A stretch of DNA of 64,000 bases from an uncultured SAR86 cluster bacterium. Lineage in GTDB: Bacteria; Pseudomonadota; Gammaproteobacteria; Magnimaribacterales; D2472. Below the pieces are notes generated by a model. The model did no database searches. It had not been told where the DNA came from and worked only from the letters and a program-made list of their open reading frames with translations. The DNA lies in NCBI GenBank assembly GCA_902624425.1, contig CACNXK010000004.1, positions 32,547-96,546 of the forward strand, in the 5' to 3' direction. This document shows, in pieces, positions 1-64,000 of this stretch. A program made the position numbers and the translations under genes. How positions within the stretch are numbered: position 1 is the first letter of the stretch; each line of letters starts with the position of its first letter.

Positions 1-1
1 A

Positions 2-2431
2 TCATTTGATAACAAAAGATCTGTTGGATTAATATCTAGCCAAGATGAAGAGATTTTAATTCGCTCCAAAGATAATCTAAGAACAATATCTCAACTAGAA
101 GATATTCCTATAATTAAAAATAGTTCTCAGCTTATAAAACTTTCTGATATCGCAACTATTTCTCAAAAAGCTGTTACACCAATAGAAAGTTATTCAATAG
201 TAGATGGAAAGCCTTCAGTCATCGTTGAAGTTTCAGGCTCTTTCAATCAAAGAATAGATGAGTATGTAAAAAGGGCGAATCAAGTTGTCGAGGAATTTAG
301 GCAAGGATTGCCCGAAGAGATAGCTGTTATACCAATATATGAAGAATCCTATTACCTTGACAATAGATTTAGTGAGCTAACATCAAGTATAGGCTTTGCT
401 TTCATTTTAGTTCTTCTATTGAGTGCATTTCTTCTTGGCTTGAGATCAGCAATTCTTGTAGCACTTATTCTTCCTTTGACTTTGTCTTCTGTTTTATTTA
501 TTTGCCAACTAATTGGATTGCCCCTTCATCAAACTTCAATAACTGGAATGATCATTGCATTAGGTCTCCTCATTGATAATGCAATTATAGTTGTGGAGGA
601 TTACAGATTCAGGAGATTGGATGGAATGCCTTCGAAAAAAGCGATCTACGCATCTGTGAAACACTTACTCCTGCCTTTGCTGGCAGCAACCGCAACAACA
701 GCGTTAGCATTTATGCCAATCGCTGTTGGCGAAGGCCCAAGTAATGAATTTGTTGGAGGCATGGCTAAAACTTTAATAATGGCAGTCACATCATCTCTTT
801 TTCTATCCCTAACAGTAGTCCTTCCAACTTTACATTACTTGGAGAGGATCCCTTTATTTTCATCTGATAGGCTAAGTAAAGGATACTCAAATGAAAAGCT
901 CTACAAACAATATAAGTCTTCATTGGTTTGGGCGCTCTCTAAACCAAGTAGAGCAATTATGATTTCTTTTTCAATGCCGTTAGTTGGTTTCTTATTATTC
1001 TCAACGCTCGAAAGAGATTTTTTTCCTGCGAATGACAGAAATATGTTCCAAGTAAGAATCGAGCTACCAAAAAATAGTTCAGTAAACGCAACAAAAGAAA
1101 AAGTAAATGATGTAAGAGAGCAACTTTCAAAATACGATTTTATAGAAAGAGATTTCTGGTTCGTTGGCAGGAATTTGCCAAGAATTCTCTCAAACGTTGT
1201 TGGTGGTAATAGCGCTCTTGGGAACAATAATGAAGCAAATGCCATTTACTTTACTTCAAGTTATTGGAGTATGAAAAATAATATAGATATGATTGCCAAA
1301 GATCTAGTAAAAAATAATCCTGAAGTACGAATTATTGTTGACCAATTTACATCTGGTCCACCAGTTTTTTCAGATATCGAGTATAGGATTATGGGAGAAA
1401 ATCAAGATATATTAACTGAACTTGGTAACAGGCTTGAGCTTATTCTTAGCAAGGCACCAGATGTTTATCTCACTCGTTCACAATCAAACGAATATGAAAC
1501 AAATCTAGAAATAGATTTTGATAATCCGAGCATTGCTTTTTCGTCAAATGACATGAATGGACTTATAAATGAGATTAATTTTGCAAGTAAAGGGATGATT
1601 ATTGGAACAATGCTTGATGGGAATAAAGAGTTGCCAATTAGATTAAAGAGGGATACGGATGCAGCCTCTGATATTTCACAAACTTCTCTCTTATCTGTTT
1701 CTGGAAGGAATGGCATTGAATACATAGAGAATTTCTCAGATATAAGGCTTGCTCGAAAGCTAGGTGGTTTTGCAAGATATAACGGAGAAAGAGAAAATGG
1801 AGTAAAAGCATGGATATGGCCAAGATCTCTGCCATCTGTGTCAGAAGCATTTTTAGTAAAGGATATAGAAGAATTTAAAAACAACCTTCCTCAAGGATAT
1901 AGACTTGAACAAGATGGCGAAGCAGCAAGCAGTGCAGAATCAAATTCTCAGTTATTTGCATCTGCAATCGTGTTTTTCATTTTAATTTTGGTTGGGCTTG
2001 TTTTTGCACTTAACTCATTTAGGCAAACACTTTTAATATCTTCAGTTGCAGGTCTTTGCATTGGCCTAGCTTTACTTGGCCTTGTTGTAGGCATGCAAAA
2101 CTTTGGGTTTATTGGATTAGTGGGCGCCATTGGATTAGCAGGGCTTGCAATTAATGATTCAATCGTTGTCTTAGCTGCTCTTAAGGAAGATTCAGAAAAA
2201 GGAGATTATGATTTAAGCGGCGTAATCCAAACCGTAGTAAGGGCCACAAGGCACATTATTACAACTACAGCTACGACTATTGGCGGTTTGTTTCCTTTAA
2301 TATTGACTAGCATCTTCTTTCAGCCACTTGCTTGGGCTATGTCTGTCGGAGTAATTGGAGCATCATTAATAGCTTTATTTTATATACCAGCTATGTTTAT
2401 GATGCTAAATAAAATACCAAGGACTATTTAA
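2..2431 (+). CDS. RND (AcrB/CzcA-family) efflux permease, 5'-truncated by the window edge
   Basis: Frame is open from base 2. Motifs GMIIALGLLIDNAIIVVE, ATATTALAFMP and GLAINDSIV, with two transmembrane bundles separated by a periplasmic domain. Confidence 0.9.
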   Translation, partial: SFDNKRSVGLISSQDEEILIRSKDNLRTISQLEDIPIIKNSSQLIKLSDIATISQKAVTPIESYSIVDGKPSVIVEVSGSFNQRIDEYVKRANQVVEEFRQGLPEEIAVIPIYEESYYLDNRFSELTSSIGFAFILVLLLSAFLLGLRSAILVALILPLTLSSVLFICQLIGLPLHQTSITGMIIALGLLIDNAIIVVEDYRFRRLDGMPSKKAIYASVKHLLLPLLAATATTALAFMPIAVGEGPSNEFVGGMAKTLIMAVTSSLFLSLTVVLPTLHYLERIPLFSSDRLSKGYSNEKLYKQYKSSLVWALSKPSRAIMISFSMPLVGFLLFSTLERDFFPANDRNMFQVRIELPKNSSVNATKEKVNDVREQLSKYDFIERDFWFVGRNLPRILSNVVGGNSALGNNNEANAIYFTSSYWSMKNNIDMIAKDLVKNNPEVRIIVDQFTSGPPVFSDIEYRIMGENQDILTELGNRLELILSKAPDVYLTRSQSNEYETNLEIDFDNPSIAFSSNDMNGLINEINFASKGMIIGTMLDGNKELPIRLKRDTDAASDISQTSLLSVSGRNGIEYIENFSDIRLARKLGGFARYNGERENGVKAWIWPRSLPSVSEAFLVKDIEEFKNNLPQGYRLEQDGEAASSAESNSQLFASAIVFFILILVGLVFALNSFRQTLLISSVAGLCIGLALLGLVVGMQNFGFIGLVGAIGLAGLAINDSIVVLAALKEDSEKGDYDLSGVIQTVVRATRHIITTTATTIGGLFPLILTSIFFQPLAWAMSVGVIGASLIALFYIPAMFMMLNKIPRTI

Positions 2432-2612
2432 TACAGTTTCTAGAACAGTAAATATTGTTTTTACTTTTAATAGCTAGCTCTTCTGAGACAAAAGTCCCAC
2501 ATGTTATGCAAGAAGCCATCTCATTTTTTGAGATACGATCGATTTTATTTGATTTTAGAAAGTATCTAATTAAAAAAAATATTATTACTAATAAAGGAGC
2601 AACAATTTTCAA
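2424..2612 (-). CDS. small membrane-anchored Cys-motif protein (PP0621-like)
   Basis: N-terminal TM helix, then MASCITCGTFVS...YCSRNC; lies directly downstream of bamD; TTG start. Confidence 0.65.
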   Translation of the reverse strand: MKIVAPLLVIIFFLIRYFLKSNKIDRISKNEMASCITCGTFVSEELAIKSKNNIYCSRNCIK

Positions 2613-3458
2613 TTAATTAGTAGCACCTGAGAGTATAGTTCCTCCAATAATAAGAGGTAGAGAATTTGGAAGTGGAACATTTTGGAGAAAAGATCCAGTC
2701 GTAGTATCTGAATTAGGTGGAGGCGGATTAAGAGCAATCAATTTTTCAGTATCTTCAACAAGATCAGAATAGCCAAGTTCTTCATAAGATGTTTTTAAAA
2801 TCTGAAGCGCCCTATGATTTTGATTTGAATTTGGGATATTTTCTAAGACATAAGATGCTCTTCTAATTGCAGCAACATATGCTTTTCTTGTTACATAATA
2901 ATCAGCAGCTGCTAGCTCATTACTGGCAACAAGATTTCTTAAATAAATTAATCTTTGTTTTGCATAAGGAGCATACTGACTATCTGGAAATCTTGTCATG
3001 AATTCAGTTAGTTCTGAAAATGCTAGTTTAGCCCCAGAAACATCTCTTGAAGAAAGATCAGTATTTGTAACTCTTGCAAGAAGTCCTGCATCCTTTGTAT
3101 AGCTTGAAAGCCCTTTCATGAAATAAGCATAGTCAATATTGGGATGTCTTGGATGAAGCCTTATGAATCTCTCTGCTGACGAGTGAGCAGCCTCGGTTTC
3201 TCCATTCATAAAATAACAATAGACTAATTCAACTTGCGCTTGCTCTGCATATTTACCAAAAGGATATTGTGTTTCTATTCTTTGAAGTGATTCAATAGCG
3301 CCAAAATAATTATTAACTTTCATTCTTCTTTGCGCTGTATCGTAATAAACTTTTTCTGGTCTCTCGATTTCAACCTCATCCTTGCTGCATGACGAGATAA
3401 AAAAAGTACAAGCCAAAACTATTGGAAGCAACAGAATATTTTTAAGATTTCTATTCAT
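2613..3458 (-). CDS. bamD: outer membrane protein assembly lipoprotein BamD
   Basis: Lipobox ISSC; YPFGKYAEQAQ, FIRLHPRHPNIDYAYFMKGL and FPDSQYA; divergent from rluD. Confidence 0.95.
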   Translation of the reverse strand: MNRNLKNILLLPIVLACTFFISSCSKDEVEIERPEKVYYDTAQRRMKVNNYFGAIESLQRIETQYPFGKYAEQAQVELVYCYFMNGETEAAHSSAERFIRLHPRHPNIDYAYFMKGLSSYTKDAGLLARVTNTDLSSRDVSGAKLAFSELTEFMTRFPDSQYAPYAKQRLIYLRNLVASNELAAADYYVTRKAYVAAIRRASYVLENIPNSNQNHRALQILKTSYEELGYSDLVEDTEKLIALNPPPPNSDTTTGSFLQNVPLPNSLPLIIGGTILSGATN

Positions 3459-3509
3459 GGATGTTATTTTACTCTAATATTTGATTATAAATCTTAAAAA
3501 AAGTTCATT

Positions 3510-4451
3510 ATGTCAACAACAAAAAAAGTTCCAAAGGATTTAGAAAATTTGAGACTCGATAAAGCTGCTGCTGTTTTATTTGAAGAGTTCTCAAGAACGA
3601 AGTTGAAAGAATGGATTGTTTCAGGAAATATTTTATTAAATGGTGAGATGGCATCTCCAAGAGAAAAGGTTGATCTAGATGATGAAATTGAAGTCAACCC
3701 TGTAAATGATATTTCAACTGAATGGAAATCTGAGGAAATAGATTTTAATGTTTTGTATGAAACCGCAGACTTCTTTGTAGTAGATAAACCTATAAATTTG
3801 GTGATTCATCCAGGTGCAGGAATTTCAAATGGAACTCTTGCAAATGGTTTGCTTTTCAAGTTTCCTAAACTTGAGGAACTGCCAAGAGCAGGGATAGTTC
3901 ATCGTTTAGATAAAGATACTTCAGGGCTGCTTGTTGTAGCGAAAAGTGAAAAATTTAGATTGAATTTTATTGACCTTCTCCAGCAAAGAAAAGTAAAAAA
4001 GAAATATAAGGCGCTAGTGGTTGGAACACTGCGAGGAAATCTTGAAATAAACATTCCGATTGGGAGAGATAAAAATAATAGAACTAAGATGACTTGTAGA
4101 GATGATGGTAAAGAAGCAATAACTCATGTTAAAAGTATTGAGAATTACGGTGGATATTCACTCCTTGACGTTGAAATAGAAACTGGAAGAACTCACCAAA
4201 TAAGAGTACATCTGGCTCACAGGAAACTTCCAATAATAGGAGACAATACTTATAACACACGAAAAATAATTGCAAAAGAAACACCAGATGAGCTTAAATA
4301 TATTGTCAGATCTTTTCCAAGACAGGCTCTTCATGCCTATAAAATAGAATTTGAAATGCCAGGCACTGAGCAAAAGTTTTCATTTGAATCCAAAGCACCG
4401 CAAGATTTTCAAGAGTTAATTCAACAATTAAAAAGATTTAATCTTCCTTAA
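3510..4451 (+). CDS. rluD: 23S rRNA pseudouridine synthase RluD
   Basis: S4 domain, GIVHRLDKDTSGL, ETGRTHQIRVH, RQALHA. Confidence 0.93.
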   Translation: MSTTKKVPKDLENLRLDKAAAVLFEEFSRTKLKEWIVSGNILLNGEMASPREKVDLDDEIEVNPVNDISTEWKSEEIDFNVLYETADFFVVDKPINLVIHPGAGISNGTLANGLLFKFPKLEELPRAGIVHRLDKDTSGLLVVAKSEKFRLNFIDLLQQRKVKKKYKALVVGTLRGNLEINIPIGRDKNNRTKMTCRDDGKEAITHVKSIENYGGYSLLDVEIETGRTHQIRVHLAHRKLPIIGDNTYNTRKIIAKETPDELKYIVRSFPRQALHAYKIEFEMPGTEQKFSFESKAPQDFQELIQQLKRFNLP

Positions 4452-4518
4452 ATATGCTAAAAAGCTTGTTTTTATAAGCGATTTTAATGTATAAACCTCA
4501 AGCTTAAACTTTTTTATT

Positions 4519-6252
4519 ATGAAAATTGCAGGAAACGACATATTAATACAATCTCTGATAAATGAGGGTGTTGAATATATATTTGGTTATCCAGGCGGTG
4601 CTGCTTTACATATCTATGATGCTATTTTTAATCAAAAAGAAATGCAGCATATTTTAGTGAGGCATGAACAAGGGGCAACACACGCGGCTGATGGATATGC
4701 ACGAGCAACTGGTAAACCAGGCGTTGTTCTTGTAACTTCAGGACCTGGAGCAACAAATGCGATAACCGGCATTGCTACTGCATTTATGGATTCAATTCCT
4801 ATGATAGTTATTTCTGGACAAGTGCAAAGTCATTTAATTGGAACCGATGCCTTCCAGGAGACAGATATGATTGGTGTTTCAAGGCCCATCGTAAAGCATA
4901 GTTTCACAGTAGATAAACAGGAAAATATTGCACAAATTGTTGCTGAGGCCTTCCATATAGCTACATCGGGAAGGCAGGGCCCTGTTCTTATTGATATTCC
5001 TAAAGATTTAACAAACCCCGATGATTTATTTGACTTCGAATATCCAAAAAGTGTTCATATTAGATCCTATAATCCCCCTGTAAGGCCTGAAAATCACCAA
5101 GTATCCAGAGCAGTCGATGCAATGATTGCTTCTGAGAGACCAGTAATTTATGCAGGAGGAGGAACAATATCAAGTAATGCATCAGAAGAATTAAGGGAAC
5201 TAAATAAAATACTAGATTTTCCGGTAACAAATACATTAATGGGCTTGGGAGTTTTTCCAGGAACAGATAAAAGATTTTTGGGTATGCTTGGTATGCATGG
5301 TACTTATCAGGCAAATATGGCTATGCATAATGCAGATTTAATAATTGCATTGGGTGCAAGATTTGATGACAGAATTACAAATGCACCAGATAAATTTGCT
5401 CCAAGAGCAAAAGTCATACATTTTGATGTTGACCACTCATCGGTTTCAAAAATTATAGAAGCAGACATAGCTGTTTTCGGACAAATAAAAGACTCTTTAC
5501 AAGTTATTAACAACCATTTAAAGACCAGAAAAGAGGAAATTGACCATGAAAAGCTTATTCCGTGGCATGAACAGATTAATGAGTGGAGAAATAAGCATGG
5601 ACTCAATCATGATCTTTATAAAAATGAAGACGATGATTCACCAATATTACCTCAAGCAGCAGTTCAACATATTTATCAGGAGTCTAAAGGGAAGGCATTC
5701 GTAACTTCAGATGTGGGACAACATCAAATGTTTGCTGCTCAATATTATCATTTTGACGAACCAAGAAAATGGATTAATTCAGGTGGTCTTGGCACTATGG
5801 GTTTCGGTCTTCCTTCAGCAATGGGCGTTAAATTGGCATATCCAGATGAAGAAGTAATTTGTATTACTGGCGAAGGTAGTATTCAGATGTGTATCCAAGA
5901 GCTTTCTACATGTTCTCAATACAAACTTCCTGTAAAAATTTTTAATATTAACAATATGGCGCTTGGAATGGTTAAGCAATGGCAAGATATGAATTATGAT
6001 GGCCGACATTCTTCAATAAGCTATGAAGACTCTCTCCCTGATTTTGTTGGTTTAGTTGAGTCATATGGTCATGTTGGTATAAAAATTACTAAAAATTCAG
6101 AACTCAAGGATGGTATTGCTAAGGCATTATCTCTAAAAGATAAGCTAGTTTTTGTGGATATATATGTTGATCCTGAAGAACATGTTTATCCTATGCAGGT
6201 AGCAAATGGGAGCCTTAAAGATTTATGGCTTGGAAAAGGTGAAAAAACATGA
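4519..6252 (+). CDS. ilvI: acetolactate synthase large subunit
   Basis: FGYPGGA, VRHEQGATHAADGYAR, DVGQHQM, SGGLGTMGFGLP. Confidence 0.95.
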   Translation: MKIAGNDILIQSLINEGVEYIFGYPGGAALHIYDAIFNQKEMQHILVRHEQGATHAADGYARATGKPGVVLVTSGPGATNAITGIATAFMDSIPMIVISGQVQSHLIGTDAFQETDMIGVSRPIVKHSFTVDKQENIAQIVAEAFHIATSGRQGPVLIDIPKDLTNPDDLFDFEYPKSVHIRSYNPPVRPENHQVSRAVDAMIASERPVIYAGGGTISSNASEELRELNKILDFPVTNTLMGLGVFPGTDKRFLGMLGMHGTYQANMAMHNADLIIALGARFDDRITNAPDKFAPRAKVIHFDVDHSSVSKIIEADIAVFGQIKDSLQVINNHLKTRKEEIDHEKLIPWHEQINEWRNKHGLNHDLYKNEDDDSPILPQAAVQHIYQESKGKAFVTSDVGQHQMFAAQYYHFDEPRKWINSGGLGTMGFGLPSAMGVKLAYPDEEVICITGEGSIQMCIQELSTCSQYKLPVKIFNINNMALGMVKQWQDMNYDGRHSSISYEDSLPDFVGLVESYGHVGIKITKNSELKDGIAKALSLKDKLVFVDIYVDPEEHVYPMQVANGSLKDLWLGKGEKT

Positions 6253-6578
6253 TTCAAAGAAAGCTGACTCTAGTAATGGAAAATAAGCCAGGAGCACTTG
6301 CTAGAGTTGTAGGTCTTTTTCACCAAAGGGGCTATAACATTGATAGTCTTCATGTTGATCCGATTGAAGACTTTGAACCCTTTAGATTTATTGAAGATGA
6401 ATTAGGAATTAAATTCCAGGTCGGAGAAGTTTCAAGACTCACTATTAGAACAACAGTTGGCGATAGATTGATGAGACAAATCCTCAGACAAATTAATAAA
6501 CTTATTGAAGTAATTGCTGTAAGTGATGAAGAAAGTACTTATTTAAAAGGAATATTGAGAAATGAAAATCTATTATGA
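6249..6578 (+). CDS. ilvH: acetolactate synthase small (ACT) subunit, short form
   Basis: [24 protein letters not shown] and QINKLIEV; sits between ilvI and ilvC and overlaps both. Confidence 0.85.
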
Positions 6579-7605
6579 TGACGATGCGAACTTGGAAATT
6601 ATCCAAGATCTGAAAGTTGCAGTAATTGGATATGGCTCGCAAGGGCATGCGCATGCTAATAATTTACATGATTCGGGAGTAGATATTACCGTTGGCTTGC
6701 GAGAGGGTTCATCTTCTTGGGAAAAGGCAGAATCTGCAGGGCTTAAAGTTTGCAGTATTGAGGATTCTGTAAAACATTCTGATTTAGTAATGATTCTTGC
6801 GCCTGATGAATTCCAAAGTAATTTGTACAAAAAGAAAATAGAACCCAACTTAAAGAATGGTGTTATTTTGGCTTTTGCTCATGGATTTAATATTCATTTT
6901 GACAAAATTAAACCATCTGACGACATAAGTATAATCATGATTGCTCCAAAAGGTCCTGGGCATACTGTAAGAAGTACTTATCTTGCAGGAGGGGGTGTTC
7001 CCTCGCTAATTGCGATCAAAAGAGACTCTATTTTAGGAAAAGATTTTAACGCAAAAGATGTCGCACTCTCATATGCTAAAGCTAATGGCGGAACTAGGGC
7101 AGGAGTTTTAGAGACTTCCTTTAGAGAAGAAACAGAAACAGATTTGTTTGGAGAACAAGCAGTCTTATGCGGCGGAATGACAGCATTAATAAAAGCTGGT
7201 TACGATACATTAGTAGAGGCAGGATATAGTCCTGAAATGGCTTATTTTGAGTGCTTACATGAAACTAAACTTATTGTTGATCTTCTACATGAAGGCGGCA
7301 TTTCAAACATGCATTACTCAATATCGAATACTGCTGAGTTTGGTGATTATTTAACAGGCCCGAGAATTATTACTGAAGATACAAAAAAAGAAATGAAAAA
7401 AGTTCTTGAGGATATTCAATCAGGGAGTTTTGCCGATAAGTTCCTTGATGATTGTCGTCAAAGTAATGATGGAAGTGGAGGCCCATTTCTTAAAAATAAT
7501 CGTGAAAAAACAAAGCAACACTCAATAGAATCTGTTGGAAAAGAACTCCGATCAAAGATGAAATTTTTAAGCGAAAAAAAGCTTGTTGATAAAGATAAAA
7601 ATTAA
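6562..7605 (+). CDS. ilvC: ketol-acid reductoisomerase
   Basis: [34 protein letters not shown]. Confidence 0.97.
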
Positions 7606-7670
7606 CTCAAAAAAGTGATATCTTTTCTCATTATTTACGTGTAGAATTCACCTTCCGGCCTAGAGTCGGC

Positions 7671-7684
7671 AGTTCTTTAAACAT
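7671..7684 (+). promoter_or_regulatory. boxA-like antitermination element in the rRNA leader
   Basis: AGTTCTTTAAACAT resembles boxA (TGCTCTTTAACA); a TAGAAT -10 candidate lies at 7642-7647. Confidence 0.55.
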
Positions 7685-7766
7685 ATTTGGTTACTCGTGT
7701 GGGTGTTCAAAATACGAGAAAATTATAAAAACTTTGTCACAGTTTTTAAACGTGACACATTGATCA

Positions 7767-9300
<1,534 letters not shown>

Positions 9301-9488
9301 AAAATAATTTTGTATTTGAGGCCCACACGAGTAACCAAATTTAAAGAACAGGATATGTATGATCTTTGGTATGTAATTTTCTTGTGTAAAAGTAACTTTT
9401 TACACATAGATCACTGCAAGTAATTAAAAGTAATTAATATATTTTATTAAGTTACTCTCAAAAACCTATAACCTTTTTAAGGTTATAT

Positions 9489-12368
<2,880 letters not shown>

Positions 12369-12444
12369 TGTAACCTTAAGAAGGATTTACATGCGAAGTA
12401 ACTTAATACTTAACTTAAGTGATTATAAAAATTGCATACCAGTT

Positions 12445-12563
12445 TGCCTGATGACAATAGCAGTTTGGTCCCACCTGATCCCATTTCGAACTCAGAAGTG
12501 AAACGAACTAGCGCCGATGGTAGTGCAGGGCTTCCCTGTGTGAGAGTAGGACATCGTCAGGCT
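12445..12563 (+). rRNA. rrf: 5S rRNA
   Basis: TGCCTGATGAC...CCCACCTGATCCCAT..GAACTCAGAAGTGAAA...CGCCGATGGTAGT...GTCAGGC. Confidence 0.97.
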
Positions 12564-12572
12564 TTTTTATTC

Positions 12573-12602
12573 AAAAGCTCTCAAGAAATTGGGAGCTTTT
12601 TT
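12573..12602 (+). terminator. intrinsic terminator of the rRNA operon
   Basis: AAAAGCTCTCAA-GAAA-TTGGGAGCTTTTTT hairpin followed by a U tract. Confidence 0.85.
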
Positions 12603-12646
12603 TGTTTTAGGCTAGATTTATTATTAAAAGTGCAGATAATCTAATT

Positions 12647-13123
12647 ATGAATATTAAAGAAGACTTCAGACTTGCTTTAAGGGAACTAGTTTATCCCGTA
12701 TGTGTGGTATCTGCTCACAATCACGAAACTAAAGTAAATCATGCAATTACAGTTTCATCTGTAACATCTTTGTCATTTGATCCGCCTTCGATTCTTGTTT
12801 GTATAAATAAGGACTCAAGGATTCATTCATCTTTAAAAAAAGATAGCTATTTTAATGTCAGTTTCCTATCTTCTTCTCAATCCGAGATATCAAACCTTTG
12901 TGGAACTGATGAACTTTCTGATAAAAGATTTGAGAATGAATTTTGGGATTTCAAAAATGATGTAGGATTTATTAAAAATTCGCAATCAGTAATCTCATGT
13001 GTTATCAAAGAGATTACCAGCTATGGTTCTCATAGTGTATTTATTGGAAATGTAATAGAAGTTATAAAAAATAACGATACAAAACCTCTTCTATACGGGA
13101 AGGGAGATTATTTAGATATATAG
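12647..13123 (+). CDS. flavin reductase family protein (HpaC/RutF-like)
   Basis: FRLALR..VCVV, TVSSVTSLSFDPPSILVCIN, GSHSVFIG, PLLY. Confidence 0.9.
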   Translation: MNIKEDFRLALRELVYPVCVVSAHNHETKVNHAITVSSVTSLSFDPPSILVCINKDSRIHSSLKKDSYFNVSFLSSSQSEISNLCGTDELSDKRFENEFWDFKNDVGFIKNSQSVISCVIKEITSYGSHSVFIGNVIEVIKNNDTKPLLYGKGDYLDI

Positions 13124-13125
13124 TC

Positions 13126-13722
13126 ATGCTCATTGGATTAACAGGCGGAATAGGATCTGGTAAAAGTTTAGCTGGTGATTTTTTTAAAAGTAAAGATATT
13201 GATGTCATCGATGCAGATGACCTTGCTCATAATGCTCTTGATAAAGAGGGGGAAGGCTATAAGAAGTTTTTAGAAATATTTGGAGAAAATTTTCTTGATG
13301 AAAGTTCTGATATAAACAGGAAAGCACTACGGGAATATGTTTTTAAGAATCCAGAAATGAAAGTTAAACTAGAGGAGATAGTACATCCCATTGTTCAAAA
13401 AGGTATTTTAAACTTTATTAAAAAATCAAATAGTAAATACAGAATTATCATTGTTCCTCTTATTGCAGAAACAAAGAGTTCTTCGTTTTACGATCGAGTT
13501 TTAGCAATAGAATGCGCAAAAGGGATTCAATTGGAAAGAGCTACAAAAAGAGATAGCTCTAATGAAGAGCAAATCTTAAGAATAATAAAATCCCAAGCCT
13601 CTACAGAAGAAAGAAACAAGATAGCTAATGATGTAGTTGTAAATAATGGGACTAAAGAGGAGTTTATGATAAATCTTGAAGGTATCCATAAAAAATATTT
13701 AAATCTTTTAGAAAATGATTAA
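13126..13722 (+). CDS. coaE: dephospho-CoA kinase
   Basis: [23 protein letters not shown]. Confidence 0.95.
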
Positions 13723-13879
13723 TTGCCCAAATTGTGAAAAAAAAGTAAGCATTGATAGCTCGAATGAATATAGACCATTTTGTTCAAAGAAATGTAAGCT
13801 AATAGACCTTGGCGAATGGGCAAATGAAGGTAAAAAGATTTCGAGACCAATTCAGTCAGAAGATTTCTATGAAGATTGA
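13715..13879 (+). CDS. yacG: DNA gyrase inhibitor YacG (54 aa; absent from the ORF track)
   Basis: Hand translation [54 protein letters not shown], carrying the CPxC...[17 protein letters not shown] signature; overlaps the coaE stop. Confidence 0.95.
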
Positions 13880-14493
13880 CTAAACATTGATATTCCTGCG
13901 ATACCATGAGCATTGTTTTTGGAGGCAATTTCAAAATTTTCATGAGATAACCCTCCTACAGCATAAGTTTTTATTAATTGATTCTGTGTAAGGTTTGAGA
14001 ATCTTTCCCACCCAATACCTTTCGTAACAACCTTTCCGTTAATGCGCTTATCTTCAACTGGACCTAAAATACAATAGTCTAAATTTAAGTCACTTGATAG
14101 ATTTATCTCATCTGAATTGTGACAGGAGCTACCGAGAGTTTTTTCATTTTCAAAATATCTGATGAGATCAGTTTTATTTAATTTCTTAAGAAGAGAGCTT
14201 GTAAAATGAGCACCATGACCGTGAGAGATCAGATCATCCATCTCTAAAAAATAATCCAAACTATTGAAATGAAGAAGACATGGCAACTTTCCCATTAATG
14301 ACTGCATTATTCTCTCAGCTAATTTTTTATATTCGTCTTTACCCAAAGATTTATTTCGAATAATAAGAAATTCAATTTTATGATGATTGTTATGAATTAA
14401 CTCAAGATTTTCTATGTATGAACTTATATTATTAATAGAGAGATCAGGCGTTATAGCGATGGTGCCAAAATCTTTTTTTAAACTATTCTCCAT
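13867..14493 (-). CDS. thiamine-phosphate-synthase-like (TMP-TENI) domain protein
   Basis: [42 protein letters not shown]; directly downstream of secA. Confidence 0.8.
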
Positions 14494-17183
14494 CCATCAT
14501 TTTCAATTAGAGGCTTAGCTTTTTTATACTTTATTTCTCTTGTTTCTTCGCCATTTGTAATTTTTACAAGCTCATTTCTGCCAATTTTTTCAGAAACAAT
14601 GACTTGCTCGGCTTTATGATTATTTTCTGAGCCTTGATCAATCTCAGACGGGCTATCATTTTTTTTCAGCTCAATGTTTTTCTCAGCATTTTTTAAATTC
14701 TCTTTTTCAATCTTTTCTATTTCTTCTTTTGTAGCAATTTGGATATTAAATAAGATCCTGATAGTTTCAGAGTTTATTTCATCAAGCATATTTTCGAACA
14801 TATTAAATGCTTCCCTTTTATACTCATTTTTTGGATTCTTTTGCGCATAAGCTCTTAATCCTACGCTTTGACGAAGATGATCCATTTCCGCGAGATGTTC
14901 TTTCCAATGTACATCAAGCACTTGAAGCATAATTTGTTTTTCCAAAAGCTTGCTTTGCTCACCTATATGTTCAAACTTTGATTTATACAAAGCTTTGGCT
15001 TCGGAAATAATAAGATTCTTAATCTCTTCAACACCCAAAGACTTATCATTTTCAATGACGGGTTTAAACTCTTTATTAAATTGAAAATTCTCCTTTAAGA
15101 ATTCATCAAGTTCTGAAGTTTTCCATTGTGATTCAACAGATTCAAATGGTATGAAAGAATATATTGAATTTTCAAAGCTTTCTTCAATAAGTCCCTGAAT
15201 TGTTTCTTCGATATTATCTTCTTCTAAAAGATCATTTCTTAGGGCGTAAATAGCAGTCCTTTGATCATTTGCTACATCATCATATTCAAGTAAGTTTTTT
15301 CTTATATCAAAGTTTCGGTTTTCTATTCTTTTCTGAGCATTTTCAATTCCTCGCGAAAGCATTTTATGCTCTATGTGATCATCTCCCATTCCTATTCTTT
15401 CAAATAGGGCCCTTCTACTATCTGTTATGAAAAGCCTTAATAGATCATCTTCAAGAGATAAGAAAAATTGTGAACTCCCTGGATCACCCTGTCTTCCAGA
15501 ACGTCCACGAAGTTGATTATCAATTCTTCTCGACTCATGTCTTTCGGTACCCAATATGCATAAGCCACCTGCATCAAGAACAGTTTTATGATTAGTTTCC
15601 CAATCTTTGTTGTCCTCTTTTTTCCCTCCAAGAACAATATCCGTTCCTCTACCAGCCATATTTGTTGCAATAGTAACTACTCCAGCCTTACCTGCATTTG
15701 CAATGACTTCTGCTTCTCTTTCATGCTGTTTTGCATTTAAAACCTGATGTGGGATATTTTTTTTCTTTAGAAGATTTGAAACTTCTTCAGATGATTCAAC
15801 TGAGACCGTTCCCACAAGAACCGGAACATTGCTTTGTCTAAGCTCTTCAATTTTTTTAATGAGAGCTTTGTATTTAGCAGATTTAGAAAGAAAGACTAGA
15901 TCGTCTTGATCATCTCTTATCATTTTTTTATTTGTTGGTATTACAACAACATTAAGACCATATATTTGATTAAACTCTAATGCTTCAGTATCTGCAGTTC
16001 CAGTCATGCCGGATAAGGTGCCAAAAAGCCTAAAGAAATTTTGAAAGGTGGTAGATGCAAGTGTTTGAGACTCTCTTTGAATAGTTACATTTTCCTTGCA
16101 TTCAAGTGCTTGATGAACACCTTCAGATATTCTTCTTCCAGGCATACTTCTTCCAGTATGTTCATCGATTAATACAACCTCACCATTTCTTACAAGATAG
16201 TGAACATTTTTGTTATATAAAAAATTTGCTCTTAGAGTGGCTTGAACAAATCTCATTATCTTAATATTTGATACAGAATAGAGATTTCCAGAACTAGACA
16301 ATATATCCATATCCTCTAAGAGAGATTCAACTAACATATAACCTTCATCTGTAAGGTCAATATTTCTATTTTTTTCATCAATTATGTAATGACCAATTTC
16401 ATTCTCCTCTAAGGGTTCTTCTTCAGTCTCTTCTCTCAACTGCCTCTTTAGTTTGGGGACAATTGACTTAATATGTGAATAAATCTCTGAACTTTCATTG
16501 CTAGGACCAGAAATAATAAGAGGTGTTCTTGCTTCATCAATTAAAATTGAGTCAACTTCATCGACAATTGCAAAATCAAGTGAACACTGAACTCTATCTT
16601 CAGCTCTGAGAGCCATGTTATCTCTTAAATAATCAAACCCAAGCTCATTATTTGTGGCATATATGACATCACAGTCATAGGCAGTTGCCTTCTCACTTAG
16701 CTCTTGACCAGAATAAATAACACCTACAGAAAGACCTAAAAATTCATAAATAGGTCGCATCCATTCTGCATCCCTCTTTGCAAGATAGTCATTTACAGTA
16801 ACCAAGATCACCTTATTACCCATGGCAGAATTAAGGAAAGTTGGAAGTGTAGCTACAAGTGTCTTTCCTTCACCAGTTTTCATCTCTGCTATATTTCCCT
16901 CTGCAAGAGCAATTCCTCCAAGCATTTGAGCATCAAAATGTCTCAGACCAATAGTTCGTTTACCAGCTTCTCTAACAGCAGCAAAAGCTTCAGGAAGTAT
17001 CGAGTATAAGTCATTATTTTGGGAGAACTTTGCAGATAAATCTGATTTTAATTCACTATAGAAGCTATCTTCTTTAGAGCTATAATCTTCATCCAAGCTG
17101 TTGATGGCATCAACAAACTTTTGCATCCTTTTTAGATTTCTATCGTTACTTGTTCCAAAGATTTTGCCAATAAAGCCAAACAT
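14478..17183 (-). CDS. secA: preprotein translocase ATPase SecA
   Basis: MKTGEGKTL, DEVDSILIDEARTPLIISG, ATNMAGRGTDI, ESRRIDNQLRGRSGRQGDPG. Confidence 0.99.
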   Translation of the reverse strand: MFGFIGKIFGTSNDRNLKRMQKFVDAINSLDEDYSSKEDSFYSELKSDLSAKFSQNNDLYSILPEAFAAVREAGKRTIGLRHFDAQMLGGIALAEGNIAEMKTGEGKTLVATLPTFLNSAMGNKVILVTVNDYLAKRDAEWMRPIYEFLGLSVGVIYSGQELSEKATAYDCDVIYATNNELGFDYLRDNMALRAEDRVQCSLDFAIVDEVDSILIDEARTPLIISGPSNESSEIYSHIKSIVPKLKRQLREETEEEPLEENEIGHYIIDEKNRNIDLTDEGYMLVESLLEDMDILSSSGNLYSVSNIKIMRFVQATLRANFLYNKNVHYLVRNGEVVLIDEHTGRSMPGRRISEGVHQALECKENVTIQRESQTLASTTFQNFFRLFGTLSGMTGTADTEALEFNQIYGLNVVVIPTNKKMIRDDQDDLVFLSKSAKYKALIKKIEELRQSNVPVLVGTVSVESSEEVSNLLKKKNIPHQVLNAKQHEREAEVIANAGKAGVVTIATNMAGRGTDIVLGGKKEDNKDWETNHKTVLDAGGLCILGTERHESRRIDNQLRGRSGRQGDPGSSQFFLSLEDDLLRLFITDSRRALFERIGMGDDHIEHKMLSRGIENAQKRIENRNFDIRKNLLEYDDVANDQRTAIYALRNDLLEEDNIEETIQGLIEESFENSIYSFIPFESVESQWKTSELDEFLKENFQFNKEFKPVIENDKSLGVEEIKNLIISEAKALYKSKFEHIGEQSKLLEKQIMLQVLDVHWKEHLAEMDHLRQSVGLRAYAQKNPKNEYKREAFNMFENMLDEINSETIRILFNIQIATKEEIEKIEKENLKNAEKNIELKKNDSPSEIDQGSENNHKAEQVIVSEKIGRNELVKITNGEETREIKYKKAKPLIENDGWRIV

Positions 17184-17191
17184 TTTTTATT

Positions 17192-18106
17192 CTAGAGACC
17201 TTCGAAAGGCGGCCTGACATATGAAATTGGAGCCTCATCAATATTATCAAACTCAATTATCTCAAAAGCATCATCTGTTTCGCTGATCTTTCTTAGTAAA
17301 CTATTATTTAATGCATGACCTGACTTATAACCAACATATTGCCCAATAAGGTTATGACCCAGAAGATAAAGATCTCCGATTGCATCCAGAATCTTATGTT
17401 TGACAAACTCGTCGTCAAAGCGAAGACCTTCTTCATTGATAATTTCTTCCTCTCCAATATTAATTGCGTTTGCAACACTGGCACCTAATGCTAAATTCTG
17501 TTTTTGCAACATTTCAACATCTTTATTAAAACCAAAAGTTCTTGCTCTGCAAACTTCTCTTACAAAAGAGGTTGATGAGAAATCGATTGTTGATTCGGCA
17601 GGGAATCTTCTTTGTACAGGATGGTTGAAGTCAATTGAAAATGAAACTTTGAAACCATCAAATGGTTTTATAAATGCAAATGCATCATCTCGCTCAACTC
17701 TTACTTCCTTTAAAACCTTTATAAATTTCTTTTTTTCATTTTGATCAGCAATACCAGCAGCCTGGAGAAGGAAAACAAAAGGACCAGCGCTTCCATCCAT
17801 AATTGGCATCTCAGGCCCATCAACTTCAATTAGACAATTATCTATACCAAGCCCAGCAATTGCTGATAAGAGGTGCTCTATTGTTGATATTTTATGCTCA
17901 CCTGATCCTAGCGTAGTAGATAATGTTGTGAAACCTACTTCACTAGCAGTAGCATGGATTTCAAGATGCGGTTTTAGGTCAGTCCTTACGAATCGAATTC
18001 CAGTATTTGCATCAGCAGGATGGAGCTCAATATTAACCTGTTTTCCGGAATGAAGCCCTATCCCTGAAGCTTTTATGGAATTTCTAAGTGTCCTTTGTTT
18101 TAGCAT
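17192..18106 (-). CDS. lpxC: UDP-3-O-acyl-GlcNAc deacetylase
   Basis: [29 protein letters not shown]. Confidence 0.98.
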
Positions 18107-18134
18107 TGATAAAGTCTAATCTAATATATATTTT

Positions 18135-18848
18135 CTAGCCATTAATTTTTTTTATTTCACTTAAAGCTATTCCTGCTGCAACAGCAACATTTAAGCTGTT
18201 TATTTTATCATTTCTAACTAAATTTATTTTATGGTCGCAATTTAAAAGCGTTTTTTCTCTTATGCCTTTTTCTTCAGATCCCAATACGAGTGCAACTTTA
18301 GAAAAACTTAGCTGATCAATTGTTTGATCAGAGTGTTCACTTAAACCAATAACCTCAATTCCAAAACTCTGAAGAGCTTTTAGACAGTTTATAAGATTAG
18401 AAACCATATAAACTTTTAACAAATCCGAACCTCCGCTGGATGTTCTATGAACAACTTCGGTTATGGGAGAGCAGTGATTTTTATTAATAATTATTCCATC
18501 AACCCCATAAATTGCAGCAGATCTCATGATTGCACCCATATTTCTTGGATCTATCACGTTATCTAAAACTACAAATGTCGCTATCCTATCAGAAAGGTTT
18601 CCTAAATAACTTTTAAGATCTTTTAGGTCACCAATATCCATCAAGGAAACAATCGCTTGAGGATTTTTTTTGATTTTCTTTGATCTTTCTATAGCAATAT
18701 CATTTTCAGAGCATGCTTGAACCAATTTAAGCATTCTGACATCTTCTCTTGCCTCAGGAATAATGACTTTTTTAATAACTTCTGGCTTATTTTTTAAAAG
18801 AATTTCGATTGAATGAAAGCCTTCTCTAATTTTGTTATCAGTTTTCAT
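18135..18848 (-). CDS. rlmB: 23S rRNA Gm2251 methyltransferase (SpoU family)
   Basis: LDNVIDPRNMGAIMRSA, LVLGSEEKG, SLNVAVA; downstream of rnr. Confidence 0.88.
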   Translation of the reverse strand: MKTDNKIREGFHSIEILLKNKPEVIKKVIIPEAREDVRMLKLVQACSENDIAIERSKKIKKNPQAIVSLMDIGDLKDLKSYLGNLSDRIATFVVLDNVIDPRNMGAIMRSAAIYGVDGIIINKNHCSPITEVVHRTSSGGSDLLKVYMVSNLINCLKALQSFGIEVIGLSEHSDQTIDQLSFSKVALVLGSEEKGIREKTLLNCDHKINLVRNDKINSLNVAVAAGIALSEIKKING

Positions 18849-20317
18849 TATTTATTTTTAGATAATATTATCTTTCTTTCTTCAGGAATAACTGCATCAA
18901 TCCTCACATTGAATTGATCGCCTATCTTAAATGTTTTTCCAGACCTTTTACCCTTCAGTATATTATTTCTCTCACTATATACATAATGATCATCTTTGAG
19001 GTCTGATACATGCATTAGGCCAGAAACAAAAAAGCCTTCTAACTCACAAAACACCCCAAAATGAGTTACTCCAACAACCCTTGCCGGCAAAACATTTCCA
19101 ACCTTATCTTTTAAGAAAAAACAAATTAATTGCTGGGATACTTGCCTAGATGACTTTTCGGCTCTTTTTTCTAAATTAGATAAGTTAACGCATTCTTCCT
19201 CAAAAGCCTCTTCATCAAAATTTATTTTTTCTTTCTTTAAAACTGATTTAATGAGTCTATGAATTATTAGATCTGGATATCGCCTAATTGGTGATGTGAA
19301 ATGAGAATACTCCTCAAGCTGAAGGCCAAAGTGACCAGATTTCTTTGAGGAATAAATCGCCCTAGGAAGCCCTTGCAAAATTAGGCTTTGAAGAGAAGTT
19401 GCATTCTCACTTCTTTTTGTAAGCTCAATACATCTTTGGAGTAAAATTATTGGATCATCAGATTTTTTTAATCCTAAGCTTTGGAACTTTTCAAAAAGCG
19501 CCAATAACTTGTCTGCATCCGGCCTATCATGAAATCTATTTATTGATATTTTTAATGAGCTTTTCACAAACATAATTGCGCATATGTTTGCAGCTATCAT
19601 AGCTTCCTCAATCATCTGATGCGCAAACATTCTTTTTGAAAGGTTTATTGATTCAACCTCTCCCATATTATTAATTTTTAGCATTGGTTCGCCTGATTCA
19701 ATTTCTAAAGCATTTCTTCTGGCACGTTTATCCAAAAGAGTAATAGTCAATTCTTTGAGAGCATTGATTGATTCATTGACATTTTTTGAAGCAATCTGTT
19801 TCTTCTCTAAAATAGCTTCCTCAACTTGTTTGTATGTCAGCCTAAATTTTGATTCAATCTTAGCTTCATAAAAATCATAATTCTTAATTTCACCATCATC
19901 ATCAAAAGTTATATCTGAAACAACAACATTCCTTATTTTATTTGGTACAAGAGAACATAAGTCGTTACTTATTTCTTCTGGCAACATGGGTATAACAGTA
20001 TTTGGGAAATAAATAGAAGTTCCTCTTTCTTTTGCTGCCTTATCTATTGCACTCCCAGGCCTAACAAGGCTACTTACATCAGCTATTGCAACTGATAATT
20101 TATATCCTGTCTTTAATTTCTTGCAAAGTACTGCATCATCAAAATCTTTTGCATCTTTACCGTCAATAGTTACAAAATCTGACTCTGACAAGTCTTTCCT
20201 ATCTAAATTTTTTTCAAGCTGCAATCCAGTTACCTCATTTTTTACTGATCTTGACCAAGTATGTGGGATTTGATTTTCTTCTAAGATTTGATCAATAGAG
20301 TATTCTAAGAAATTCAC
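18848..20317 (-). CDS. rnr: RNase R/II family exoribonuclease (RNB + S1 domains only)
   Basis: TIDGKDAKDFDDA, HFGL..YSHFTSPIRRYPDL, C-terminal S1 domain; upstream of rlmB; GTG start. Confidence 0.88.
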   Translation of the reverse strand: MNFLEYSIDQILEENQIPHTWSRSVKNEVTGLQLEKNLDRKDLSESDFVTIDGKDAKDFDDAVLCKKLKTGYKLSVAIADVSSLVRPGSAIDKAAKERGTSIYFPNTVIPMLPEEISNDLCSLVPNKIRNVVVSDITFDDDGEIKNYDFYEAKIESKFRLTYKQVEEAILEKKQIASKNVNESINALKELTITLLDKRARRNALEIESGEPMLKINNMGEVESINLSKRMFAHQMIEEAMIAANICAIMFVKSSLKISINRFHDRPDADKLLALFEKFQSLGLKKSDDPIILLQRCIELTKRSENATSLQSLILQGLPRAIYSSKKSGHFGLQLEEYSHFTSPIRRYPDLIIHRLIKSVLKKEKINFDEEAFEEECVNLSNLEKRAEKSSRQVSQQLICFFLKDKVGNVLPARVVGVTHFGVFCELEGFFVSGLMHVSDLKDDHYVYSERNNILKGKRSGKTFKIGDQFNVRIDAVIPEERKIILSKNK

Positions 20318-20341
20318 TAATTTGCTCGTGCTATTTTGAGG

Positions 20342-22924
20342 TTAAAAATTATATTCCAGATTTAGATTTACAAGTCTTCCACGAGGATCATGAACTCTTG
20401 TATCAAAGCTGAAATCGGGAGCATCGTACAATCTAGGAGCAGATTCATCTAGCGCATTAATTATTGCAATACCAAAATTGATATTGCCTTCATTAAGATC
20501 TATTGTTTTTTTGGCTGAGATATCAAAAACCAAAAAGGAATCAACTTTATTCTCATATCCTAGACTTGCTCCAAGACCTGTTATTGGTCTCTCATTAGTA
20601 TATCCATCTATATACCTTGTAATTAAACTGAAAAGATAATCCTTATGTTCCCAATCTATGAAAGCATTCAAGCGTTTCTTTGGAAGAGAGTGGGTGTGTG
20701 AATCATAATTAAATTTACCAACCCTGTTAATCATTTTTGAAACACCGTCTGAAGAAATTTGCGGTGTTAGGAACTCATCAAATACGGTTCCTTTAACTCT
20801 AAGGTTTATTGGTGAGTAATTTTTTAACTCAAACATATAGTCAAATTGAAAATCTGTACCGCTTATTTTTGTATTTTCCTCATTGAAATACGTTGTCGTT
20901 ACGCCAATAAGATCACCAAATTCATTTCTTGTAATACTTGGACCAAAAGGATCTTGAGTTAACAGGGCTTGAGCACTTTCAACTTCAATACGATCCTCAT
21001 AATCAACTTCCCAGTAATCGATTGAAAGCTTATAACTATCTTTTTGGAAAATTAATCCAAAATTTTGATTAGATGATGTTGAGGGTTTTAAGTCTGGATT
21101 ACCAATCGAAGCTTGCCTAACAAATACTGAGTCATCGATATCTCTCACGCTACCAAGATTAATCTGGCTTGAGAACATTTGAGCCATAGATGGAGCTGAA
21201 AATGCACTACCTCTTGAAAATCTTAACGTCAAAGATTCATTAAGGTTGTATTTCATGGATAATTTTGGATCAAATGAAGATTCGTTTTTCATTTGTTCAT
21301 AGCGTCCTGCAATTCTTATATCAAGTGCTTCAAAGAACCTCCTTTCAGCCTCAACAAAAAGCGCTTTACCATTTCTACTTTTTGATACATTTTTTCCTCC
21401 GCCAAGAAAGAAGAGGTCAGCTGTTTTGATGAGTTTGCCATCAGTATCAAATTCAGCCCGACTAACCTCATCATAAAATATATCGAGGCTCTCATTATTA
21501 ATTTGAAATCCATAAGCATATTTAATATTTTTAATTTCTGCTCTGAAAATACCATTAAGACTTAGTAGATCAGCACTTTTATTTGACACCTCAGCACCTC
21601 TTACAAAATCTATTAGTGATTGAGAATTTTGAGATGAATCAAATATATTCCACATTTCATCACCGTTAGGGCCGCCATTTCCTTGAATTGCAGCTAAGAA
21701 TCTTGAATCAATAATATCGGGTCTGTAATGAAAATTTGTGTGTTCACTTTTGGTTAATGAGATTTCAGCTTCCGTTTGATTAGCTAACTCAAAGTATGTA
21801 GTTACCCCAAAATGTTTTTGCTCAATATCTTTTGGAGAGTAAGGGGATTTATATTCAGCTCCAAGTGGTCTTCCATACCAAACAACCGGAACATTAAATG
21901 GACTTCCACCTTCACCAGGCAGAATGCTTCGGGATAGAAAAGGAAGTGCAGGATAGGAGGGTGATTGGGGATTATCATTTACATTCACATTTGAAGATAT
22001 AAAAGTGAAATTTATATCTACTAAATTATTATCTGAATAGAGGTTTATGTAATTTTTCTTATGACTTTCATCATTTACGATATTGAATCTTTCGCCATAA
22101 AGAAACCTGCAAAATGATCCATCAAGAATGCCTCCATTACTTTCACAGTTTGGATCAGGCACGAATGTTGTTTGGTTTGGATAATCTCCAGCATAAATTC
22201 CTGATTCAATAGTATCTGGGCCTAAAAGTTTAAAAGTTTTACCGAGGCCACTTAATCCAAGCTCTGCAATGCCAGGTATTTCCTTAGCTGAGAGAGGTGA
22301 CCTTTCTAATCTGTTATGCCCAACAACATAATTAATATTTCTAAATTTTCCGCCATAAAGCAATCCGATAGTGTCATCATTCTGGTCATAGTTTGAAGTA
22401 GACTGCCTTCCAGCTTTGATTCTTAAACCATCAAACTCTCGATAGGTTATAAAATTAACAACTCCGGCAATTGCATCTGAACCGTAAGTTGATGTTGCGC
22501 CTTCCTTTAAGATTTCTGTTCTCTCTAAAGCTATCTCTGGAACTATATTTATATCAATATATCCTTCGCCTTCATTTGAGGGTGTTCCAGCAAACGTATG
22601 CCTTTTAGAATTAATTAATATTAGGGTTGAGGCTTGCTCAAGCCCCCTTAAAGTTAAGGAGGCCATCCCCTGATCAACACCCTCGAGGGCATTGGATTGA
22701 AATCTTGAACCTGAACTTATATTTAGATATTTACTAATCTCTGCAACATTAGTTATATTCAGTTGGCCATATTCCTCTGAAGTAATTACTTCAATTGGAG
22801 ATGAATCATCTTCTAGTACTTTGATGAGACTACCAGTTACAACAACTTCCTCTATATCTGCTTCAATAAATTGAAACAAAAATAAATATATAGTTAAAAG
22901 AGAAAAAAAATATTTTTTGTTCAT
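20342..22924 (-). CDS. TonB-dependent receptor, substrate unknown
   Basis: Signal peptide, IEEVVVTGS TonB box, plug motif EILKEGATSTYGSDAIAGVVNFIT, C-terminal LEYNF. Confidence 0.93.
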   Translation of the reverse strand: MNKKYFFSLLTIYLFLFQFIEADIEEVVVTGSLIKVLEDDSSPIEVITSEEYGQLNITNVAEISKYLNISSGSRFQSNALEGVDQGMASLTLRGLEQASTLILINSKRHTFAGTPSNEGEGYIDINIVPEIALERTEILKEGATSTYGSDAIAGVVNFITYREFDGLRIKAGRQSTSNYDQNDDTIGLLYGGKFRNINYVVGHNRLERSPLSAKEIPGIAELGLSGLGKTFKLLGPDTIESGIYAGDYPNQTTFVPDPNCESNGGILDGSFCRFLYGERFNIVNDESHKKNYINLYSDNNLVDINFTFISSNVNVNDNPQSPSYPALPFLSRSILPGEGGSPFNVPVVWYGRPLGAEYKSPYSPKDIEQKHFGVTTYFELANQTEAEISLTKSEHTNFHYRPDIIDSRFLAAIQGNGGPNGDEMWNIFDSSQNSQSLIDFVRGAEVSNKSADLLSLNGIFRAEIKNIKYAYGFQINNESLDIFYDEVSRAEFDTDGKLIKTADLFFLGGGKNVSKSRNGKALFVEAERRFFEALDIRIAGRYEQMKNESSFDPKLSMKYNLNESLTLRFSRGSAFSAPSMAQMFSSQINLGSVRDIDDSVFVRQASIGNPDLKPSTSSNQNFGLIFQKDSYKLSIDYWEVDYEDRIEVESAQALLTQDPFGPSITRNEFGDLIGVTTTYFNEENTKISGTDFQFDYMFELKNYSPINLRVKGTVFDEFLTPQISSDGVSKMINRVGKFNYDSHTHSLPKKRLNAFIDWEHKDYLFSLITRYIDGYTNERPITGLGASLGYENKVDSFLVFDISAKKTIDLNEGNINFGIAIINALDESAPRLYDAPDFSFDTRVHDPRGRLVNLNLEYNF

Positions 22925-22975
22925 TAAAATTGTTTGAATATGAGCATTATAGGTTTAGAAATTTATTTTATAAAT

Positions 22976-23001
22976 AAAAAAGCCCCTAAAAAGGGGCTTT
23001 T
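22976..23001. terminator. intrinsic terminator after the His-rich receptor (bidirectional shape)
   Basis: AAAAAAGCCCCT-AAAA-AGGGGCTTTT. Confidence 0.85.
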
Positions 23002-23017
23002 AATTAATGCTTAGATC

Positions 23018-25282
23018 TTAAAAAGTTAAGTTAAATCTTATTCCATAATTCCTTCCAGGAAGAGGAACTTGATTTTTAACAAATGATGAATGATTTCTTG
23101 CAACTTCGTCTAGAAGATTATTTGCAAAAACAGAAACCCTAAGAGAGTTACCATTTAAATCAAATGTTTTTACAAGTTTCGTGTCTAACATTTGATACCC
23201 CATTGTTGGAGTCTCTTCTTCAGCCACATCCGTTTGATCATCAACATCTTTAAAACTTAGATCAAAGAGGTAATCGTTAGCAAAATATTTTACTGAATAA
23301 ATATTTCTTGCTGGGCTTAGTCTTGGAATGTTCATTCCATCAGCTAGAGAGCCATTAACAACATCTCTTCCAAAAGAAACCTCTAAATCACCGTTATCAA
23401 GGTTAAAGATTCTCCCAATTTCAAGCTCATATCCATCCAACTCAGCATTTTGTTGCATGTAATTTGCTTCAATTAATCCTTCAGCATGACCATGCTCATC
23501 ATGATCATCATCTTCACTCATAGCTCCCATGTGATCATCGTGATCATCTTCATCATGAATATCCATCAGGTAAACATAATTATCAACATCATTTCTAAAT
23601 ATTGTTGCCGAAGCAAAGAAGTTATCGCTCGAATAGCTTAGAGCAATATCGATGTTATTAGATGTCTCAGTTGCTAGATTTACATCTCCAGTCTCAAATC
23701 TGCCTGTTGCCAAGTGAGGACCATTCATGAAAAGCTCTACAACTGATGGAGCTCTCTCAACGCTTGAATAAGCAAAATTTAGATCCCAATTATCATTGAT
23801 TGGTCTACATAGGTCGATTGCAAAGCTTAAATTGTTTGAGCTAAAGGAATAGTTTTCTGTTTCTTCCTCTTCTTCGTGCTCATCATGATCTTCGTCTTCA
23901 TCATGGTGATCTTCTTCATGATGACCAGTTACAGAACCATTAGTATCTATTTGGTCATAACGAATACCAAAACTTAACTCAAATAGATCAAAATCTCTTC
24001 TTGCAAAATAACCAAGCGTTAATTCTTCTCTATCAGCAGGGTTCATAAAAGCTTCTTCGCCAATTATTGAGACTGTTTCATCAGAAATATTTAAAGAAAC
24101 TTTTTGAGTCATTAGATCATTTGATAAATCAAAAATCATTCCATACTCTGAAGAATCATTTGTGAAAGTAGTTGGACCTTCTTCACCATGTCCATGATCA
24201 TCATGATCTTCATCGCTATGATCTTCATCACCATGCTCTTCCTCAGCATGCTGTTCAGTATGGGAATAATCTGAGTCCTGAAGGAAAAAGTCTAAGTTTT
24301 TAATTAGATCGTTATCTACTGCTACTGAACCTCGAATAGTGAACTTATCAGAGTCAGTGTTTGAGAAGATTCTCTCTTCTTCATGCTCATCATGACCTTC
24401 TTCTTCATCACCGTGTTCATCTCCATGATCATCATGTCCTTCATGACCTTCTCCATGATATGGCACTCCAAAAAGACTTTCTGAACTTGAAAAGGAAAGA
24501 CCTACATATCCCCAATCTGCAACCTTAGAAACACCAAATCTTGTTGCTTCTTGTGCAGAGTCAGAATTTTCAAGGAATCCCATATCTTCTTCATGTTCAT
24601 CATGATCTCCATCCTCATCATGATCTTCATCTTCATCATGATGTTCTTCCTCATGAAGAATTGCACCATCTGGAACATCATAATTTCCAAAAGAAGAATC
24701 ACTGTATGAGAAATACACATTCAATCCACCCAAGTTATCCTTAACAGAAAAACTTTGAGCATCTCCAGAATTTACAGATTGTGTCTCAAGACCTAACTTT
24801 AATACTCTATCAACAACATCTTCCATTGCGATTGTGTTATCAACAATGTTCACAATTCCGCCTGTAACACCATTGGCATATAACAATGAGGACGGACCGC
24901 GGACAACTTCTATTTGCTGAATATCACTAAGATCAACTTCATTTTTATGATCAGCACCGATTCCAGCAACATCCCTGTTTACTAGACCATTAGTTAAGAT
25001 TTTAACTCTTGAGCCACTTAGACCTCTGATTATTGGTTGACCAACTGCTGATCCATAATCTGCAGACGATACACCAACCAAGGAATCCAAAGCTTCACCT
25101 AAACTAACAGTTCCCAAATCAGAAATATCAGAACCGCTTAAGATATGAAGCGGATCTCCAATTTCATCCTCAGTAACATTTAGTAGCGAGGCTTGAACTA
25201 CAACCTCTTCGACTTCATCCGAATGTATGAAGTTTGCTGAGAAAATACCTAGCATTGCTAGTATTAATAATTTATTTTTCAT
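23018..25282 (-). CDS. His/acidic-rich TonB-dependent receptor, ZnuD-like metal uptake
   Basis: Signal peptide, VEEVVVQA, GQPIIRGLSGSRV, EVVRGPSSLLY, ELFMNGPHLATGRFETG, ARNHSSFVK..PLPGRN..F; five H/E/D-rich inserts. Confidence 0.9.
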   Translation of the reverse strand: MKNKLLILAMLGIFSANFIHSDEVEEVVVQASLLNVTEDEIGDPLHILSGSDISDLGTVSLGEALDSLVGVSSADYGSAVGQPIIRGLSGSRVKILTNGLVNRDVAGIGADHKNEVDLSDIQQIEVVRGPSSLLYANGVTGGIVNIVDNTIAMEDVVDRVLKLGLETQSVNSGDAQSFSVKDNLGGLNVYFSYSDSSFGNYDVPDGAILHEEEHHDEDEDHDEDGDHDEHEEDMGFLENSDSAQEATRFGVSKVADWGYVGLSFSSSESLFGVPYHGEGHEGHDDHGDEHGDEEEGHDEHEEERIFSNTDSDKFTIRGSVAVDNDLIKNLDFFLQDSDYSHTEQHAEEEHGDEDHSDEDHDDHGHGEEGPTTFTNDSSEYGMIFDLSNDLMTQKVSLNISDETVSIIGEEAFMNPADREELTLGYFARRDFDLFELSFGIRYDQIDTNGSVTGHHEEDHHDEDEDHDEHEEEEETENYSFSSNNLSFAIDLCRPINDNWDLNFAYSSVERAPSVVELFMNGPHLATGRFETGDVNLATETSNNIDIALSYSSDNFFASATIFRNDVDNYVYLMDIHDEDDHDDHMGAMSEDDDHDEHGHAEGLIEANYMQQNAELDGYELEIGRIFNLDNGDLEVSFGRDVVNGSLADGMNIPRLSPARNIYSVKYFANDYLFDLSFKDVDDQTDVAEEETPTMGYQMLDTKLVKTFDLNGNSLRVSVFANNLLDEVARNHSSFVKNQVPLPGRNYGIRFNLTF

Positions 25283-25286
25283 GTTT

Positions 25287-25338
25287 ACTCCTAAAAATTT
25301 AAAATTTAAAAATCAAAAAATTAAATTTTTGGTGGAGC
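25287..25338 (-). promoter_or_regulatory. mRNA hairpin able to sequester the receptor's Shine-Dalgarno (AGGAG) using the leader's Ala-Pro-Pro-Lys-Ile-stop codons
   Basis: mRNA reads GCUCC-ACC-AAAAAUUUAA [18 nt] UUAAAUUUUU-A-GGAGU AAAC AUG. Confidence 0.65.
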
Positions 25339-25605
25339 TCTCTGATGAAAATTTTTAGATATAGATTGGTCGGTTAGACTTAATAGTTCTGAGTCTTCAA
25401 TATCAAAATCTATAAAAGTTATATTTGTCTTAGAATTTACTAAGTTTTGTGATTGATTTTCTTCGCAATAATCGCAATCGATTTCAATAGCTTCATCATG
25501 TATTTCAAAAGCTTCCGCAATATGTTGTATTTCATGAGAAGTAGCTAGGGCAAGAAATAAAAGCCCAAGCAAAAAAGGTGTTTTATTTTTAAAATCAGTG
25601 ATCAT
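25321..25605 (-). CDS. putative metal-sensing arrest/leader peptide (DUF2946/CruR-like: TM + His/CxxC + RAPP)
   Basis: PFLLGLLFLALATS hydrophobic stretch, H24xxxH28, H36, C44DYC47, R89APP92; ends 38 nt before the receptor ATG. Confidence 0.8.
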   Translation of the reverse strand: MITDFKNKTPFLLGLLFLALATSHEIQHIAEAFEIHDEAIEIDCDYCEENQSQNLVNSKTNITFIDFDIEDSELLSLTDQSISKNFHQRAPPKI

Positions 25606-26653
25606 GTTTGAGACATACTAAACCATTAATAGAACCACTCGCAAGGTCTTTAATAGTTTTATCAGCTTCTGAAACATTTCTTGCTTCAACAGGAACGGGA
25701 TCAATCTTTCCAGACTTAACTAAATCCATCAGCTCACCCATCTCAGCTAAGCTTCCAACATATGTTCCAGTTAGCGTTCTTGCGGTTAATGTAACCAGAG
25801 GTAATTGAAGAGTAGTTTGGCCGCCAAGGAGTCCTACTAATACGTAAGTGCCGCCTCTTACTAGACCAAAAAGACCATAAGCAAATTCAAAAGCTGGAGC
25901 TGCTCCAACAAAATCAATAACGCTTTTAGCTCCTCCGCCAGTGATTTCAAATATCTTCATTGCAGCATCTTCATCATTAGAGTTTATGGCTGCTGAGGCT
26001 CCTGCTTCTTTCGCAATAGCCAGCTTCTCATCATCGATATCAACAACAATTGGATTAATATCATAAACAGCTTTTAATATTTTCAATGACAATAAACCCA
26101 TCCCTCCAGCGCCAACAACCACAACTGATTTTTGACCCTCAACAAGATTAGCTTTTTTTATAGCGCTGTAAGCAGTTAATCCTCTACAAGCATAACTTCC
26201 TGCAAGATTATCGTGAGTATCTCCAGCATCAAAAAGATATTTTTTATCAGGTACCAAGACATATTCACCATATCCTCCATCTCTTGTGATACCGATATTC
26301 CTGTTTGTTGTAATTCCACAATAATGCTCGTTGCCAATATGACAAAGTTCACAATCACTGCATCCAATCCATGGGTATACTACGTATTTTTTGCCGATCT
26401 CAACATCGCTAACACTTTCGCCAAGCTCAACAACTTCTCCAAAGACTTCATGACCCATAGCAAGATCTTTGGCAGGAGTAGGTAGTTTGGCACCACCACC
26501 TAAATCAAAGAAACCCTCATATATATGAACATCCGAATGACAGACTCCACATGAAACTGTTTTAACAAGAATTTCTTCACCCACTGGAATAGGCTTTTCA
26601 ATTTCAACCTGCTTTATAGGTTTACCATTCTCTATGATTTTGTATGACTTCAT
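25595..26653 (-). CDS. zinc-dependent alcohol dehydrogenase (MDR family)
   Basis: CGVCHSD, GHEVFG, structural Zn site CSDCELC...C, GAGGMG. Confidence 0.93.
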   Translation of the reverse strand: MKSYKIIENGKPIKQVEIEKPIPVGEEILVKTVSCGVCHSDVHIYEGFFDLGGGAKLPTPAKDLAMGHEVFGEVVELGESVSDVEIGKKYVVYPWIGCSDCELCHIGNEHYCGITTNRNIGITRDGGYGEYVLVPDKKYLFDAGDTHDNLAGSYACRGLTAYSAIKKANLVEGQKSVVVVGAGGMGLLSLKILKAVYDINPIVVDIDDEKLAIAKEAGASAAINSNDEDAAMKIFEITGGGAKSVIDFVGAAPAFEFAYGLFGLVRGGTYVLVGLLGGQTTLQLPLVTLTARTLTGTYVGSLAEMGELMDLVKSGKIDPVPVEARNVSEADKTIKDLASGSINGLVCLKHDH

Positions 26654-26656
26654 GAT

Positions 26657-26896
26657 TTATTTTGAAACTTTGTATTTAATTATTGTACTATTTTTTATAT
26701 CTTCCCATCGCTTTTTTTCGGTTAGATAGCACAAGATTGAATCAGAATCTTCACTTTGATTAAAGGAGTACCCCTCTGGTATTAAGTTTTTATTAAGAGA
26801 GCATTTTTCAGTAATTGTCCGTCCGCTTTTTAGAGACTTGAAGGTAATTTCAACTTCTGCAGATTCTAATAGTTTTTTAAGATCTTTTATCTCCAT
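26657..26896 (-). CDS. small hypothetical protein, possible SH3/Sm-like beta-barrel (WYL_2-like)
   Basis: Likely start MEIKDLKKLL; pattern VEITFKSLKSGR..KCSL..IP...ILCY..EKKRWEDI. Confidence 0.6.
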   Translation of the reverse strand: MEIKDLKKLLESAEVEITFKSLKSGRTITEKCSLNKNLIPEGYSFNQSEDSDSILCYLTEKKRWEDIKNSTIIKYKVSK

Positions 26897-26971
26897 TTGG
26901 TTGCATTCTAACTTAGTGATGGAAAGTTTTGTTAAGTTTATTTTCAAATATTATTGGATTAAGATAGAAAC

Positions 26972-28345
26972 ATGAAAAAGCTTTTTCTTGTTGTCTTTTC
27001 CTTAACACTTATCATAAATTCTTTTCCAGCTTTTGAATCAACATATAAACCTCTTGAATCCGAAAAGGTACTCTTTATTAATGGGAATATTCTTGATGGA
27101 GAGGGTAACGAATTCCTTAATACTGACCTTTTTATAAACGATGGAAAAATAGTTGCTATTGGACAAGGCATAAGCGTAGATGATGAAGATGTAAAAATTA
27201 TAAATGCAAAAAATAAATGGATAACACCAGGAATTATAGATATTCATTCTCATATGGGGGTATATCCAGCTCCAAGTGTAAGAACAAGTAGTGATGGTAA
27301 CGAAGCAACTAGTCCTGTTACTGCAGAGGTTTGGGCAGAGCATTCTATGTGGGTTCAAGATCCTCAATATTCTCTTGCACTAAAGGGAGGAGTGACAACA
27401 TTCCATGTTCTTCCAGGTTCAGCTAACCTAATTGGTGGAAGAGGCGTTACCGTTAAAAACCTGCAACGCAATACCATCCAATCAATGAAATATCCAAATG
27501 CTAAGCATTCTTTAAAGATGGCATGCGGCGAAAATCCAAAAAGGGTTTATGGAAATAGGGGACAAGCACCCTCTACTCGAATGGGTAATTTTGCAGGTTA
27601 TCGAAAAGCTTGGATTGAAGCTGAAAATTATTTAGATAAGTTAGAGGCATATGATTCTAAAACTGATGAAGATAAGATGATCGAATCTCCACCTAAAAGA
27701 GATCTAAGACTTGATACGCTCAGTGATGTTCTTAAAGATGAGATACTTGTTCATATTCATTGTTATCGAGCAGAAGAGATGGCTTTAATGATCGATATCG
27801 CAAAAGAATTTAATTATAAGATTACTGCTTTTCATCATGGTGTTGAAGCATATAAGATTGCTGATCTGTTAGCAGATAATGGAATTTGTGGAGCGCTTTG
27901 GGCAGATTGGTGGGGATTTAAACACGAAGCCTATGACATGGTCCAAGCAAATATCGCAATAGTTGATCAAGCTCGAGGTGGAAAGGGTTGTGCAATTGTT
28001 CACTCAGATGATGAAAGAGGCATTCAAAGACTTAATCAGGAGGCAGCAAAAGCCAGAGCAGCTGGTAATAAAGCGGGATACGATATTTCAAAGGCCAGAG
28101 CCATAAACTGGATAACCAGTAATCCTGCAAAAGCAGCTGGAATTTATTCTGAAACTGGTTCTTTAGTTGTTGGAAAAAATGCTGACGTTGTTCTTTGGTC
28201 TGGGGATCCATTCAGCGTTTATTCACTTGCCGAACAGGTATTTATTGATGGTGCTCTAGCTTTTAATCGCAATACGGGATTTGGACCCGTTTCAGATTTT
28301 GATGTTGGCATAGTAGATCCAAGAGAGGATAGGGTGAATGAATAA
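26972..28345 (+). CDS. secreted amidohydrolase (metal ligands intact)
   Basis: Signal peptide, ITPGIIDIHSH, KMACGENPK, HIHCY, HHGVE, HSD. Confidence 0.9.
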   Translation: MKKLFLVVFSLTLIINSFPAFESTYKPLESEKVLFINGNILDGEGNEFLNTDLFINDGKIVAIGQGISVDDEDVKIINAKNKWITPGIIDIHSHMGVYPAPSVRTSSDGNEATSPVTAEVWAEHSMWVQDPQYSLALKGGVTTFHVLPGSANLIGGRGVTVKNLQRNTIQSMKYPNAKHSLKMACGENPKRVYGNRGQAPSTRMGNFAGYRKAWIEAENYLDKLEAYDSKTDEDKMIESPPKRDLRLDTLSDVLKDEILVHIHCYRAEEMALMIDIAKEFNYKITAFHHGVEAYKIADLLADNGICGALWADWWGFKHEAYDMVQANIAIVDQARGGKGCAIVHSDDERGIQRLNQEAAKARAAGNKAGYDISKARAINWITSNPAKAAGIYSETGSLVVGKNADVVLWSGDPFSVYSLAEQVFIDGALAFNRNTGFGPVSDFDVGIVDPREDRVNE

Positions 28346-29597
28346 AGTAATATTCTTCTTTGCATTGAGTTTGATATCAATTCATGCCTATTCCCAAACT
28401 ACTGTAATTAGCGGTGGAGAAATTCATACAGGGCTCAATGAAGAACCGTTCGTTGGGGACATTCTAATTGAGGGAGATACTATTTTAGAAGTATCAAGGA
28501 ATGCTCTCAAAGGCGACTTAATTATTGATGCAACGAATTCAATAATTACTCCTGGCGTAATAGCGCCAGATACTCAAATTGGGATTTTAGAAATAGGCGC
28601 ATTAAGTGAAACTAGAGATGGTGATAGCAACATGTATAGTATGGGCTTTAGTGTTTATGATGCTATTAATCCAAACTCAACTTTAATTCCATGGAATAGG
28701 TCAAATGGAGTTACTTCTGCAATCACTCTTCCTGATTTTAATTGGGATCCTTTAAGTGGAATGGCTTCTTATTTTCTTCTTGATGGAAGTTTGAGAGTAA
28801 ATGGCATTCCGGATATTGCTCTAACAGGAGAGATAGGAGCAATTAGTTCAGGCTCTCGAGCAGAAAGCCTTATATTATTAAAGGATCTTTTAGAGTTCGC
28901 ATCAAATCTAAGTGAGAAAGATATTTCATCCTCAATGAAAATTTCGGAGGCCATGGAGAGTTTTGAAGTTGCAGAATTAATGGAACTACAACCAAGAGAT
29001 GTAATTGCGCTATACAACCTTCTAAATAAAAAATTACCTCTAATAATTAATGTAAATAGAGCCTCAGATATTCTTAAGTTGATAGATATCAAAAAACTCT
29101 ATGGGCTCAACTTAATCTTAATGAGCGCTCAAGAAGCAGAGCTTGTTAAAAATGAGATTGCCAAAAATAGTATTCCAGTAATAATAAATCCTTTTGATAA
29201 TATTCCTGACTCTTTTGATGAACTTGCATCAAGTATTCGCATAGCTGCATCTCTTGAAGAAGCTGGGATTAAAGTGATGTTTAGTGAATCCAGAACTCAT
29301 AACTATCATTTAATAAGACAAGGTGCAGGAAATGCTGTTGCTAATGGAATGTCATACACAGGAGCAATAATGGCTCTTACATCTAACGTTGCAAAAAGTT
29401 TTAATATTCCTGACAGGGGCATATTACAAAAAGGTATGAAAGCCGATATTGTAATTTGGGAAGATGATCCGCTAGAGCCCTCAACTTTTCCAGAAAAGGT
29501 TTTTATTAATGGAAATGATATGGATCTTACAACGAGGTCATCTCGACTTACGAAGAGATATACAGACAAAAGAGATTTACCTAATACTTATAAATAA
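28338..29597 (+). CDS. secreted amidohydrolase-like protein with degenerate metal ligands
   Basis: Signal peptide, ITPGVIAPDTQIG in place of HxH, GMKADIVIW..DPLE; GTG or ATG start overlapping the upstream gene. Confidence 0.85.
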   Translation: MNKVIFFFALSLISIHAYSQTTVISGGEIHTGLNEEPFVGDILIEGDTILEVSRNALKGDLIIDATNSIITPGVIAPDTQIGILEIGALSETRDGDSNMYSMGFSVYDAINPNSTLIPWNRSNGVTSAITLPDFNWDPLSGMASYFLLDGSLRVNGIPDIALTGEIGAISSGSRAESLILLKDLLEFASNLSEKDISSSMKISEAMESFEVAELMELQPRDVIALYNLLNKKLPLIINVNRASDILKLIDIKKLYGLNLILMSAQEAELVKNEIAKNSIPVIINPFDNIPDSFDELASSIRIAASLEEAGIKVMFSESRTHNYHLIRQGAGNAVANGMSYTGAIMALTSNVAKSFNIPDRGILQKGMKADIVIWEDDPLEPSTFPEKVFINGNDMDLTTRSSRLTKRYTDKRDLPNTYK

Positions 29598-29655
29598 TTA
29601 TATTTGTAAGTATTTATGTTAAATTAAAAAACATATTTAAACAGGAGAAATAAAT

Positions 29656-30576
29656 ATGACGTTTGGTAATGGTGTTTTAGTTTTTTTAGCTATCTTAATA
29701 ATATATGTTGTTTATCTGGGAATAAAAATTGTTCCTCAGTCAAAAGTTTTTGTAATTGAAAGGTTCGGTAAGTTTACAAGGATACTCGAATCAGGCTTAT
29801 CAATTATTATCCCTTTTGTTGATAGAGTTGCTTTCAGAGTTGATATTCTCGAGAGACAGTTACCACCATTCAAGATGTCTGTTATTACTGAGGATAATGT
29901 TGAAGTAGAGCTTGTCTCAACTGTTTTTTTTAGAGTCCTAGATGCGGCGAAATCAGTCTATAGAATTAGAAATATCGATCTTGCAATCGAAAATACAGCA
30001 ATATCTATAATTCGTTCAGCTGCTGGAAAGCTTGAGCTCGATGATCTGCAGTCTAGTAGAGAAGCAATGAATCAGGAAATTGCGGCTCGATTGAGTAAAG
30101 CAGCAGAAGTTTGGGGAGTTGAGGTAACAAGAACGGAAATTTTAGATGTTTTAGTTGATGAAAAGACTAAGGAATCCCAAAGGCAGCAACTAAATGCAGA
30201 AAGAGAGAGAAGAGCTACAATTGCTAAAGCAGAGGGTGATAAAAGAAGTGTTGAGTTGAAAGCAGATGCAGAACTTTACGAAGCTCAAAAGCAAGCTGAA
30301 GCTGTAAAGGTGCAAGCTGATGCTGATGCTTATGCAGTCAAAATAACAGCGGAGGCAGATGCAGAACAAACAAGATTGATAGCCGAAGCTATTAAAAATG
30401 ATGGGCAGCCTGCCATTAATTATGAAATTATGAAGCGACAAGTAGATGGTTTGGCTGAAGTAGCTGCCTCAAATCAAACAAAAACACTTGTTGTTCCTAC
30501 TGATATTACTAAGGCTCTTGGAACACTTGAATTATTTTTAGATAGTCTAGATAAAGGTAAAACAAATGATGCTTGA
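29656..30576 (+). CDS. SPFH/band-7 (QmcA-like) membrane protein
   Basis: N-terminal TM, ERFGKF, IIPFVDRV, WGVEVTRTEI, AERERRA..AEG coiled coil; AGGAG SD. Confidence 0.92.
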   Translation: MTFGNGVLVFLAILIIYVVYLGIKIVPQSKVFVIERFGKFTRILESGLSIIIPFVDRVAFRVDILERQLPPFKMSVITEDNVEVELVSTVFFRVLDAAKSVYRIRNIDLAIENTAISIIRSAAGKLELDDLQSSREAMNQEIAARLSKAAEVWGVEVTRTEILDVLVDEKTKESQRQQLNAERERRATIAKAEGDKRSVELKADAELYEAQKQAEAVKVQADADAYAVKITAEADAEQTRLIAEAIKNDGQPAINYEIMKRQVDGLAEVAASNQTKTLVVPTDITKALGTLELFLDSLDKGKTNDA

Positions 30577-30856
30577 TATTCTCTTATACTCCGGAAATAT
30601 TTGGTTAATGATTGGATTATTACTCGCAATCTTAGAATTGACTAACGGTACCCTTATATTTTTTCTTCCTACTGGAGTAAGCGGACTCTTAACAGGCCTC
30701 ATTCTAAAACTTCAGGAAAGTGGATCTTTACCAATTCTTGTGGACAGCTGGTCCGGAGCTTTAACTCTCTGGGCAATATTATCTCTAATACTTTCGCTGG
30801 CTTTGAACTTCATTGTGAAGCGAAAAGAGACTTCAGAAGACATAAATGATTACTAA
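30566..30856 (+). CDS. NfeD/YbbJ-like membrane protein, short form
   Basis: WLMIGLLLAILEL...FFLPTG; overlaps the SPFH gene end. Confidence 0.7.
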   Translation: MMLDILLYSGNIWLMIGLLLAILELTNGTLIFFLPTGVSGLLTGLILKLQESGSLPILVDSWSGALTLWAILSLILSLALNFIVKRKETSEDINDY

Positions 30857-30862
30857 GTTAGA

Positions 30863-32389
30863 ATGAGAAAAATCTCTTTTCTTTTAGCATTATTTTCTGT
30901 CAGCTTCCACGCAAGCTCAGAGATTAAGCAACTAAATTTTCTTTACACCAATGACTTACATGCTCACTTGCAACCACACATTGAGCAATGGATAAGTAAA
31001 ACTAGACCAGTTGGAGGATTCGCAAACTTAGCCACTCTAATAAAGGAGGAAAAATCAACAAATCCTAATACTTTATATATTGATGCAGGCGATTATTTTT
31101 CCGGACCATATATAAGTACTCTTACGGAAGGAGAAGCTGTCATAGATACTATGAACTTACTTGGAGTTGATGCAGCATGCATTGGTAATCATGAATTTGA
31201 TCATGGGTGGGAAAGCATGCTCGATAAACTAGAAATGGCAACCTTTCCCATAGTGAATGGAAATATTTTCTATGAGGGAACTGATGAACTCATTTGGGAT
31301 AACCCTTATGTAATTCTTGAAAGCAATGGGTTAAAGATAGGAGTAATTGGACTACACGGAAAATTCGCATTTTATGATACAACGAATTTTAAGATGGTCG
31401 ATGGATTAGAAGCTCGCGATGAAGAATATTATTTAAAAAAATATATTAAAGAACTTGAGCCCATTACTGATCTCATAGTTCTCAGCGTTCATGAGGGAGT
31501 GCCAGGAAGGCAGTCAACGAAAGGTCTATCGGATGTAGAAAGGACACTCAGTAAGGATATTGATCTCGCTAAGAACGTACCAGGTGTGGATATAATGATC
31601 ACTGGACATGCTCATAAAGGCACTCCTGATGCACTTCTCTCAAACGAAACAATTATTGTTTCCACTAACGCTTACTCAATTGAATTAGGCAAGCTTGTGA
31701 TTACTTTTGATACTGAACAAAAAAAGATCATTGATTATTCAAATGAGCTAATAACAATCTTCGATGATGAAATAGAAGATGATCCGGAGATGTCAAAAGC
31801 AATAAACTATTGGGAGAGTCAAGTCCAAAAGATTGCGCTCAAGGAAGTTTCATTTACCACAGATAAGATGGTCAGAGCATATGGCGAGGAATCAAATATG
31901 GGGAATTTATTTGCTGATGCTGCTGAAGAATATGATGCAAAGATTGATTTTGCAGTTATTAACAGTGGTGCACTTAGACAAGACTTAGAGCCAGGCGTTC
32001 TAACTAAGGGTGATTTAATATCAGCTTTTCCCTTTCCAAACACATTAGTTATGACAAAAATTTCTGGAGCACAAATAGAAGGTCTTTTTGATCATGCTGC
32101 AGGAATGACAAATGGAGTTTTACAAGTTTCTAAAAGTTTTAAATATGTCATTGATTCGAGTGGTGAAATTAGAGAATTGAGTCTTAATGGGAAATCAATT
32201 GAAAGAGACAAAACTTATTGGGTAGCTTCAACAAATTTTGTAACACTTGGTGGGGATGGATATTGGGAGTTCACAGAATCAATAGAATATGAAGACACAA
32301 ATATATTCATAGTTGATGTTGTGGAGGAATATTTGAAAGATAAACCAAGATATACTCCAATTTATGAAGAAAGGATTGTCATAGAGTGA
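30863..32389 (+). CDS. periplasmic 5'-nucleotidase / UDP-sugar hydrolase family
   Basis: Signal peptide, TNDLHAH, DAGD, GNHEFD, GHAH, NSGALR, FPFPN. Confidence 0.92.
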   Translation: MRKISFLLALFSVSFHASSEIKQLNFLYTNDLHAHLQPHIEQWISKTRPVGGFANLATLIKEEKSTNPNTLYIDAGDYFSGPYISTLTEGEAVIDTMNLLGVDAACIGNHEFDHGWESMLDKLEMATFPIVNGNIFYEGTDELIWDNPYVILESNGLKIGVIGLHGKFAFYDTTNFKMVDGLEARDEEYYLKKYIKELEPITDLIVLSVHEGVPGRQSTKGLSDVERTLSKDIDLAKNVPGVDIMITGHAHKGTPDALLSNETIIVSTNAYSIELGKLVITFDTEQKKIIDYSNELITIFDDEIEDDPEMSKAINYWESQVQKIALKEVSFTTDKMVRAYGEESNMGNLFADAAEEYDAKIDFAVINSGALRQDLEPGVLTKGDLISAFPFPNTLVMTKISGAQIEGLFDHAAGMTNGVLQVSKSFKYVIDSSGEIRELSLNGKSIERDKTYWVASTNFVTLGGDGYWEFTESIEYEDTNIFIVDVVEEYLKDKPRYTPIYEERIVIE

Positions 32390-32466
<77 letters not shown>

Positions 32467-32488
32467 AAAGATTGCTATTATATACAAA

Positions 32489-33046
32489 TTAATTATTTGG
32501 GAAAGAGCAACCAGTTCCGCCAAGTCCGCAGTAACCATTCGGATTCTTTGCTAGATATTGTTGATGATATTCTTCAGCTAAAAAGTAATTCTTCATTATT
32601 TTTATTTCAGTAGTGATAGGACCATAACCATTTAGCTCGAGTTCATCTTGATAAGTTTCTAAAGACAATAGACATTCGTTTTTATGGAGTTCTGAATTTA
32701 CAAAGATAACTGATCGATATTGTGACCCAATGTCATTGCCTTGTCTCATTCCTTGAGTGGGGTCATGACATTCCCAAAAAACTTTCAATAGATTCGATAA
32801 TGAAATAACTTCTGGATTAAATATAACTTTTACAACTTCTGCATGATCAGTTGTCCCCGTGCAAACAATTTCATAAGAGGGATTTTCCAGTTCACCACCA
32901 GAATATCCAACCGATGTTAACCAAACCCCCTCCAGTTGCCAAAATTTCTTTTCTACACCCCAAAAACAACCGGCTCCAAAAATAATCGACTCAAAATTTT
33001 GAGGAATTTCACTTTCAAGATCTAAATCTGATAAATAATGGTTCAT
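32489..33046 (-). CDS. msrA: peptide-methionine (S)-S-oxide reductase
   Basis: GAGCFWGVE, HDPTQGMRQGNDIGSQYRS, AEEYHQQYL. Confidence 0.97.
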   Translation of the reverse strand: MNHYLSDLDLESEIPQNFESIIFGAGCFWGVEKKFWQLEGVWLTSVGYSGGELENPSYEIVCTGTTDHAEVVKVIFNPEVISLSNLLKVFWECHDPTQGMRQGNDIGSQYRSVIFVNSELHKNECLLSLETYQDELELNGYGPITTEIKIMKNYFLAEEYHQQYLAKNPNGYCGLGGTGCSFPNN

Positions 33047-33048
33047 TT

Positions 33049-33792
33049 TTATTTATTATAAATTCCTTTTATTGATACTTCACCAGAAGAAAAAGAAATA
33101 ACTTCATCTTTTTCATTTTGAAGAAGAAGCTCACCTAAATCATTCACTCCTAGATATTTTCCTTTAATTATTTCTGCATCCTTAGAAACGGAAATCTCAG
33201 TATCATTATGAATGCAAGATTGCTCCCAAAGAATTTTCCAATCATGAAGACCATTATTAAAAAATGTCTCAAACCTTACTAAAATCTTATTTATTATTGT
33301 ATCTCTTAATTTTTTGCCATTAAGATCTTTTAAATCAGTCCACCAAGACTCTTTTTTATCTAATTCAAGATTTATTCCAATGCCTACTATAGTTTTTGTA
33401 TAGTTAGCAAAAATTTCTTTTTCGACCAAAATCCCACCTATTTTCTTATTTTTAAACACAAGATCATTTGGCCACTTGAGCTTTATTAAACTTTTATTAA
33501 ACACTTCATGAAGTGCATCTTTTACGATGATGCCAGTTGCAATACTTATAGGAACGCTAAAATCTTTATCAGCAAAGGCTATAGAGAGAGAAATATTACC
33601 TTCCGGACTGTGCCATTTTTTACCTTTTCGACCTTTTCCTTTAGTTTGTTTGTCTGCGGTAATAACTAAAAAATCTTTGTTAGAGCTTATTCTCTTGCAT
33701 TCATCATTGGTAGAATCGATTATTTGATGAGTTTTTAGCTCAAAACTATCTAAATTAAGGCCTTTTAAGATAATTTGCTCATTAAATTGCAT
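33049..33792 (-). CDS. birA: biotin-protein ligase without N-terminal HTH
   Basis: DSTND, QTKGKGRKGKKW, KWPND, KIGGILVE, GIGIN. Confidence 0.93.
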   Translation of the reverse strand: MQFNEQIILKGLNLDSFELKTHQIIDSTNDECKRISSNKDFLVITADKQTKGKGRKGKKWHSPEGNISLSIAFADKDFSVPISIATGIIVKDALHEVFNKSLIKLKWPNDLVFKNKKIGGILVEKEIFANYTKTIVGIGINLELDKKESWWTDLKDLNGKKLRDTIINKILVRFETFFNNGLHDWKILWEQSCIHNDTEISVSKDAEIIKGKYLGVNDLGELLLQNEKDEVISFSSGEVSIKGIYNK

Positions 33793-33851
33793 GAAAATAA
33801 AAAATTAGTTGACTTAATGCTATTCTAGATCAAAAATACACACCTTTAAAT

Positions 33852-33937
<86 letters not shown>

Positions 33938-33977
33938 TTAACTCACTTTTTTTGTTATATTTTTTGTTAAAAAAAGG

Positions 33978-34013
33978 TTGAGTTTATCAACTTTTAGAGG
34001 GATAATACGCCAC
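33978..34013 (+). promoter_or_regulatory. sigma70-like promoter for tRNA-Thr/tuf
   Basis: TTGAGT-17nt-GATAAT followed by the GC-rich ACGCCAC. Confidence 0.55.
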
Positions 34014-34038
34014 CTTAAATTTTGGAACTGTAATTCGG

Positions 34039-34113
<75 letters not shown>

Positions 34114-34143
34114 TTATTGGCAATTTTTTTAGAGAGGCAAAAA

Positions 34144-35334
34144 ATGGCAAGAGAAAAGTTTGAAAGAAATTTACCACACGTTAATGTGGGAACAATCGGT
34201 CACGTTGACCACGGAAAAACTACTTTAACAGCAGCATTAACTAAAGTTTGTGCTGAAGTATATGGTGGTGAAGCAGTTGCATTTGATGGTATCGATAATG
34301 CACCTGAAGAGAGAGAAAGAGGTATAACAATTGCAACATCTCATGTTGAGTATGTATCAAATGCAAGACACTATGCACACGTTGATTGTCCAGGTCACGC
34401 AGACTATGTAAAAAACATGATTACAGGTGCTGCACAGATGGATGGAGCCATCCTAGTTGTAAGTGCTGCTGATGGGCCAATGCCACAAACAAGAGAGCAC
34501 ATTCTTCTTGCAAGACAAGTTGGTGTTCCAAAGATTGTAGTATTTTTAAACAAAGCTGATCAAGTCGATGATCCTGAACTACAAGAATTAGTTGAAATGG
34601 AAATTAGAGAGCTTCTAAATGAATATGAATTTCCAGGTGATGACACACCAATTATAGTTGGATCTGCTCTAAAAGCACTTGAAGGTGACTCTTCAGACAT
34701 AGGTGTTCCAGCAGTTCAAAAACTAGTTGAGGAACTTGATGTTTCAATTCCTGAACCAGCACGAGATACAGACAAGCCTTTCTTAATGCCTGTTGAAGAT
34801 GTGTTTACAATTTCTGGAAGAGGAACAGTTGTTACAGGAAGAATAGAAACAGGAATTGTTAAAACCGGAGATCCACTTGAAATAGTTGGAATTAATGATA
34901 CAACTGAAACTACATGTACCGGAGTTGAGATGTTTAGAAAATCTCTTGATGAAGGAAGAGCTGGTGAAAACTGTGGAGTTCTTCTAAGAGGTATAGATAG
35001 AGATGCTGTTGAGAGAGGGCAAGTATTATCTGCGCCTAAATCAATTACGCCTCACACAGAATTTGAAGCTGAAATCTATGTACTTTCAAAAGATGAGGGT
35101 GGAAGACACACTCCATTCTTCAAAGGTTATAGACCACAGTTTTATTTTAGAACTACTGATGTTACAGGTGCTTGTGAATTACCAGATGGTGTCGAGATGG
35201 TAATGCCAGGTGATAACGTCAAAATGACAGTAACACTGATTGCTCCAATTGCAATGGACGAAGGTCTTAAGTTTGCAATACGTGAAGGCGGGCGAACAGT
35301 TGGTGCTGGAGTTGTTGCGAAAATCATTAAGTAA
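34144..35334 (+). CDS. tuf: elongation factor Tu
   Basis: [31 protein letters not shown]; ATG at 34144. Confidence 0.99.
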
Positions 35335-35407
35335 GAGAATTTAAGCGATCGCCAAGACATGGATGTTTTGGCGCGCCTTATTAATGGGGAAAGTTAATAA
35401 CGTTTTT

Positions 35408-35483
35408 AGGCCAGTAGCTCAATTGGTAGAGCACCGGTCTCCAAAACCGGGGGTTGGGGGTTCAATTCCCTCCTGGCCTGCCA
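35408..35483 (+). tRNA. tRNA-Trp(CCA)
   Basis: AGGCCAGTAGCTCAATTGG...CCGGT-CTCCAAA-ACCGG...CTGGCCTGCCA; sits before secE. Confidence 0.96.
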
Positions 35484-35507
35484 ATGAGGAGGAGTTTAGG
35501 AAGAATT

Positions 35508-35870
35508 ATGAGTAAACAAGAGTCATTTAAATTCTTAGACAAAGCAAAATGGTTAATCTCATTGTCTTTCTTCGTAGTTGCCGTAGTTGGAAACAGCTAT
35601 TACACAGAAGTTGCATTTCTTTACAGAGTTTTGGGTGTTGTTGGACTTATTGGTTTGGGAATATTTTTTATGGCGTTGACTGATTTTGGTAGGTCAGCGA
35701 TAAAGCTAATGAGTGAATCAAGAACTGAGCTTAGAAGGGTTGTTTGGCCCACAAGGGTTGAAACTACTCAAACCTTTTTGATTGTTTTTGTTTCAATTCT
35801 GGTTCTTGCATTGCTTTTATGGGGCTTAGAGTCTCTATTAAGTTGGTTAACTAAATTAATTATAGGATAA
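35508..35870 (+). CDS. secE: preprotein translocase SecE (3-TM form)
   Basis: ESRTELRRVVWPTRVET; the ATG at 35508 avoids overlap with tRNA-Trp. Confidence 0.93.
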   Translation: MSKQESFKFLDKAKWLISLSFFVVAVVGNSYYTEVAFLYRVLGVVGLIGLGIFFMALTDFGRSAIKLMSESRTELRRVVWPTRVETTQTFLIVFVSILVLALLLWGLESLLSWLTKLIIG

Positions 35871-35873
35871 AAA

Positions 35874-36401
35874 ATGGAGTGGTTTGTTGTTCAAGCATAT
35901 TCAGGATACGAGCAGAAAGTTAAAGCTGCAATGGAAGAAAGAATTATGTTAGCAAATCTAAAAGAAAAGTTTGGAGAGATACTTGTACCTACCGAACAAG
36001 TTGTAGAACTTAAAAGTGGTGAACAGAAAAAAACAGAAAGGAAATTTTTCCCTGGCTATATTCTCATTCAAATGGATCTCGACGATGATACCTGGCAGCT
36101 TGTTAAACAAACTCCTAGAGTTTCAGGGTTTGTTGGAGGAACAAGAGAAAAACCAAGTCCGATCTCCGCTGAAGAAGTTAATAGTATTATTAATAGGATC
36201 GAAGTTGGTGAGGAAGCACCAAGACCAAAAACTATGTTTGAGCCAGGTGAGGTTATAAGAGTTTGTGATGGACCATTCAATGATTTCAACGGCGTTGTAG
36301 AGGAAGTTGATTATGAAAGAAACTCAGTAAAAGTTTCTGTTCAAATTTTAGGAAGATCAACTTCTGTGCAATTAAATTTTATGCAAATAGAGAAAACTTA
36401 A
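35874..36401 (+). CDS. nusG: transcription factor NusG
   Basis: WFVVQAYSGYE, FFPGYILI, KOW motif GPFNDFNG. Confidence 0.98.
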   Translation: MEWFVVQAYSGYEQKVKAAMEERIMLANLKEKFGEILVPTEQVVELKSGEQKKTERKFFPGYILIQMDLDDDTWQLVKQTPRVSGFVGGTREKPSPISAEEVNSIINRIEVGEEAPRPKTMFEPGEVIRVCDGPFNDFNGVVEEVDYERNSVKVSVQILGRSTSVQLNFMQIEKT

Positions 36402-36836
36402 ATGGCTAAAAAGAAAAAAGTAGCAAGTTTATTAAAACTACAAATACCAGCGGGAGCTGCTAACCCAAGTCCTCCTGTGGGTCCTGCTTTAGGTCAAGCA
36501 GGTTTGAACATAATGGACTTTTGTAATGCTTTTAATGATAAAACAAAGGACTCAGAAAAAGGTGTTCCACTCCCAGTAGTAATTAGTGTTTATGAAGATA
36601 AATCATTTGATTTTATTGTAAAAACACCTCCAGCTGCAGTTCTGATAAGAAAAGCTCTAAATATTCCTAAAGGCAGCGGAGAGCCAAATAGGGAGAAAGT
36701 AGGAAAAATTTCTAGAAAACAACTTGAAGAGATTGCAAAAACAAAAGAACCTGATCTGAATGCTAATGACCTTGATAATGCTGTAAAAATAATAGCTGGA
36801 ACTGCCAGAAGTATGGGAGTAGATGTAGAAATATAA
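36402..36836 (+). CDS. rplK: ribosomal protein L11
   Basis: [15 protein letters not shown]. Confidence 0.98.
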
Positions 36837-36838
36837 TT

Positions 36839-37525
36839 ATGGTTACAAAAAAACAAAAAAATATTTTAGATACCGTTGAGAGTATGAAAGATTACTCATT
36901 ATCTGATGCTGTAAAAATATTGCAGGAACACAAATCTCCAAAATTTGATGAATCTGTTGATGTTGCTATCAAGCTCGGCGTCGATGGTAATAAATCTGAT
37001 CAAAATGTTCGAGGAGCAATAACACTGCCAAACTCTCTCGGCAAAGAGGTTGTTGTAGCTGTCTTTGCAGATGGAGATGCTGCAGATCAAGCAAAATCAG
37101 CTGGTGCAGATTTTATTGGCATGGATGACTTAAGTGAAAAGTTTACAAAAAATGAAGTAACAGTAGATGTTGTTATTTCAACACAGGCAGCTATGAAAGT
37201 TGTTGGAAAATTAGGACAGGTTCTTGGGCCTAAGGGTTTGATGCCGAACCCGAAAACAGGAACGGTAACAGACAATGTAGCTGACGCTGTCAAAAATGCT
37301 AAGTCAGGACAAGTTCGATTTAGAACGGATAAAAGTGGGATTGTTCACGGTTGCATAGGAAAGGTTTCATTTGATGATGACAAGGTAAACCAAAATCTGA
37401 CCGCTCTTGTTGAAGAATTAAAAAGATTAAAACCAGCATCTGCTAAAGGTGTATATATAAAAGGTATTTCAATTAGTAGCACTATGGGGCCTGGATTGAA
37501 ATTAAATATAGCGGAGCTGGCTTAA
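36839..37525 (+). CDS. rplA: ribosomal protein L1
   Basis: KFDESVD, LGPKGLMPNPKTGTVT, STMGPG. Confidence 0.98.
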   Translation: MVTKKQKNILDTVESMKDYSLSDAVKILQEHKSPKFDESVDVAIKLGVDGNKSDQNVRGAITLPNSLGKEVVVAVFADGDAADQAKSAGADFIGMDDLSEKFTKNEVTVDVVISTQAAMKVVGKLGQVLGPKGLMPNPKTGTVTDNVADAVKNAKSGQVRFRTDKSGIVHGCIGKVSFDDDKVNQNLTALVEELKRLKPASAKGVYIKGISISSTMGPGLKLNIAELA

Positions 37526-37571
37526 GTTTTTAGAGTTTTTTAAAACTCTAGATTGTTGCGTTTATTCGCAG

Positions 37572-37650
37572 CCGTCGAAGACCGTAGGTGCTTTTTAGCT
37601 TAATTTCCTACGCAGGTGGTGACTCAATTGCATTAGCAGTTTGTCGCCAA
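37572..37650 (+). promoter_or_regulatory. L10 ribosomal leader
   Basis: GAAGACCGTAGG...TTAA..CCTACGCAG motif upstream of rplJ. Confidence 0.8.
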
Positions 37651-37681
37651 AATGACCGAAAGGTCTAATTAGGAGAATTGT

Positions 37682-38212
37682 ATGGCTTTAGCCAAGAATG
37701 AAAAAGAAAGGATTGTTGAAGAAGTAAAAGCTGTTGTTGCAGATGCATCTACATTGGTGATATCTGATGCAAGAGGTTTAAAAGTTTCTGAGCTATCCGA
37801 AATAAGAAAGGAAGCAAACGAAAAAGGTGTGCATATTCAAGTGATTAAAAACTCACTTGCAAAGCTTGCATTTAAAGATACCGATTTTGGTTGCACTGAG
37901 GAAGCTCTAAAAGGGCCCTCTTTATTTGCTTTTTCTTTTGCCGAGCCTGGAGCTGCTGCAAAGTTACTCAAAACATATGCTAAAAATTTCGAGGCTCTCG
38001 AAATTAAAGCATTAGCTGTTGAGGGTCAACTGCTAGATGGAAGCCAAATCGATATGTTGGCAACACTTCCGTCAAGAGAGGAGGCCATAACTTTAATTGC
38101 ATCAGTTCTTCAAGCACCTATGGGTAAGTTTGCAACTTTACTAAATGAAGTTCCAAGTAAACTTGCTAGGGTTCTTGCTGCAGTTCGTGACAATAAACAG
38201 GCTAGTGCCTAA
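37682..38212 (+). CDS. rplJ: ribosomal protein L10
   Basis: [21 protein letters not shown]. Confidence 0.97.
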
Positions 38213-38226
38213 ATCGGAGAATTATT

Positions 38227-38616
38227 ATGGCAACAATAAAATCTGAAGACATTCTAAAAGCGATTGAAGAAATGTCAGTTATGGAGTTAGTAGAACTTAT
38301 TTCTGCTATTGAAGAAAAATTTGATGTTACTGCAGCTGCTGCAGTCGCTGCTGCACCTGTTGCAGCTGCTGGCGATGCTGCTGGTGGTGATGCCGCTGAG
38401 GAGAAAGACGAATTTGATGTTGTTCTTTCTGCTGCTGGTGACCAAAAAGTACAAGTTATTAAAGCTGTTAGAGCTATAACTGGTCTTGGTCTCAAAGAAG
38501 CTAAAGACTTAGTTGATGGCGCTCCAAATACTCTTAAAGAGGGTGTTAAAAAAGAAGAAGCTGAAGAAATGCTTAAGCAGCTTTCTGAAGCTGGAGCCAC
38601 AGCAGAACTCAAATAA
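38227..38616 (+). CDS. rplL: ribosomal protein L7/L12
   Basis: Ala-rich hinge, [20 protein letters not shown]. Confidence 0.98.
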
Positions 38617-38645
38617 TTTTTACTAATACTTAAAGGGCAACATTT

Positions 38646-41600
38646 ATGTCATATAGCTACACTGAAAAAAAGAGAATAAGAAAAAACTTTGGAAGATTCC
38701 CAAAAGTAATGGATCTACCAACGCTTACAGAAACACAGCTAAATTCATATGCTGAGTTTCTTCAAGCAAACGTCGATCCCGATAAGAGGGAAAATAAAGG
38801 TCTTGAAGAAGTCTTTCAATCTCTTTTCCCTATAACAAGTGTATCTGGCAATGCTGCCCTTGAGTACGTTTCATATGAGCTTGGAAAAAACAGCTTTGAC
38901 GTCCAAGAATGCCTCATTCAAGGATTAAGCTATTCAGCTCCTTTAAGAATTAAAGTAAGGCTTGTTATATACGATAAAGAATCTAATTTTGAAGAAGTTA
39001 AAGATGTAAAAGAAGGTGAAGTTTTCATGGGTGAAGTTCCTCTCATGACATCAACTGGGTCATTTATAATTAACGGTACAGAAAGGGTTGTTGTTTCTCA
39101 GCTTCATAGATCTCCTGGAGTTTTCTTTGACCATGACAAAGGCAAAACTCACAGTTCAGGAAAAGTTTTATATTCGGCAAGAATTATCCCATATAGAGGA
39201 TCATGGCTAGATTTTGAGTTTGATCCAAAAGATAGCCTTTTCTGCAGAATAGACAGAAAAAGAAAGATACCGGCAACTATCCTATTGAAAGCATTAGAAA
39301 TGACGACTGAAGAGATTCTCCAGTCATTTTTTGAAACAGAAACTTATACACTTGATAAATCCAGAGTCAAAACTGAATTAAAGCCTGAAAGATTGAGAGG
39401 CGAGGTTCTCAGTGAAGACATTAAAGTTAAAAATAAAGTTATTGTTGAAGCAGGCAAAAGAGTTACTGCAAGGCATGTAAAATTATTAAGAGATTCAGGC
39501 GAGAAAGAAATTTCTTTCTCAAATGAATACCTTCTTGGTAAAGTAACTTCAAAAGATATTTTTGACGAAGAAACTGGTGAGGTAACTCTTTCTTGTAACA
39601 GTGAAATCGATGAAGCTGTTTTATCACTTTTAACTGAAAAAAATATAACAACAATTGATACCCTCTACATTAATGAGCTTGAAAAAGGCCCATATATTGC
39701 AAATACATTAAGAACTGATCCAACTTCTAATAGATTAGAAGCACTTGTTGAAATATACAGAATGATGAGACCTGGCGAACCTCCAACAAAAGATTCTGCA
39801 GAAACCTTATTTAGGAACTTATTCTTCAATCCTGAAAGATATGATTTATCTGAAGTCGGAAGAATGAAATTTAATAGAAGACTCAAAATAGAAGAAGAAA
39901 GAGAGAATCCTAATGTACTTGATCTACAGGACATTATCGCTGTTATGAAAGGTATATTAGATATTAGAGACGGTCATGATTTTGTTGATGATATTGACCA
40001 TCTTGGAAATAGAAGAGTTAGATCTGTTGGAGAGATGACAGCTAATCAATTTAGAGTTGGTTTAATTAGAGTTGAGAGAGCTGTAAGAGAAAGATTAAGC
40101 ATGGCGGAAGCAGATGAGCTTGGCCCACAAGATCTTATTAATGCCAAACCGGTTACTGCGGCAATAAAAGAATTTTTTGGCTCAAGTCAGTTGTCACAGT
40201 TTATGGATCAAAATAATCCATTGTCTGAAATAACACATAAGAGAAGAGTTTCTGCATTAGGTCCTGGAGGGCTGACAAGAGAAAGAGCAGGTTTTGAAGT
40301 TAGAGACGTTCATCCAACCCATTATGGAAGAGTTTGTCCCATCGAAACACCAGAGGGACCAAATATTGGTCTTATTAATTCCTTTGCTTCATATGCTAGA
40401 ACTAATTCATACGGATTTATAGAAACTCCCTATAGAAAGGTTGTGAAGGGAACAGTTACTGATGAGATTGTTTATTTGTCTGCCATTGATGAAGGGGAGC
40501 ATATTATCGCTCAGGCCAATGCAACATTAGATAAAAAGAATAGATTTGTAGATGATCTAGTTCCTGTTAGGCATGCTAACGAGTTTGAATTGATGTCATC
40601 AGATATGGTTGATTTAATGGATGTTTCGCCTCAGCAAGTAGTTTCTGTGGCAGCTTCATTAATTCCATTTTTGGAGCATGACGATGCAAACAGAGCTTTA
40701 ATGGGTTCAAATATGCAACGTCAAGCGGTTCCAGTCTTAAGACCAGAAAAACCTCTTGTTGGAACAGGGCTTGAAACAGTTGTTGCTAGAGACTCTGGAG
40801 TTTGTGTTGTTGCTAAAAATAAAGGTGTCGTTGAAAGTGTCGATGCTGGAAGAATCGTTGTAAGAGTAACAGATGCAAAAAATAAAACTGCAGAAGTTGA
40901 CATCTACAACCTCGTTAAATATACAAGATCAAATCAAAATACTTGTATCAATCAAAGACCACTTGTAAAGGTTGGAGATAAAGTTGTTGAAGGTGATATT
41001 CTTGCTGATGGACCATCTGTTGATAATGGAGAGTTGGCATTAGGACAAAACATTAGAATTGCCTTTATGCCATGGAATGGTTATAACTTTGAGGACTCAA
41101 TTCTTATTTCTGAAAAGGTAGCAAGAGAGGATAGGTTCACGTCAATCCATATTCAAGAACTAACTTGTGTTGCTAGAGATACAAAACTTGGTTCTGAAGA
41201 AATTACGGCTGACATTCCTAATGTTGGAGAAGGATCATTATCAAAACTTGATGAGTGTGGAATAGTCTATAAAGGTGCAGAAGTTAACCCCGGAGATATC
41301 CTTGTTGGTAAGATTACTCCAAAAGGAGAAAATCAATTATCTCCTGAAGAAAAGCTTCTAAGAGCAATATTTGGAGAAAAAGCGTCTGATGTTAAAGATA
41401 CATCTTTAAGGGTTCCAACAAGCACAAAGGGAACTGTTATCGGAGTAGAAGTCTTTACAAGAGATGGACTAGAAAAAGATGATAGAACCGTCTCCATCGA
41501 AGAAGAGCATTTAGCACAAGCAAAAAAAGATGCTGATGACGAAACTAGGATTGTTCAGGAAGCAACAAAAATTAAAGTTTCTGGATTCCTTAATGGTGAA

Positions 41601-42716
41601 ACAGTCACTAAGGCTCCTGGCCTTAAAAGAGGATCTAAAATTTCCTCAGATGATCTTAAAGAAATGTCATTAAATGATATTTTTTCAATAAGAACAAAAA
41701 AAGCAGATGTAAATACAAGGTTAGAGGAATCAGAGCAGGCTCTAAAAAAGGTTCTTAGTGAAATTAAAGAAAGGTTTAATGAAAAAAAATCAAAGATTGT
41801 AAGAGGTCATGATCTTGCTCCAGGCGTTATCAAGATAGTTAAAGTATTTTTAGCTATTAAAAGAAGAATACAGCCAGGAGACAAAATGGCAGGGAGACAT
41901 GGAAACAAAGGTGTCATTTCAGAAATAATGCCAATTGAGGATATGCCTTATGATGAGGATGGTAACCCAGTAGATATTGTCTTAAATCCATTAGGAGTTC
42001 CATCAAGGATGAATGTGGGACAGATTCTTGAAACGCACATGGGATGTGCGGCAAAGGGTGTCGGCAAAATTATTGATGACATGATAAAAAGCAAGGAATC
42101 AAATGCTGATATAAGAAAATATCTCGAAAAGCTCTATAACAAGGATGCAGCAAATCTGGAAGATCTAGCATCTCTTACTAATGGAGATATTGATCAGCTA
42201 GCACATAATCTTAGAGCTGGTGTCCCAATTGCTTCACCAGTTTTCGATGGTGCTGCAGAGTCAGAAGTTAAAAATATGTTGAAACTTGCTGGACTTCCTT
42301 CTTCTGGTCAATTTACCCTGTTTGATGGAAGAACTGGTAGAAAGTTCGATCGCCCAATCACTGTTGGCTACATGTATATGATTAAGCTTAATCACTTAGT
42401 CGACGATAAAATGCATGCTAGATCCACCGGTTCATATTCTCTAGTTACTCAACAACCACTTGGCGGTAAGGCTCAATTTGGTGGTCAAAGATTTGGAGAA
42501 ATGGAAGTATGGGCACTAGAAGCTTATGGCGCAGCTTATACTCTTCAAGAAATGTTGACTGTAAAATCTGATGACGTTTCTGGCAGAACAAAGATGTATA
42601 AAAACATTGTTGATGGATCGCTTCAGATGGATGCAAATATCCCAGAATCATTCAATGTTCTAACTAAAGAGATCAGATCACTGGGCATAAATATTGATTT
42701 AGATACGGAAGAATAG
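38646..42716 (+). CDS. rpoB: RNA polymerase beta subunit
   Basis: [42 protein letters not shown]. Confidence 0.99.
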
Positions 42717-42726
42717 GAGAAATATT

Positions 42727-45700
42727 TTGAAAGAATTACTTAATTTATTGCAATCAAACCAAGACGATTTTTCATCTATTTCTGCTGGTTTAGCATCTCC
42801 ACAGATGGTTAGGTCTTGGTCTTTTGGTGAAGTCAAAAAACCTGAAACAATTAACTATAGAACTTTTAAACCTGAAAGGGACGGTCTCTTTTGTGCAAAA
42901 ATCTTTGGTCCAATTAAGGACTATGAATGTGTTTGCGGAAAATATAAAAGAATGAAACATAGAGGAGTTGTATGTGAAAAGTGTGGAGTTGAAGTTACTC
43001 TTGCTAAAGTAAGAAGAGACAGAATGGGGCACATTGAGCTGGCAGCTCCTGTTGCTCATATATGGTTCCTAAAATCACTTCCATCAAGAATTGGTCTTCT
43101 CTTGGATGTAACTTTAAGAGAAATTGAAAGGGTTTTATATTTTGAAAGCTTTATCGTGACTGATCCAGGAATGACTGACTTAGAAACTGGAGACATCCTA
43201 ACAGAAGAAGAATATATTGAAGCTTATGATCAATATGGTGATGAGTTCAAAGCTGGAATGGGTGCAGAGGCTGTTAAATTACTCCTAGAAGAGCTTGATA
43301 TAGATGATGAGATTAGAATACTAAGAGAAGAGATTCCTCAAACAAACTCTGAAACAAAACTTAAAAAGATCTCTAAAAGATTAAAGTTACTCGAGGCATT
43401 TAAAGCTTCTGGGAATAAACCAGAGTGGATGATAATGGATGTTCTCCCAGTACTTCCCCCAGATCTTAGGCCATTAGTACCTCTAGAGGGCGGAAGATTT
43501 GCTACTTCAGATTTAAATGATTTATACCGAAGAGTAATTAATAGAAACAATCGATTAAAAAGACTTCTGGAGCTAAATGCACCCGATATTATTGTAAGAA
43601 ATGAAAAGAGAATGTTACAAGAATCGGTTGACGCGCTTCTTGATAATGGCAGAAGAGGTAGGGTAATAACTGGAACTAACAAGAGACCTCTTAAATCGCT
43701 TGCTGATATGATCAAAGGTAAAGGTGGAAGATTTAGGCAGAACCTCCTTGGTAAACGAGTTGATTACTCAGGAAGATCCGTAATTGTATCTGGACCAAAC
43801 CTAAAACTTCATCAATGCGGACTTCCAAAAAAAATGGCATTAGAGCTTTTCAAGCCATTTGTATATGGAAGACTTGAACACAAGGAGCTTGCTACAACAA
43901 TTAAAGCTGCAAAAAGACTTGTTGAAAGGGAAACACCAGAAGTTTGGGAAGCTTTAGAGGAAGTTATTAGAGAACACCCAGTTTTATTAAATAGGGCTCC
44001 AACATTGCATCGTCTTGGTATCCAAGCATTTGAACCTCTATTAATTGAGGGTAAGGCAATACAGCTACATCCTTTGGTATGTGTCGCATATAATGCCGAC
44101 TTTGATGGGGACCAAATGGCTGTTCACGTTCCATTAACGGTTGAAGCTCAGCTTGAAGCGAGAGCGCTAATGATGTCAACCAACAACATTCTTTCACCTG
44201 CTGATGGAGCCCCAATTATTAATCCTACACAGGATGTAGTTCTTGGCCTTTATTACATGACTAGAGAAAAAGTAAATTCTCATGGAGAAGGAAGAGTTTT
44301 CTCTAATCCGGATGAAGTGCAAAGAGCCTTTGAATCAGAGCAGATAGATTTACATGCAAAGATTAAAGTCAGAATAGAAAATGCTGAAAAAGGAGTCTTC
44401 ATTGAGGATACTACTGTTGGAAGAACTCTTATATGGAGAATTACACCAATCGAGGTTGGATTCGACAATGTGAATAAAACTTTAGATAAAAAAGCTGTCT
44501 CTTCACTAATTGATCTTTCTTATAGAAAGGCTGGCTTAAAGAAAACAGTAATTTTTGCTGACCAATTAATGTACTTAGGTTTTGATTTCTCTACTAGATC
44601 AGGCTCATCGATTGGTGTAGATGATTTTGTAATTCCAGAAGAGAAATACGAAATCGTAGATAAAGCAGAAGACGAAGTTAAAGAAATAGAAAATCAATTT
44701 TCATCTGGCTTAGTTACTAGAGGAGAAAGATACAATAAAGTAGTCGACATTTGGTCTAGAGCTAATGAGCGTGTTGCAAAAGCAATGATGGAAAAAATTA
44801 GTAAAGACAGTGTTGAGGATTCTGATGGAAATGAAGTAGAGCAAGCATCTTTTAATTCAGTTTACATTTATGCTGATTCAGGTGCTAGAGGATCGCCAGC
44901 TCAAATTAGACAGTTATCTGGTATGAGAGGATTGATGTCTAAACCTGATGGTTCAATTATAGAAACTCCCATAACTGCAAACTTTAGAGAGGGTTTATCT
45001 GTTCTCCAGTACTTCATATCAACTCATGGAGCTAGAAAAGGATTAGCAGATACCGCACTAAAAACTGCTAACTCAGGGTATTTAACAAGAAGACTATGTG
45101 ATGTATCCATGGATTCAGTTATTACTGAAGAAGATTGTGGAACAGAAGATTCAATAGAAATGAATGCAATTATTGATGGTGGAGAGATTATTCAAGATCT
45201 AACTGACAGAATACTTGGAAGAGTTATCGCTGAACCAATTCTTGATGGCGACGAGAATGAGCTTTTCTCAAAAGACACTCTAATTGATGAAGATGCACTT
45301 CTAAAAATTGAGCCCCTCAACTTATCAACTTTAAAAGTTAGATCACCTATGACATGTGAATCAAGTTTTGGAGTGTGTTCTAAATGTTATGGTAGAGATT
45401 TGGCCAGAGGCCATCTTGTCCACAGGGGCGAGGCGGTTGGTGTAGTTGCTGCCCAGTCAATTGGTGAGCCTGGAACACAGCTTACAATGAGAACCTTCCA
45501 TATTGGAGGCGCAGCTTCAAGCTCTTCTGAGGATGATTCAATTATTAGCAGGAATGATGGTTCTGCAATCTTCTCTGATGATATAAAGAGCGTTAAAAAT
45601 AAAGATAAACTTGAAGTTGTAATTTCAAGAAATTCAACCTTGTCTATTTCTGATAATCAAGGAAAGATTGTTGAGCAATATAAGATACCTTATGGTTCCA

Positions 45701-46959
45701 CTTTGCTTGTTGCTAATAATGCAAAAGTAGAGCTTGGACAAAAAATTGCTACATGGGATCCATATACCCGTCCAATAATTTCAGAGGCAGCTGGTAAAGT
45801 AAAGTTTGCTGATATTGAAGAGGGTGTATCTGTCAGAGCTTCAACTGATGAGCTGACTGGATTAAGCAGTATTGAGGTTATAGATGGTTCTGAAAGACCT
45901 TCAGCTGGAAAAGATTTAGTGCCTTCTGTTAGTTTGACAGATGGAAGAGGTAAACAACTAACGCATCCAGAGAATAACCAACCCCTAACATATGCTTTAC
46001 CAGCATCAGCACTATTAAATCTCGAAGATGGTCAGAAAATAACTGCTGGTGAGGTAATTGCAAGGATACCTCTCGAAGGATCTAAGACAAAAGATATTAC
46101 AGGTGGATTACCTAGAGTTGCAGATCTATTTGAAGCCAGAACACCTAAAGATGCTGCTGTATTAGCAGAAGAATCCGGAATGGTTTCGTTTGGTAAAGAA
46201 ACAAAAGGAAAAGTAAGGCTTGTAATTACACCTGATGGAGCATCTAAAAAATCTCAAAATGTTGAGATGCTAATTCCAAAACATAGAACACTATCTGTTT
46301 TTGAAGGTGAGAGAGTAGAAAAGGGTGATATCGTTAGTGACGGGCCTTATAGTCCTCATGATATTCTCAGATTAAAGGGCATACCATCTTTAACTAATTT
46401 CATTGTTAATGAAATTCAGCAAGTATACAGATTGCAGGGAGTTTCTATAAACGACAAACACATTGAAACTATTCTCAGACAAATGCTTAGAAAAGCTCTT
46501 ATTGTCGATGGTGGAGATACTAAGTTTATTCAAGGTGATCAGGTAGAGTACGCAGATTTAGTTGAAGCAAATAAAATTGCTGAAGCTAATGATCAGGAAC
46601 CAGCAACATTCGAAAGAGTGTTATTAGGTATTACAAAAGCTTCCCTTGCCACAAATTCCTTTATATCAGCAGCATCTTTCCAAGAAACAACTAGAGTTCT
46701 TACTGAGGCAGCTGTTACTGGGAAAAAAGATGGTCTCAGAGGCTTAAAAGAAAACGTTGTAGTTGGAAGACTTATTCCCGCAGGAACTGGTATGGATTTC
46801 CATGATAAGTTAAAAACTAAATCCTCTGATTCAGATGAATATTCTCTGTCTTCAGAAGATCTTGAGGCTGCATTAAGACAAGAGATTCAAGATACCAATA
46901 CTGATACTGAAGAGCAATCCGAAACAGAATCTGAAAAACCAGTTGACGATAACGAATGA
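42727..46959 (+). CDS. rpoC: RNA polymerase beta' subunit
   Basis: [12 protein letters not shown] and Zn fingers; TTG start with AGGAG SD. Confidence 0.99.
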
Positions 46960-46992
46960 GCTATATAGAATCACGGCTTTTAGATAATTAAT

Positions 46993-47837
<845 letters not shown>

Positions 47838-47839
47838 AA

Positions 47840-49933
47840 ATGGCTAGAGAAACTGAATTAAGTAAATACAGAAATATTGGTATATGTGCTCACGTTGATG
47901 CTGGTAAAACCACAACAACTGAAAGAGTTCTTTTTTATACAGGTCTTTCCCATAAGATTGGTGAAGTGCATGATGGCGCAGCCACTATGGATTGGATGGA
48001 GCAAGAACAAGAGAGGGGCATAACAATTACTTCAGCAGCTACAACCTGTTTTTGGAGTGGCATGGAGCAACAGTTCCCAAAACATAGAATTAATATTATT
48101 GATACTCCTGGACACGTTGATTTTACTATTGAAGTTGAAAGGTCACTAAGAGTGCTGGACGGTGCCGTTGTTGTTTTTTGTGGAACGTCTGGTGTTGAAC
48201 CACAATCTGAAACTGTTTGGCGTCAATGTAATAGATATGAGGTGCCAAGAATTGTTTTTGTGAACAAAATGGATAGAGCTGGTGCTGACTTTGAAAGAGT
48301 AGTCGATCAGGTTAGAGATAGACTTGGATCAACAGTTGTTCCAATTCAATTAAATATAGGCACAGAAGAAGATTTTAAAGGCGTAGTAGATTTAATTAGG
48401 ATGAAGGCTATTTATTGGAATGAAGACGACCAAGGTCTTACATTTGATCTTGCAGAAATTCCAGAGGACCTAAAAGCTAGATGTGATGAGCTAAGAGAGC
48501 AGATGTTAGAGACAGCTGCTGAGGCAAATGAAGAGCTGATGGAAGCTTATCTTGAAAGTGGGGAGCTTACCGAAGATCAGGTAAGGGAAGGACTGAGACT
48601 AAGAACACTCAATAATGAAATAGTTCTTGCTATGTGTGGTTCTGCATTTAAAAATAAAGGAGTTCAAGCTGTTCTTGATGCAGTCATTGAATTTTTACCT
48701 GCTCCAAATGAAGTTGCAGCCATTCAAGGTGTTCTACCTGGTGAGGACGAGAAAACTGATTCAAGATCATCTTCTGATGAGGAGCCATTCTCAGCATTAG
48801 CTTTCAAAATAGCTACAGATCCTTTTGTTGGAACATTAACATTTATAAGAGTTTATTCTGGAGTTTTGTCTGTTGGCGATGGAGTGGTTAATTCAACACG
48901 AAGTAAAAAAGAGCGAGTTGGAAGAATGGTACAAATGCACTCAAATAGTAGAAATGAAATAAAAGAAATTCGCGCTGGAGATATAGCAGCTTGTATTGGT
49001 TTAAAAGATATTACGACTGGTGATACTTTATGCGACACTAAAGATCAAATTATTCTTGAAAAAATGGACTTCCCAGAACCAGTTATTTCTGTTGCTGTGG
49101 AACCAAAATCCAAGCCAGATCAAGAAAAAATGTCATTGGCTCTCCAAAAATTAGCTAAAGAAGATCCTTCTTTTAGAGTACATACTGACGAAGAGTCTGG
49201 ACAAACAATTATTTCTGGAATGGGAGAACTACATTTAGATGTTCTGGTTGACAGAATGAAAAGAGAATTTTCTGTTGAAGCCAATATAGGTAAACCACAA
49301 GTTGCCTATAGAGAAACTATTAAAGAAACAGTAGATGTTGAAGGTAAATTTGTTCGACAAAGCGGTGGTAAAGGTCAATATGGTCATGTCTGGCTTAAAC
49401 TAGAGCCATTGGGTCTTGATGATGATTATGAATTTGTAGATGAAATTGTTGGTGGAGTAGTTCCAAAAGAGTATATTCCCGCTGTTGATAAGGGTATACA
49501 GGAGCAGATGCAAAATGGAGTAGTTGCTGGTTATCCTTTACTGGCCTTAAAAGCTACATTATATGATGGCTCCTATCATGATGTTGACTCTAGTGAAATG
49601 GCTTTTAAAATTGCTGGCTCAATGGCCCTTAAAGAGGGTGCACTCAAGGCAAAACCAGTTATTCTTGAACCGATAATGAAAGTCGAAGTGGTTACTCCTG
49701 AAGAGCATATGGGAGATGTTGTTGGCGATTTAAATAGAAGAAGGGGAATAATTTTAGGCATGGATGAGATACCTTCTGGCAAAACTGTCCAATCAGAGGT
49801 TCCCTTATCTGAGATGTTTGGCTATGCAACAGATTTAAGGTCTCAAACACAAGGAAGAGCAAGTTTTTCAATGGAATTTCTCAAATATGCAGATGTTCCT
49901 TCAAGCATTGCTGAAGAGCTAAAAACGGCCTAA
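47840..49933 (+). CDS. fusA: elongation factor G
   Basis: [29 protein letters not shown]. Confidence 0.99.
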
Positions 49934-49964
49934 TTTTTTAATTTCAATAAATATTGATTTTTTG

Positions 49965-50001
49965 TTGACATATTAGGCTCTAGAGACCTAAAATACGCCA
50001 C
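49965..50001 (+). promoter_or_regulatory. S10 operon sigma70 promoter
   Basis: TTGACA-18nt-TAAAAT followed by an ACGCCAC discriminator. Confidence 0.75.
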
Positions 50002-50050
50002 ATTTTGCGTTTTGTAATATGTTTTTAATAGAGGAATTTTAGTTTAAAAA

Positions 50051-50362
50051 ATGGAAAATCAGGCTATAAGAATAAGACTAAAGGCTTTTGACTATAGACT
50101 TATTGATGCCTCTACCAAACAGATTGTTGAAACGGCAAAAAAGACAGGCGCAGTGGTAAAAGGTCCGATTCCACTGCCTGTTAAAAAAGAGAGGACCACA
50201 ATATTGATATCTCCGCACAAAGATAAAGATGCAAGAGATCAATATGAAATAAGAACTTATAAAAGGCTCTTAGATATCATTAAGCCAACGGATAAGACTG
50301 TTGATGCATTAATGAAACTTGACCTATCTGCAGGTGTTGATGTGCAGATAAGCATTAGCTAA
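50051..50362 (+). CDS. rpsJ: ribosomal protein S10
   Basis: [15 protein letters not shown]. Confidence 0.98.
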
Positions 50363-50419
50363 GAGTAAACGCGTAAGCGGCCATAGAGGGTTTAAAGCCC
50401 CGTAATAAGGAGAAAGAAA

Positions 50420-51046
50420 TTGAGTTTAGGCTTAATTGGAAAAAAATCAGGAATGTCTAGAGTCTTCCAAGAAGATGGTGACTCAATTCCAGTATCTATT
50501 GTTTCCGTATTTGGCAATTATGTTGCCGGCATAAAAACAAAAGAAACCGATGGCTACGATGCTGTTTTGGTCTCTAAAACAGAAAATAAAAAGAATATTT
50601 CTAAATCTCAGAAGGAATTCTTTGCAAAAGTTAATGTTGCTCCAGGTTCATTAAATGAGTTTAAGTTAGATACTGATTCAGATCGCAAAGTTGGCGATCA
50701 TCTAACAGCTGACCTTTTTGAAATAGGGCAGCATGTGGATGTTACCGGAACTTCAAAGGGTAAGGGTTATGCAGGAGTTATCAAAAGACATAATTTCAAG
50801 ATGCAAGATGCAACTCATGGAAATTCCCTATCGCATAGGGCTCATGGATCAATTGGACAGTGCCAAACTCCAGGAAGAGTTTGGAAAGGAAAGAAAATGT
50901 CTGGTCACATGGGAAGCGAAAGAAAAACAGTTCAAAATTTAGAAATAATCAACGTAGATGTTGAAAACAATCTACTTTTCATTAAAGGGGCTATTCCAGG
51001 ATTCAATGGCTCAAAAGTAACAATCAAACCGTCTATTAAAAAATGA
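50420..51046 (+). CDS. rplC: ribosomal protein L3
   Basis: SKGKGYAGVIKRHNF, GSIGQCQTPGRV; TTG start after AGGAG. Confidence 0.97.
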   Translation: MSLGLIGKKSGMSRVFQEDGDSIPVSIVSVFGNYVAGIKTKETDGYDAVLVSKTENKKNISKSQKEFFAKVNVAPGSLNEFKLDTDSDRKVGDHLTADLFEIGQHVDVTGTSKGKGYAGVIKRHNFKMQDATHGNSLSHRAHGSIGQCQTPGRVWKGKKMSGHMGSERKTVQNLEIINVDVENNLLFIKGAIPGFNGSKVTIKPSIKK

Positions 51047-51654
51047 AGTTAAGCGTTCTAACTACATCCAAAAGCAAGAAAGAAGATATCGTTCTTTCTG
51101 ATGCTTTTGTAAAAGACTATAACGAGTCGTTGGTTCATCAAGCTGTAGTAACTTATCTTGCAGGTATGAGACAGGGATCTCACAAACAAAAGAATAGATC
51201 AGATGTTAGAGGTGGTGGTAAGAAGCCATATAGACAAAAAGGGACTGGTAGAGCGAGAGCTGGAACTATTAGAAGTCCTCTTTGGAGGGGCGGTGGAGTT
51301 ACATTTGCCTCTAGGCCAAGAGATTATTCAAAAAAAATAAACAAAAAAATGTACAAAGCTGCATTAAGATCAATTTTTTCAGAGCTATTAAGACAAGAAA
51401 AACTTATAGCAATTGAACATCCTAAAATAAAAAATCCAAAGACCAAGGAAATGGTTAGCTTTCTTTCGAAGCTTTCACTAAAAAACGTTTTGATCATTAC
51501 AGATGAAGTTGATAAAAATCTTCACTTGGCATCAAGGAACATACCAAATGTGAATGTTGTTACAACTGCTGAAATTAACCCTGTAATGTTATTGAAGCCA
51601 CATAAAATTGCTATTACGCCTGAGGCTTTTAAAAAGATTGAGGAGCTTATCTAA
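51043..51654 (+). CDS. rplD: ribosomal protein L4
   Basis: KPYRQKGTGRARAG. Confidence 0.97.
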   Translation: MKLSVLTTSKSKKEDIVLSDAFVKDYNESLVHQAVVTYLAGMRQGSHKQKNRSDVRGGGKKPYRQKGTGRARAGTIRSPLWRGGGVTFASRPRDYSKKINKKMYKAALRSIFSELLRQEKLIAIEHPKIKNPKTKEMVSFLSKLSLKNVLIITDEVDKNLHLASRNIPNVNVVTTAEINPVMLLKPHKIAITPEAFKKIEELI

Positions 51655-51947
51655 TGGATATGAAATTATATAAAGTTCTAAAAGCACCTCATATTACTGA
51701 GCAATCTTCTCAACTAAGCCAAGACTTGAAACAAATTGTTTTTAAAGTTGATAAAGGCGCTAATAAAAAGGAAATTAAGAAAGCTGTCGAAAATCTATTT
51801 AATGTAACAGTTGTTAAGGTAACAACATCGGTTGTAAAAGGTAAAACCAAGAGAAATAGATTTGGCGTTTATAAAAGGTCTGATTATAAAAAAGCTTTTG
51901 TATCTCTAAGCCCTGATTCTGATATTCAATTTGAGGGAGTGAACTAA
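51654..51947 (+). CDS. rplW: ribosomal protein L23
   Basis: [21 protein letters not shown]. Confidence 0.96.
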
Positions 51948-51948
51948 A

Positions 51949-52779
51949 ATGCCAGTTCAAAAAGCAAAACCAACTAGTCCAGGAAGAAGATTCGTTATAT
52001 CTCTTAAGAAGAATAACTTACATAGAGGTAAGCCTTTCAAAGGCCTCATTGAGCCAAAATCTAAAAAAGGTGGAAGGAATAATAATGGAAGAATAACAGT
52101 TAGACACCAAGGTGGAGGTCATAAGCGTCACTACAGAGTTATAGACTTTAAAAGGAATAAACTCGATATACCGGCTATTGTAGAAAGAATTGAATATGAT
52201 CCAAATAGATCAGCAAATATAGCTCTTCTTAAGTATGCAGATGGTGAAAGAAGATACATTATTTGTCCTAGCAAGATGAAAATAGGAGCTGAAGTTATTT
52301 CGTCAGATAGCGCTGATATTAAAGATGGAAATTCACTTAAACTGAAAGATATACCACTTGGTACAAATATCCATTGTGTTGAAATGAAGCCTGGTAAAGG
52401 TGGACAGATTGCAAGAAGTGCAGGAACTTCTGCAAGACTTGTAGCAAAAGAAGGCATTTACTCAACACTAAGACTGCAATCTGGAGAAATGAGGAAAGTT
52501 CTTTCAGAATGCAGAGCAACTCTTGGAACAGTATCAAACCAAGAGAACAACCTTAAATCTATAGGAAAAGCAGGAGCTAATCGATGGAGAGGCAAGCGAC
52601 CAACTGTTCGAGGAGTTGCAATGAATCCTATCGATCATCCGCATGGAGGAGGAGAAGGAAGAACCTCAGGTGGTAGACATCCATCTACTCCTTGGGGAGT
52701 ACCTACTAAAGGTTATAAAACAAGAAAAAATACTAGGTCAGACAATTTGATTATTAGAAGAAGAGGTAAGAGGAACTAA
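51949..52779 (+). CDS. rplB: ribosomal protein L2
   Basis: [21 protein letters not shown]. Confidence 0.99.
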
Positions 52780-52781
52780 AC

Positions 52782-53054
52782 ATGCCAAGATCACTTAAAA
52801 AGGGACCATTTATTGATTTATCACTGCAGAAGAAAGTTGATGCTGCAATTGCAAATAACGATAAAAAACCTATTAAAACTTGGTCAAGGAGATCAATGAT
52901 ATCACCAACAATGGTGGGCCTAACAATTGCCGTTCATAACGGAAGGCAGCATGTTCCGGTATACATCAATGAAGATATGGTTGGTCATAAGCTTGGTGAA
53001 TTTGCTTTAACTAGAACATTCAAAATGCACTCAGGGGACAGAAAGGCGAAATAA
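52782..53054 (+). CDS. rpsS: ribosomal protein S19
   Basis: [17 protein letters not shown]. Confidence 0.98.
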
Positions 53055-53392
53055 TGGAAACTCGAGCATATTTAAAAGGAACAAGATTATCACCACAAAA
53101 GGCTGGCCTTGTTGCTGATGTTATTAGAGGCAAAAGCATTCAGGATGCTATGGATTTCTTATCATTCAGCAAAAAGAAAGGATCGGAAGTAATAAAAAAA
53201 CTTCTTGAGTCAGCTATAGCAAATGCTGAGCACAATGAAAATGCAGATATCGACAAACTTTTTGTTAAATCAGTGATAGTTAATCAAGGTTTGAGATTAA
53301 AGAGAATGAAACCAAGAGCAAGAGGAAGGGCTGATAGGATTATCAAACCAACTTGCCACATTGAAATTATTTTAGCGGACGGAGAAGGTTAA
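53054..53392 (+). CDS. rplV: ribosomal protein L22
   Basis: [16 protein letters not shown]. Confidence 0.97.
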
Positions 53393-54048
53393 TGGGTCAG
53401 AAAGTACATCCAACAGGAATGAGACTTGGAATCATCAAAAAGCATAATGCTAACTGGTATGCTAAAGGAAAAGATTATCCAAGATTCTTAAACGAAGATC
53501 TTAAGGTGCGAGAGCATATTGGAACTAAGCTTAAATTCTCATCGATAAGTAAAGTTGAACTTGATAGGTCTGCTCAGGCCTATGTTGTAAATATTCATTC
53601 ATCAAGACCGGGGATCATTATTGGTAAAAAGGGTGAGGAAATAGAAAATCTAAAGAAAGAGATTAAGAAAATAGTTAACTTACCAACTCAGGTAAATATT
53701 AAAGAAGTAAGAAAGCCTGACTTGGATGCGACTATACTTGCCGAATCAGTTGCTCAACAACTTGAAAGAAGAGTTCAGTTTAGAAGAGCTATGAAAAGAG
53801 CTGTTCAAAGTGCTCTTAGACAAAGCGCTAAAGGAGTGAGGGTAGAAATATCTGGAAGACTTAATGGTGCAGAAATAGCCAGAACCGAGTGGTACAGAGA
53901 GGGAAGAGTCCCGCTTCATACTTTGAGAGCTGATGTTGATTATGGAACAGCTGAAGCCTTGACTACATATGGGATTATTGGAATTAAGGTTTGGGTCTAC
54001 AAGGGTGAAATTATTGGTGATCCAATCAAAGAGGGAGTTAATAGTTAA
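53392..54048 (+). CDS. rpsC: ribosomal protein S3
   Basis: [27 protein letters not shown]. Confidence 0.98.
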
Positions 54049-54053
54049 ATATT

Positions 54054-54464
54054 ATGTTACAGCCTAAACAAACAAAATATAGAAAAATGCACAAGGGCAG
54101 GAATAGAGGTCTTGCACAGAATGGAAATACCATTGCATTTGGAAGATACGGATTAGTTGCACAAACTCGTGGAAGAATTACATCTCGTCAAATTGAGTCA
54201 GCAAGAAGAGCAATGACTCGATACATCAAAAGAGGCGGGAACATTTGGATCCGAATATTTCCAGATAAACCTATAACGAAGAAACCACTTGAAACAAGAA
54301 TGGGAAAAGGTAAAGGAAATGTCGAATATTGGGTAGCACTTGTTCAACCAGGCAAAGTTTTATATGAAATGTCAGGTGTTACAGAGGAGGTTGCGAGGGA
54401 AGCATTTAGACTTGCTAGCGCAAAACTTCCTGTAAAGACAGTATTTAAGGAAAAAGAGAATTAA
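54054..54464 (+). CDS. rplP: ribosomal protein L16
   Basis: MLQPK, RMGKGKG. Confidence 0.98.
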
Positions 54465-54466
54465 AA

Positions 54467-54685
54467 ATGGCTAACAAAGAATTAGATAAGCTAAGAGATA
54501 TGTCGGTTTCTGATTTAAATAAGAATTTAGAAGCGCTATACAAAGAACAGTTTGAGGATAATCTCAAACTTAAAACCGGCCAGCTTAACGAAACTCACAA
54601 AATTAAACTTAATCGAAAACAAGTTGCAAGAATTAAAACGGTTATATCTGAGAAACATAATGCAGGTGACGAAAATGGAAAATAA
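54467..54685 (+). CDS. rpmC: ribosomal protein L29
   Basis: TGQL...RKQVARIKT; operon position. Confidence 0.93.
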
Positions 54686-54935
54686 GAATCCAAGAATATT
54701 ATCAGGGATTGTAGTTAGTAATAAGGCTGACAAGACTATTACCGTTAAAGTTGAAAGAAAGGTTAAACATCCTCTCTATGGAAAAATAATGAGAAGATCA
54801 ACAAAAGTTCATGCACATGATGAAAATAATGTCGCAAATATTGGAGATTTTGTCTCAGTGAGGGAGTGCAAACCATTCTCAAAGACTAAGACTTGGATCT
54901 TGGATGAATCAAATCAAGTCGGAGGAGATTCATAA
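54675..54935 (+). CDS. rpsQ: ribosomal protein S17
   Basis: [25 protein letters not shown]; true start is the ATG at 54675. Confidence 0.96.
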
Positions 54936-55303
54936 TGATACAAATGCAATCAATACTTAATATTGCTGACAATAGCGGTGCAAGATCGGTTATGTGTATA
55001 AAGGTTCTTGGCGGATCCAAGAGACGTTATGCAAATGTTGGAGATATTATTAAAGTTGCTGTAAGAGAAGCTATACCAACAGGTAAAGTCAAAAAAGGAC
55101 AGGTTGTTAATGCTTTGGTAGTTAGAACTAAGAAAGGAGTAAGAAGAAGGGATGGATCATTAATAAAGTTTGATGAAAATGCAGCTGTTCTTCTAAATCA
55201 ACAAAATGCACCAATTGGAACAAGAGTTTTTGGGCCTGTAACAAGAGAATTAAGATCAGGAAATTTTATGAAAATCTTATCACTCGCACCGGAGGTTCTC
55301 TAA
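54935..55303 (+). CDS. rplN: ribosomal protein L14
   Basis: [19 protein letters not shown]. Confidence 0.98.
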
Positions 55304-55630
55304 ATGAAGAACAACTTTAGAACAAGGCTCAAAACTGGTGATGAGGTTGTGGTAATTGCTGGTAGAGACGTCGGCAAGACTGGAACGATTACAAGCATAA
55401 AGAAAAATAAGGCTTTTGTATCAGGTATCAATATAGTAAAAAAGCATACCAAGCCAAATCCTCAGTTAGGAATTACAGGTGGAATAGTGGAGCAGGAATC
55501 ACCAATAGATTTATCAAATATTCAGATATGGGACTCTAAAATTAAAAAAGGCTCAAGAATTTCAATGAAAACAGATGAAAAAACTGGAAAAAAGGAAAGA
55601 CATAATAAAAAAACAGGAAAAGTAATTTAA
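55304..55630 (+). CDS. rplX: ribosomal protein L24
   Basis: KOW motif GDEVVVIAGRDVGK. Confidence 0.96.
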   Translation: MKNNFRTRLKTGDEVVVIAGRDVGKTGTITSIKKNKAFVSGINIVKKHTKPNPQLGITGGIVEQESPIDLSNIQIWDSKIKKGSRISMKTDEKTGKKERHNKKTGKVI

Positions 55631-55633
55631 AAA

Positions 55634-56173
55634 ATGGCTAATTTGCAACAAAAATATAAAGATGAAATAGTCCCTGTCCTGAAGGAAAGATTAGGACAGA
55701 GCAATGTTATGGCTTTGCCAAAGCTTACAAAAATTGTCATTAATATGGGTGTTGGGCAAGCAGTAAACGATAAAAAGCATTTAACAAATGCTGTTGATGA
55801 CCTCCAATCAATTTCAGGGCAAAAACCATTAGTAACGAATGCAAGAAAATCAGTTGCAAGCTTTAAAATTAGGGAAGGTTGGCCCATGGGATGCAAAGTC
55901 ACACTTCGAGGTAAGAGAATGTATGACTTCGTGGAAAGACTGATTAATGTTGCAATTCCACGTGAAAGGGATTTTAGAGGATTAAACCCTAAATCATTTG
56001 ATAGACAGGGTAACTATAGTTTTGGTATCAAGGAACAAATAATATTTCCTGAGATTAACTATGACAATATTGACCAAATTAGAGGTATGGATATATGTAT
56101 TAATACATCAGCAAACAACCCTGCTGATGCAAAAGTTTTATTGGAAGAATTAAACTTCCCATTTAAAAAGTAG
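55634..56173 (+). CDS. rplE: ribosomal protein L5
   Basis: [25 protein letters not shown]. Confidence 0.98.
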
Positions 56174-56178
56174 GAATT

Positions 56179-56484
56179 ATGACTAGAAAATCACTAATAG
56201 CTAGAGAAAAGAAAAGAATGAAAACAGTTGCAAAATATGCAACCAAAAGGGCTGAGCTCAAAAAAACTTTTTTAGATATGAGCAAGACTGATGAAGAAAG
56301 ATTTGAAGCCTACAGAAAGCTTCAAAAGCTTCCTAGAAATGCTAGCCCTTCTAGAGTTCAAAGAAGATGTTCGATAACGGGGAGGCCACATGCTGTTTAT
56401 AGGAAATTTGGTCTTAGTAGAATTAAATTAAGGGAAGCCGCAATGCGCGGAGATATTCCTGGATTAGTTAAATCAAGTTGGTAA
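56179..56484 (+). CDS. rpsN: ribosomal protein S14 (long, Zn-independent type)
   Basis: [22 protein letters not shown]; 101 aa with a single Cys. Confidence 0.97.
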
Positions 56485-56491
56485 ATATATT

Positions 56492-56887
56492 ATGAGTTTT
56501 CAAGATCCTATTTCAGATTGCCTTAACAGAATAAGAAATGGCCTTATGAGAGGTAAAGATTCTGTTATTGTTCCATATTCTAAAATTAAGCATGACTTGG
56601 TTAATGTTTTAATTGAGGAAGGTTATTTGAATTCCTGTGAAAAGATTGATAACGGTGGAAAAGATGAAATAAACGTCAACCTCAAGTATTTTAATGGCAA
56701 GCCAGCAATTAAGGATCTCAAGAGAATCTCTAGACCTGGGCTAAGAAAATACTCAGGCACCAAAGACCTTTCTAATGTTAAGGCTGGATTAGGTATATAT
56801 GTTCTATCGACCAACCAAGGTTTAATGACTGATCGTGTTGCAAAATCTAAGAATGTGGGTGGCGAAATTTTGGTGGAGGTTTTTTAA
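56492..56887 (+). CDS. rpsH: ribosomal protein S8
   Basis: DPISD..RIRN, SRPGLRKY, GGEI. Confidence 0.97.
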   Translation: MSFQDPISDCLNRIRNGLMRGKDSVIVPYSKIKHDLVNVLIEEGYLNSCEKIDNGGKDEINVNLKYFNGKPAIKDLKRISRPGLRKYSGTKDLSNVKAGLGIYVLSTNQGLMTDRVAKSKNVGGEILVEVF

Positions 56888-57430
56888 ATGTCTAGAGTTG
56901 CTAAACAACCAATTACTATCCCAGAAGGCGTTAAGGTAGAGCTTAAGGATAATTTTGTGTTTGTTTCAGGCAAGAATGGCTCTATGGAATTTGAGCTAGT
57001 TAAAGATGTAAAGGTGGATCTTAAAGAGAATGAAATTTTGGTTTCATATGGTGATTATCAGGAATCTCTAGCAATGGGAGGAACTACACGAGCAATCTTA
57101 AATAATATGGTCTTAGGAGTTTCTCAGGGCTTTGAAAAAAAATTAGAATTAGTTGGAGTTGGTTACAGAGCAAAAGCATCCGGAAAGACTTTAGATCTTA
57201 CACTAGGCTTCTCACATCCTATTAAATATGAGCTTCCCGAAAGTGTGAGTGTTGAAACTCCATCCCAAACTGAAATCGTACTGAAGAGTCATGATAAACA
57301 GGTTTTGGGTCAAGTTGCTTCAGAAATTAGAGCATTTAGACCACCAGAACCCTATAAAGGAAAAGGTGTTAAGTATTCTGATGAAAGAATTAAGAGAAAA
57401 GAAGCTAAAAAAGCTGCAGGTGGTGCTTAA
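56888..57430 (+). CDS. rplF: ribosomal protein L6
   Basis: MSRVAK, GVGYRA, RPPEPYKGKG. Confidence 0.98.
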   Translation: MSRVAKQPITIPEGVKVELKDNFVFVSGKNGSMEFELVKDVKVDLKENEILVSYGDYQESLAMGGTTRAILNNMVLGVSQGFEKKLELVGVGYRAKASGKTLDLTLGFSHPIKYELPESVSVETPSQTEIVLKSHDKQVLGQVASEIRAFRPPEPYKGKGVKYSDERIKRKEAKKAAGGA

Positions 57431-57777
57431 TGAGTATTAAAAATCTTTCAAGGCTAAGAAGAGCAAAAAAAACAAGGATGAGGATTAAGTCCCAAGAATT
57501 GCCAAGACTTACAGTCTTTAAATCCTCTCAACATATTTATGCTCAAGTTATTGATCCGAGCGGATCTAAGGTTTTGGCTGCAACCTCAACACTAGATAAA
57601 AGTATCAAATCTAAAGGTAGAAGTGTCCAATCAGCCAAGGAAGTTGGTGAGAAAATTGCTGACTTATCTATAAAAAGTGGCATCAAAAAAGTTATTTTTG
57701 ATAGATCAGGGTACAGATATCACGGAAGAATAAAGATGATTGCTGAAGCAGCAAGAGAAAAAGGTTTGGAGATATAA
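57430..57777 (+). CDS. rplR: ribosomal protein L18
   Basis: [19 protein letters not shown]. Confidence 0.97.
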
Positions 57778-57781
57778 AGAT

Positions 57782-58291
57782 ATGGCAAAAGAAATGGCAA
57801 ATATCAACCAACAAGGTGACTTACTTGAAGAAAAGTTAGTTCAAGTAAATAGAGTAGCAAAAGTTGTTAAGGGTGGAAGAATTTTTGGCTTTACCGCTCT
57901 GACTGTTGTTGGCGATGGTAAAGGTAAGGTGGGTTTTGGAAGAGGCAAAGCTAAAGAAGTTCCAATTGCAATTCAAAAAGCTATGGAGAACGCTAGAAGA
58001 AGCATGGTTGATGTAGAGTTAAATGGATCTACAATTTGGTATCCGGTAAAAGCAAAACACGGGTCTGCTAATGTTTATATGCAGCCTGCTGCAGAGGGTA
58101 CTGGAATTATTGCAGGTGGAGCAATGAGAGCAGTTCTTGAGCTTGTCGGTGTTCAGAATGTTCTTGCGAAATGTTATGGCTCAACGAATCCAGTTAATGT
58201 TGTTATGGCAACGATTAATGGTCTTAAATCAATGGAATCACCTGATACAGTTGCTGAAAGACGAGGTAAGAAAGTTGAGGAAGTATTATGA
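57782..58291 (+). CDS. rpsE: ribosomal protein S5
   Basis: [19 protein letters not shown]; ATG at 57782 (alternative 57794). Confidence 0.97.
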
Positions 58292-58473
58292 CAGCAAGTA
58301 AAACTATTCAAGTAAAACTTATCAAAAGCGGTATTGGAAGAATAAAAAACCATAAGCTTTGCATTCAAGGTTTAGGCTTTAAAAGGCTGAACCAAGTTGT
58401 ATCAGTTGAAGATACTCCAAGCAACAGAGGCATGATAAATAAAATTTCAGATATGGTTGAGGTGGTTGATTAA
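58288..58473 (+). CDS. rpmD: ribosomal protein L30
   Basis: [17 protein letters not shown]. Confidence 0.95.
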
Positions 58474-58474
58474 T

Positions 58475-58918
58475 ATGGCTAAAGAAAATAATACACTTTC
58501 ACTTAATTCACTCAGTAATGAGGGCACGAAATCAAATAGAAAACGTGTTGGAAGAGGTATTGGTTCAGGAAATGGTAAAACTGCTGGAAGAGGTCATAAA
58601 GGGCAAAAATCTAGATCTGGCGGCTCTATACCAAGATGGTTTGAAGGCGGACAAATGCCACTTCAACAGAGACTTCCAAAGTTTGGTTTTTCTTCCAGAG
58701 TTAATAATTTATCCACAGATATAAATCTAAGAATGCTGGATGGAATGAAAGAAGTAAGTCTAGAAATCTTAAAAGAAAAGAAACTTGTGAATAAAAAAAT
58801 CAACAAAGTAAAAATTTACGGCGATTATAAACTTTCGAAATCATTAAATGTTATTGGTTTAACTGTGACTAAGGGAGCACTTAAGTCAATTGAAGAATCT
58901 GGAGGCAAGGTAAGCTAA
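58475..58918 (+). CDS. rplO: ribosomal protein L15
   Basis: RVGRGIGSG.GKT.GRGHKGQ, FEGGQMPL. Confidence 0.96.
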   Translation: MAKENNTLSLNSLSNEGTKSNRKRVGRGIGSGNGKTAGRGHKGQKSRSGGSIPRWFEGGQMPLQQRLPKFGFSSRVNNLSTDINLRMLDGMKEVSLEILKEKKLVNKKINKVKIYGDYKLSKSLNVIGLTVTKGALKSIEESGGKVS

Positions 58919-58920
58919 AA

Positions 58921-60216
58921 ATGGCAGATAGCAGCATGTCAGATTTGTGGAAAAGAATTAGGTTTGTAATTCTTGCCATTGTTATATATCGAATTGGTAC
59001 ACATATACCAATACCAGGTATTGATCCGCAAAGGTTAGAAGATTTATTTACACAAAATCAAGGAACTATTCTCGAGATGTTCAACTTATTTTCTGGTGGC
59101 GCATTAGAAAGAATGAGTGTTTTTGCACTTAACGTAATTCCATATATTTCTTCTGCAATTATCATGCAATTATTCTCTAATTCAATACCATATTTACAAG
59201 AGTTAAAAAAAGATGGCCAAGCTGGAAGAAATGCAATAACACAATTTACAAGATACGGCACAGTACTATTAGCACTTATCCAAGCATCAGCACTTGCATT
59301 CACTTTAAATGCCTCTGGCTTGAAATATTTAGATATACCTTTTGCATCCTTCTATATCTCAACTGTAGCATCTGTAGTTGCAGGAACAGTATTCCTTATG
59401 TGGCTGGGTGAACAAGTTTCTGAAAGAGGAATTGGAAATGGTATATCTATAATTATTGCTATAAGTATTTTATCTGGAATGCCAGGAGCAATAGGGCAAG
59501 CTCTTGAACAGTCCAGACAAGGAGACTTAAATATATTGCTTCTCATTGGTATTGGTGTTCTTGCGATGGCAGTAATTGCAGCAGTTGTTTTTATAGAAAG
59601 AGGCCAAAGAAGAATTACAGTTAATTATGCTCAAAGGCAGCAAGGTAGAAAAATGATGCAAGCTCAGGCAAGTCATTTACCTTTTAAAGTAAATATGGCT
59701 GGAGTTATTCCTGCAATTTTTGCGAGCACCTTCTTATTATTTCCACAATCTTTAACGCAATGGTTTGGTCAAGGAGACCCATCAGGATTTTTACAGTCTT
59801 TAACACTCGCTCTTAATCCTGGTCAACCGCTATACGTATTAGTATTTTCAGCTTTAATTATATCTTTCTGTTTTATTTGGTTAGCTTTAACATTTAATAC
59901 TCGAGAGGTTGCTGATAATCTTAAAAGATCAGGTGCATACATACCTGGTATAAGACCTGGTGAGCAGACTTCAAATTATATTGATAGTGTATTAGCGCGT
60001 TTGACAGTATTCGGAAGTATTTATCTAACACTCATATGCTTAATGCCTCTTGCCTTAATTAATTTTGCAGGAGTTTCTTTCTATCTTGGAGGAACTTCAA
60101 TCTTAATCATTGTAGTAGTTTTAATGGATTTTATGTCTCAAGTTCAGTCTCATATGATGTCTAGTCAATATGCATCAGTTATGAAAAAAGCAAATTTAAA
60201 GAATTATAGAAGGTAG
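58921..60216 (+). CDS. secY: preprotein translocase SecY
   Basis: [32 protein letters not shown]. Confidence 0.98.
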
Positions 60217-60218
60217 TT

Positions 60219-60335
60219 ATGAAAGTAAGAGCATCAGTAAAGAAAATTTGCAGAGATTGTAAGATAGTCAGGAGAAAAGGTGTTTTATTTGTAATTTGTA
60301 AAACTGACCCAAAACATAAGCAGAAGCAAGGTTAA
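60219..60335 (+). CDS. rpmJ: ribosomal protein L36 (Zn-ribbon type; absent from the ORF track)
   Basis: Hand translation [38 protein letters not shown]. Confidence 0.97.
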
Positions 60336-60340
60336 ATATT

Positions 60341-60697
60341 ATGGCAAGAATAGCAGGTGTAAACATACCAGAAAATAAACACATAGAGATTTCTCTAACG
60401 CATATATTTGGTATCGGCCGAAAAAGAGCTCAAGATATTTGTGATTCATTAGGCTTAGAATATTCTAAAAAAGTTTCAGATCTTTCAGAGGATGAGTTAG
60501 AAAAAGTCAGAGGTGAAGTTGCAAAATATACATTAGAGGGAGACTTAAGAAGAGAGGTCAGTGTAAATATAAAAAGATTGATGGATTTGGGTACCAATAG
60601 AGGTATAAGACATAGAAGAAAGCTTCCAACAAGAGGTCAACGAACAAAAACTAATGCAAGGACAAGAAAAGGCCCTAGAAAGCCTATGAGAGGATAA
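60341..60697 (+). CDS. rpsM: ribosomal protein S13
   Basis: [24 protein letters not shown]. Confidence 0.98.
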
Positions 60698-60700
60698 ACA

Positions 60701-61078
60701 ATGGCTAAGAGTAAAAAAACTAAAAGGGTAATAAGTGAAGGGGTTGCACATATCCACTCTTCATTTAATAACACCATAATTACAATTACTGATAAACAGG
60801 GTAATGCTATTTGTTGGGCTACCTCTGGTGGTTCTGGTTTCAGAGGCTCTAGAAAAAGTACTCCTTTTGCAGCTCAGATTGCTGCTGAAAAGGTAGGCAC
60901 TGTTGCAAAAGAGGACTATGGCATGACAAGTCTTGATGTAAAAGTTAAAGGTCCAGGAGCTGGAAGGGAATCGGCAGTTAGGTCATTAAATGCATGTGGC
61001 TTAAAAATAAAGAGTATAACTGACGTTACACCTCTTCCTCATAATGGATGTAGACCACCAAAAAAGAGAAGAGTTTAG
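60701..61078 (+). CDS. rpsK: ribosomal protein S11
   Basis: [26 protein letters not shown]. Confidence 0.98.
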
Positions 61079-61087
61079 GAGAAAATA

Positions 61088-61708
61088 ATGGCTAGATATA
61101 GAGGACCATCTTTAAGACTTTCAAGAAGAGAGGGAACAGATCTTTACTTGAAGAGTGGAGTAAGGGCTGTTGAATCAAAATGTAATATGGAAACTGCGCC
61201 TGGTGTGCATGGTCTTAGAAGAGGGAGACTATCTGACTATGGATTACAGCTTAGAGAAAAACAAAAAGTAAGAAGAATGTATGGAGTTCTTGAGAAGCAG
61301 TTCAGAAATTACTATAAAAAAGCTGCTAAATCGAAAGGTAATACAGGTGAGAATCTATTGTCCTACTTGGAACAGAGATTAGATAATGTTGTTTATAGGA
61401 TGGGATTTGGTTGCACTCGTGCAGAAGCAAGACAGCTTGTTTCTCACAAAGCAATTCTTGTCAACGGAAGCACAGTAAACATTCCTTCATATCAAGTTCA
61501 GCCTGATGACGTGGTCGAGGTAAGGGAAAATAAGAAAAGCCAGCTGAGGATTCAATCTGCATTGGATTTAGCTGCTCAAAGAGAAGAATGCAATTGGCTT
61601 GAAGTAGATGCAAAGAATTTTAGAGGTGTGTTTAAGTCAGTACCTGATAGGACTGATCTAAGCACAGAAATAAATGAAAATCTTATAGTTGAGCTTTACT
61701 CAAAATAA
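61088..61708 (+). CDS. rpsD: ribosomal protein S4
   Basis: [23 protein letters not shown]. Confidence 0.98.
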
Positions 61709-61725
61709 GAGGGTTAGAGGTAATT

Positions 61726-62691
61726 ATGCAAATATCAGTAATAGATTTATTAGTACCAACCGAGATACAGGTCGAAAATGTTTCAGACACTGTATCAAAG
61801 GTCACTCTAGAGCCGCTTGAAAGGGGGTTTGGTCATACTCTAGGTAATGCCTTAAGAAGAATTCTTCTTTCATCAATGCCTGGTGCTGCCGTGACAGATG
61901 TTGTAATTGATGGTATTTCCCATGAGTATTCAACAATTGAGGGTGTTAGAGAGGATGTAATAGATATTCTTTTGAATTTAAAAGACATGCCTGTAAAGCT
62001 AATTGAAGGCAATGAAGCAGAGTTAAAGCTGTCAGTGGATGGACCATGCGAAGTCACATCTTCTTCATTTGAAGCTCCTGGAAATGTAGAGTTGACAGAC
62101 GCTGACCATCATGTAGTTTCACTGGTTGATAAAATCAAATTAAACATGTCTGTTTTTGTAAGAACAGGCAGAGGCTATGAACCTGCTGATATCAGAGATG
62201 ATGAAAATAATACTGTAGGAGGCTTGAAAGTAGATGCTTCATTTAGCCCTGTTAAAAGAGTCTCTTATTCTGTAGAGAATGCAAGGTTTGAAAAAAGAAC
62301 AGATTTAGATAAATTAATTCTTGAACTTGAGACTGATGGAACAATCGATGCAAAAATGGCTATTGAGCATTCTGCAACTATTATGCAGCAGCAACTGGCA
62401 GCTTTTGTTGACCTCGAGGCTATCGCAGAACAAGAAGCTAAAAAAGAACAAAATGATTTTGATCCATTGCTGCTAAGATCTATCGAAGAACTAGAGCTAA
62501 CTGTCAGATCTACTAATTGCTTAAAAGCTGAAAGTATTTTCTTAATTGGCGATTTAATTCAAAGATCTGAATTTGACCTTTTAAAAACACCTAACCTTGG
62601 CAAGAAGTCTCTAAATGAGATTAAAGATGTGCTAGCTTCTAAAGGGCTCTCTCTTGGTATGGTGCTAGATAACTGGCCACCGATGGGTTAA
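61726..62691 (+). CDS. rpoA: RNA polymerase alpha subunit
   Basis: [32 protein letters not shown]. Confidence 0.99.
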
Positions 62692-62694
62692 AAA

Positions 62695-63105
62695 ATGAGA
62701 CATCATAAATCAGGAAGAAAATTAAATAGAAACTCAGCACACAGGAAAGCTTTGTTTAAAAACTTATCACTTGCTTTAATAGAGCATGAGATTATTAAGA
62801 CAACGGTTCCAAAAGCAAAAGAGCTAAAAAAATATCTTGAGCCTCTTATAACCGTTTCAAAAACTGATTCAGTAGCAAACAGAAGAAGAGTCTTTGATAA
62901 GTTAAGGTGTAAAAAATCAGTTGGTAAGCTATTTGATGACATTGGTCCAAAATCATCTTCAAGACCTGGAGGCTATCTTAGAATAATTAAAGCTGGCTTT
63001 AGGCCTGGCGACAAAGCTGATATGGCTTTTGTAGAATGGGTTGATAGATCAACTGAAGATGCTGAAGTCGAAGTTCCTGAACTTAAGGAATCAGAAACTA
63101 GCTAA
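62695..63105 (+). CDS. rplQ: ribosomal protein L17
   Basis: [26 protein letters not shown]. Confidence 0.98.
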
Positions 63106-64000
63106 GCATTCCTTTTAAGTATTTACCAGTAAAAGATTTTTTATCTTTCGATACTTTTTCTGGTGTGCCACATGCAACAAGCTCACCGCCCTGACTTCCT
63201 CCCTCAGGACCTAAATCAATTATCCAATCTGCGGTTTTAATTACGTCTAGATTATGTTCAATAACAATAATAGTATTTCCTTGCTCCTTTAATCTATGTA
63301 AAACTTTAAGGAGTAGCTCAATGTCATGAAAATGAAGTCCAGTTGTTGGCTCATCCAAAATAAATAAGGTTTTACCAGTGCTTCTTTTTGACAGCTCTTT
63401 AGCAAGCTTTATTCTTTGAGCTTCTCCGCCCGAGAGGGTGGTAGCAGATTGACCAAGAGTAATATAACCGAGACCTACATCATTTAAGGTCTTAAGTTTA
63501 TTCTTAATGGCTGGAATTTGATCAAAAAACGACAAGGCATCTTCGACCGTCATGCTTAAGACATCACTAATATTTTTATCTTTATATTTAACTTCAAGTG
63601 TTTGATCATTGTATCTACTTCCATGACAAACATCGCATGTTACATAAACATCAGCTAAAAAGTGCATTTCTACTTTAATAAGACCATCTCCTTGGCAAGC
63701 CTCACATCTTCCTCCTTTTACATTAAAGCTAAACCTTCCTGGTTTATAGCCTCTAGCTCTTGCTTCAATAGTTTGTGAAAAAAGATCTCTTATATTAGAA
63801 AATAATCCAATGTAAGTTGCTGGATTAGAGCGCGGAGTTCTTCCTATGGGTGATTGGTCAATATCTATAACTTTGTCAAGGTGCTCAAGACCTTTAATTT
63901 CTTTACATTTAACTTCTTTTTTTAGATTTGCTCTGTTTAGCATAAAAGAACTCATAGGAAGAAGAGTTTGATTTATTAGGGACGATTTTCCAGAACCTGA
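63098..64000 (-). CDS. uvrA: excinuclease ABC subunit A, C-terminal part (5'-truncated by the window edge)
   Basis: Frame is open to the edge with SGSGKSSL; [44 protein letters not shown]. Confidence 0.97.

Follow-up and report, generated by a model that had tools for sequence, protein, structure and literature searches.

In the SecM-secA and MifM-yidC2 systems, stalling of the ribosome close to the C-terminus of an exported leader peptide disrupts a hairpin that sequesters a Shine-Dalgarno (SD) sequence, and the 5' arm of this hairpin is located in the 3' coding region of the leader. Arrest peptides that sense metals are a recent discovery, and to our knowledge CruR and CutF, both for copper, are the only characterised prototypes. 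CruR of Bordetella pertussis (Bp2923, DUF2946), encoded upstream of the TonB-dependent transporter BfrG/CrtA, is reported to combine a signal peptide with CXXC and RAPP motifs; RAPP is required for expression, copper relieves the arrest, the spacing of the motifs matters and the output is Rho-dependent termination (PMC9426467). The arrest is described as having been seen in the PURE system, with the P-site occupied by the first and the A-site by the second proline codon of RAPP, and as being abolished by an R-to-A substitution in RAPP, and the same source associates RAPP uORFs upstream of TonB receptors with metal homeostasis (PMC12992588). For CutF of Rhodobacter capsulatus (DUF2946, located before cutO), a stem-loop is reported to shield the cutO SD and to be opened by stalling (PMC9973294; bioRxiv 10.1101/2025.02.05.636593). 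RAPP peptides were first reported as Sec/YidC monitors (PMC7897499, PMC10987492).

Here, we examine a locus in a stretch of 64,000 nucleotides from a SAR86 cluster bacterium, hereafter the window, in which a 94-aa ORF precedes a gene for a TonB-dependent receptor (Table 1). Judging from its sequence, this ORF is probably a CruR/CutF-like metal-sensing arrest-peptide uORF combined with SD sequestration in the style of SecM and MifM. The original prediction did not recognise the published CruR/CutF type of metal-sensing uORF and overrated the novelty of the locus, since a switch of this kind has already been published. What is new is that the target is of the ZnuD type, that Pfam DUF2946 does not match the leader and that the arrest codons double as the anti-SD, and published lists of RAPP uORFs may already include members of the family.

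Table 1. Coordinates of the features discussed in the text, in positions of the window.
Feature	Position	Strand	Basis
Leader ORF (uORF), 94 aa, MITDFKNK..HEIQH..CDYC..HQRAPPKI, stop	25321..25605	-	ORF list
Hydrophobic signal-peptide-like segment, residues 9-23, TPFLLGLLFLALATS	25537..25581	-	sequence
HEIQH (H24, H28), putative metal ligand pair	25522..25536	-	alignment conservation
CDYC (C44-C47), CxxC motif	25465..25476	-	alignment conservation
RAPP arrest-motif codons AGA GCU CCA CCA	25330..25341	-	sequence; RAPP is reported as an arrest motif (PMC9426467, PMC12992588)
Anti-SD arm GCUCC, from the Ala codon and the two leading bases of the first Pro codon	25334..25338	-	MFE and centroid pairing with GGAGU
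AU helix, 5' arm AAAAAUUUAA, last base of the second Pro codon plus Lys, Ile and stop codons	25321..25330	-	fold, sequence
Leader stop codon TAA	25321-25323	-	sequence
U-rich loop, 18 nt	25303..25320	-	fold, sequence
AU helix, 3' arm UUAAAUUUUU (DNA letters TTAAATTTTT)	25293..25302	-	fold, sequence
Single A between the 3' arm of the AU helix and GGAGU	25292	-	sequence
Receptor gene SD GGAGU, predicted to be sequestered; followed by AAAC	25287..25291	-	fold
Receptor start codon AUG (25282-25280) plus AAAA	25276..25282	-	outer-helix pairing with UUUUCAU, 25345-25351
TonB-dependent receptor, 754 aa, ZnuD-like, His/Asp/Glu-rich inserts	23018..25282	-	Pfam, NCBIfam and PDB matches
Terminator-like hairpin closing the uORF-receptor unit	22978..23001	-	terminator scan
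Zn-type alcohol dehydrogenase (ADH); its stop codon overlaps the uORF start	25595..26653	-	ORF list, Pfam

Like CruR as described, the window leader is a small ORF directly before a TonB-dependent transporter gene, and the two peptides have in common a CXXC motif, a RAPP just a few residues before the C-terminus and a mature part that is predicted to be unstructured. CruR is reported to have a signal peptide, and the N-terminus of the window leader is signal-peptide-like. How far the metal motif lies from RAPP is reported to matter in CruR, and this distance is conserved in the family of the window leader. In CruR, arrest keeps the uptake gene ON, and the same would apply to the window. Unlike CruR, the window leader has no DUF2946 match and contains an extra conserved His; its receptor is ZnuD-like rather than CrtA-like, no PepSY_TM gene follows the receptor, and the proposed output is SD sequestration instead of the Rho-dependent termination reported for CruR.

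In CutF, as reported, stalling opens an mRNA stem-loop that otherwise covers the SD of the following gene, and the same is predicted for the window. However, the anti-SD of CutF is a CTTC in the intergenic stem-loop, whereas that of the window lies inside the arrest codons, and the arrest motif is PPP in CutF and RAPP in the window leader. Moreover, copper is reported to induce EF-P-dependent stalling on CutF and thereby to turn a detoxifying oxidase ON, whereas the target in the window is an uptake receptor, for which the opposite polarity would be expected. The resemblance to SecM and MifM lies in the 5' arm of the hairpin, which is likewise located in the 3' coding region of the leader, and in the predicted sequestration of the SD. 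In contrast to these systems, the gene downstream in the window does not encode the machinery that releases the arrest, and a ligand is suggested by the conserved His/Cys motif of the peptide.

The receptor AUG is located 38 nt downstream of the end of the leader ORF in the window. The ADH gene is possibly a co-transcribed upstream gene of the uORF in this genus, and was found upstream of the uORF at 14 of the 49 loci examined. Contigs from RNA libraries span the ADH gene, the uORF and the start of the receptor gene (X4 record 8, 25140-26864; X6 record 22, 24897-25710), with carry-over of DNA as a possible source. Such contigs are informative on presence and bridging alone, being blind to transcript ends, levels and strand, and they lend weak support to co-transcription.

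A six-frame search of the 963-kb assembly gave no ORF of 40-250 aa other than the window leader with R[AG]PP and eight or fewer further residues at its end. Its N-terminus consists of a basic n-region followed by the hydrophobic FLLGLLFLALATS, and in an AF2 model the only ordered part is a single helix predicted with confidence at residues 9-33 (mean pLDDT 68, pTM 0.29). Homologues were identified in 202 of 266 genomes of the order, including 51 of 57 high-quality genomes, and in 21 of 22 genera. In a library of 1.84 billion proteins, the family comprises 143 clusters, 109 of which end in xxPP plus at most six residues (101 RAPP, 3 RGPP, 3 QAPP, 1 NAPP and 1 RSPP), while the remaining 34, judged by eye, mostly appear truncated or chimeric. 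The leader was not assigned to any Pfam or NCBIfam family; weak matches to PyrI_C (E 0.0016) and BamP (E 0.023) scored below the cut-offs and were rejected as identities of the leader.

Conservation was assessed in 152 loci, one per genome, from 20 genera. All of them encode R/Q-APP (RAPP at 139 loci, QAPP at 13), followed by one to five residues, exactly two at 125 loci. Because the C-terminal tail is this short, the stop codon stays within the footprint of the stalled ribosome. The spacing from the Cys to the R of RAPP is 44-46 residues at 151 of the 152 loci. C44 is invariant in the alignments; H28 does not vary in alignment A1 either, and in alignment A2 it is conserved to at least 90%. 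Outside the motifs, identity falls to about 25% which, together with predicted order that is limited to the signal helix, is the pattern of a leader peptide and not of a folded protein, as far as alignments and the structural model indicate. CxxC is present at 138 of the loci; the second Cys is lost at the other 14, which counts against our main reading. So does QAPP, the variant of genus g9, given the reported loss of CruR arrest upon substitution of R by A.

Another reading of these features is a secretion monitor like SecM or VemP, in which the arrest is released solely by the pulling of the Sec translocon, coupling receptor synthesis to export capacity. The hydrophobic signal-like helix at the N-terminus of the leader is in line with such a role, as are the initial reports of RAPP peptides as Sec/YidC monitors (PMC7897499, PMC10987492). 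However, the invariant Cys and His at a fixed distance from RAPP point to ligand sensing, and the available literature ties RAPP uORFs before TonB receptors to metal homeostasis (PMC12992588). Furthermore, the downstream gene encodes neither a Sec nor a YidC component. Of the traits of SecM/MifM-type monitors, SD sequestration with the 5' arm under the stalled ribosome is predicted for the window, and a downstream gene for the Sec or YidC component that releases the arrest is absent. We regard a pure secretion monitor as very improbable and favor a leader that senses a metal.

We also considered whether the leader belongs to DUF2946 (PF11162, gathering score 23.7 bits), the domain family of CruR and CutF. 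No match to PF11162 was obtained for the window ORF at E-values up to 1, nor for any of 15 diverse members of the leader family or in a six-frame search of the window genome at E-values up to 10. Weak matches were observed for 4 of 108 cluster representatives (best E 0.0063). A profile-profile comparison with hhalign, limited to two true DUF2946 sequences, gave a probability of 2.7% with the CxxC region alone aligned, and kinship of the two families is thus unsupported by it. A DUF2946 match was found in just 3 of 151 class-level genomes. One DUF2946 locus that is unrelated to the leader family, L162, displays the same pairing of arrest codons with the SD, while two high-GC DUF2946 loci, L161 and L163, are uninformative on pairing owing to their long gaps. 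Given L162, RAPP uORFs may in general use their arrest codons as anti-SD.

The association of the leader with the receptor is consistent across the order. The receptor start is located 32-65 nt past the leader stop codon at all 152 loci (median 42), and an orthologous receptor was found downstream at all 49 loci with enough flanking sequence (identity 38.5-100%), 45 of which encode His-rich acidic runs in the receptor. The window receptor contains the Pfam Plug and barrel domains. Its top match among 26 NCBIfam models is ZnuD (NF038289), with a full-length alignment at 202 bits, which is below the cut-off of 950, and its closest relative in the PDB is likewise ZnuD (4rdr, E 1.9e-36; next match 1e-8). 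Thus, the window receptor resembles the zinc receptor ZnuD of Neisseria meningitidis in its plug and barrel domains, in its His/acidic-rich loops and in the full-length match, but it scores far under the NCBIfam cut-off, and a gene of the ZnuA family was not found in any of 21 relatives. The zinc route is thereby incomplete, which counts against our main reading. By analogy with ZnuD, our best guess is that the metal sensed is zinc. The genomes of the order are small, 0.7-1.8 Mb, and regulation by Zur is not evident because at most one FUR-family gene was detected per genome. Inspection by eye of the sequences upstream of the leader in several genera revealed no convincing palindrome that would correspond to a Zur or Fur box.

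All of the elements named in the original prediction (the RAPP codons, the stop codon, the loop, the arms, the SD and the AUG) are present on the minus strand, and RNAfold applied to 25270-25360 of this strand returned the very structure that had been proposed. It consists of a 10-bp AU helix formed by AAAAAUUUAA and UUAAAUUUUU, a 3x1 internal loop and a 5-bp helix between GCUCC and GGAGU. RNAfold additionally predicted an outer helix of UUUUCAU with AUGAAAA, which covers the start codon too. The stem of the hairpin is AU-rich and precedes AGGAGUAAAC; its AU-richness is a point against our main reading as regards stability at the low temperatures of seawater or in vivo. The folding energy is -16.1 kcal/mol, compared to a mean of -8.23 (sd 2.37) for shuffled sequences (z = -3.32), and 1 of 200 shuffles was as stable; the hairpin is retained in a fold of 181 nt (z = -2.17, 3 of 200 shuffles).

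An intrinsic, Rho-independent terminator or attenuator was ruled out, as the stem is not G+C-rich and a terminator scan gave no site at 25287-25338, identifying sites solely at 23001-22978, 25909-25893, 25261-25249 and 22995-22983. The covariance models of Rfam yielded no matches at E-values up to 1 in the region 24900-26000 on either strand. For comparison, we used 113 crudely called genes of the genome with a GGAG SD, a set that may include the window locus itself; the mean probability that the SD is paired was 0.56 in this background and the mean probability that it is paired to the equivalent upstream window was 0.17, with 4% of the genes reaching at least 0.9 for the latter. The hairpin is beyond chance, considering the rarity of the ORF type, the rarity of such SD occlusion and the recurrence throughout the order.

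A ribosome covers about -12 to +15 nt around its P-site. With this footprint, a stalled ribosome would cover 25347-25320 in the window, which includes both 5' arms, GCUCC and AAAAAUUUAA, so that the SD, about 28 nt downstream, would be left free. What was computed here comprises the sequence, the fold and the extent to which motifs, spacing and pairing geometry are kept throughout the order; from this point we infer arrest, metal release, metal identity and regulatory effect as follows. The nascent leader would be targeted to Sec, with its His/Cys metal motif 44-46 residues from the C-terminal arrest motif. A ribosome arrested with Pro91 and Pro92 in its P- and A-sites, respectively, would sit over the Ala-Pro-Pro-Lys-Ile-stop codons, which form the 5' arms of the predicted hairpin that sequesters the SD, and partly the AUG, of the gene for the ZnuD-like receptor. 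As long as the arrest lasts, the SD would be free and the receptor translated (ON); once it is released, the ribosome would terminate, the hairpin would re-form and the receptor would be turned OFF. Release would most likely occur when the His/Cys motif leaves the tunnel or the translocon and chelates metal or folds in a metal-dependent way, which would pull the chain. A polarity that is ON during arrest suits an uptake gene and agrees with CruR. The ON/OFF logic put forward originally, in which stalling frees the SD and run-through lets the hairpin refold, is thus supported by the footprint geometry and the comparative pairing.

The predicted pairing recurs across the order. For 151 loci in 20 genera, the mean probability that the SD is paired is 0.93, and the mean probability that it is paired within the stalled footprint is 0.87; the genus mean of the latter is at least 0.59 in 19 of the 20 genera and 1.00 in the genus of the window. 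Upon addition of 120 nt of context, the genus mean was 0.83, and values of at least 0.5 were obtained in 18 of 20 genera. The notion that the RAPP codons themselves represent the anti-SD arm was borne out at 114 of the 151 loci, in 18 of 20 genera, where the SD is paired to the Ala-Pro-Pro codons with a probability of at least 0.5 (1.00 in the window's genus). The length of the loop varies among relatives by whole TTTTAAA-like units. In genus g16 (21 loci), in which the Ala-Pro-Pro codons lack CUCC, the anti-SD consists of the tail and stop codons (probability 0.94). Genus g15, with the SD inside a local hairpin (0.35 to the footprint), and genus g13 (0.59) depart from the pairing pattern, which counts against our main reading.

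One may ask whether the hairpin is simply a passive by-product, with no switch at all, of a small exported protein that is a metal-binding partner of the receptor. By its nature, GCN-CCN-CCN is complementary to GGAG, and codon usage alone (GCU 0.42, CCU 0.37) would yield CUCC in about 64% of such codon sets. The A-rich Lys, Asn and stop codons can pair with the U-rich spacers of an AT-rich genome, and the SDs of other genes of the genome are already paired to a considerable extent, as described above. Moreover, synonymous recodings preserve a mean probability of SD pairing to the footprint of 0.72, compared to 0.89 for the natural sequences, and about 0.72 of the SD occlusion thus stems from the amino-acid sequence alone, irrespective of codons. 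By folding energy, a natural sequence on average ranks no higher than about the top 18% of its own recodings. However, natural sequences fold more stably than the average of 40 synonymous recodings in 19 of 20 genera (-15.7 vs. -12.25) and more stably than spacer shuffles in 18 of 20. Pairing to the equivalent upstream window is rare elsewhere in the genome, and in g16 the anti-SD has moved to the tail codons. A folded partner protein would also be unlike a peptide in which conservation is limited to the motifs and their spacing, with a mature part for which disorder is predicted, and in which RAPP/QAPP is at the C-terminus with the stop codon in the stalled footprint at every locus. We give the by-product explanation a slim chance, and prefer a hairpin that serves as a switch.

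The arms also fit their own partners best. Native pairs of arms have a mean energy of -10.20 kcal/mol, compared to -8.45 for pairs swapped between genera, and are better in 18 of 20 genera, a difference that was reached in none of 20,000 permutations of genera; this advantage could in part reflect lineage-specific lengths of A/U runs. For the core of Ala-Pro-Pro codons and SD only, the values are -8.16 and -7.34 (16 of 20 genera, permutation 0.0001). Position-specific covariation, with a pattern of GCU-CC with GGAGU and CCU-CC with GGAGG, was not significant in phylogenetically independent pairs (4 supported, of which 2.1 concordant and 0 opposite, median p 0.5), in line with the by-product explanation, and a complementary covariation test gave no direction. 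The covariation test is underpowered because there are just eight changes of the base after GGAG and four supported pairs.

The output of the same arrest-peptide uORF could alternatively be Rho-dependent termination or polarity, with the stalled ribosome blocking the loading of Rho and the hairpin being secondary or incidental. This is the output reported for CruR, the closest characterised analogue before a TonB-dependent transporter (PMC9426467). A rho gene is present in all 21 relatives, window genome included, and C (14%) is in mild excess over G (9%) in the 3' half of the ORF taken together with the spacer. However, the spacer spans just 32-65 nt and is nearly pure A/U, and a model with Rho only does not need an SD hairpin that is conserved, beats the synonymous and shuffle nulls and has arms that fit their own partners best. 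We consider Rho as the output unlikely, if still deserving of some attention; the two outputs are not mutually exclusive and may coexist. Sequestration of the SD is the output that we favor.

Our findings would extend the principle of the metal-sensing arrest peptide to a ZnuD-type receptor and a new host group. The peptide family is near-universal in these abundant streamlined marine bacteria, and is missed by the Pfam model. The proposed design is compact, in that the Ala-Pro-Pro codons that would stall the ribosome are also the predicted anti-SD, and a ruler of 44-46 residues, which is strictly conserved, lies between the metal motif and the arrest site. We tentatively raise the hypothesis, which may well prove wrong, that a cis-encoded nascent-peptide sensor replaces a Zur-type metalloregulator in this order, with the exported His/Cys motif, at its 44-46 residues from the peptidyl-transferase centre, sensing zinc (or some other divalent trace metal) in the periplasm or near the translocon and thereby releasing the RAPP arrest, and with the arrest codons acting as the anti-SD of the ZnuD-type receptor. 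If so, arrest at the level of the protein and switching at the level of the RNA would share the same nine nucleotides. The natural variants, namely the QAPP genus, the loss of the second Cys and the shift of the anti-SD to the tail codons, represent ready experiments. If confirmed, the system would show how trace-metal uptake is controlled in genomes with few transcription factors, and would offer a simple model for how ligand binding outside the ribosome releases RAPP arrest.

The hairpin spanning the end of the leader and the start of the ZnuD-like receptor gene is real and conserved. [quoted passage not shown] A 3x1 internal loop separates its two main helices, and an outer helix pairs the start codon of the receptor with the Phe-His codons of the leader. 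The energy is better than that of dinucleotide shuffles (-16.1 kcal/mol vs -8.23 +/- 2.37, n = 200; z = -3.32), one of the 200 folding as well as the native sequence, and the same hairpin forms in a 181-nt context (z = -2.17, 3/200 shuffles). The hairpin is not terminator-like in a terminator scan and is matched by no Rfam family. The lengths of its loop (25303-25320) and of homologous loops (L002, L039 and other loci) differ in steps of whole TTTTAAA/TTTTTAA-like units, with loop-related lengths of 38, 39 or 48 nt inside the genus of the window and 62 nt in L039; such unit-wise changes with the arms kept suggest repeat slippage in the loop.

Features of the leader-receptor locus and its downstream neighbour
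Feature	Position	Strand	Description or basis
Leader ORF	25321-25605	-	94 residues; basic N-terminus, hydrophobic stretch (residues 9-23), HEIQH, CDYC, C-terminus HQRAPPKI
10-bp AU helix	25321-25330 with 25293-25302	-	RNAfold
5-bp GCUCC/GGAGU helix	25334-25338 with 25287-25291	-	RNAfold
Terminator-like hairpin	23001-22978	-	3' of the first receptor; terminator scan
Promoter-like site	22974-22946	-	between the first and second receptors
Second TonB-dependent receptor	20342-22924	-	860 aa, without His-rich inserts; directly downstream of the first receptor

The leader has no Pfam or NCBIfam family in searches of both and is the sole ORF of its kind across the 963-kb assembly. A single-protein search found matches in 31 of 61 related genomes, and a 15-sequence profile recovered the family from 202 of the 266 genomes of the order, including 51/57 high-quality genomes and 21/22 genera. 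Against 1.84 billion cluster representatives the leader profile matched 143 clusters only, all of about 90 aa, 109 of which terminate in xxPP plus at most six residues (101 RAPP, 3 RGPP, 3 QAPP, 1 NAPP and 1 RSPP); by eye, the remaining 34 mostly appear truncated or chimeric. Of 160 fetched loci, seven were duplicates from genomes already represented and one was truncated; without these, 152 loci remained, one per genome, from 20 genera. The putative arrest motif is RAPP in 139 of these and QAPP in 13, all of the latter in one genus (g9), the tail after PP has 1-5 residues (two in 125/152), the Cys-to-Arg distance is 44-46 residues in 151/152, and CxxC is intact in 138/152. Outside the motifs, identity drops to about 25%. 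In one leader-family alignment (A1), H28, C44, R89, A90, P91 and P92 do not vary, whereas in another, of 108 sequences (A2), invariance is limited to C44, P91 and P92; in an AF2 model based on 108 sequences, only the signal-like segment 9-33 forms a confident helix, and no other part is ordered. Conservation limited to motifs and spacer length is the signature expected of a regulatory nascent peptide, and the family is defined by its motifs and this ruler rather than by a fold.

Two variants of the leader were also observed. The 13 loci of g9 (L022, L029, L098-L108) combine QAPP with a mostly longer, 4-residue tail (KIII, KIKI, KINI), and their SD, GGAGG, is paired to GCR-CCU-CC. The second Cys of CxxC is swapped for N, F, T, A, S, D or H in 14/152 loci (L015, L028, L074-L076, L086-L087, L093-L097 and others), all of which retain C44, H28, the 44-46-residue spacing and RAPP.

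Metal-sensing RAPP arrest-peptide uORFs are of a kind already known. CruR of Bordetella pertussis, a DUF2946 protein with a signal peptide, CXXC and RAPP, is encoded upstream of BfrG/CrtA, a TonB-dependent transporter; expression is lost when RAPP is mutated, copper relieves the arrest, the distance between the motifs is important, and regulation acts through Rho-dependent termination (PMC9426467). The arrest has been demonstrated in the PURE system and is abolished by an R-to-A change in RAPP, and signal-peptide RAPP/RGPP uORFs 5' of TonB-dependent receptors are described as widespread in Gram-negative bacteria (PMC12992588), in a paper from which the words Shine-Dalgarno, stem-loop, hairpin and zinc are absent. 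Certain CutF/DUF2946 family members are also suggested to sense other metals (PMC9973294; bioRxiv 10.1101/2025.02.05.636593). Among the 10 of 87 matching papers listed by a full-text literature search, none of those on arrest peptides uses the term anti-Shine-Dalgarno, and the two that combine it with arrest peptide and RAPP deal, by their titles, with other topics. A search of the literature on SAR86, TonB-dependent receptors, zinc and uORFs yielded nothing about this locus type. The supplementary tables of the papers cited above may list family members.

In profile searches, DUF2946 matched neither the window ORF nor anything else in its genome, and none of 15 diverse leader-family members; 4 of 108 representatives matched weakly (best E 0.0063), and hhalign of the leader family against DUF2946 gave a probability of 2.7%. 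With this sequence test failed, the family is therefore either a very divergent DUF2946 branch or a convergent look-alike. CrtA loci are reported usually to have a PepSY_TM gene 3' of the transporter (PMC12914433), whereas the window locus has none after the receptor. Since rho is carried by 21/21 relatives, a Rho component could possibly contribute to the output here as well.

The receptor (754 aa, with Pfam plug and barrel domains) begins 38 nt 3' of the leader. Its top NCBIfam model is ZnuD, a full-length match of 202 bits, far under the 950-bit cut-off, and its closest solved structure is ZnuD 4rdr (E 1.9e-36; runner-up 1e-8); it carries several His/Asp/Glu-rich inserts. We consider it ZnuD-like by sequence, though under the family cut-off. 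In 152/152 loci the leader stop is followed after 32-65 nt (median 42) by the start of a gene that has an SD-like motif and encodes a signal-peptide-like N-terminus; where the flank extends over 350 codons or more, this gene is the orthologous receptor in 49/49 loci (38.5-100% identity), with His-rich runs in 45 of the 49. Among 21 relatives (genomes G000-G044), a ZnuA-family gene was found in none, and FUR-family genes were detected in 15/21 genomes and 11/12 of high quality, never more than one in a genome. The second receptor is probably a separate transcription unit, because the terminator-like hairpin and the promoter-like site intervene.

Upstream, a Zn-type alcohol dehydrogenase (ADH) gene ends 8 nt past the leader ATG; of 49 loci inspected, only 14 have it in this position. 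As the ATG lies within the final ADH codons (ATGATCACTGA; 25595-25605(-)) with no obvious SD ahead of it, the leader may be translated by coupling to ADH in the genus of the window. In four metatranscriptomic libraries, all of one study, ADH, leader and receptor start are joined on single contigs (X4 record 8, 25140-26864; X6 record 22, 24897-25710), which is compatible with co-transcription of the three genes but may also reflect DNA carry-over.

A stalled ribosome covers about -12 to +15 nt, and we took as its footprint this span around a P-site holding the first Pro codon of RAPP. For 151 loci (one with N omitted), the folded stretch began 18 nt ahead of the Arg codon and ended 6 nt beyond the start codon. 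Placement of the first Pro codon in the P-site during arrest follows the published description of RAPP (PMC12992588). GGAG is predicted to be paired with a mean probability of 0.93, and to be paired with nucleotides inside the footprint with one of 0.87; genus means of footprint pairing are at least 0.59 in 19/20 genera (g13 0.59, g15 0.35), and extending the context by 57 nt upstream and 39 nt downstream leaves a genus mean of 0.83, with at least 0.5 in 18/20. That the RAPP codons themselves are the anti-SD was sustained in 18/20 genera and 114/151 loci, where the Ala-Pro-Pro codons are the SD partner (P at least 0.5), and not in g16 and g15. Genus g16 (21 loci: L021, L051-L070) has GCA CCA CCA, no CUCC and the SD GGAGA, and pairs its conserved tail Asn-Ser-stop, AAC UCU UAA, with UUAGGAG (P 0.94), an anti-SD shifted by 6-9 nt yet within the footprint. 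In g15 the partner is neither. The g15 loci (L138, L142-L155) have a longer gap of 54-65 nt and an SD in a local hairpin (AAUUUCUU AGG AGGAAAUU), and the output may differ in this lineage. The more general rule, according to the predicted folds, is an anti-SD inside the footprint of the arrested ribosome.

How much of this pairing follows from the peptide was examined against several backgrounds. As a genome background, 113 crudely called genes whose SD is GGAG gave a mean P(paired) of 0.56; for pairing to the corresponding upstream window the value is 0.17, and 4% of the genes reach 0.9 or more. Synonymous recoding of the final leader codons (40 recodings per locus, codon usage of this genome) lowers P(footprint) from 0.89 to 0.72 (genus means; natural above null in 16/20 genera) and lifts the MFE from -15.7 to -12.25 (natural lower in 19/20), and spacer shuffling lifts it to -12.24 (natural lower in 18/20); most occlusion (0.72) thus follows from the peptide sequence alone. 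In a full-arm swap, the own 3' arm gives -10.20 vs -8.45 kcal/mol for arms of other genera, is better in 18/20 genera and reaches a value attained by 0/20,000 genus-level permutations; swapping the APP-SD core gives -8.16 vs -7.34 (own better in 16/20, at 0.0001). Lineage-specific A-run and U-run lengths may partly account for the arm-swap result. From codon usage (GCU 0.42, CCU 0.37), about 64% of APP codon sets would be expected to contain CUCC. Across the 152 loci GCU-CC occurs with GGAGU and CCU-CC with GGAGG, and CCU-CC and GGAGU never together, a pattern that rests on few events: the predicted covariation across orthologous loci did not emerge from 4 supported independent pairs (2.1 in the same direction, 0 opposite, median p 0.5), and a complementary test gave no direction. 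Our reading is that selection has adjusted codons and spacer to an anti-SD-like character that RAPP(K) codons have by nature, rather than building it from nothing.

The geometry fits the SecM/MifM-type switch logic that had been proposed, and the evidence supporting both the structure and this model is comparative and statistical. The locus would work like CruR/CutF and like SecM/MifM. An arrested ribosome (P-site 25335-25333) would cover 25347-25320, including both 5' arms and the leader stop codon, and the short, length-limited tail would hold the stop codon and the AU arm within the footprint; the SD (25291-25287) would then lie about 28 nt past the leading edge, with room for a 30S subunit. 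Given the 44-46-residue spacing, 46-48 residues would separate the Cys motif from the residue in the P-site and place it presumably just beyond the exit tunnel or at the translocon, where chelation or folding could pull the nascent chain. The polarity would be sensible for an uptake receptor, with arrest (ON) when metal is absent and release (OFF) when it is present, as proposed for CruR.

An unrelated genome (G274) contains a bona fide DUF2946 ORF (L162:1459-1990(+)) that ends RAPPENRIF and precedes a PCuAC-like gene by 88 nt. Its MFE structure pairs CCU (second Pro) GAA AAU CGC to GC-UGAUUUUCAGG of the SD (z = -3.1, 0/200 shuffles), and its arrest-proximal codons are thus predicted also to act as an anti-SD. 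This likeness hints that arrest codons may serve as an anti-SD more generally. Genome sizes in the order are 0.7-1.8 Mb, and runs containing the sequence are marine; the source is apparently a marine bacterium, streamlined and AT-rich. What is new here is a ZnuD-type target, a strict 44-46-residue ruler, arrest codons doubling as anti-SD, and a peptide family missed by Pfam yet nearly universal in this order.

Follow-up and report, generated by a model that had tools for sequence, protein, structure and literature searches.

A conserved RAPP-ending leader peptide upstream of a ZnuD-like receptor gene: a candidate metal-sensing arrest leader in a streamlined marine lineage

The window, a stretch of 64,000 nucleotides, carries on its minus strand a short leader ORF (25321..25605; 94 aa, ATG start, TAA stop, stop codon within the coordinates) placed directly before the gene of a TonB-dependent receptor. 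The start of the leader overlaps by 11 nt the stop of an upstream gene for a zinc-type alcohol dehydrogenase (25595..26653), and its end lies 38 nt before the receptor ATG, just as the first-pass annotation had it. The A/U-rich spacer in between (25283..25320, minus strand) contributes its 5' part to closing the inner helix of a predicted hairpin. The receptor gene (23018..25282, minus strand) encodes a His-rich, ZnuD-like protein of 754 aa with TonB plug and barrel domains. After its stop codon there is a terminator-like hairpin (22978..23001, minus strand; 10 pairs, 5 of them G-C, then a T run), a match to the consensus only, which is likely the end of the transcription unit.

The leader peptide has all the parts that had been read from it at first pass. 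Residues 1-21 (25543..25605, minus strand) resemble a signal peptide, a call based on sequence features: Lys residues (K6 and K8), a hydrophobic core (F11-A21) and A19-L20-A21. There follow a stretch rich in His, Asp and Glu (residues 24-43; 25477..25536, minus strand) containing H24-x3-H28 and H36, the Cys motif C44-D-Y-C47 (25465..25476, minus strand) and a linker of 41 residues (residues 48-88; 25342..25464, minus strand), kept in length and variable in sequence. The frame closes with R89-A-P-P, the presumed arrest site (codons AGA GCT CCA CCA; 25330..25341, minus strand), and then K-I-stop. Within the RAPP codons, GCUCC (25334-25338, minus strand) is the predicted anti-Shine-Dalgarno arm. 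The sequence CUCC readily arises in the Ala-Pro-Pro codons of an A+T-rich genome.

AF2 gave a confident helix for residues 9-33 of the leader, whereas the linker was returned at pLDDT 54-69 without secondary structure, and no Cys2His2 site was modelled. Because the prediction is confident only at the N-terminal helix, no metal-site geometry can be claimed; a linker of fixed length and variable sequence, together with the lack of a fold beyond that helix, nevertheless fits a nascent-chain sensor. Scanning the leader against Pfam and NCBIfam yielded sub-threshold noise only, and PyrI_C was rejected as a homologue, its score being below the threshold (18.7 vs 23.4 bits). When the 963-kb genome was searched for R[AG]PP in six-frame stop-to-stop frames of at least 60 aa (2838 frames, 466243 residues), the leader ORF was the one case found. 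Since one or two cases are expected by a rough composition estimate, this single count is weak evidence, and conservation decides instead.

Judging from the sequences compared, the leader is conserved beyond chance. A profile built for it matches 202 of the 266 genomes of the order, mostly once per genome, and is found in 50 of 57 high-quality genomes and 21 of 22 genera; in a library of 1.84 billion proteins, only 162 leader clusters were retrieved at E ≤ 0.001, nearly all of about 90 aa. One check proposed with the first-pass annotation was whether RAPP and the Cys motif persist, at a constant distance from each other, upstream of orthologous receptors. They do, and the arrangement of leader and receptor is kept across four families of the order. 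In 20 loci obtained from 41 relatives, every leader ended in RAPP plus 1-4 residues and every receptor started 37-48 nt 3' of it; CxxC was present in 19 of them, with a Cys-to-RAPP spacer of 40 or 41 in all 19. A receptor ORF began 37-54 nt 3' of the leader in 60 of 60 scored loci, a count that shows adjacency, not frequency, as the loci were picked by leader match. The genomes are related, so that locus counts overstate independence. A related-locus search with a single leader protein returned one locus (L106).

The limits of variation can be seen in 110 complete cluster representatives, which were picked with the first Cys as a required anchor. RAPP was present in 103 (QAPP in 4, RGPP in 2, RTPP in 1), the second Cys in 101 (lost in 9), and the Cys-to-RAPP spacer measured 41 residues in 65 representatives, 40 in 22, 42 in 8, 43 in 5 and 44 in 10. 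The 25 residues before the Cys contained on average 3.1 His and 0.1 Met, and Glu or Asp occupied the position just before it (-1) in 85% of the representatives; the first His is replaced by Asp or Glu in many leaders. The first Cys is invariant in sequence sets A1 and A3, and genus g9 carries QAPP. The RAPP site is encoded with every synonymous codon for Ala and for Pro (four each) and with three of those for Arg, therefore selection acts on the peptide.

As for the receptor, ZnuD (NF038289) was the best of 26 NCBIfam families, with 202 bits against 111.6 for the next, although this score is under the curated cut-off of 950 bits. [quoted passage not shown] D111-H112 and H523 of the receptor align with D113-H114 and H513 of 4rdr_A, and we infer that these residues correspond to the ligand numbers of the paper by one offset of 14. 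The plug-loop Asp-His pair and His-499 would then be identical in the two proteins; the alignment reaches three of the four ligands, Glu-340 being outside the aligned parts. The receptor also shares with ZnuD surface stretches rich in His, Asp and Glu, of which it has five, acidic and His-rich. Among 51 distinct orthologues, the DH pair is kept in all and at least one His/Asp/Glu run in 49 (within the sequence parts examined). A plug His and a barrel His may be common to haem receptors too.

The receptor Shine-Dalgarno sequence (GGAGU, 25287-25291, minus strand) and start codon (25280-25282, minus strand) are both buried in the predicted hairpin (25276..25351, minus strand; MFE -17.4 kcal/mol, z -2.41), and 4 of 200 shuffles fold as stably. 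By prediction, this Shine-Dalgarno sequence (SD) is the most occluded of the 83 GGAG-type SDs in the genome (P(unpaired) 0.0006, median 0.40). Among 50 distinct loci, pairing between SD and RAPP codons is predicted with P > 0.5 in 45, the five others being L014, L057, L064, L065 and L070, and the median P(SD unpaired) rises from 0.001 in the free mRNA to 0.325 when the footprint of a stalled ribosome is imposed. Rfam recognized nothing at the leader or the hairpin; its six weak matches all fell within 22943-23557, below gathering scores.

Covariation was apparent across 51 genomes. When the first Pro codon is CCU, the SD is GGAGG in 18 of 18 cases (10 genera); when Ala is encoded by GCU and CCU is missing, the pairing partner is GGAGU in 19 of 28 (5 genera); and when neither codon is used, GGAGA occurs in 4 of 5. 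Both types are found inside genus g7, while the anti-SD is absent altogether in genera g16 and g221. A synonymous-recoding test of the RAPP-SD pairing was not significant at most loci (60 rows): at the window's own locus, the codon-usage-weighted chance of equal or better pairing was 0.44, and just 9 of these rows gave a value of ≤ 0.1, while 8 exceeded 0.5. Given that this test was mostly non-significant, the case for the SD therefore rests on the occlusion rank and the covariation.

A promoter scan detected no promoter-like site directly upstream of the leader (8 sites vs 17 in shuffles), and inspection by eye of 160 nt upstream at 24 loci disclosed no shared palindrome that could be a Fur/Zur operator. 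Contigs from RNA libraries (four runs of one study) cover the receptor, the leader and the dehydrogenase gene, one of them spanning 25140-26800; they show neither transcript, ends nor level, and such libraries may contain DNA. The bins without cover (22934-23201, and 25212-25345 in three runs) carry no evidential weight.

Known znuD genes are Zur-regulated, and Zur-regulated receptors are described in Caulobacter (PMC4176598). Zur was, by contrast, not found with this receptor's genomes: 55 of 58 high-quality genomes of the order carry a single Fur-family gene scoring above the cut-off, the only ones with a second being three genomes of g8, and the three Fur-family genes tested were all Fur equivalogs, not Zur. 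We found no ZnuA-type binding protein in the window's genome, which is 78.5% complete. The system had been called regulator-free at first pass; this holds in so far as no Zur-like second Fur-family gene was found in most genomes, but not in the strict sense, Fur and Rho both being present.

The closest described counterpart of the leader is encoded before an uptake gene of Bordetella pertussis that is shut off by its own metal, namely CruR (Bp2923), a DUF2946 (PF11162) protein (PMC9426467). In vitro, CruR arrests when its Pro-Pro pair occupies the ribosomal P and A sites, as seen by toeprinting (PMC12992588), and the Arg of RAPP is needed (PMC9426467). The linker spacing matters in CruR as well. 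Common to both are a small gene that opens the unit ahead of a TonB-dependent transporter, a signal peptide (or a signal-like N-terminus), CxxC, a linker of fixed length and a C-terminal RAPP close to the stop codon. Unlike CruR, our leader has a His/acid cluster before the Cys and precedes a receptor that is ZnuD-like, not copper-related; it is also shorter (about 90 vs 145 aa), belongs to an A+T-rich genome, and is predicted to act by SD unmasking rather than Rho termination. The Cys-to-RAPP spacer differs as well, with a mode of 41 (40-44) vs 45 in 22 bona fide DUF2946 members (43-47, a range that leaves out one artefactual value, L076).

The DUF2946 architecture that the first-pass annotation assigned to the leader is accordingly retained in its signal-like N-terminus, CxxC and RAPP, and given up in its spacing and in detection by the Pfam model. 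The suggested HMM search with PF11162 (gathering score 23.7 bits), alone among the proposed in-silico checks in going against the annotation, produced no match at E ≤ 1 for the leader ORF, none at E ≤ 10 for any of 16 leader family members and none in the window's genome, bearing in mind that HMMER filters drop most matches above E ~0.1. In hhalign comparisons with the 22 bona fide members, the probabilities were 15% (14 columns round CxxC) and 50% (15 columns round RAPP), i.e., motif-sized similarities only, while two members of borderline score (21.2 and 23.4 bits with the Pfam model) gave 91% over 82 and 93.5% over 56 columns.

Overall, the earlier interpretation is supported by these sequence comparisons, and the best reading is probably that of a CruR/CutF-like metal-sensing arrest leader acting via the ribosome-binding site, not via Rho. 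We are fairly confident that the ORF is a cis-acting regulatory arrest leader. That it acts by SD unmasking appears reasonably likely from the folding predictions, and we would hold to the same degree the joint claim of a regulatory arrest leader with SD unmasking, though not every detail of it. In the free mRNA, the receptor SD and start codon would be buried in the predicted hairpin, whose 5' arm is the RAPP-coding stretch. A ribosome translating the leader would stall when both proline codons of the RAPP motif occupy its P and A sites (a position taken by analogy with CruR), covering the hairpin arm and leaving open the SD, 26-41 nt downstream of the ribosome edge, so that the receptor would be translated. 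At the stall, the Cys motif and the His cluster would be just outside the exit tunnel, because they would lie 44-47 and 55-67 residues, respectively, from the peptidyl-transferase centre.

Plentiful metal would then bind the nascent His/Asp/Glu-Cys site, and folding or pull would release the arrest; the released ribosome would terminate three codons on, the hairpin would re-form and receptor synthesis would stop. This polarity, with metal relieving the stall, is argued from uptake-gene logic alone, and we incline to it by a little. Of the metals that the leader might sense, zinc is the likeliest, at about an even chance from the sequence comparisons. If these steps are correct, the leader would be a post-transcriptional control of a zinc receptor, suited to a Zur-less streamlined marine lineage.

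A leader sensing copper (or nickel or cobalt), with a receptor importing that metal, seems unlikely to us but has several points in its favour. CxxC is the classic Cu(I) motif. It is also the copper-sensing motif of CruR (PMC9426467), and SCO genes, which accompany DUF2946 leaders (PMC9426467), have a counterpart here in genera g16 and g221, where a gene of the SCO1/SenC copper chaperone family precedes the leader by 20-21 nt. Most genera, however, have at this place a gene with no relation to metals. Nickel and cobalt genes go with His-rich CutF-like clusters (PMC9973294), and His/Asp/Glu loops have no metal specificity. What speaks for zinc is the receptor, described from the outset as ZnuD-like, His-rich and not of the copper type, a description that our data bear out: it scored 202 bits with ZnuD against 45.6 with the copper-receptor model, whose cut-off is passed by 4 of 8 receptors downstream of true DUF2946 leaders, and it keeps the ZnuD ligand positions. 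The leader, too, is a poor fit for copper, with its first His often an Asp or Glu and Met nearly absent before the Cys.

The same arrest leader might instead work in the manner of CruR, with the stalled ribosome blocking Rho, its release causing Rho termination before the receptor, and the hairpin being incidental. We regard this as improbable, despite Rho being encoded in the window's genome and despite the fact that CruR, the one RAPP leader ahead of a TonB receptor gene to have been characterised, works via Rho (PMC9426467), with a spacer of 162 nt (PMC9426467) as opposed to the 37-54 nt found here. Under such a mechanism, the SD-RAPP pairing and its covariation would be purposeless; furthermore, the window's spacer holds a single C. 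C-poor RNA is a poor loading site for Rho.

The ORF could also encode a peptide that is secreted to the periplasm, binds metal and serves the receptor as partner or chaperone, and in which RAPP merely slows translation or is incidental and the two genes are linked by ordinary translational coupling. The signal-peptide-like N-terminus with its A-x-A site, the conserved metal-ligand residues and the fixed position beside the receptor would all suit this explanation, which we nonetheless find quite improbable. A linker whose length is kept amid variable sequence is sensible only relative to the ribosome, R[AG]PP lies 1-6 residues from the stop in all 96 carriers of both R[AG]PP and CxxC among the best 150 representatives, and the mature part of the leader has no predicted fold. 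Moreover, the products of CutF and CruR were undetected in cells (PMC9973294, PMC9426467), and RAPP is a strong, EF-P-refractory arrest motif avoided by proteomes (PMC12992588). A leader that, like SecM, monitors nothing but Sec export, with translocon pull releasing the stall and no metal being sensed, is very improbable: Sec monitors do combine a signal peptide with an arrest motif at the C-terminus (PMC7897499, PMC10987492), but the downstream gene encodes a receptor for metal rather than a component of Sec or YidC, and the His/Cys cluster keeps a fixed distance from RAPP.

An arrest leader acting by SD unmasking would place our system, by prediction only, with the SD sequestration of SecM, MifM and CutF. 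In the SecM-secA and MifM-yidC2 pairs, a ribosome arrested near the leader end opens a hairpin that hides the downstream SD. These two leaders sense export or insertion and precede genes for localisation machinery, whereas ours is a proposed metal sensor. For SecM, VemP and MifM alike, control of downstream genes is reported, in many cases through the unfolding of a stem-loop that covers the SD (PMC9973294).

CutF of Rhodobacter capsulatus, which belongs to a set of 29 CutF-like sequence clusters, is an exported nascent metal sensor whose metal site and stall site are ~45 residues apart (PMC9973294); when it stalls, a stem-loop covering the ribosome-binding site of cutO is melted (PMC9973294; bioRxiv 10.1101/2025.02.05.636593). 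CutF carries CxxxC instead of CxxC and ends in a Pro-rich sequence that is not RAPP, and the anti-SD arm consists of the arrest codons themselves only in our leader. CutF controls a detoxifying oxidase that copper switches on; because the gene after our leader is that of an uptake receptor, the opposite polarity is expected. His-containing CutF-like clusters and non-copper metals have been noted already (PMC9973294).

RAPP leaders before TonB receptors are likewise already published as a class: RAPP/RGPP uORFs, nearly all with signal sequences, precede TonB receptor genes throughout Gram-negatives (Fujiwara et al. 2025, PMC12992588). Our leader fits this class, of which it is, on sequence grounds, a distinct variant; in the portion of that paper cited here, zinc has 0 occurrences, and ZnuD-type receptors, the present lineage and RAPP-SD pairing are unmentioned.

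If the leader is of the zinc type, it would extend arrest-peptide metal sensing to other metals, and its distinguishing features would be the spacing, the Cys2-His/acid site, the ZnuD-like receptor and the direct unmasking of the ribosome-binding site. To our knowledge, metal-sensing arrest peptides have so far been known only for copper (CruR, CutF). We suggest, tentatively, that zinc sensing by a nascent peptide may be met here for the first time, with a leader of 90 residues serving as the only zinc-responsive regulator in a streamlined, abundant marine lineage that has Fur and lacks Zur. Its four arrest codons would double as the anti-SD arm, with sensor, switch and operator contained in ~330 nt and no trans-acting protein involved. 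The element is small and self-contained, hence amenable to work in E. coli or cell-free systems. Since most genomes of the order carry the unit, and marine RNA libraries include its DNA, it might offer a read-out of marine zinc limitation. If true, the proposed mechanism would explain how the level of an outer-membrane receptor, a costly protein, is set in genomes of ~1 Mb without Zur.

The leader was read as a 94-aa ORF on the minus strand (25321–25605). A short, Lys-containing N-terminus and a hydrophobic core (F11–A21) closing with A-L-A are followed by H24-x3-H28 and H36, the motif C44-D-Y-C47, a polar linker of 41 residues and R89-A-P-P-K-I-stop; an A/U-rich spacer of 38 nt then leads to the receptor. 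The description in the first-pass annotation was right in every particular that could be checked. In a six-frame translation of the window's genome (G000; frames of at least 60 aa), the single R[AG]PP was that of this leader. An AF2 model built on 110 sequences (mean pLDDT 67.9) was confident only for residues 9–33, as a helix, and predicted no fold elsewhere.

When the single peptide was searched against 41 related genomes (E ≤ 10), relatives were found in 28. All 20 loci returned showed RAPP with a tail of 1–4 residues and a receptor ORF starting 37–48 nt downstream; CxxC was present in 19 (L014 reads C-E-Y-A), and the Cys-to-RAPP spacer was 40 or 41 in 19/19. A 16-member profile of the family, A1, matched 202 of the 266 genomes of the order Magnimaribacterales (50 of the 57 that are at least 90% complete) and 21 of its 22 genera, mostly once per genome. 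Among 1.84 billion cluster representatives, only 162 matched the family at E ≤ 0.001. The best 150 of these 162 comprised 96 with R[AG]PP and CxxC together, 35 with CxxC alone (mostly truncated reads or adapter-like-tail fusions), 10 with RAPP but lacking the second Cys, and 9 with neither motif. In four database proteins (P0134, P0161, P0216, P0267) a leader fragment runs into a tail that includes LLYTSPSPRD; this looks like translated sequencing adapter, i.e., chimeric reads in a public protein collection.

Across 110 complete representatives, the Cys-to-RAPP spacer was 41 (65 cases), 40 (22), 42 (8), 43 (5) or 44 (10), and the linker was conserved in length, not in sequence. The arrest motif was RAPP in 103, QAPP in 4, RGPP in 2 and RTPP in 1, within the C-terminal consensus [FY]-x-S-R-A-P-P-K-I. 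Glu or Asp directly preceded the Cys in 85%, and the 25 residues before it averaged 3.1 His and 0.1 Met. The second Cys was kept in 101 representatives; in the other nine it was replaced (A, F, N, S, Y, H, T), as at loci L014, L051, L052, L058, L059 and L066, with the first Cys, the spacing and RAPP all retained. A two-Cys site is thus not essential everywhere. Throughout genus g9 (L053, L054; P0174, P0175, P0200, P0250) leaders end in S-Q-A-P-P-K-I, with Gln in place of the Arg that CruR, a known copper-sensing arrest leader, needs for arrest, while the Cys motif, spacing and Shine–Dalgarno (SD) pairing stay. Every synonymous Ala and Pro codon occurs at RAPP across loci, so selection acts on the peptide. 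Strong conservation marks the leader as real, and its role is probably regulatory.

The leader ATG falls within the final codons of a Zn-type alcohol dehydrogenase gene (25595–26653; overlap 25595–25605). In the window, no evident SD precedes the leader, which may therefore be translated by coupling to the gene upstream. Directly upstream of the dehydrogenase lies a 96-aa ORF (26657–26947, minus strand) with no Pfam match. The upstream neighbor varies by genus (Zn-ADH, Fe-ADH, purple acid phosphatase, DsbA-like, Rieske oxygenase, hydrolases, SCO1/SenC, tRNA), so that the conserved unit is leader plus receptor. In genera g1, g3, g4 and g6 the end of the Zn-type enzyme gene falls between 21 nt before and 29 nt after the leader start codon, an Fe-type one takes its place in g5 and g2, and SCO1/SenC lies 20–21 nt upstream in g16 and g221. 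A terminator-like hairpin follows the receptor. A second TonB-dependent receptor downstream (860 aa; 20342–22924, minus strand) has no leader of the RAPP kind; that hairpin, together with a promoter-like site, separates the two (22946–23001).

The receptor itself, also TonB-dependent (754 aa, 23018–25282, minus strand), has Plug and barrel domains and five long His/Asp/Glu stretches. Its best NCBIfam model was ZnuD (202 bits, versus ∼110 for haem/transferrin-type models and 45.6 for the copper receptor), and its best solved structure was ZnuD 4rdr (E 1.9e-36; next match 1e-8). In this alignment D111-H112 and H523 lie opposite chain residues D113-H114 and H513. Because one numbering offset of 14 fits all three, we take them to be the positions of the ZnuD zinc ligands Asp-99, His-100 and His-499 (PMC4557270); the alignment does not cover Glu-340. 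All 51 distinct receptor orthologues retain the DH pair, and 49 of them have His/Asp/Glu runs. By contrast, four of eight receptors behind bona fide DUF2946 (PF11162) leaders exceed the copper-receptor cut-off. The leader probably senses zinc.

Neither a Fur-family gene nor a ZnuA-type protein was found in the window's genome, which is 78.5% complete. Among 58 genomes (those of the order at least 90% complete, plus the window's own), 55 had one Fur-family gene over the cut-off; a second occurred in only three, all of genus g8. The tested genes were Fur equivalogs in 3/3 cases (165–183 bits, cut-off 146) and scored 25.9 against the Zur model (cut-off 167). Rho is present.

In the minimum free energy fold of 25260–25380 (minus strand), GCUCC of the Ala-Pro codons pairs with GGAGU, the SD of the receptor, and UUUUCAU with its start codon region (−17.4 kcal/mol, z −2.41; 4/200 shuffles as good). 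Strong SDs seem uncommon in G000, since only 83 frames of at least 200 residues had an ATG with a GGAG-type SD (GGAG within 5–17 nt); the receptor has one, and it was the most occluded of the 83 (P unpaired 0.0006 vs a median of 0.40). Pairing of SD and RAPP codons was predicted at P > 0.5 in 45 of 50 distinct loci, with SD P(unpaired) < 0.1 in 39, and was absent in five (L014, L057, L064, L065, L070). When a stalled ribosome was modeled by forcing open −12 to +15 around the first Pro codon, the median SD P(unpaired) over the 50 loci rose from 0.001 to 0.325. GGAG lay 26–41 nt from the edge of the footprint, enough space for an initiating subunit. The choice of codons at RAPP went with the base after GGAG (51 genomes): GGAGG accompanied CCU as first Pro codon in 18/18 (10 genera); GCU for Ala without CCU went with GGAGU in 19/28 (5 genera) and GGAGG in 9/28 (2 genera); with neither, GGAGA occurred in 4/5. 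Genus g7 contains both matched types. In a synonymous-recoding test, however, the probability of an equally or better pairing synonym was 0.44 at the window locus (≤0.1 in 9/60 rows, >0.5 in 8/60), meaning that such pairing arises easily, which weakens the case for unmasking. Given this weak recoding result, the five unpaired loci and the relatedness of the genomes, by which pairing counts are not independent, we hold it to be no more than probable that the leader acts by unmasking the receptor's SD.

CruR, a DUF2946 protein, has CXXC, 45 residues and RAPP, and copper relieves its arrest, leading to Rho termination within a 162-nt spacer (PMC9426467); the arrest was shown in vitro (PMC12992588). 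CutF, of opposite polarity, has CxxxC and a Pro-rich end; when it stalls, a stem-loop that covers the cutO ribosome-binding site melts. The 29 clusters into which CutF-like proteins divide include ones containing His and ones associated with Ni/Co genes (PMC9973294; bioRxiv 10.1101/2025.02.05.636593 for CutF). According to Fujiwara et al. (2025), uORFs that code for RAPP/RGPP and carry signal sequences stand ahead of TonB receptor genes throughout the Gram-negative bacteria (PMC12992588). By analogy, the leader family would work like all of these.

The first-pass annotation had likened the architecture to DUF2946 leaders. Formal membership was rejected: the family did not match the DUF2946 HMM, its Cys-to-RAPP spacing differs, and profile–profile comparison with 22 bona fide members gave motif-sized matches only. 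(The DUF2946 tally was 62/401 genomes, one of them, G837, flagged as unpublished; none of the conclusions depends on it.) Two borderline DUF2946-like leaders aligned end-to-end (probability 91% and 93.5%), making distant common descent plausible. Found in other genomes of the class, these closest outside relatives (L024:1402–1707, L027:1495–1782; 96–102 aa) carry H-x3-H or HH, then CxxC, 43–45 residues and RAPP. The proteins encoded after them are ∼420 aa long; for one, Pfam gives weak porin-like matches, for the other none.

The ribosome would stall with the two Pro codons of RAPP in the P and A sites, a position taken from CruR toeprinting (PMC12992588). C44–C47 would then lie 44–47 residues, and the His cluster 55–67, from the P-site residue, so that both would sit at the tunnel exit or just past it. 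Without metal the stall would persist and the receptor be ON; bound metal would release the stall and turn it OFF. We infer this polarity, that of CruR, because the receptor is an uptake gene. Among the titles and abstracts listed for ZnuD with RAPP, and for SAR86 with TonB-dependent and zinc, none described such a leader. The leader probably belongs to an already known kind, the metal-sensing arrest peptides, and the variant itself appears new.
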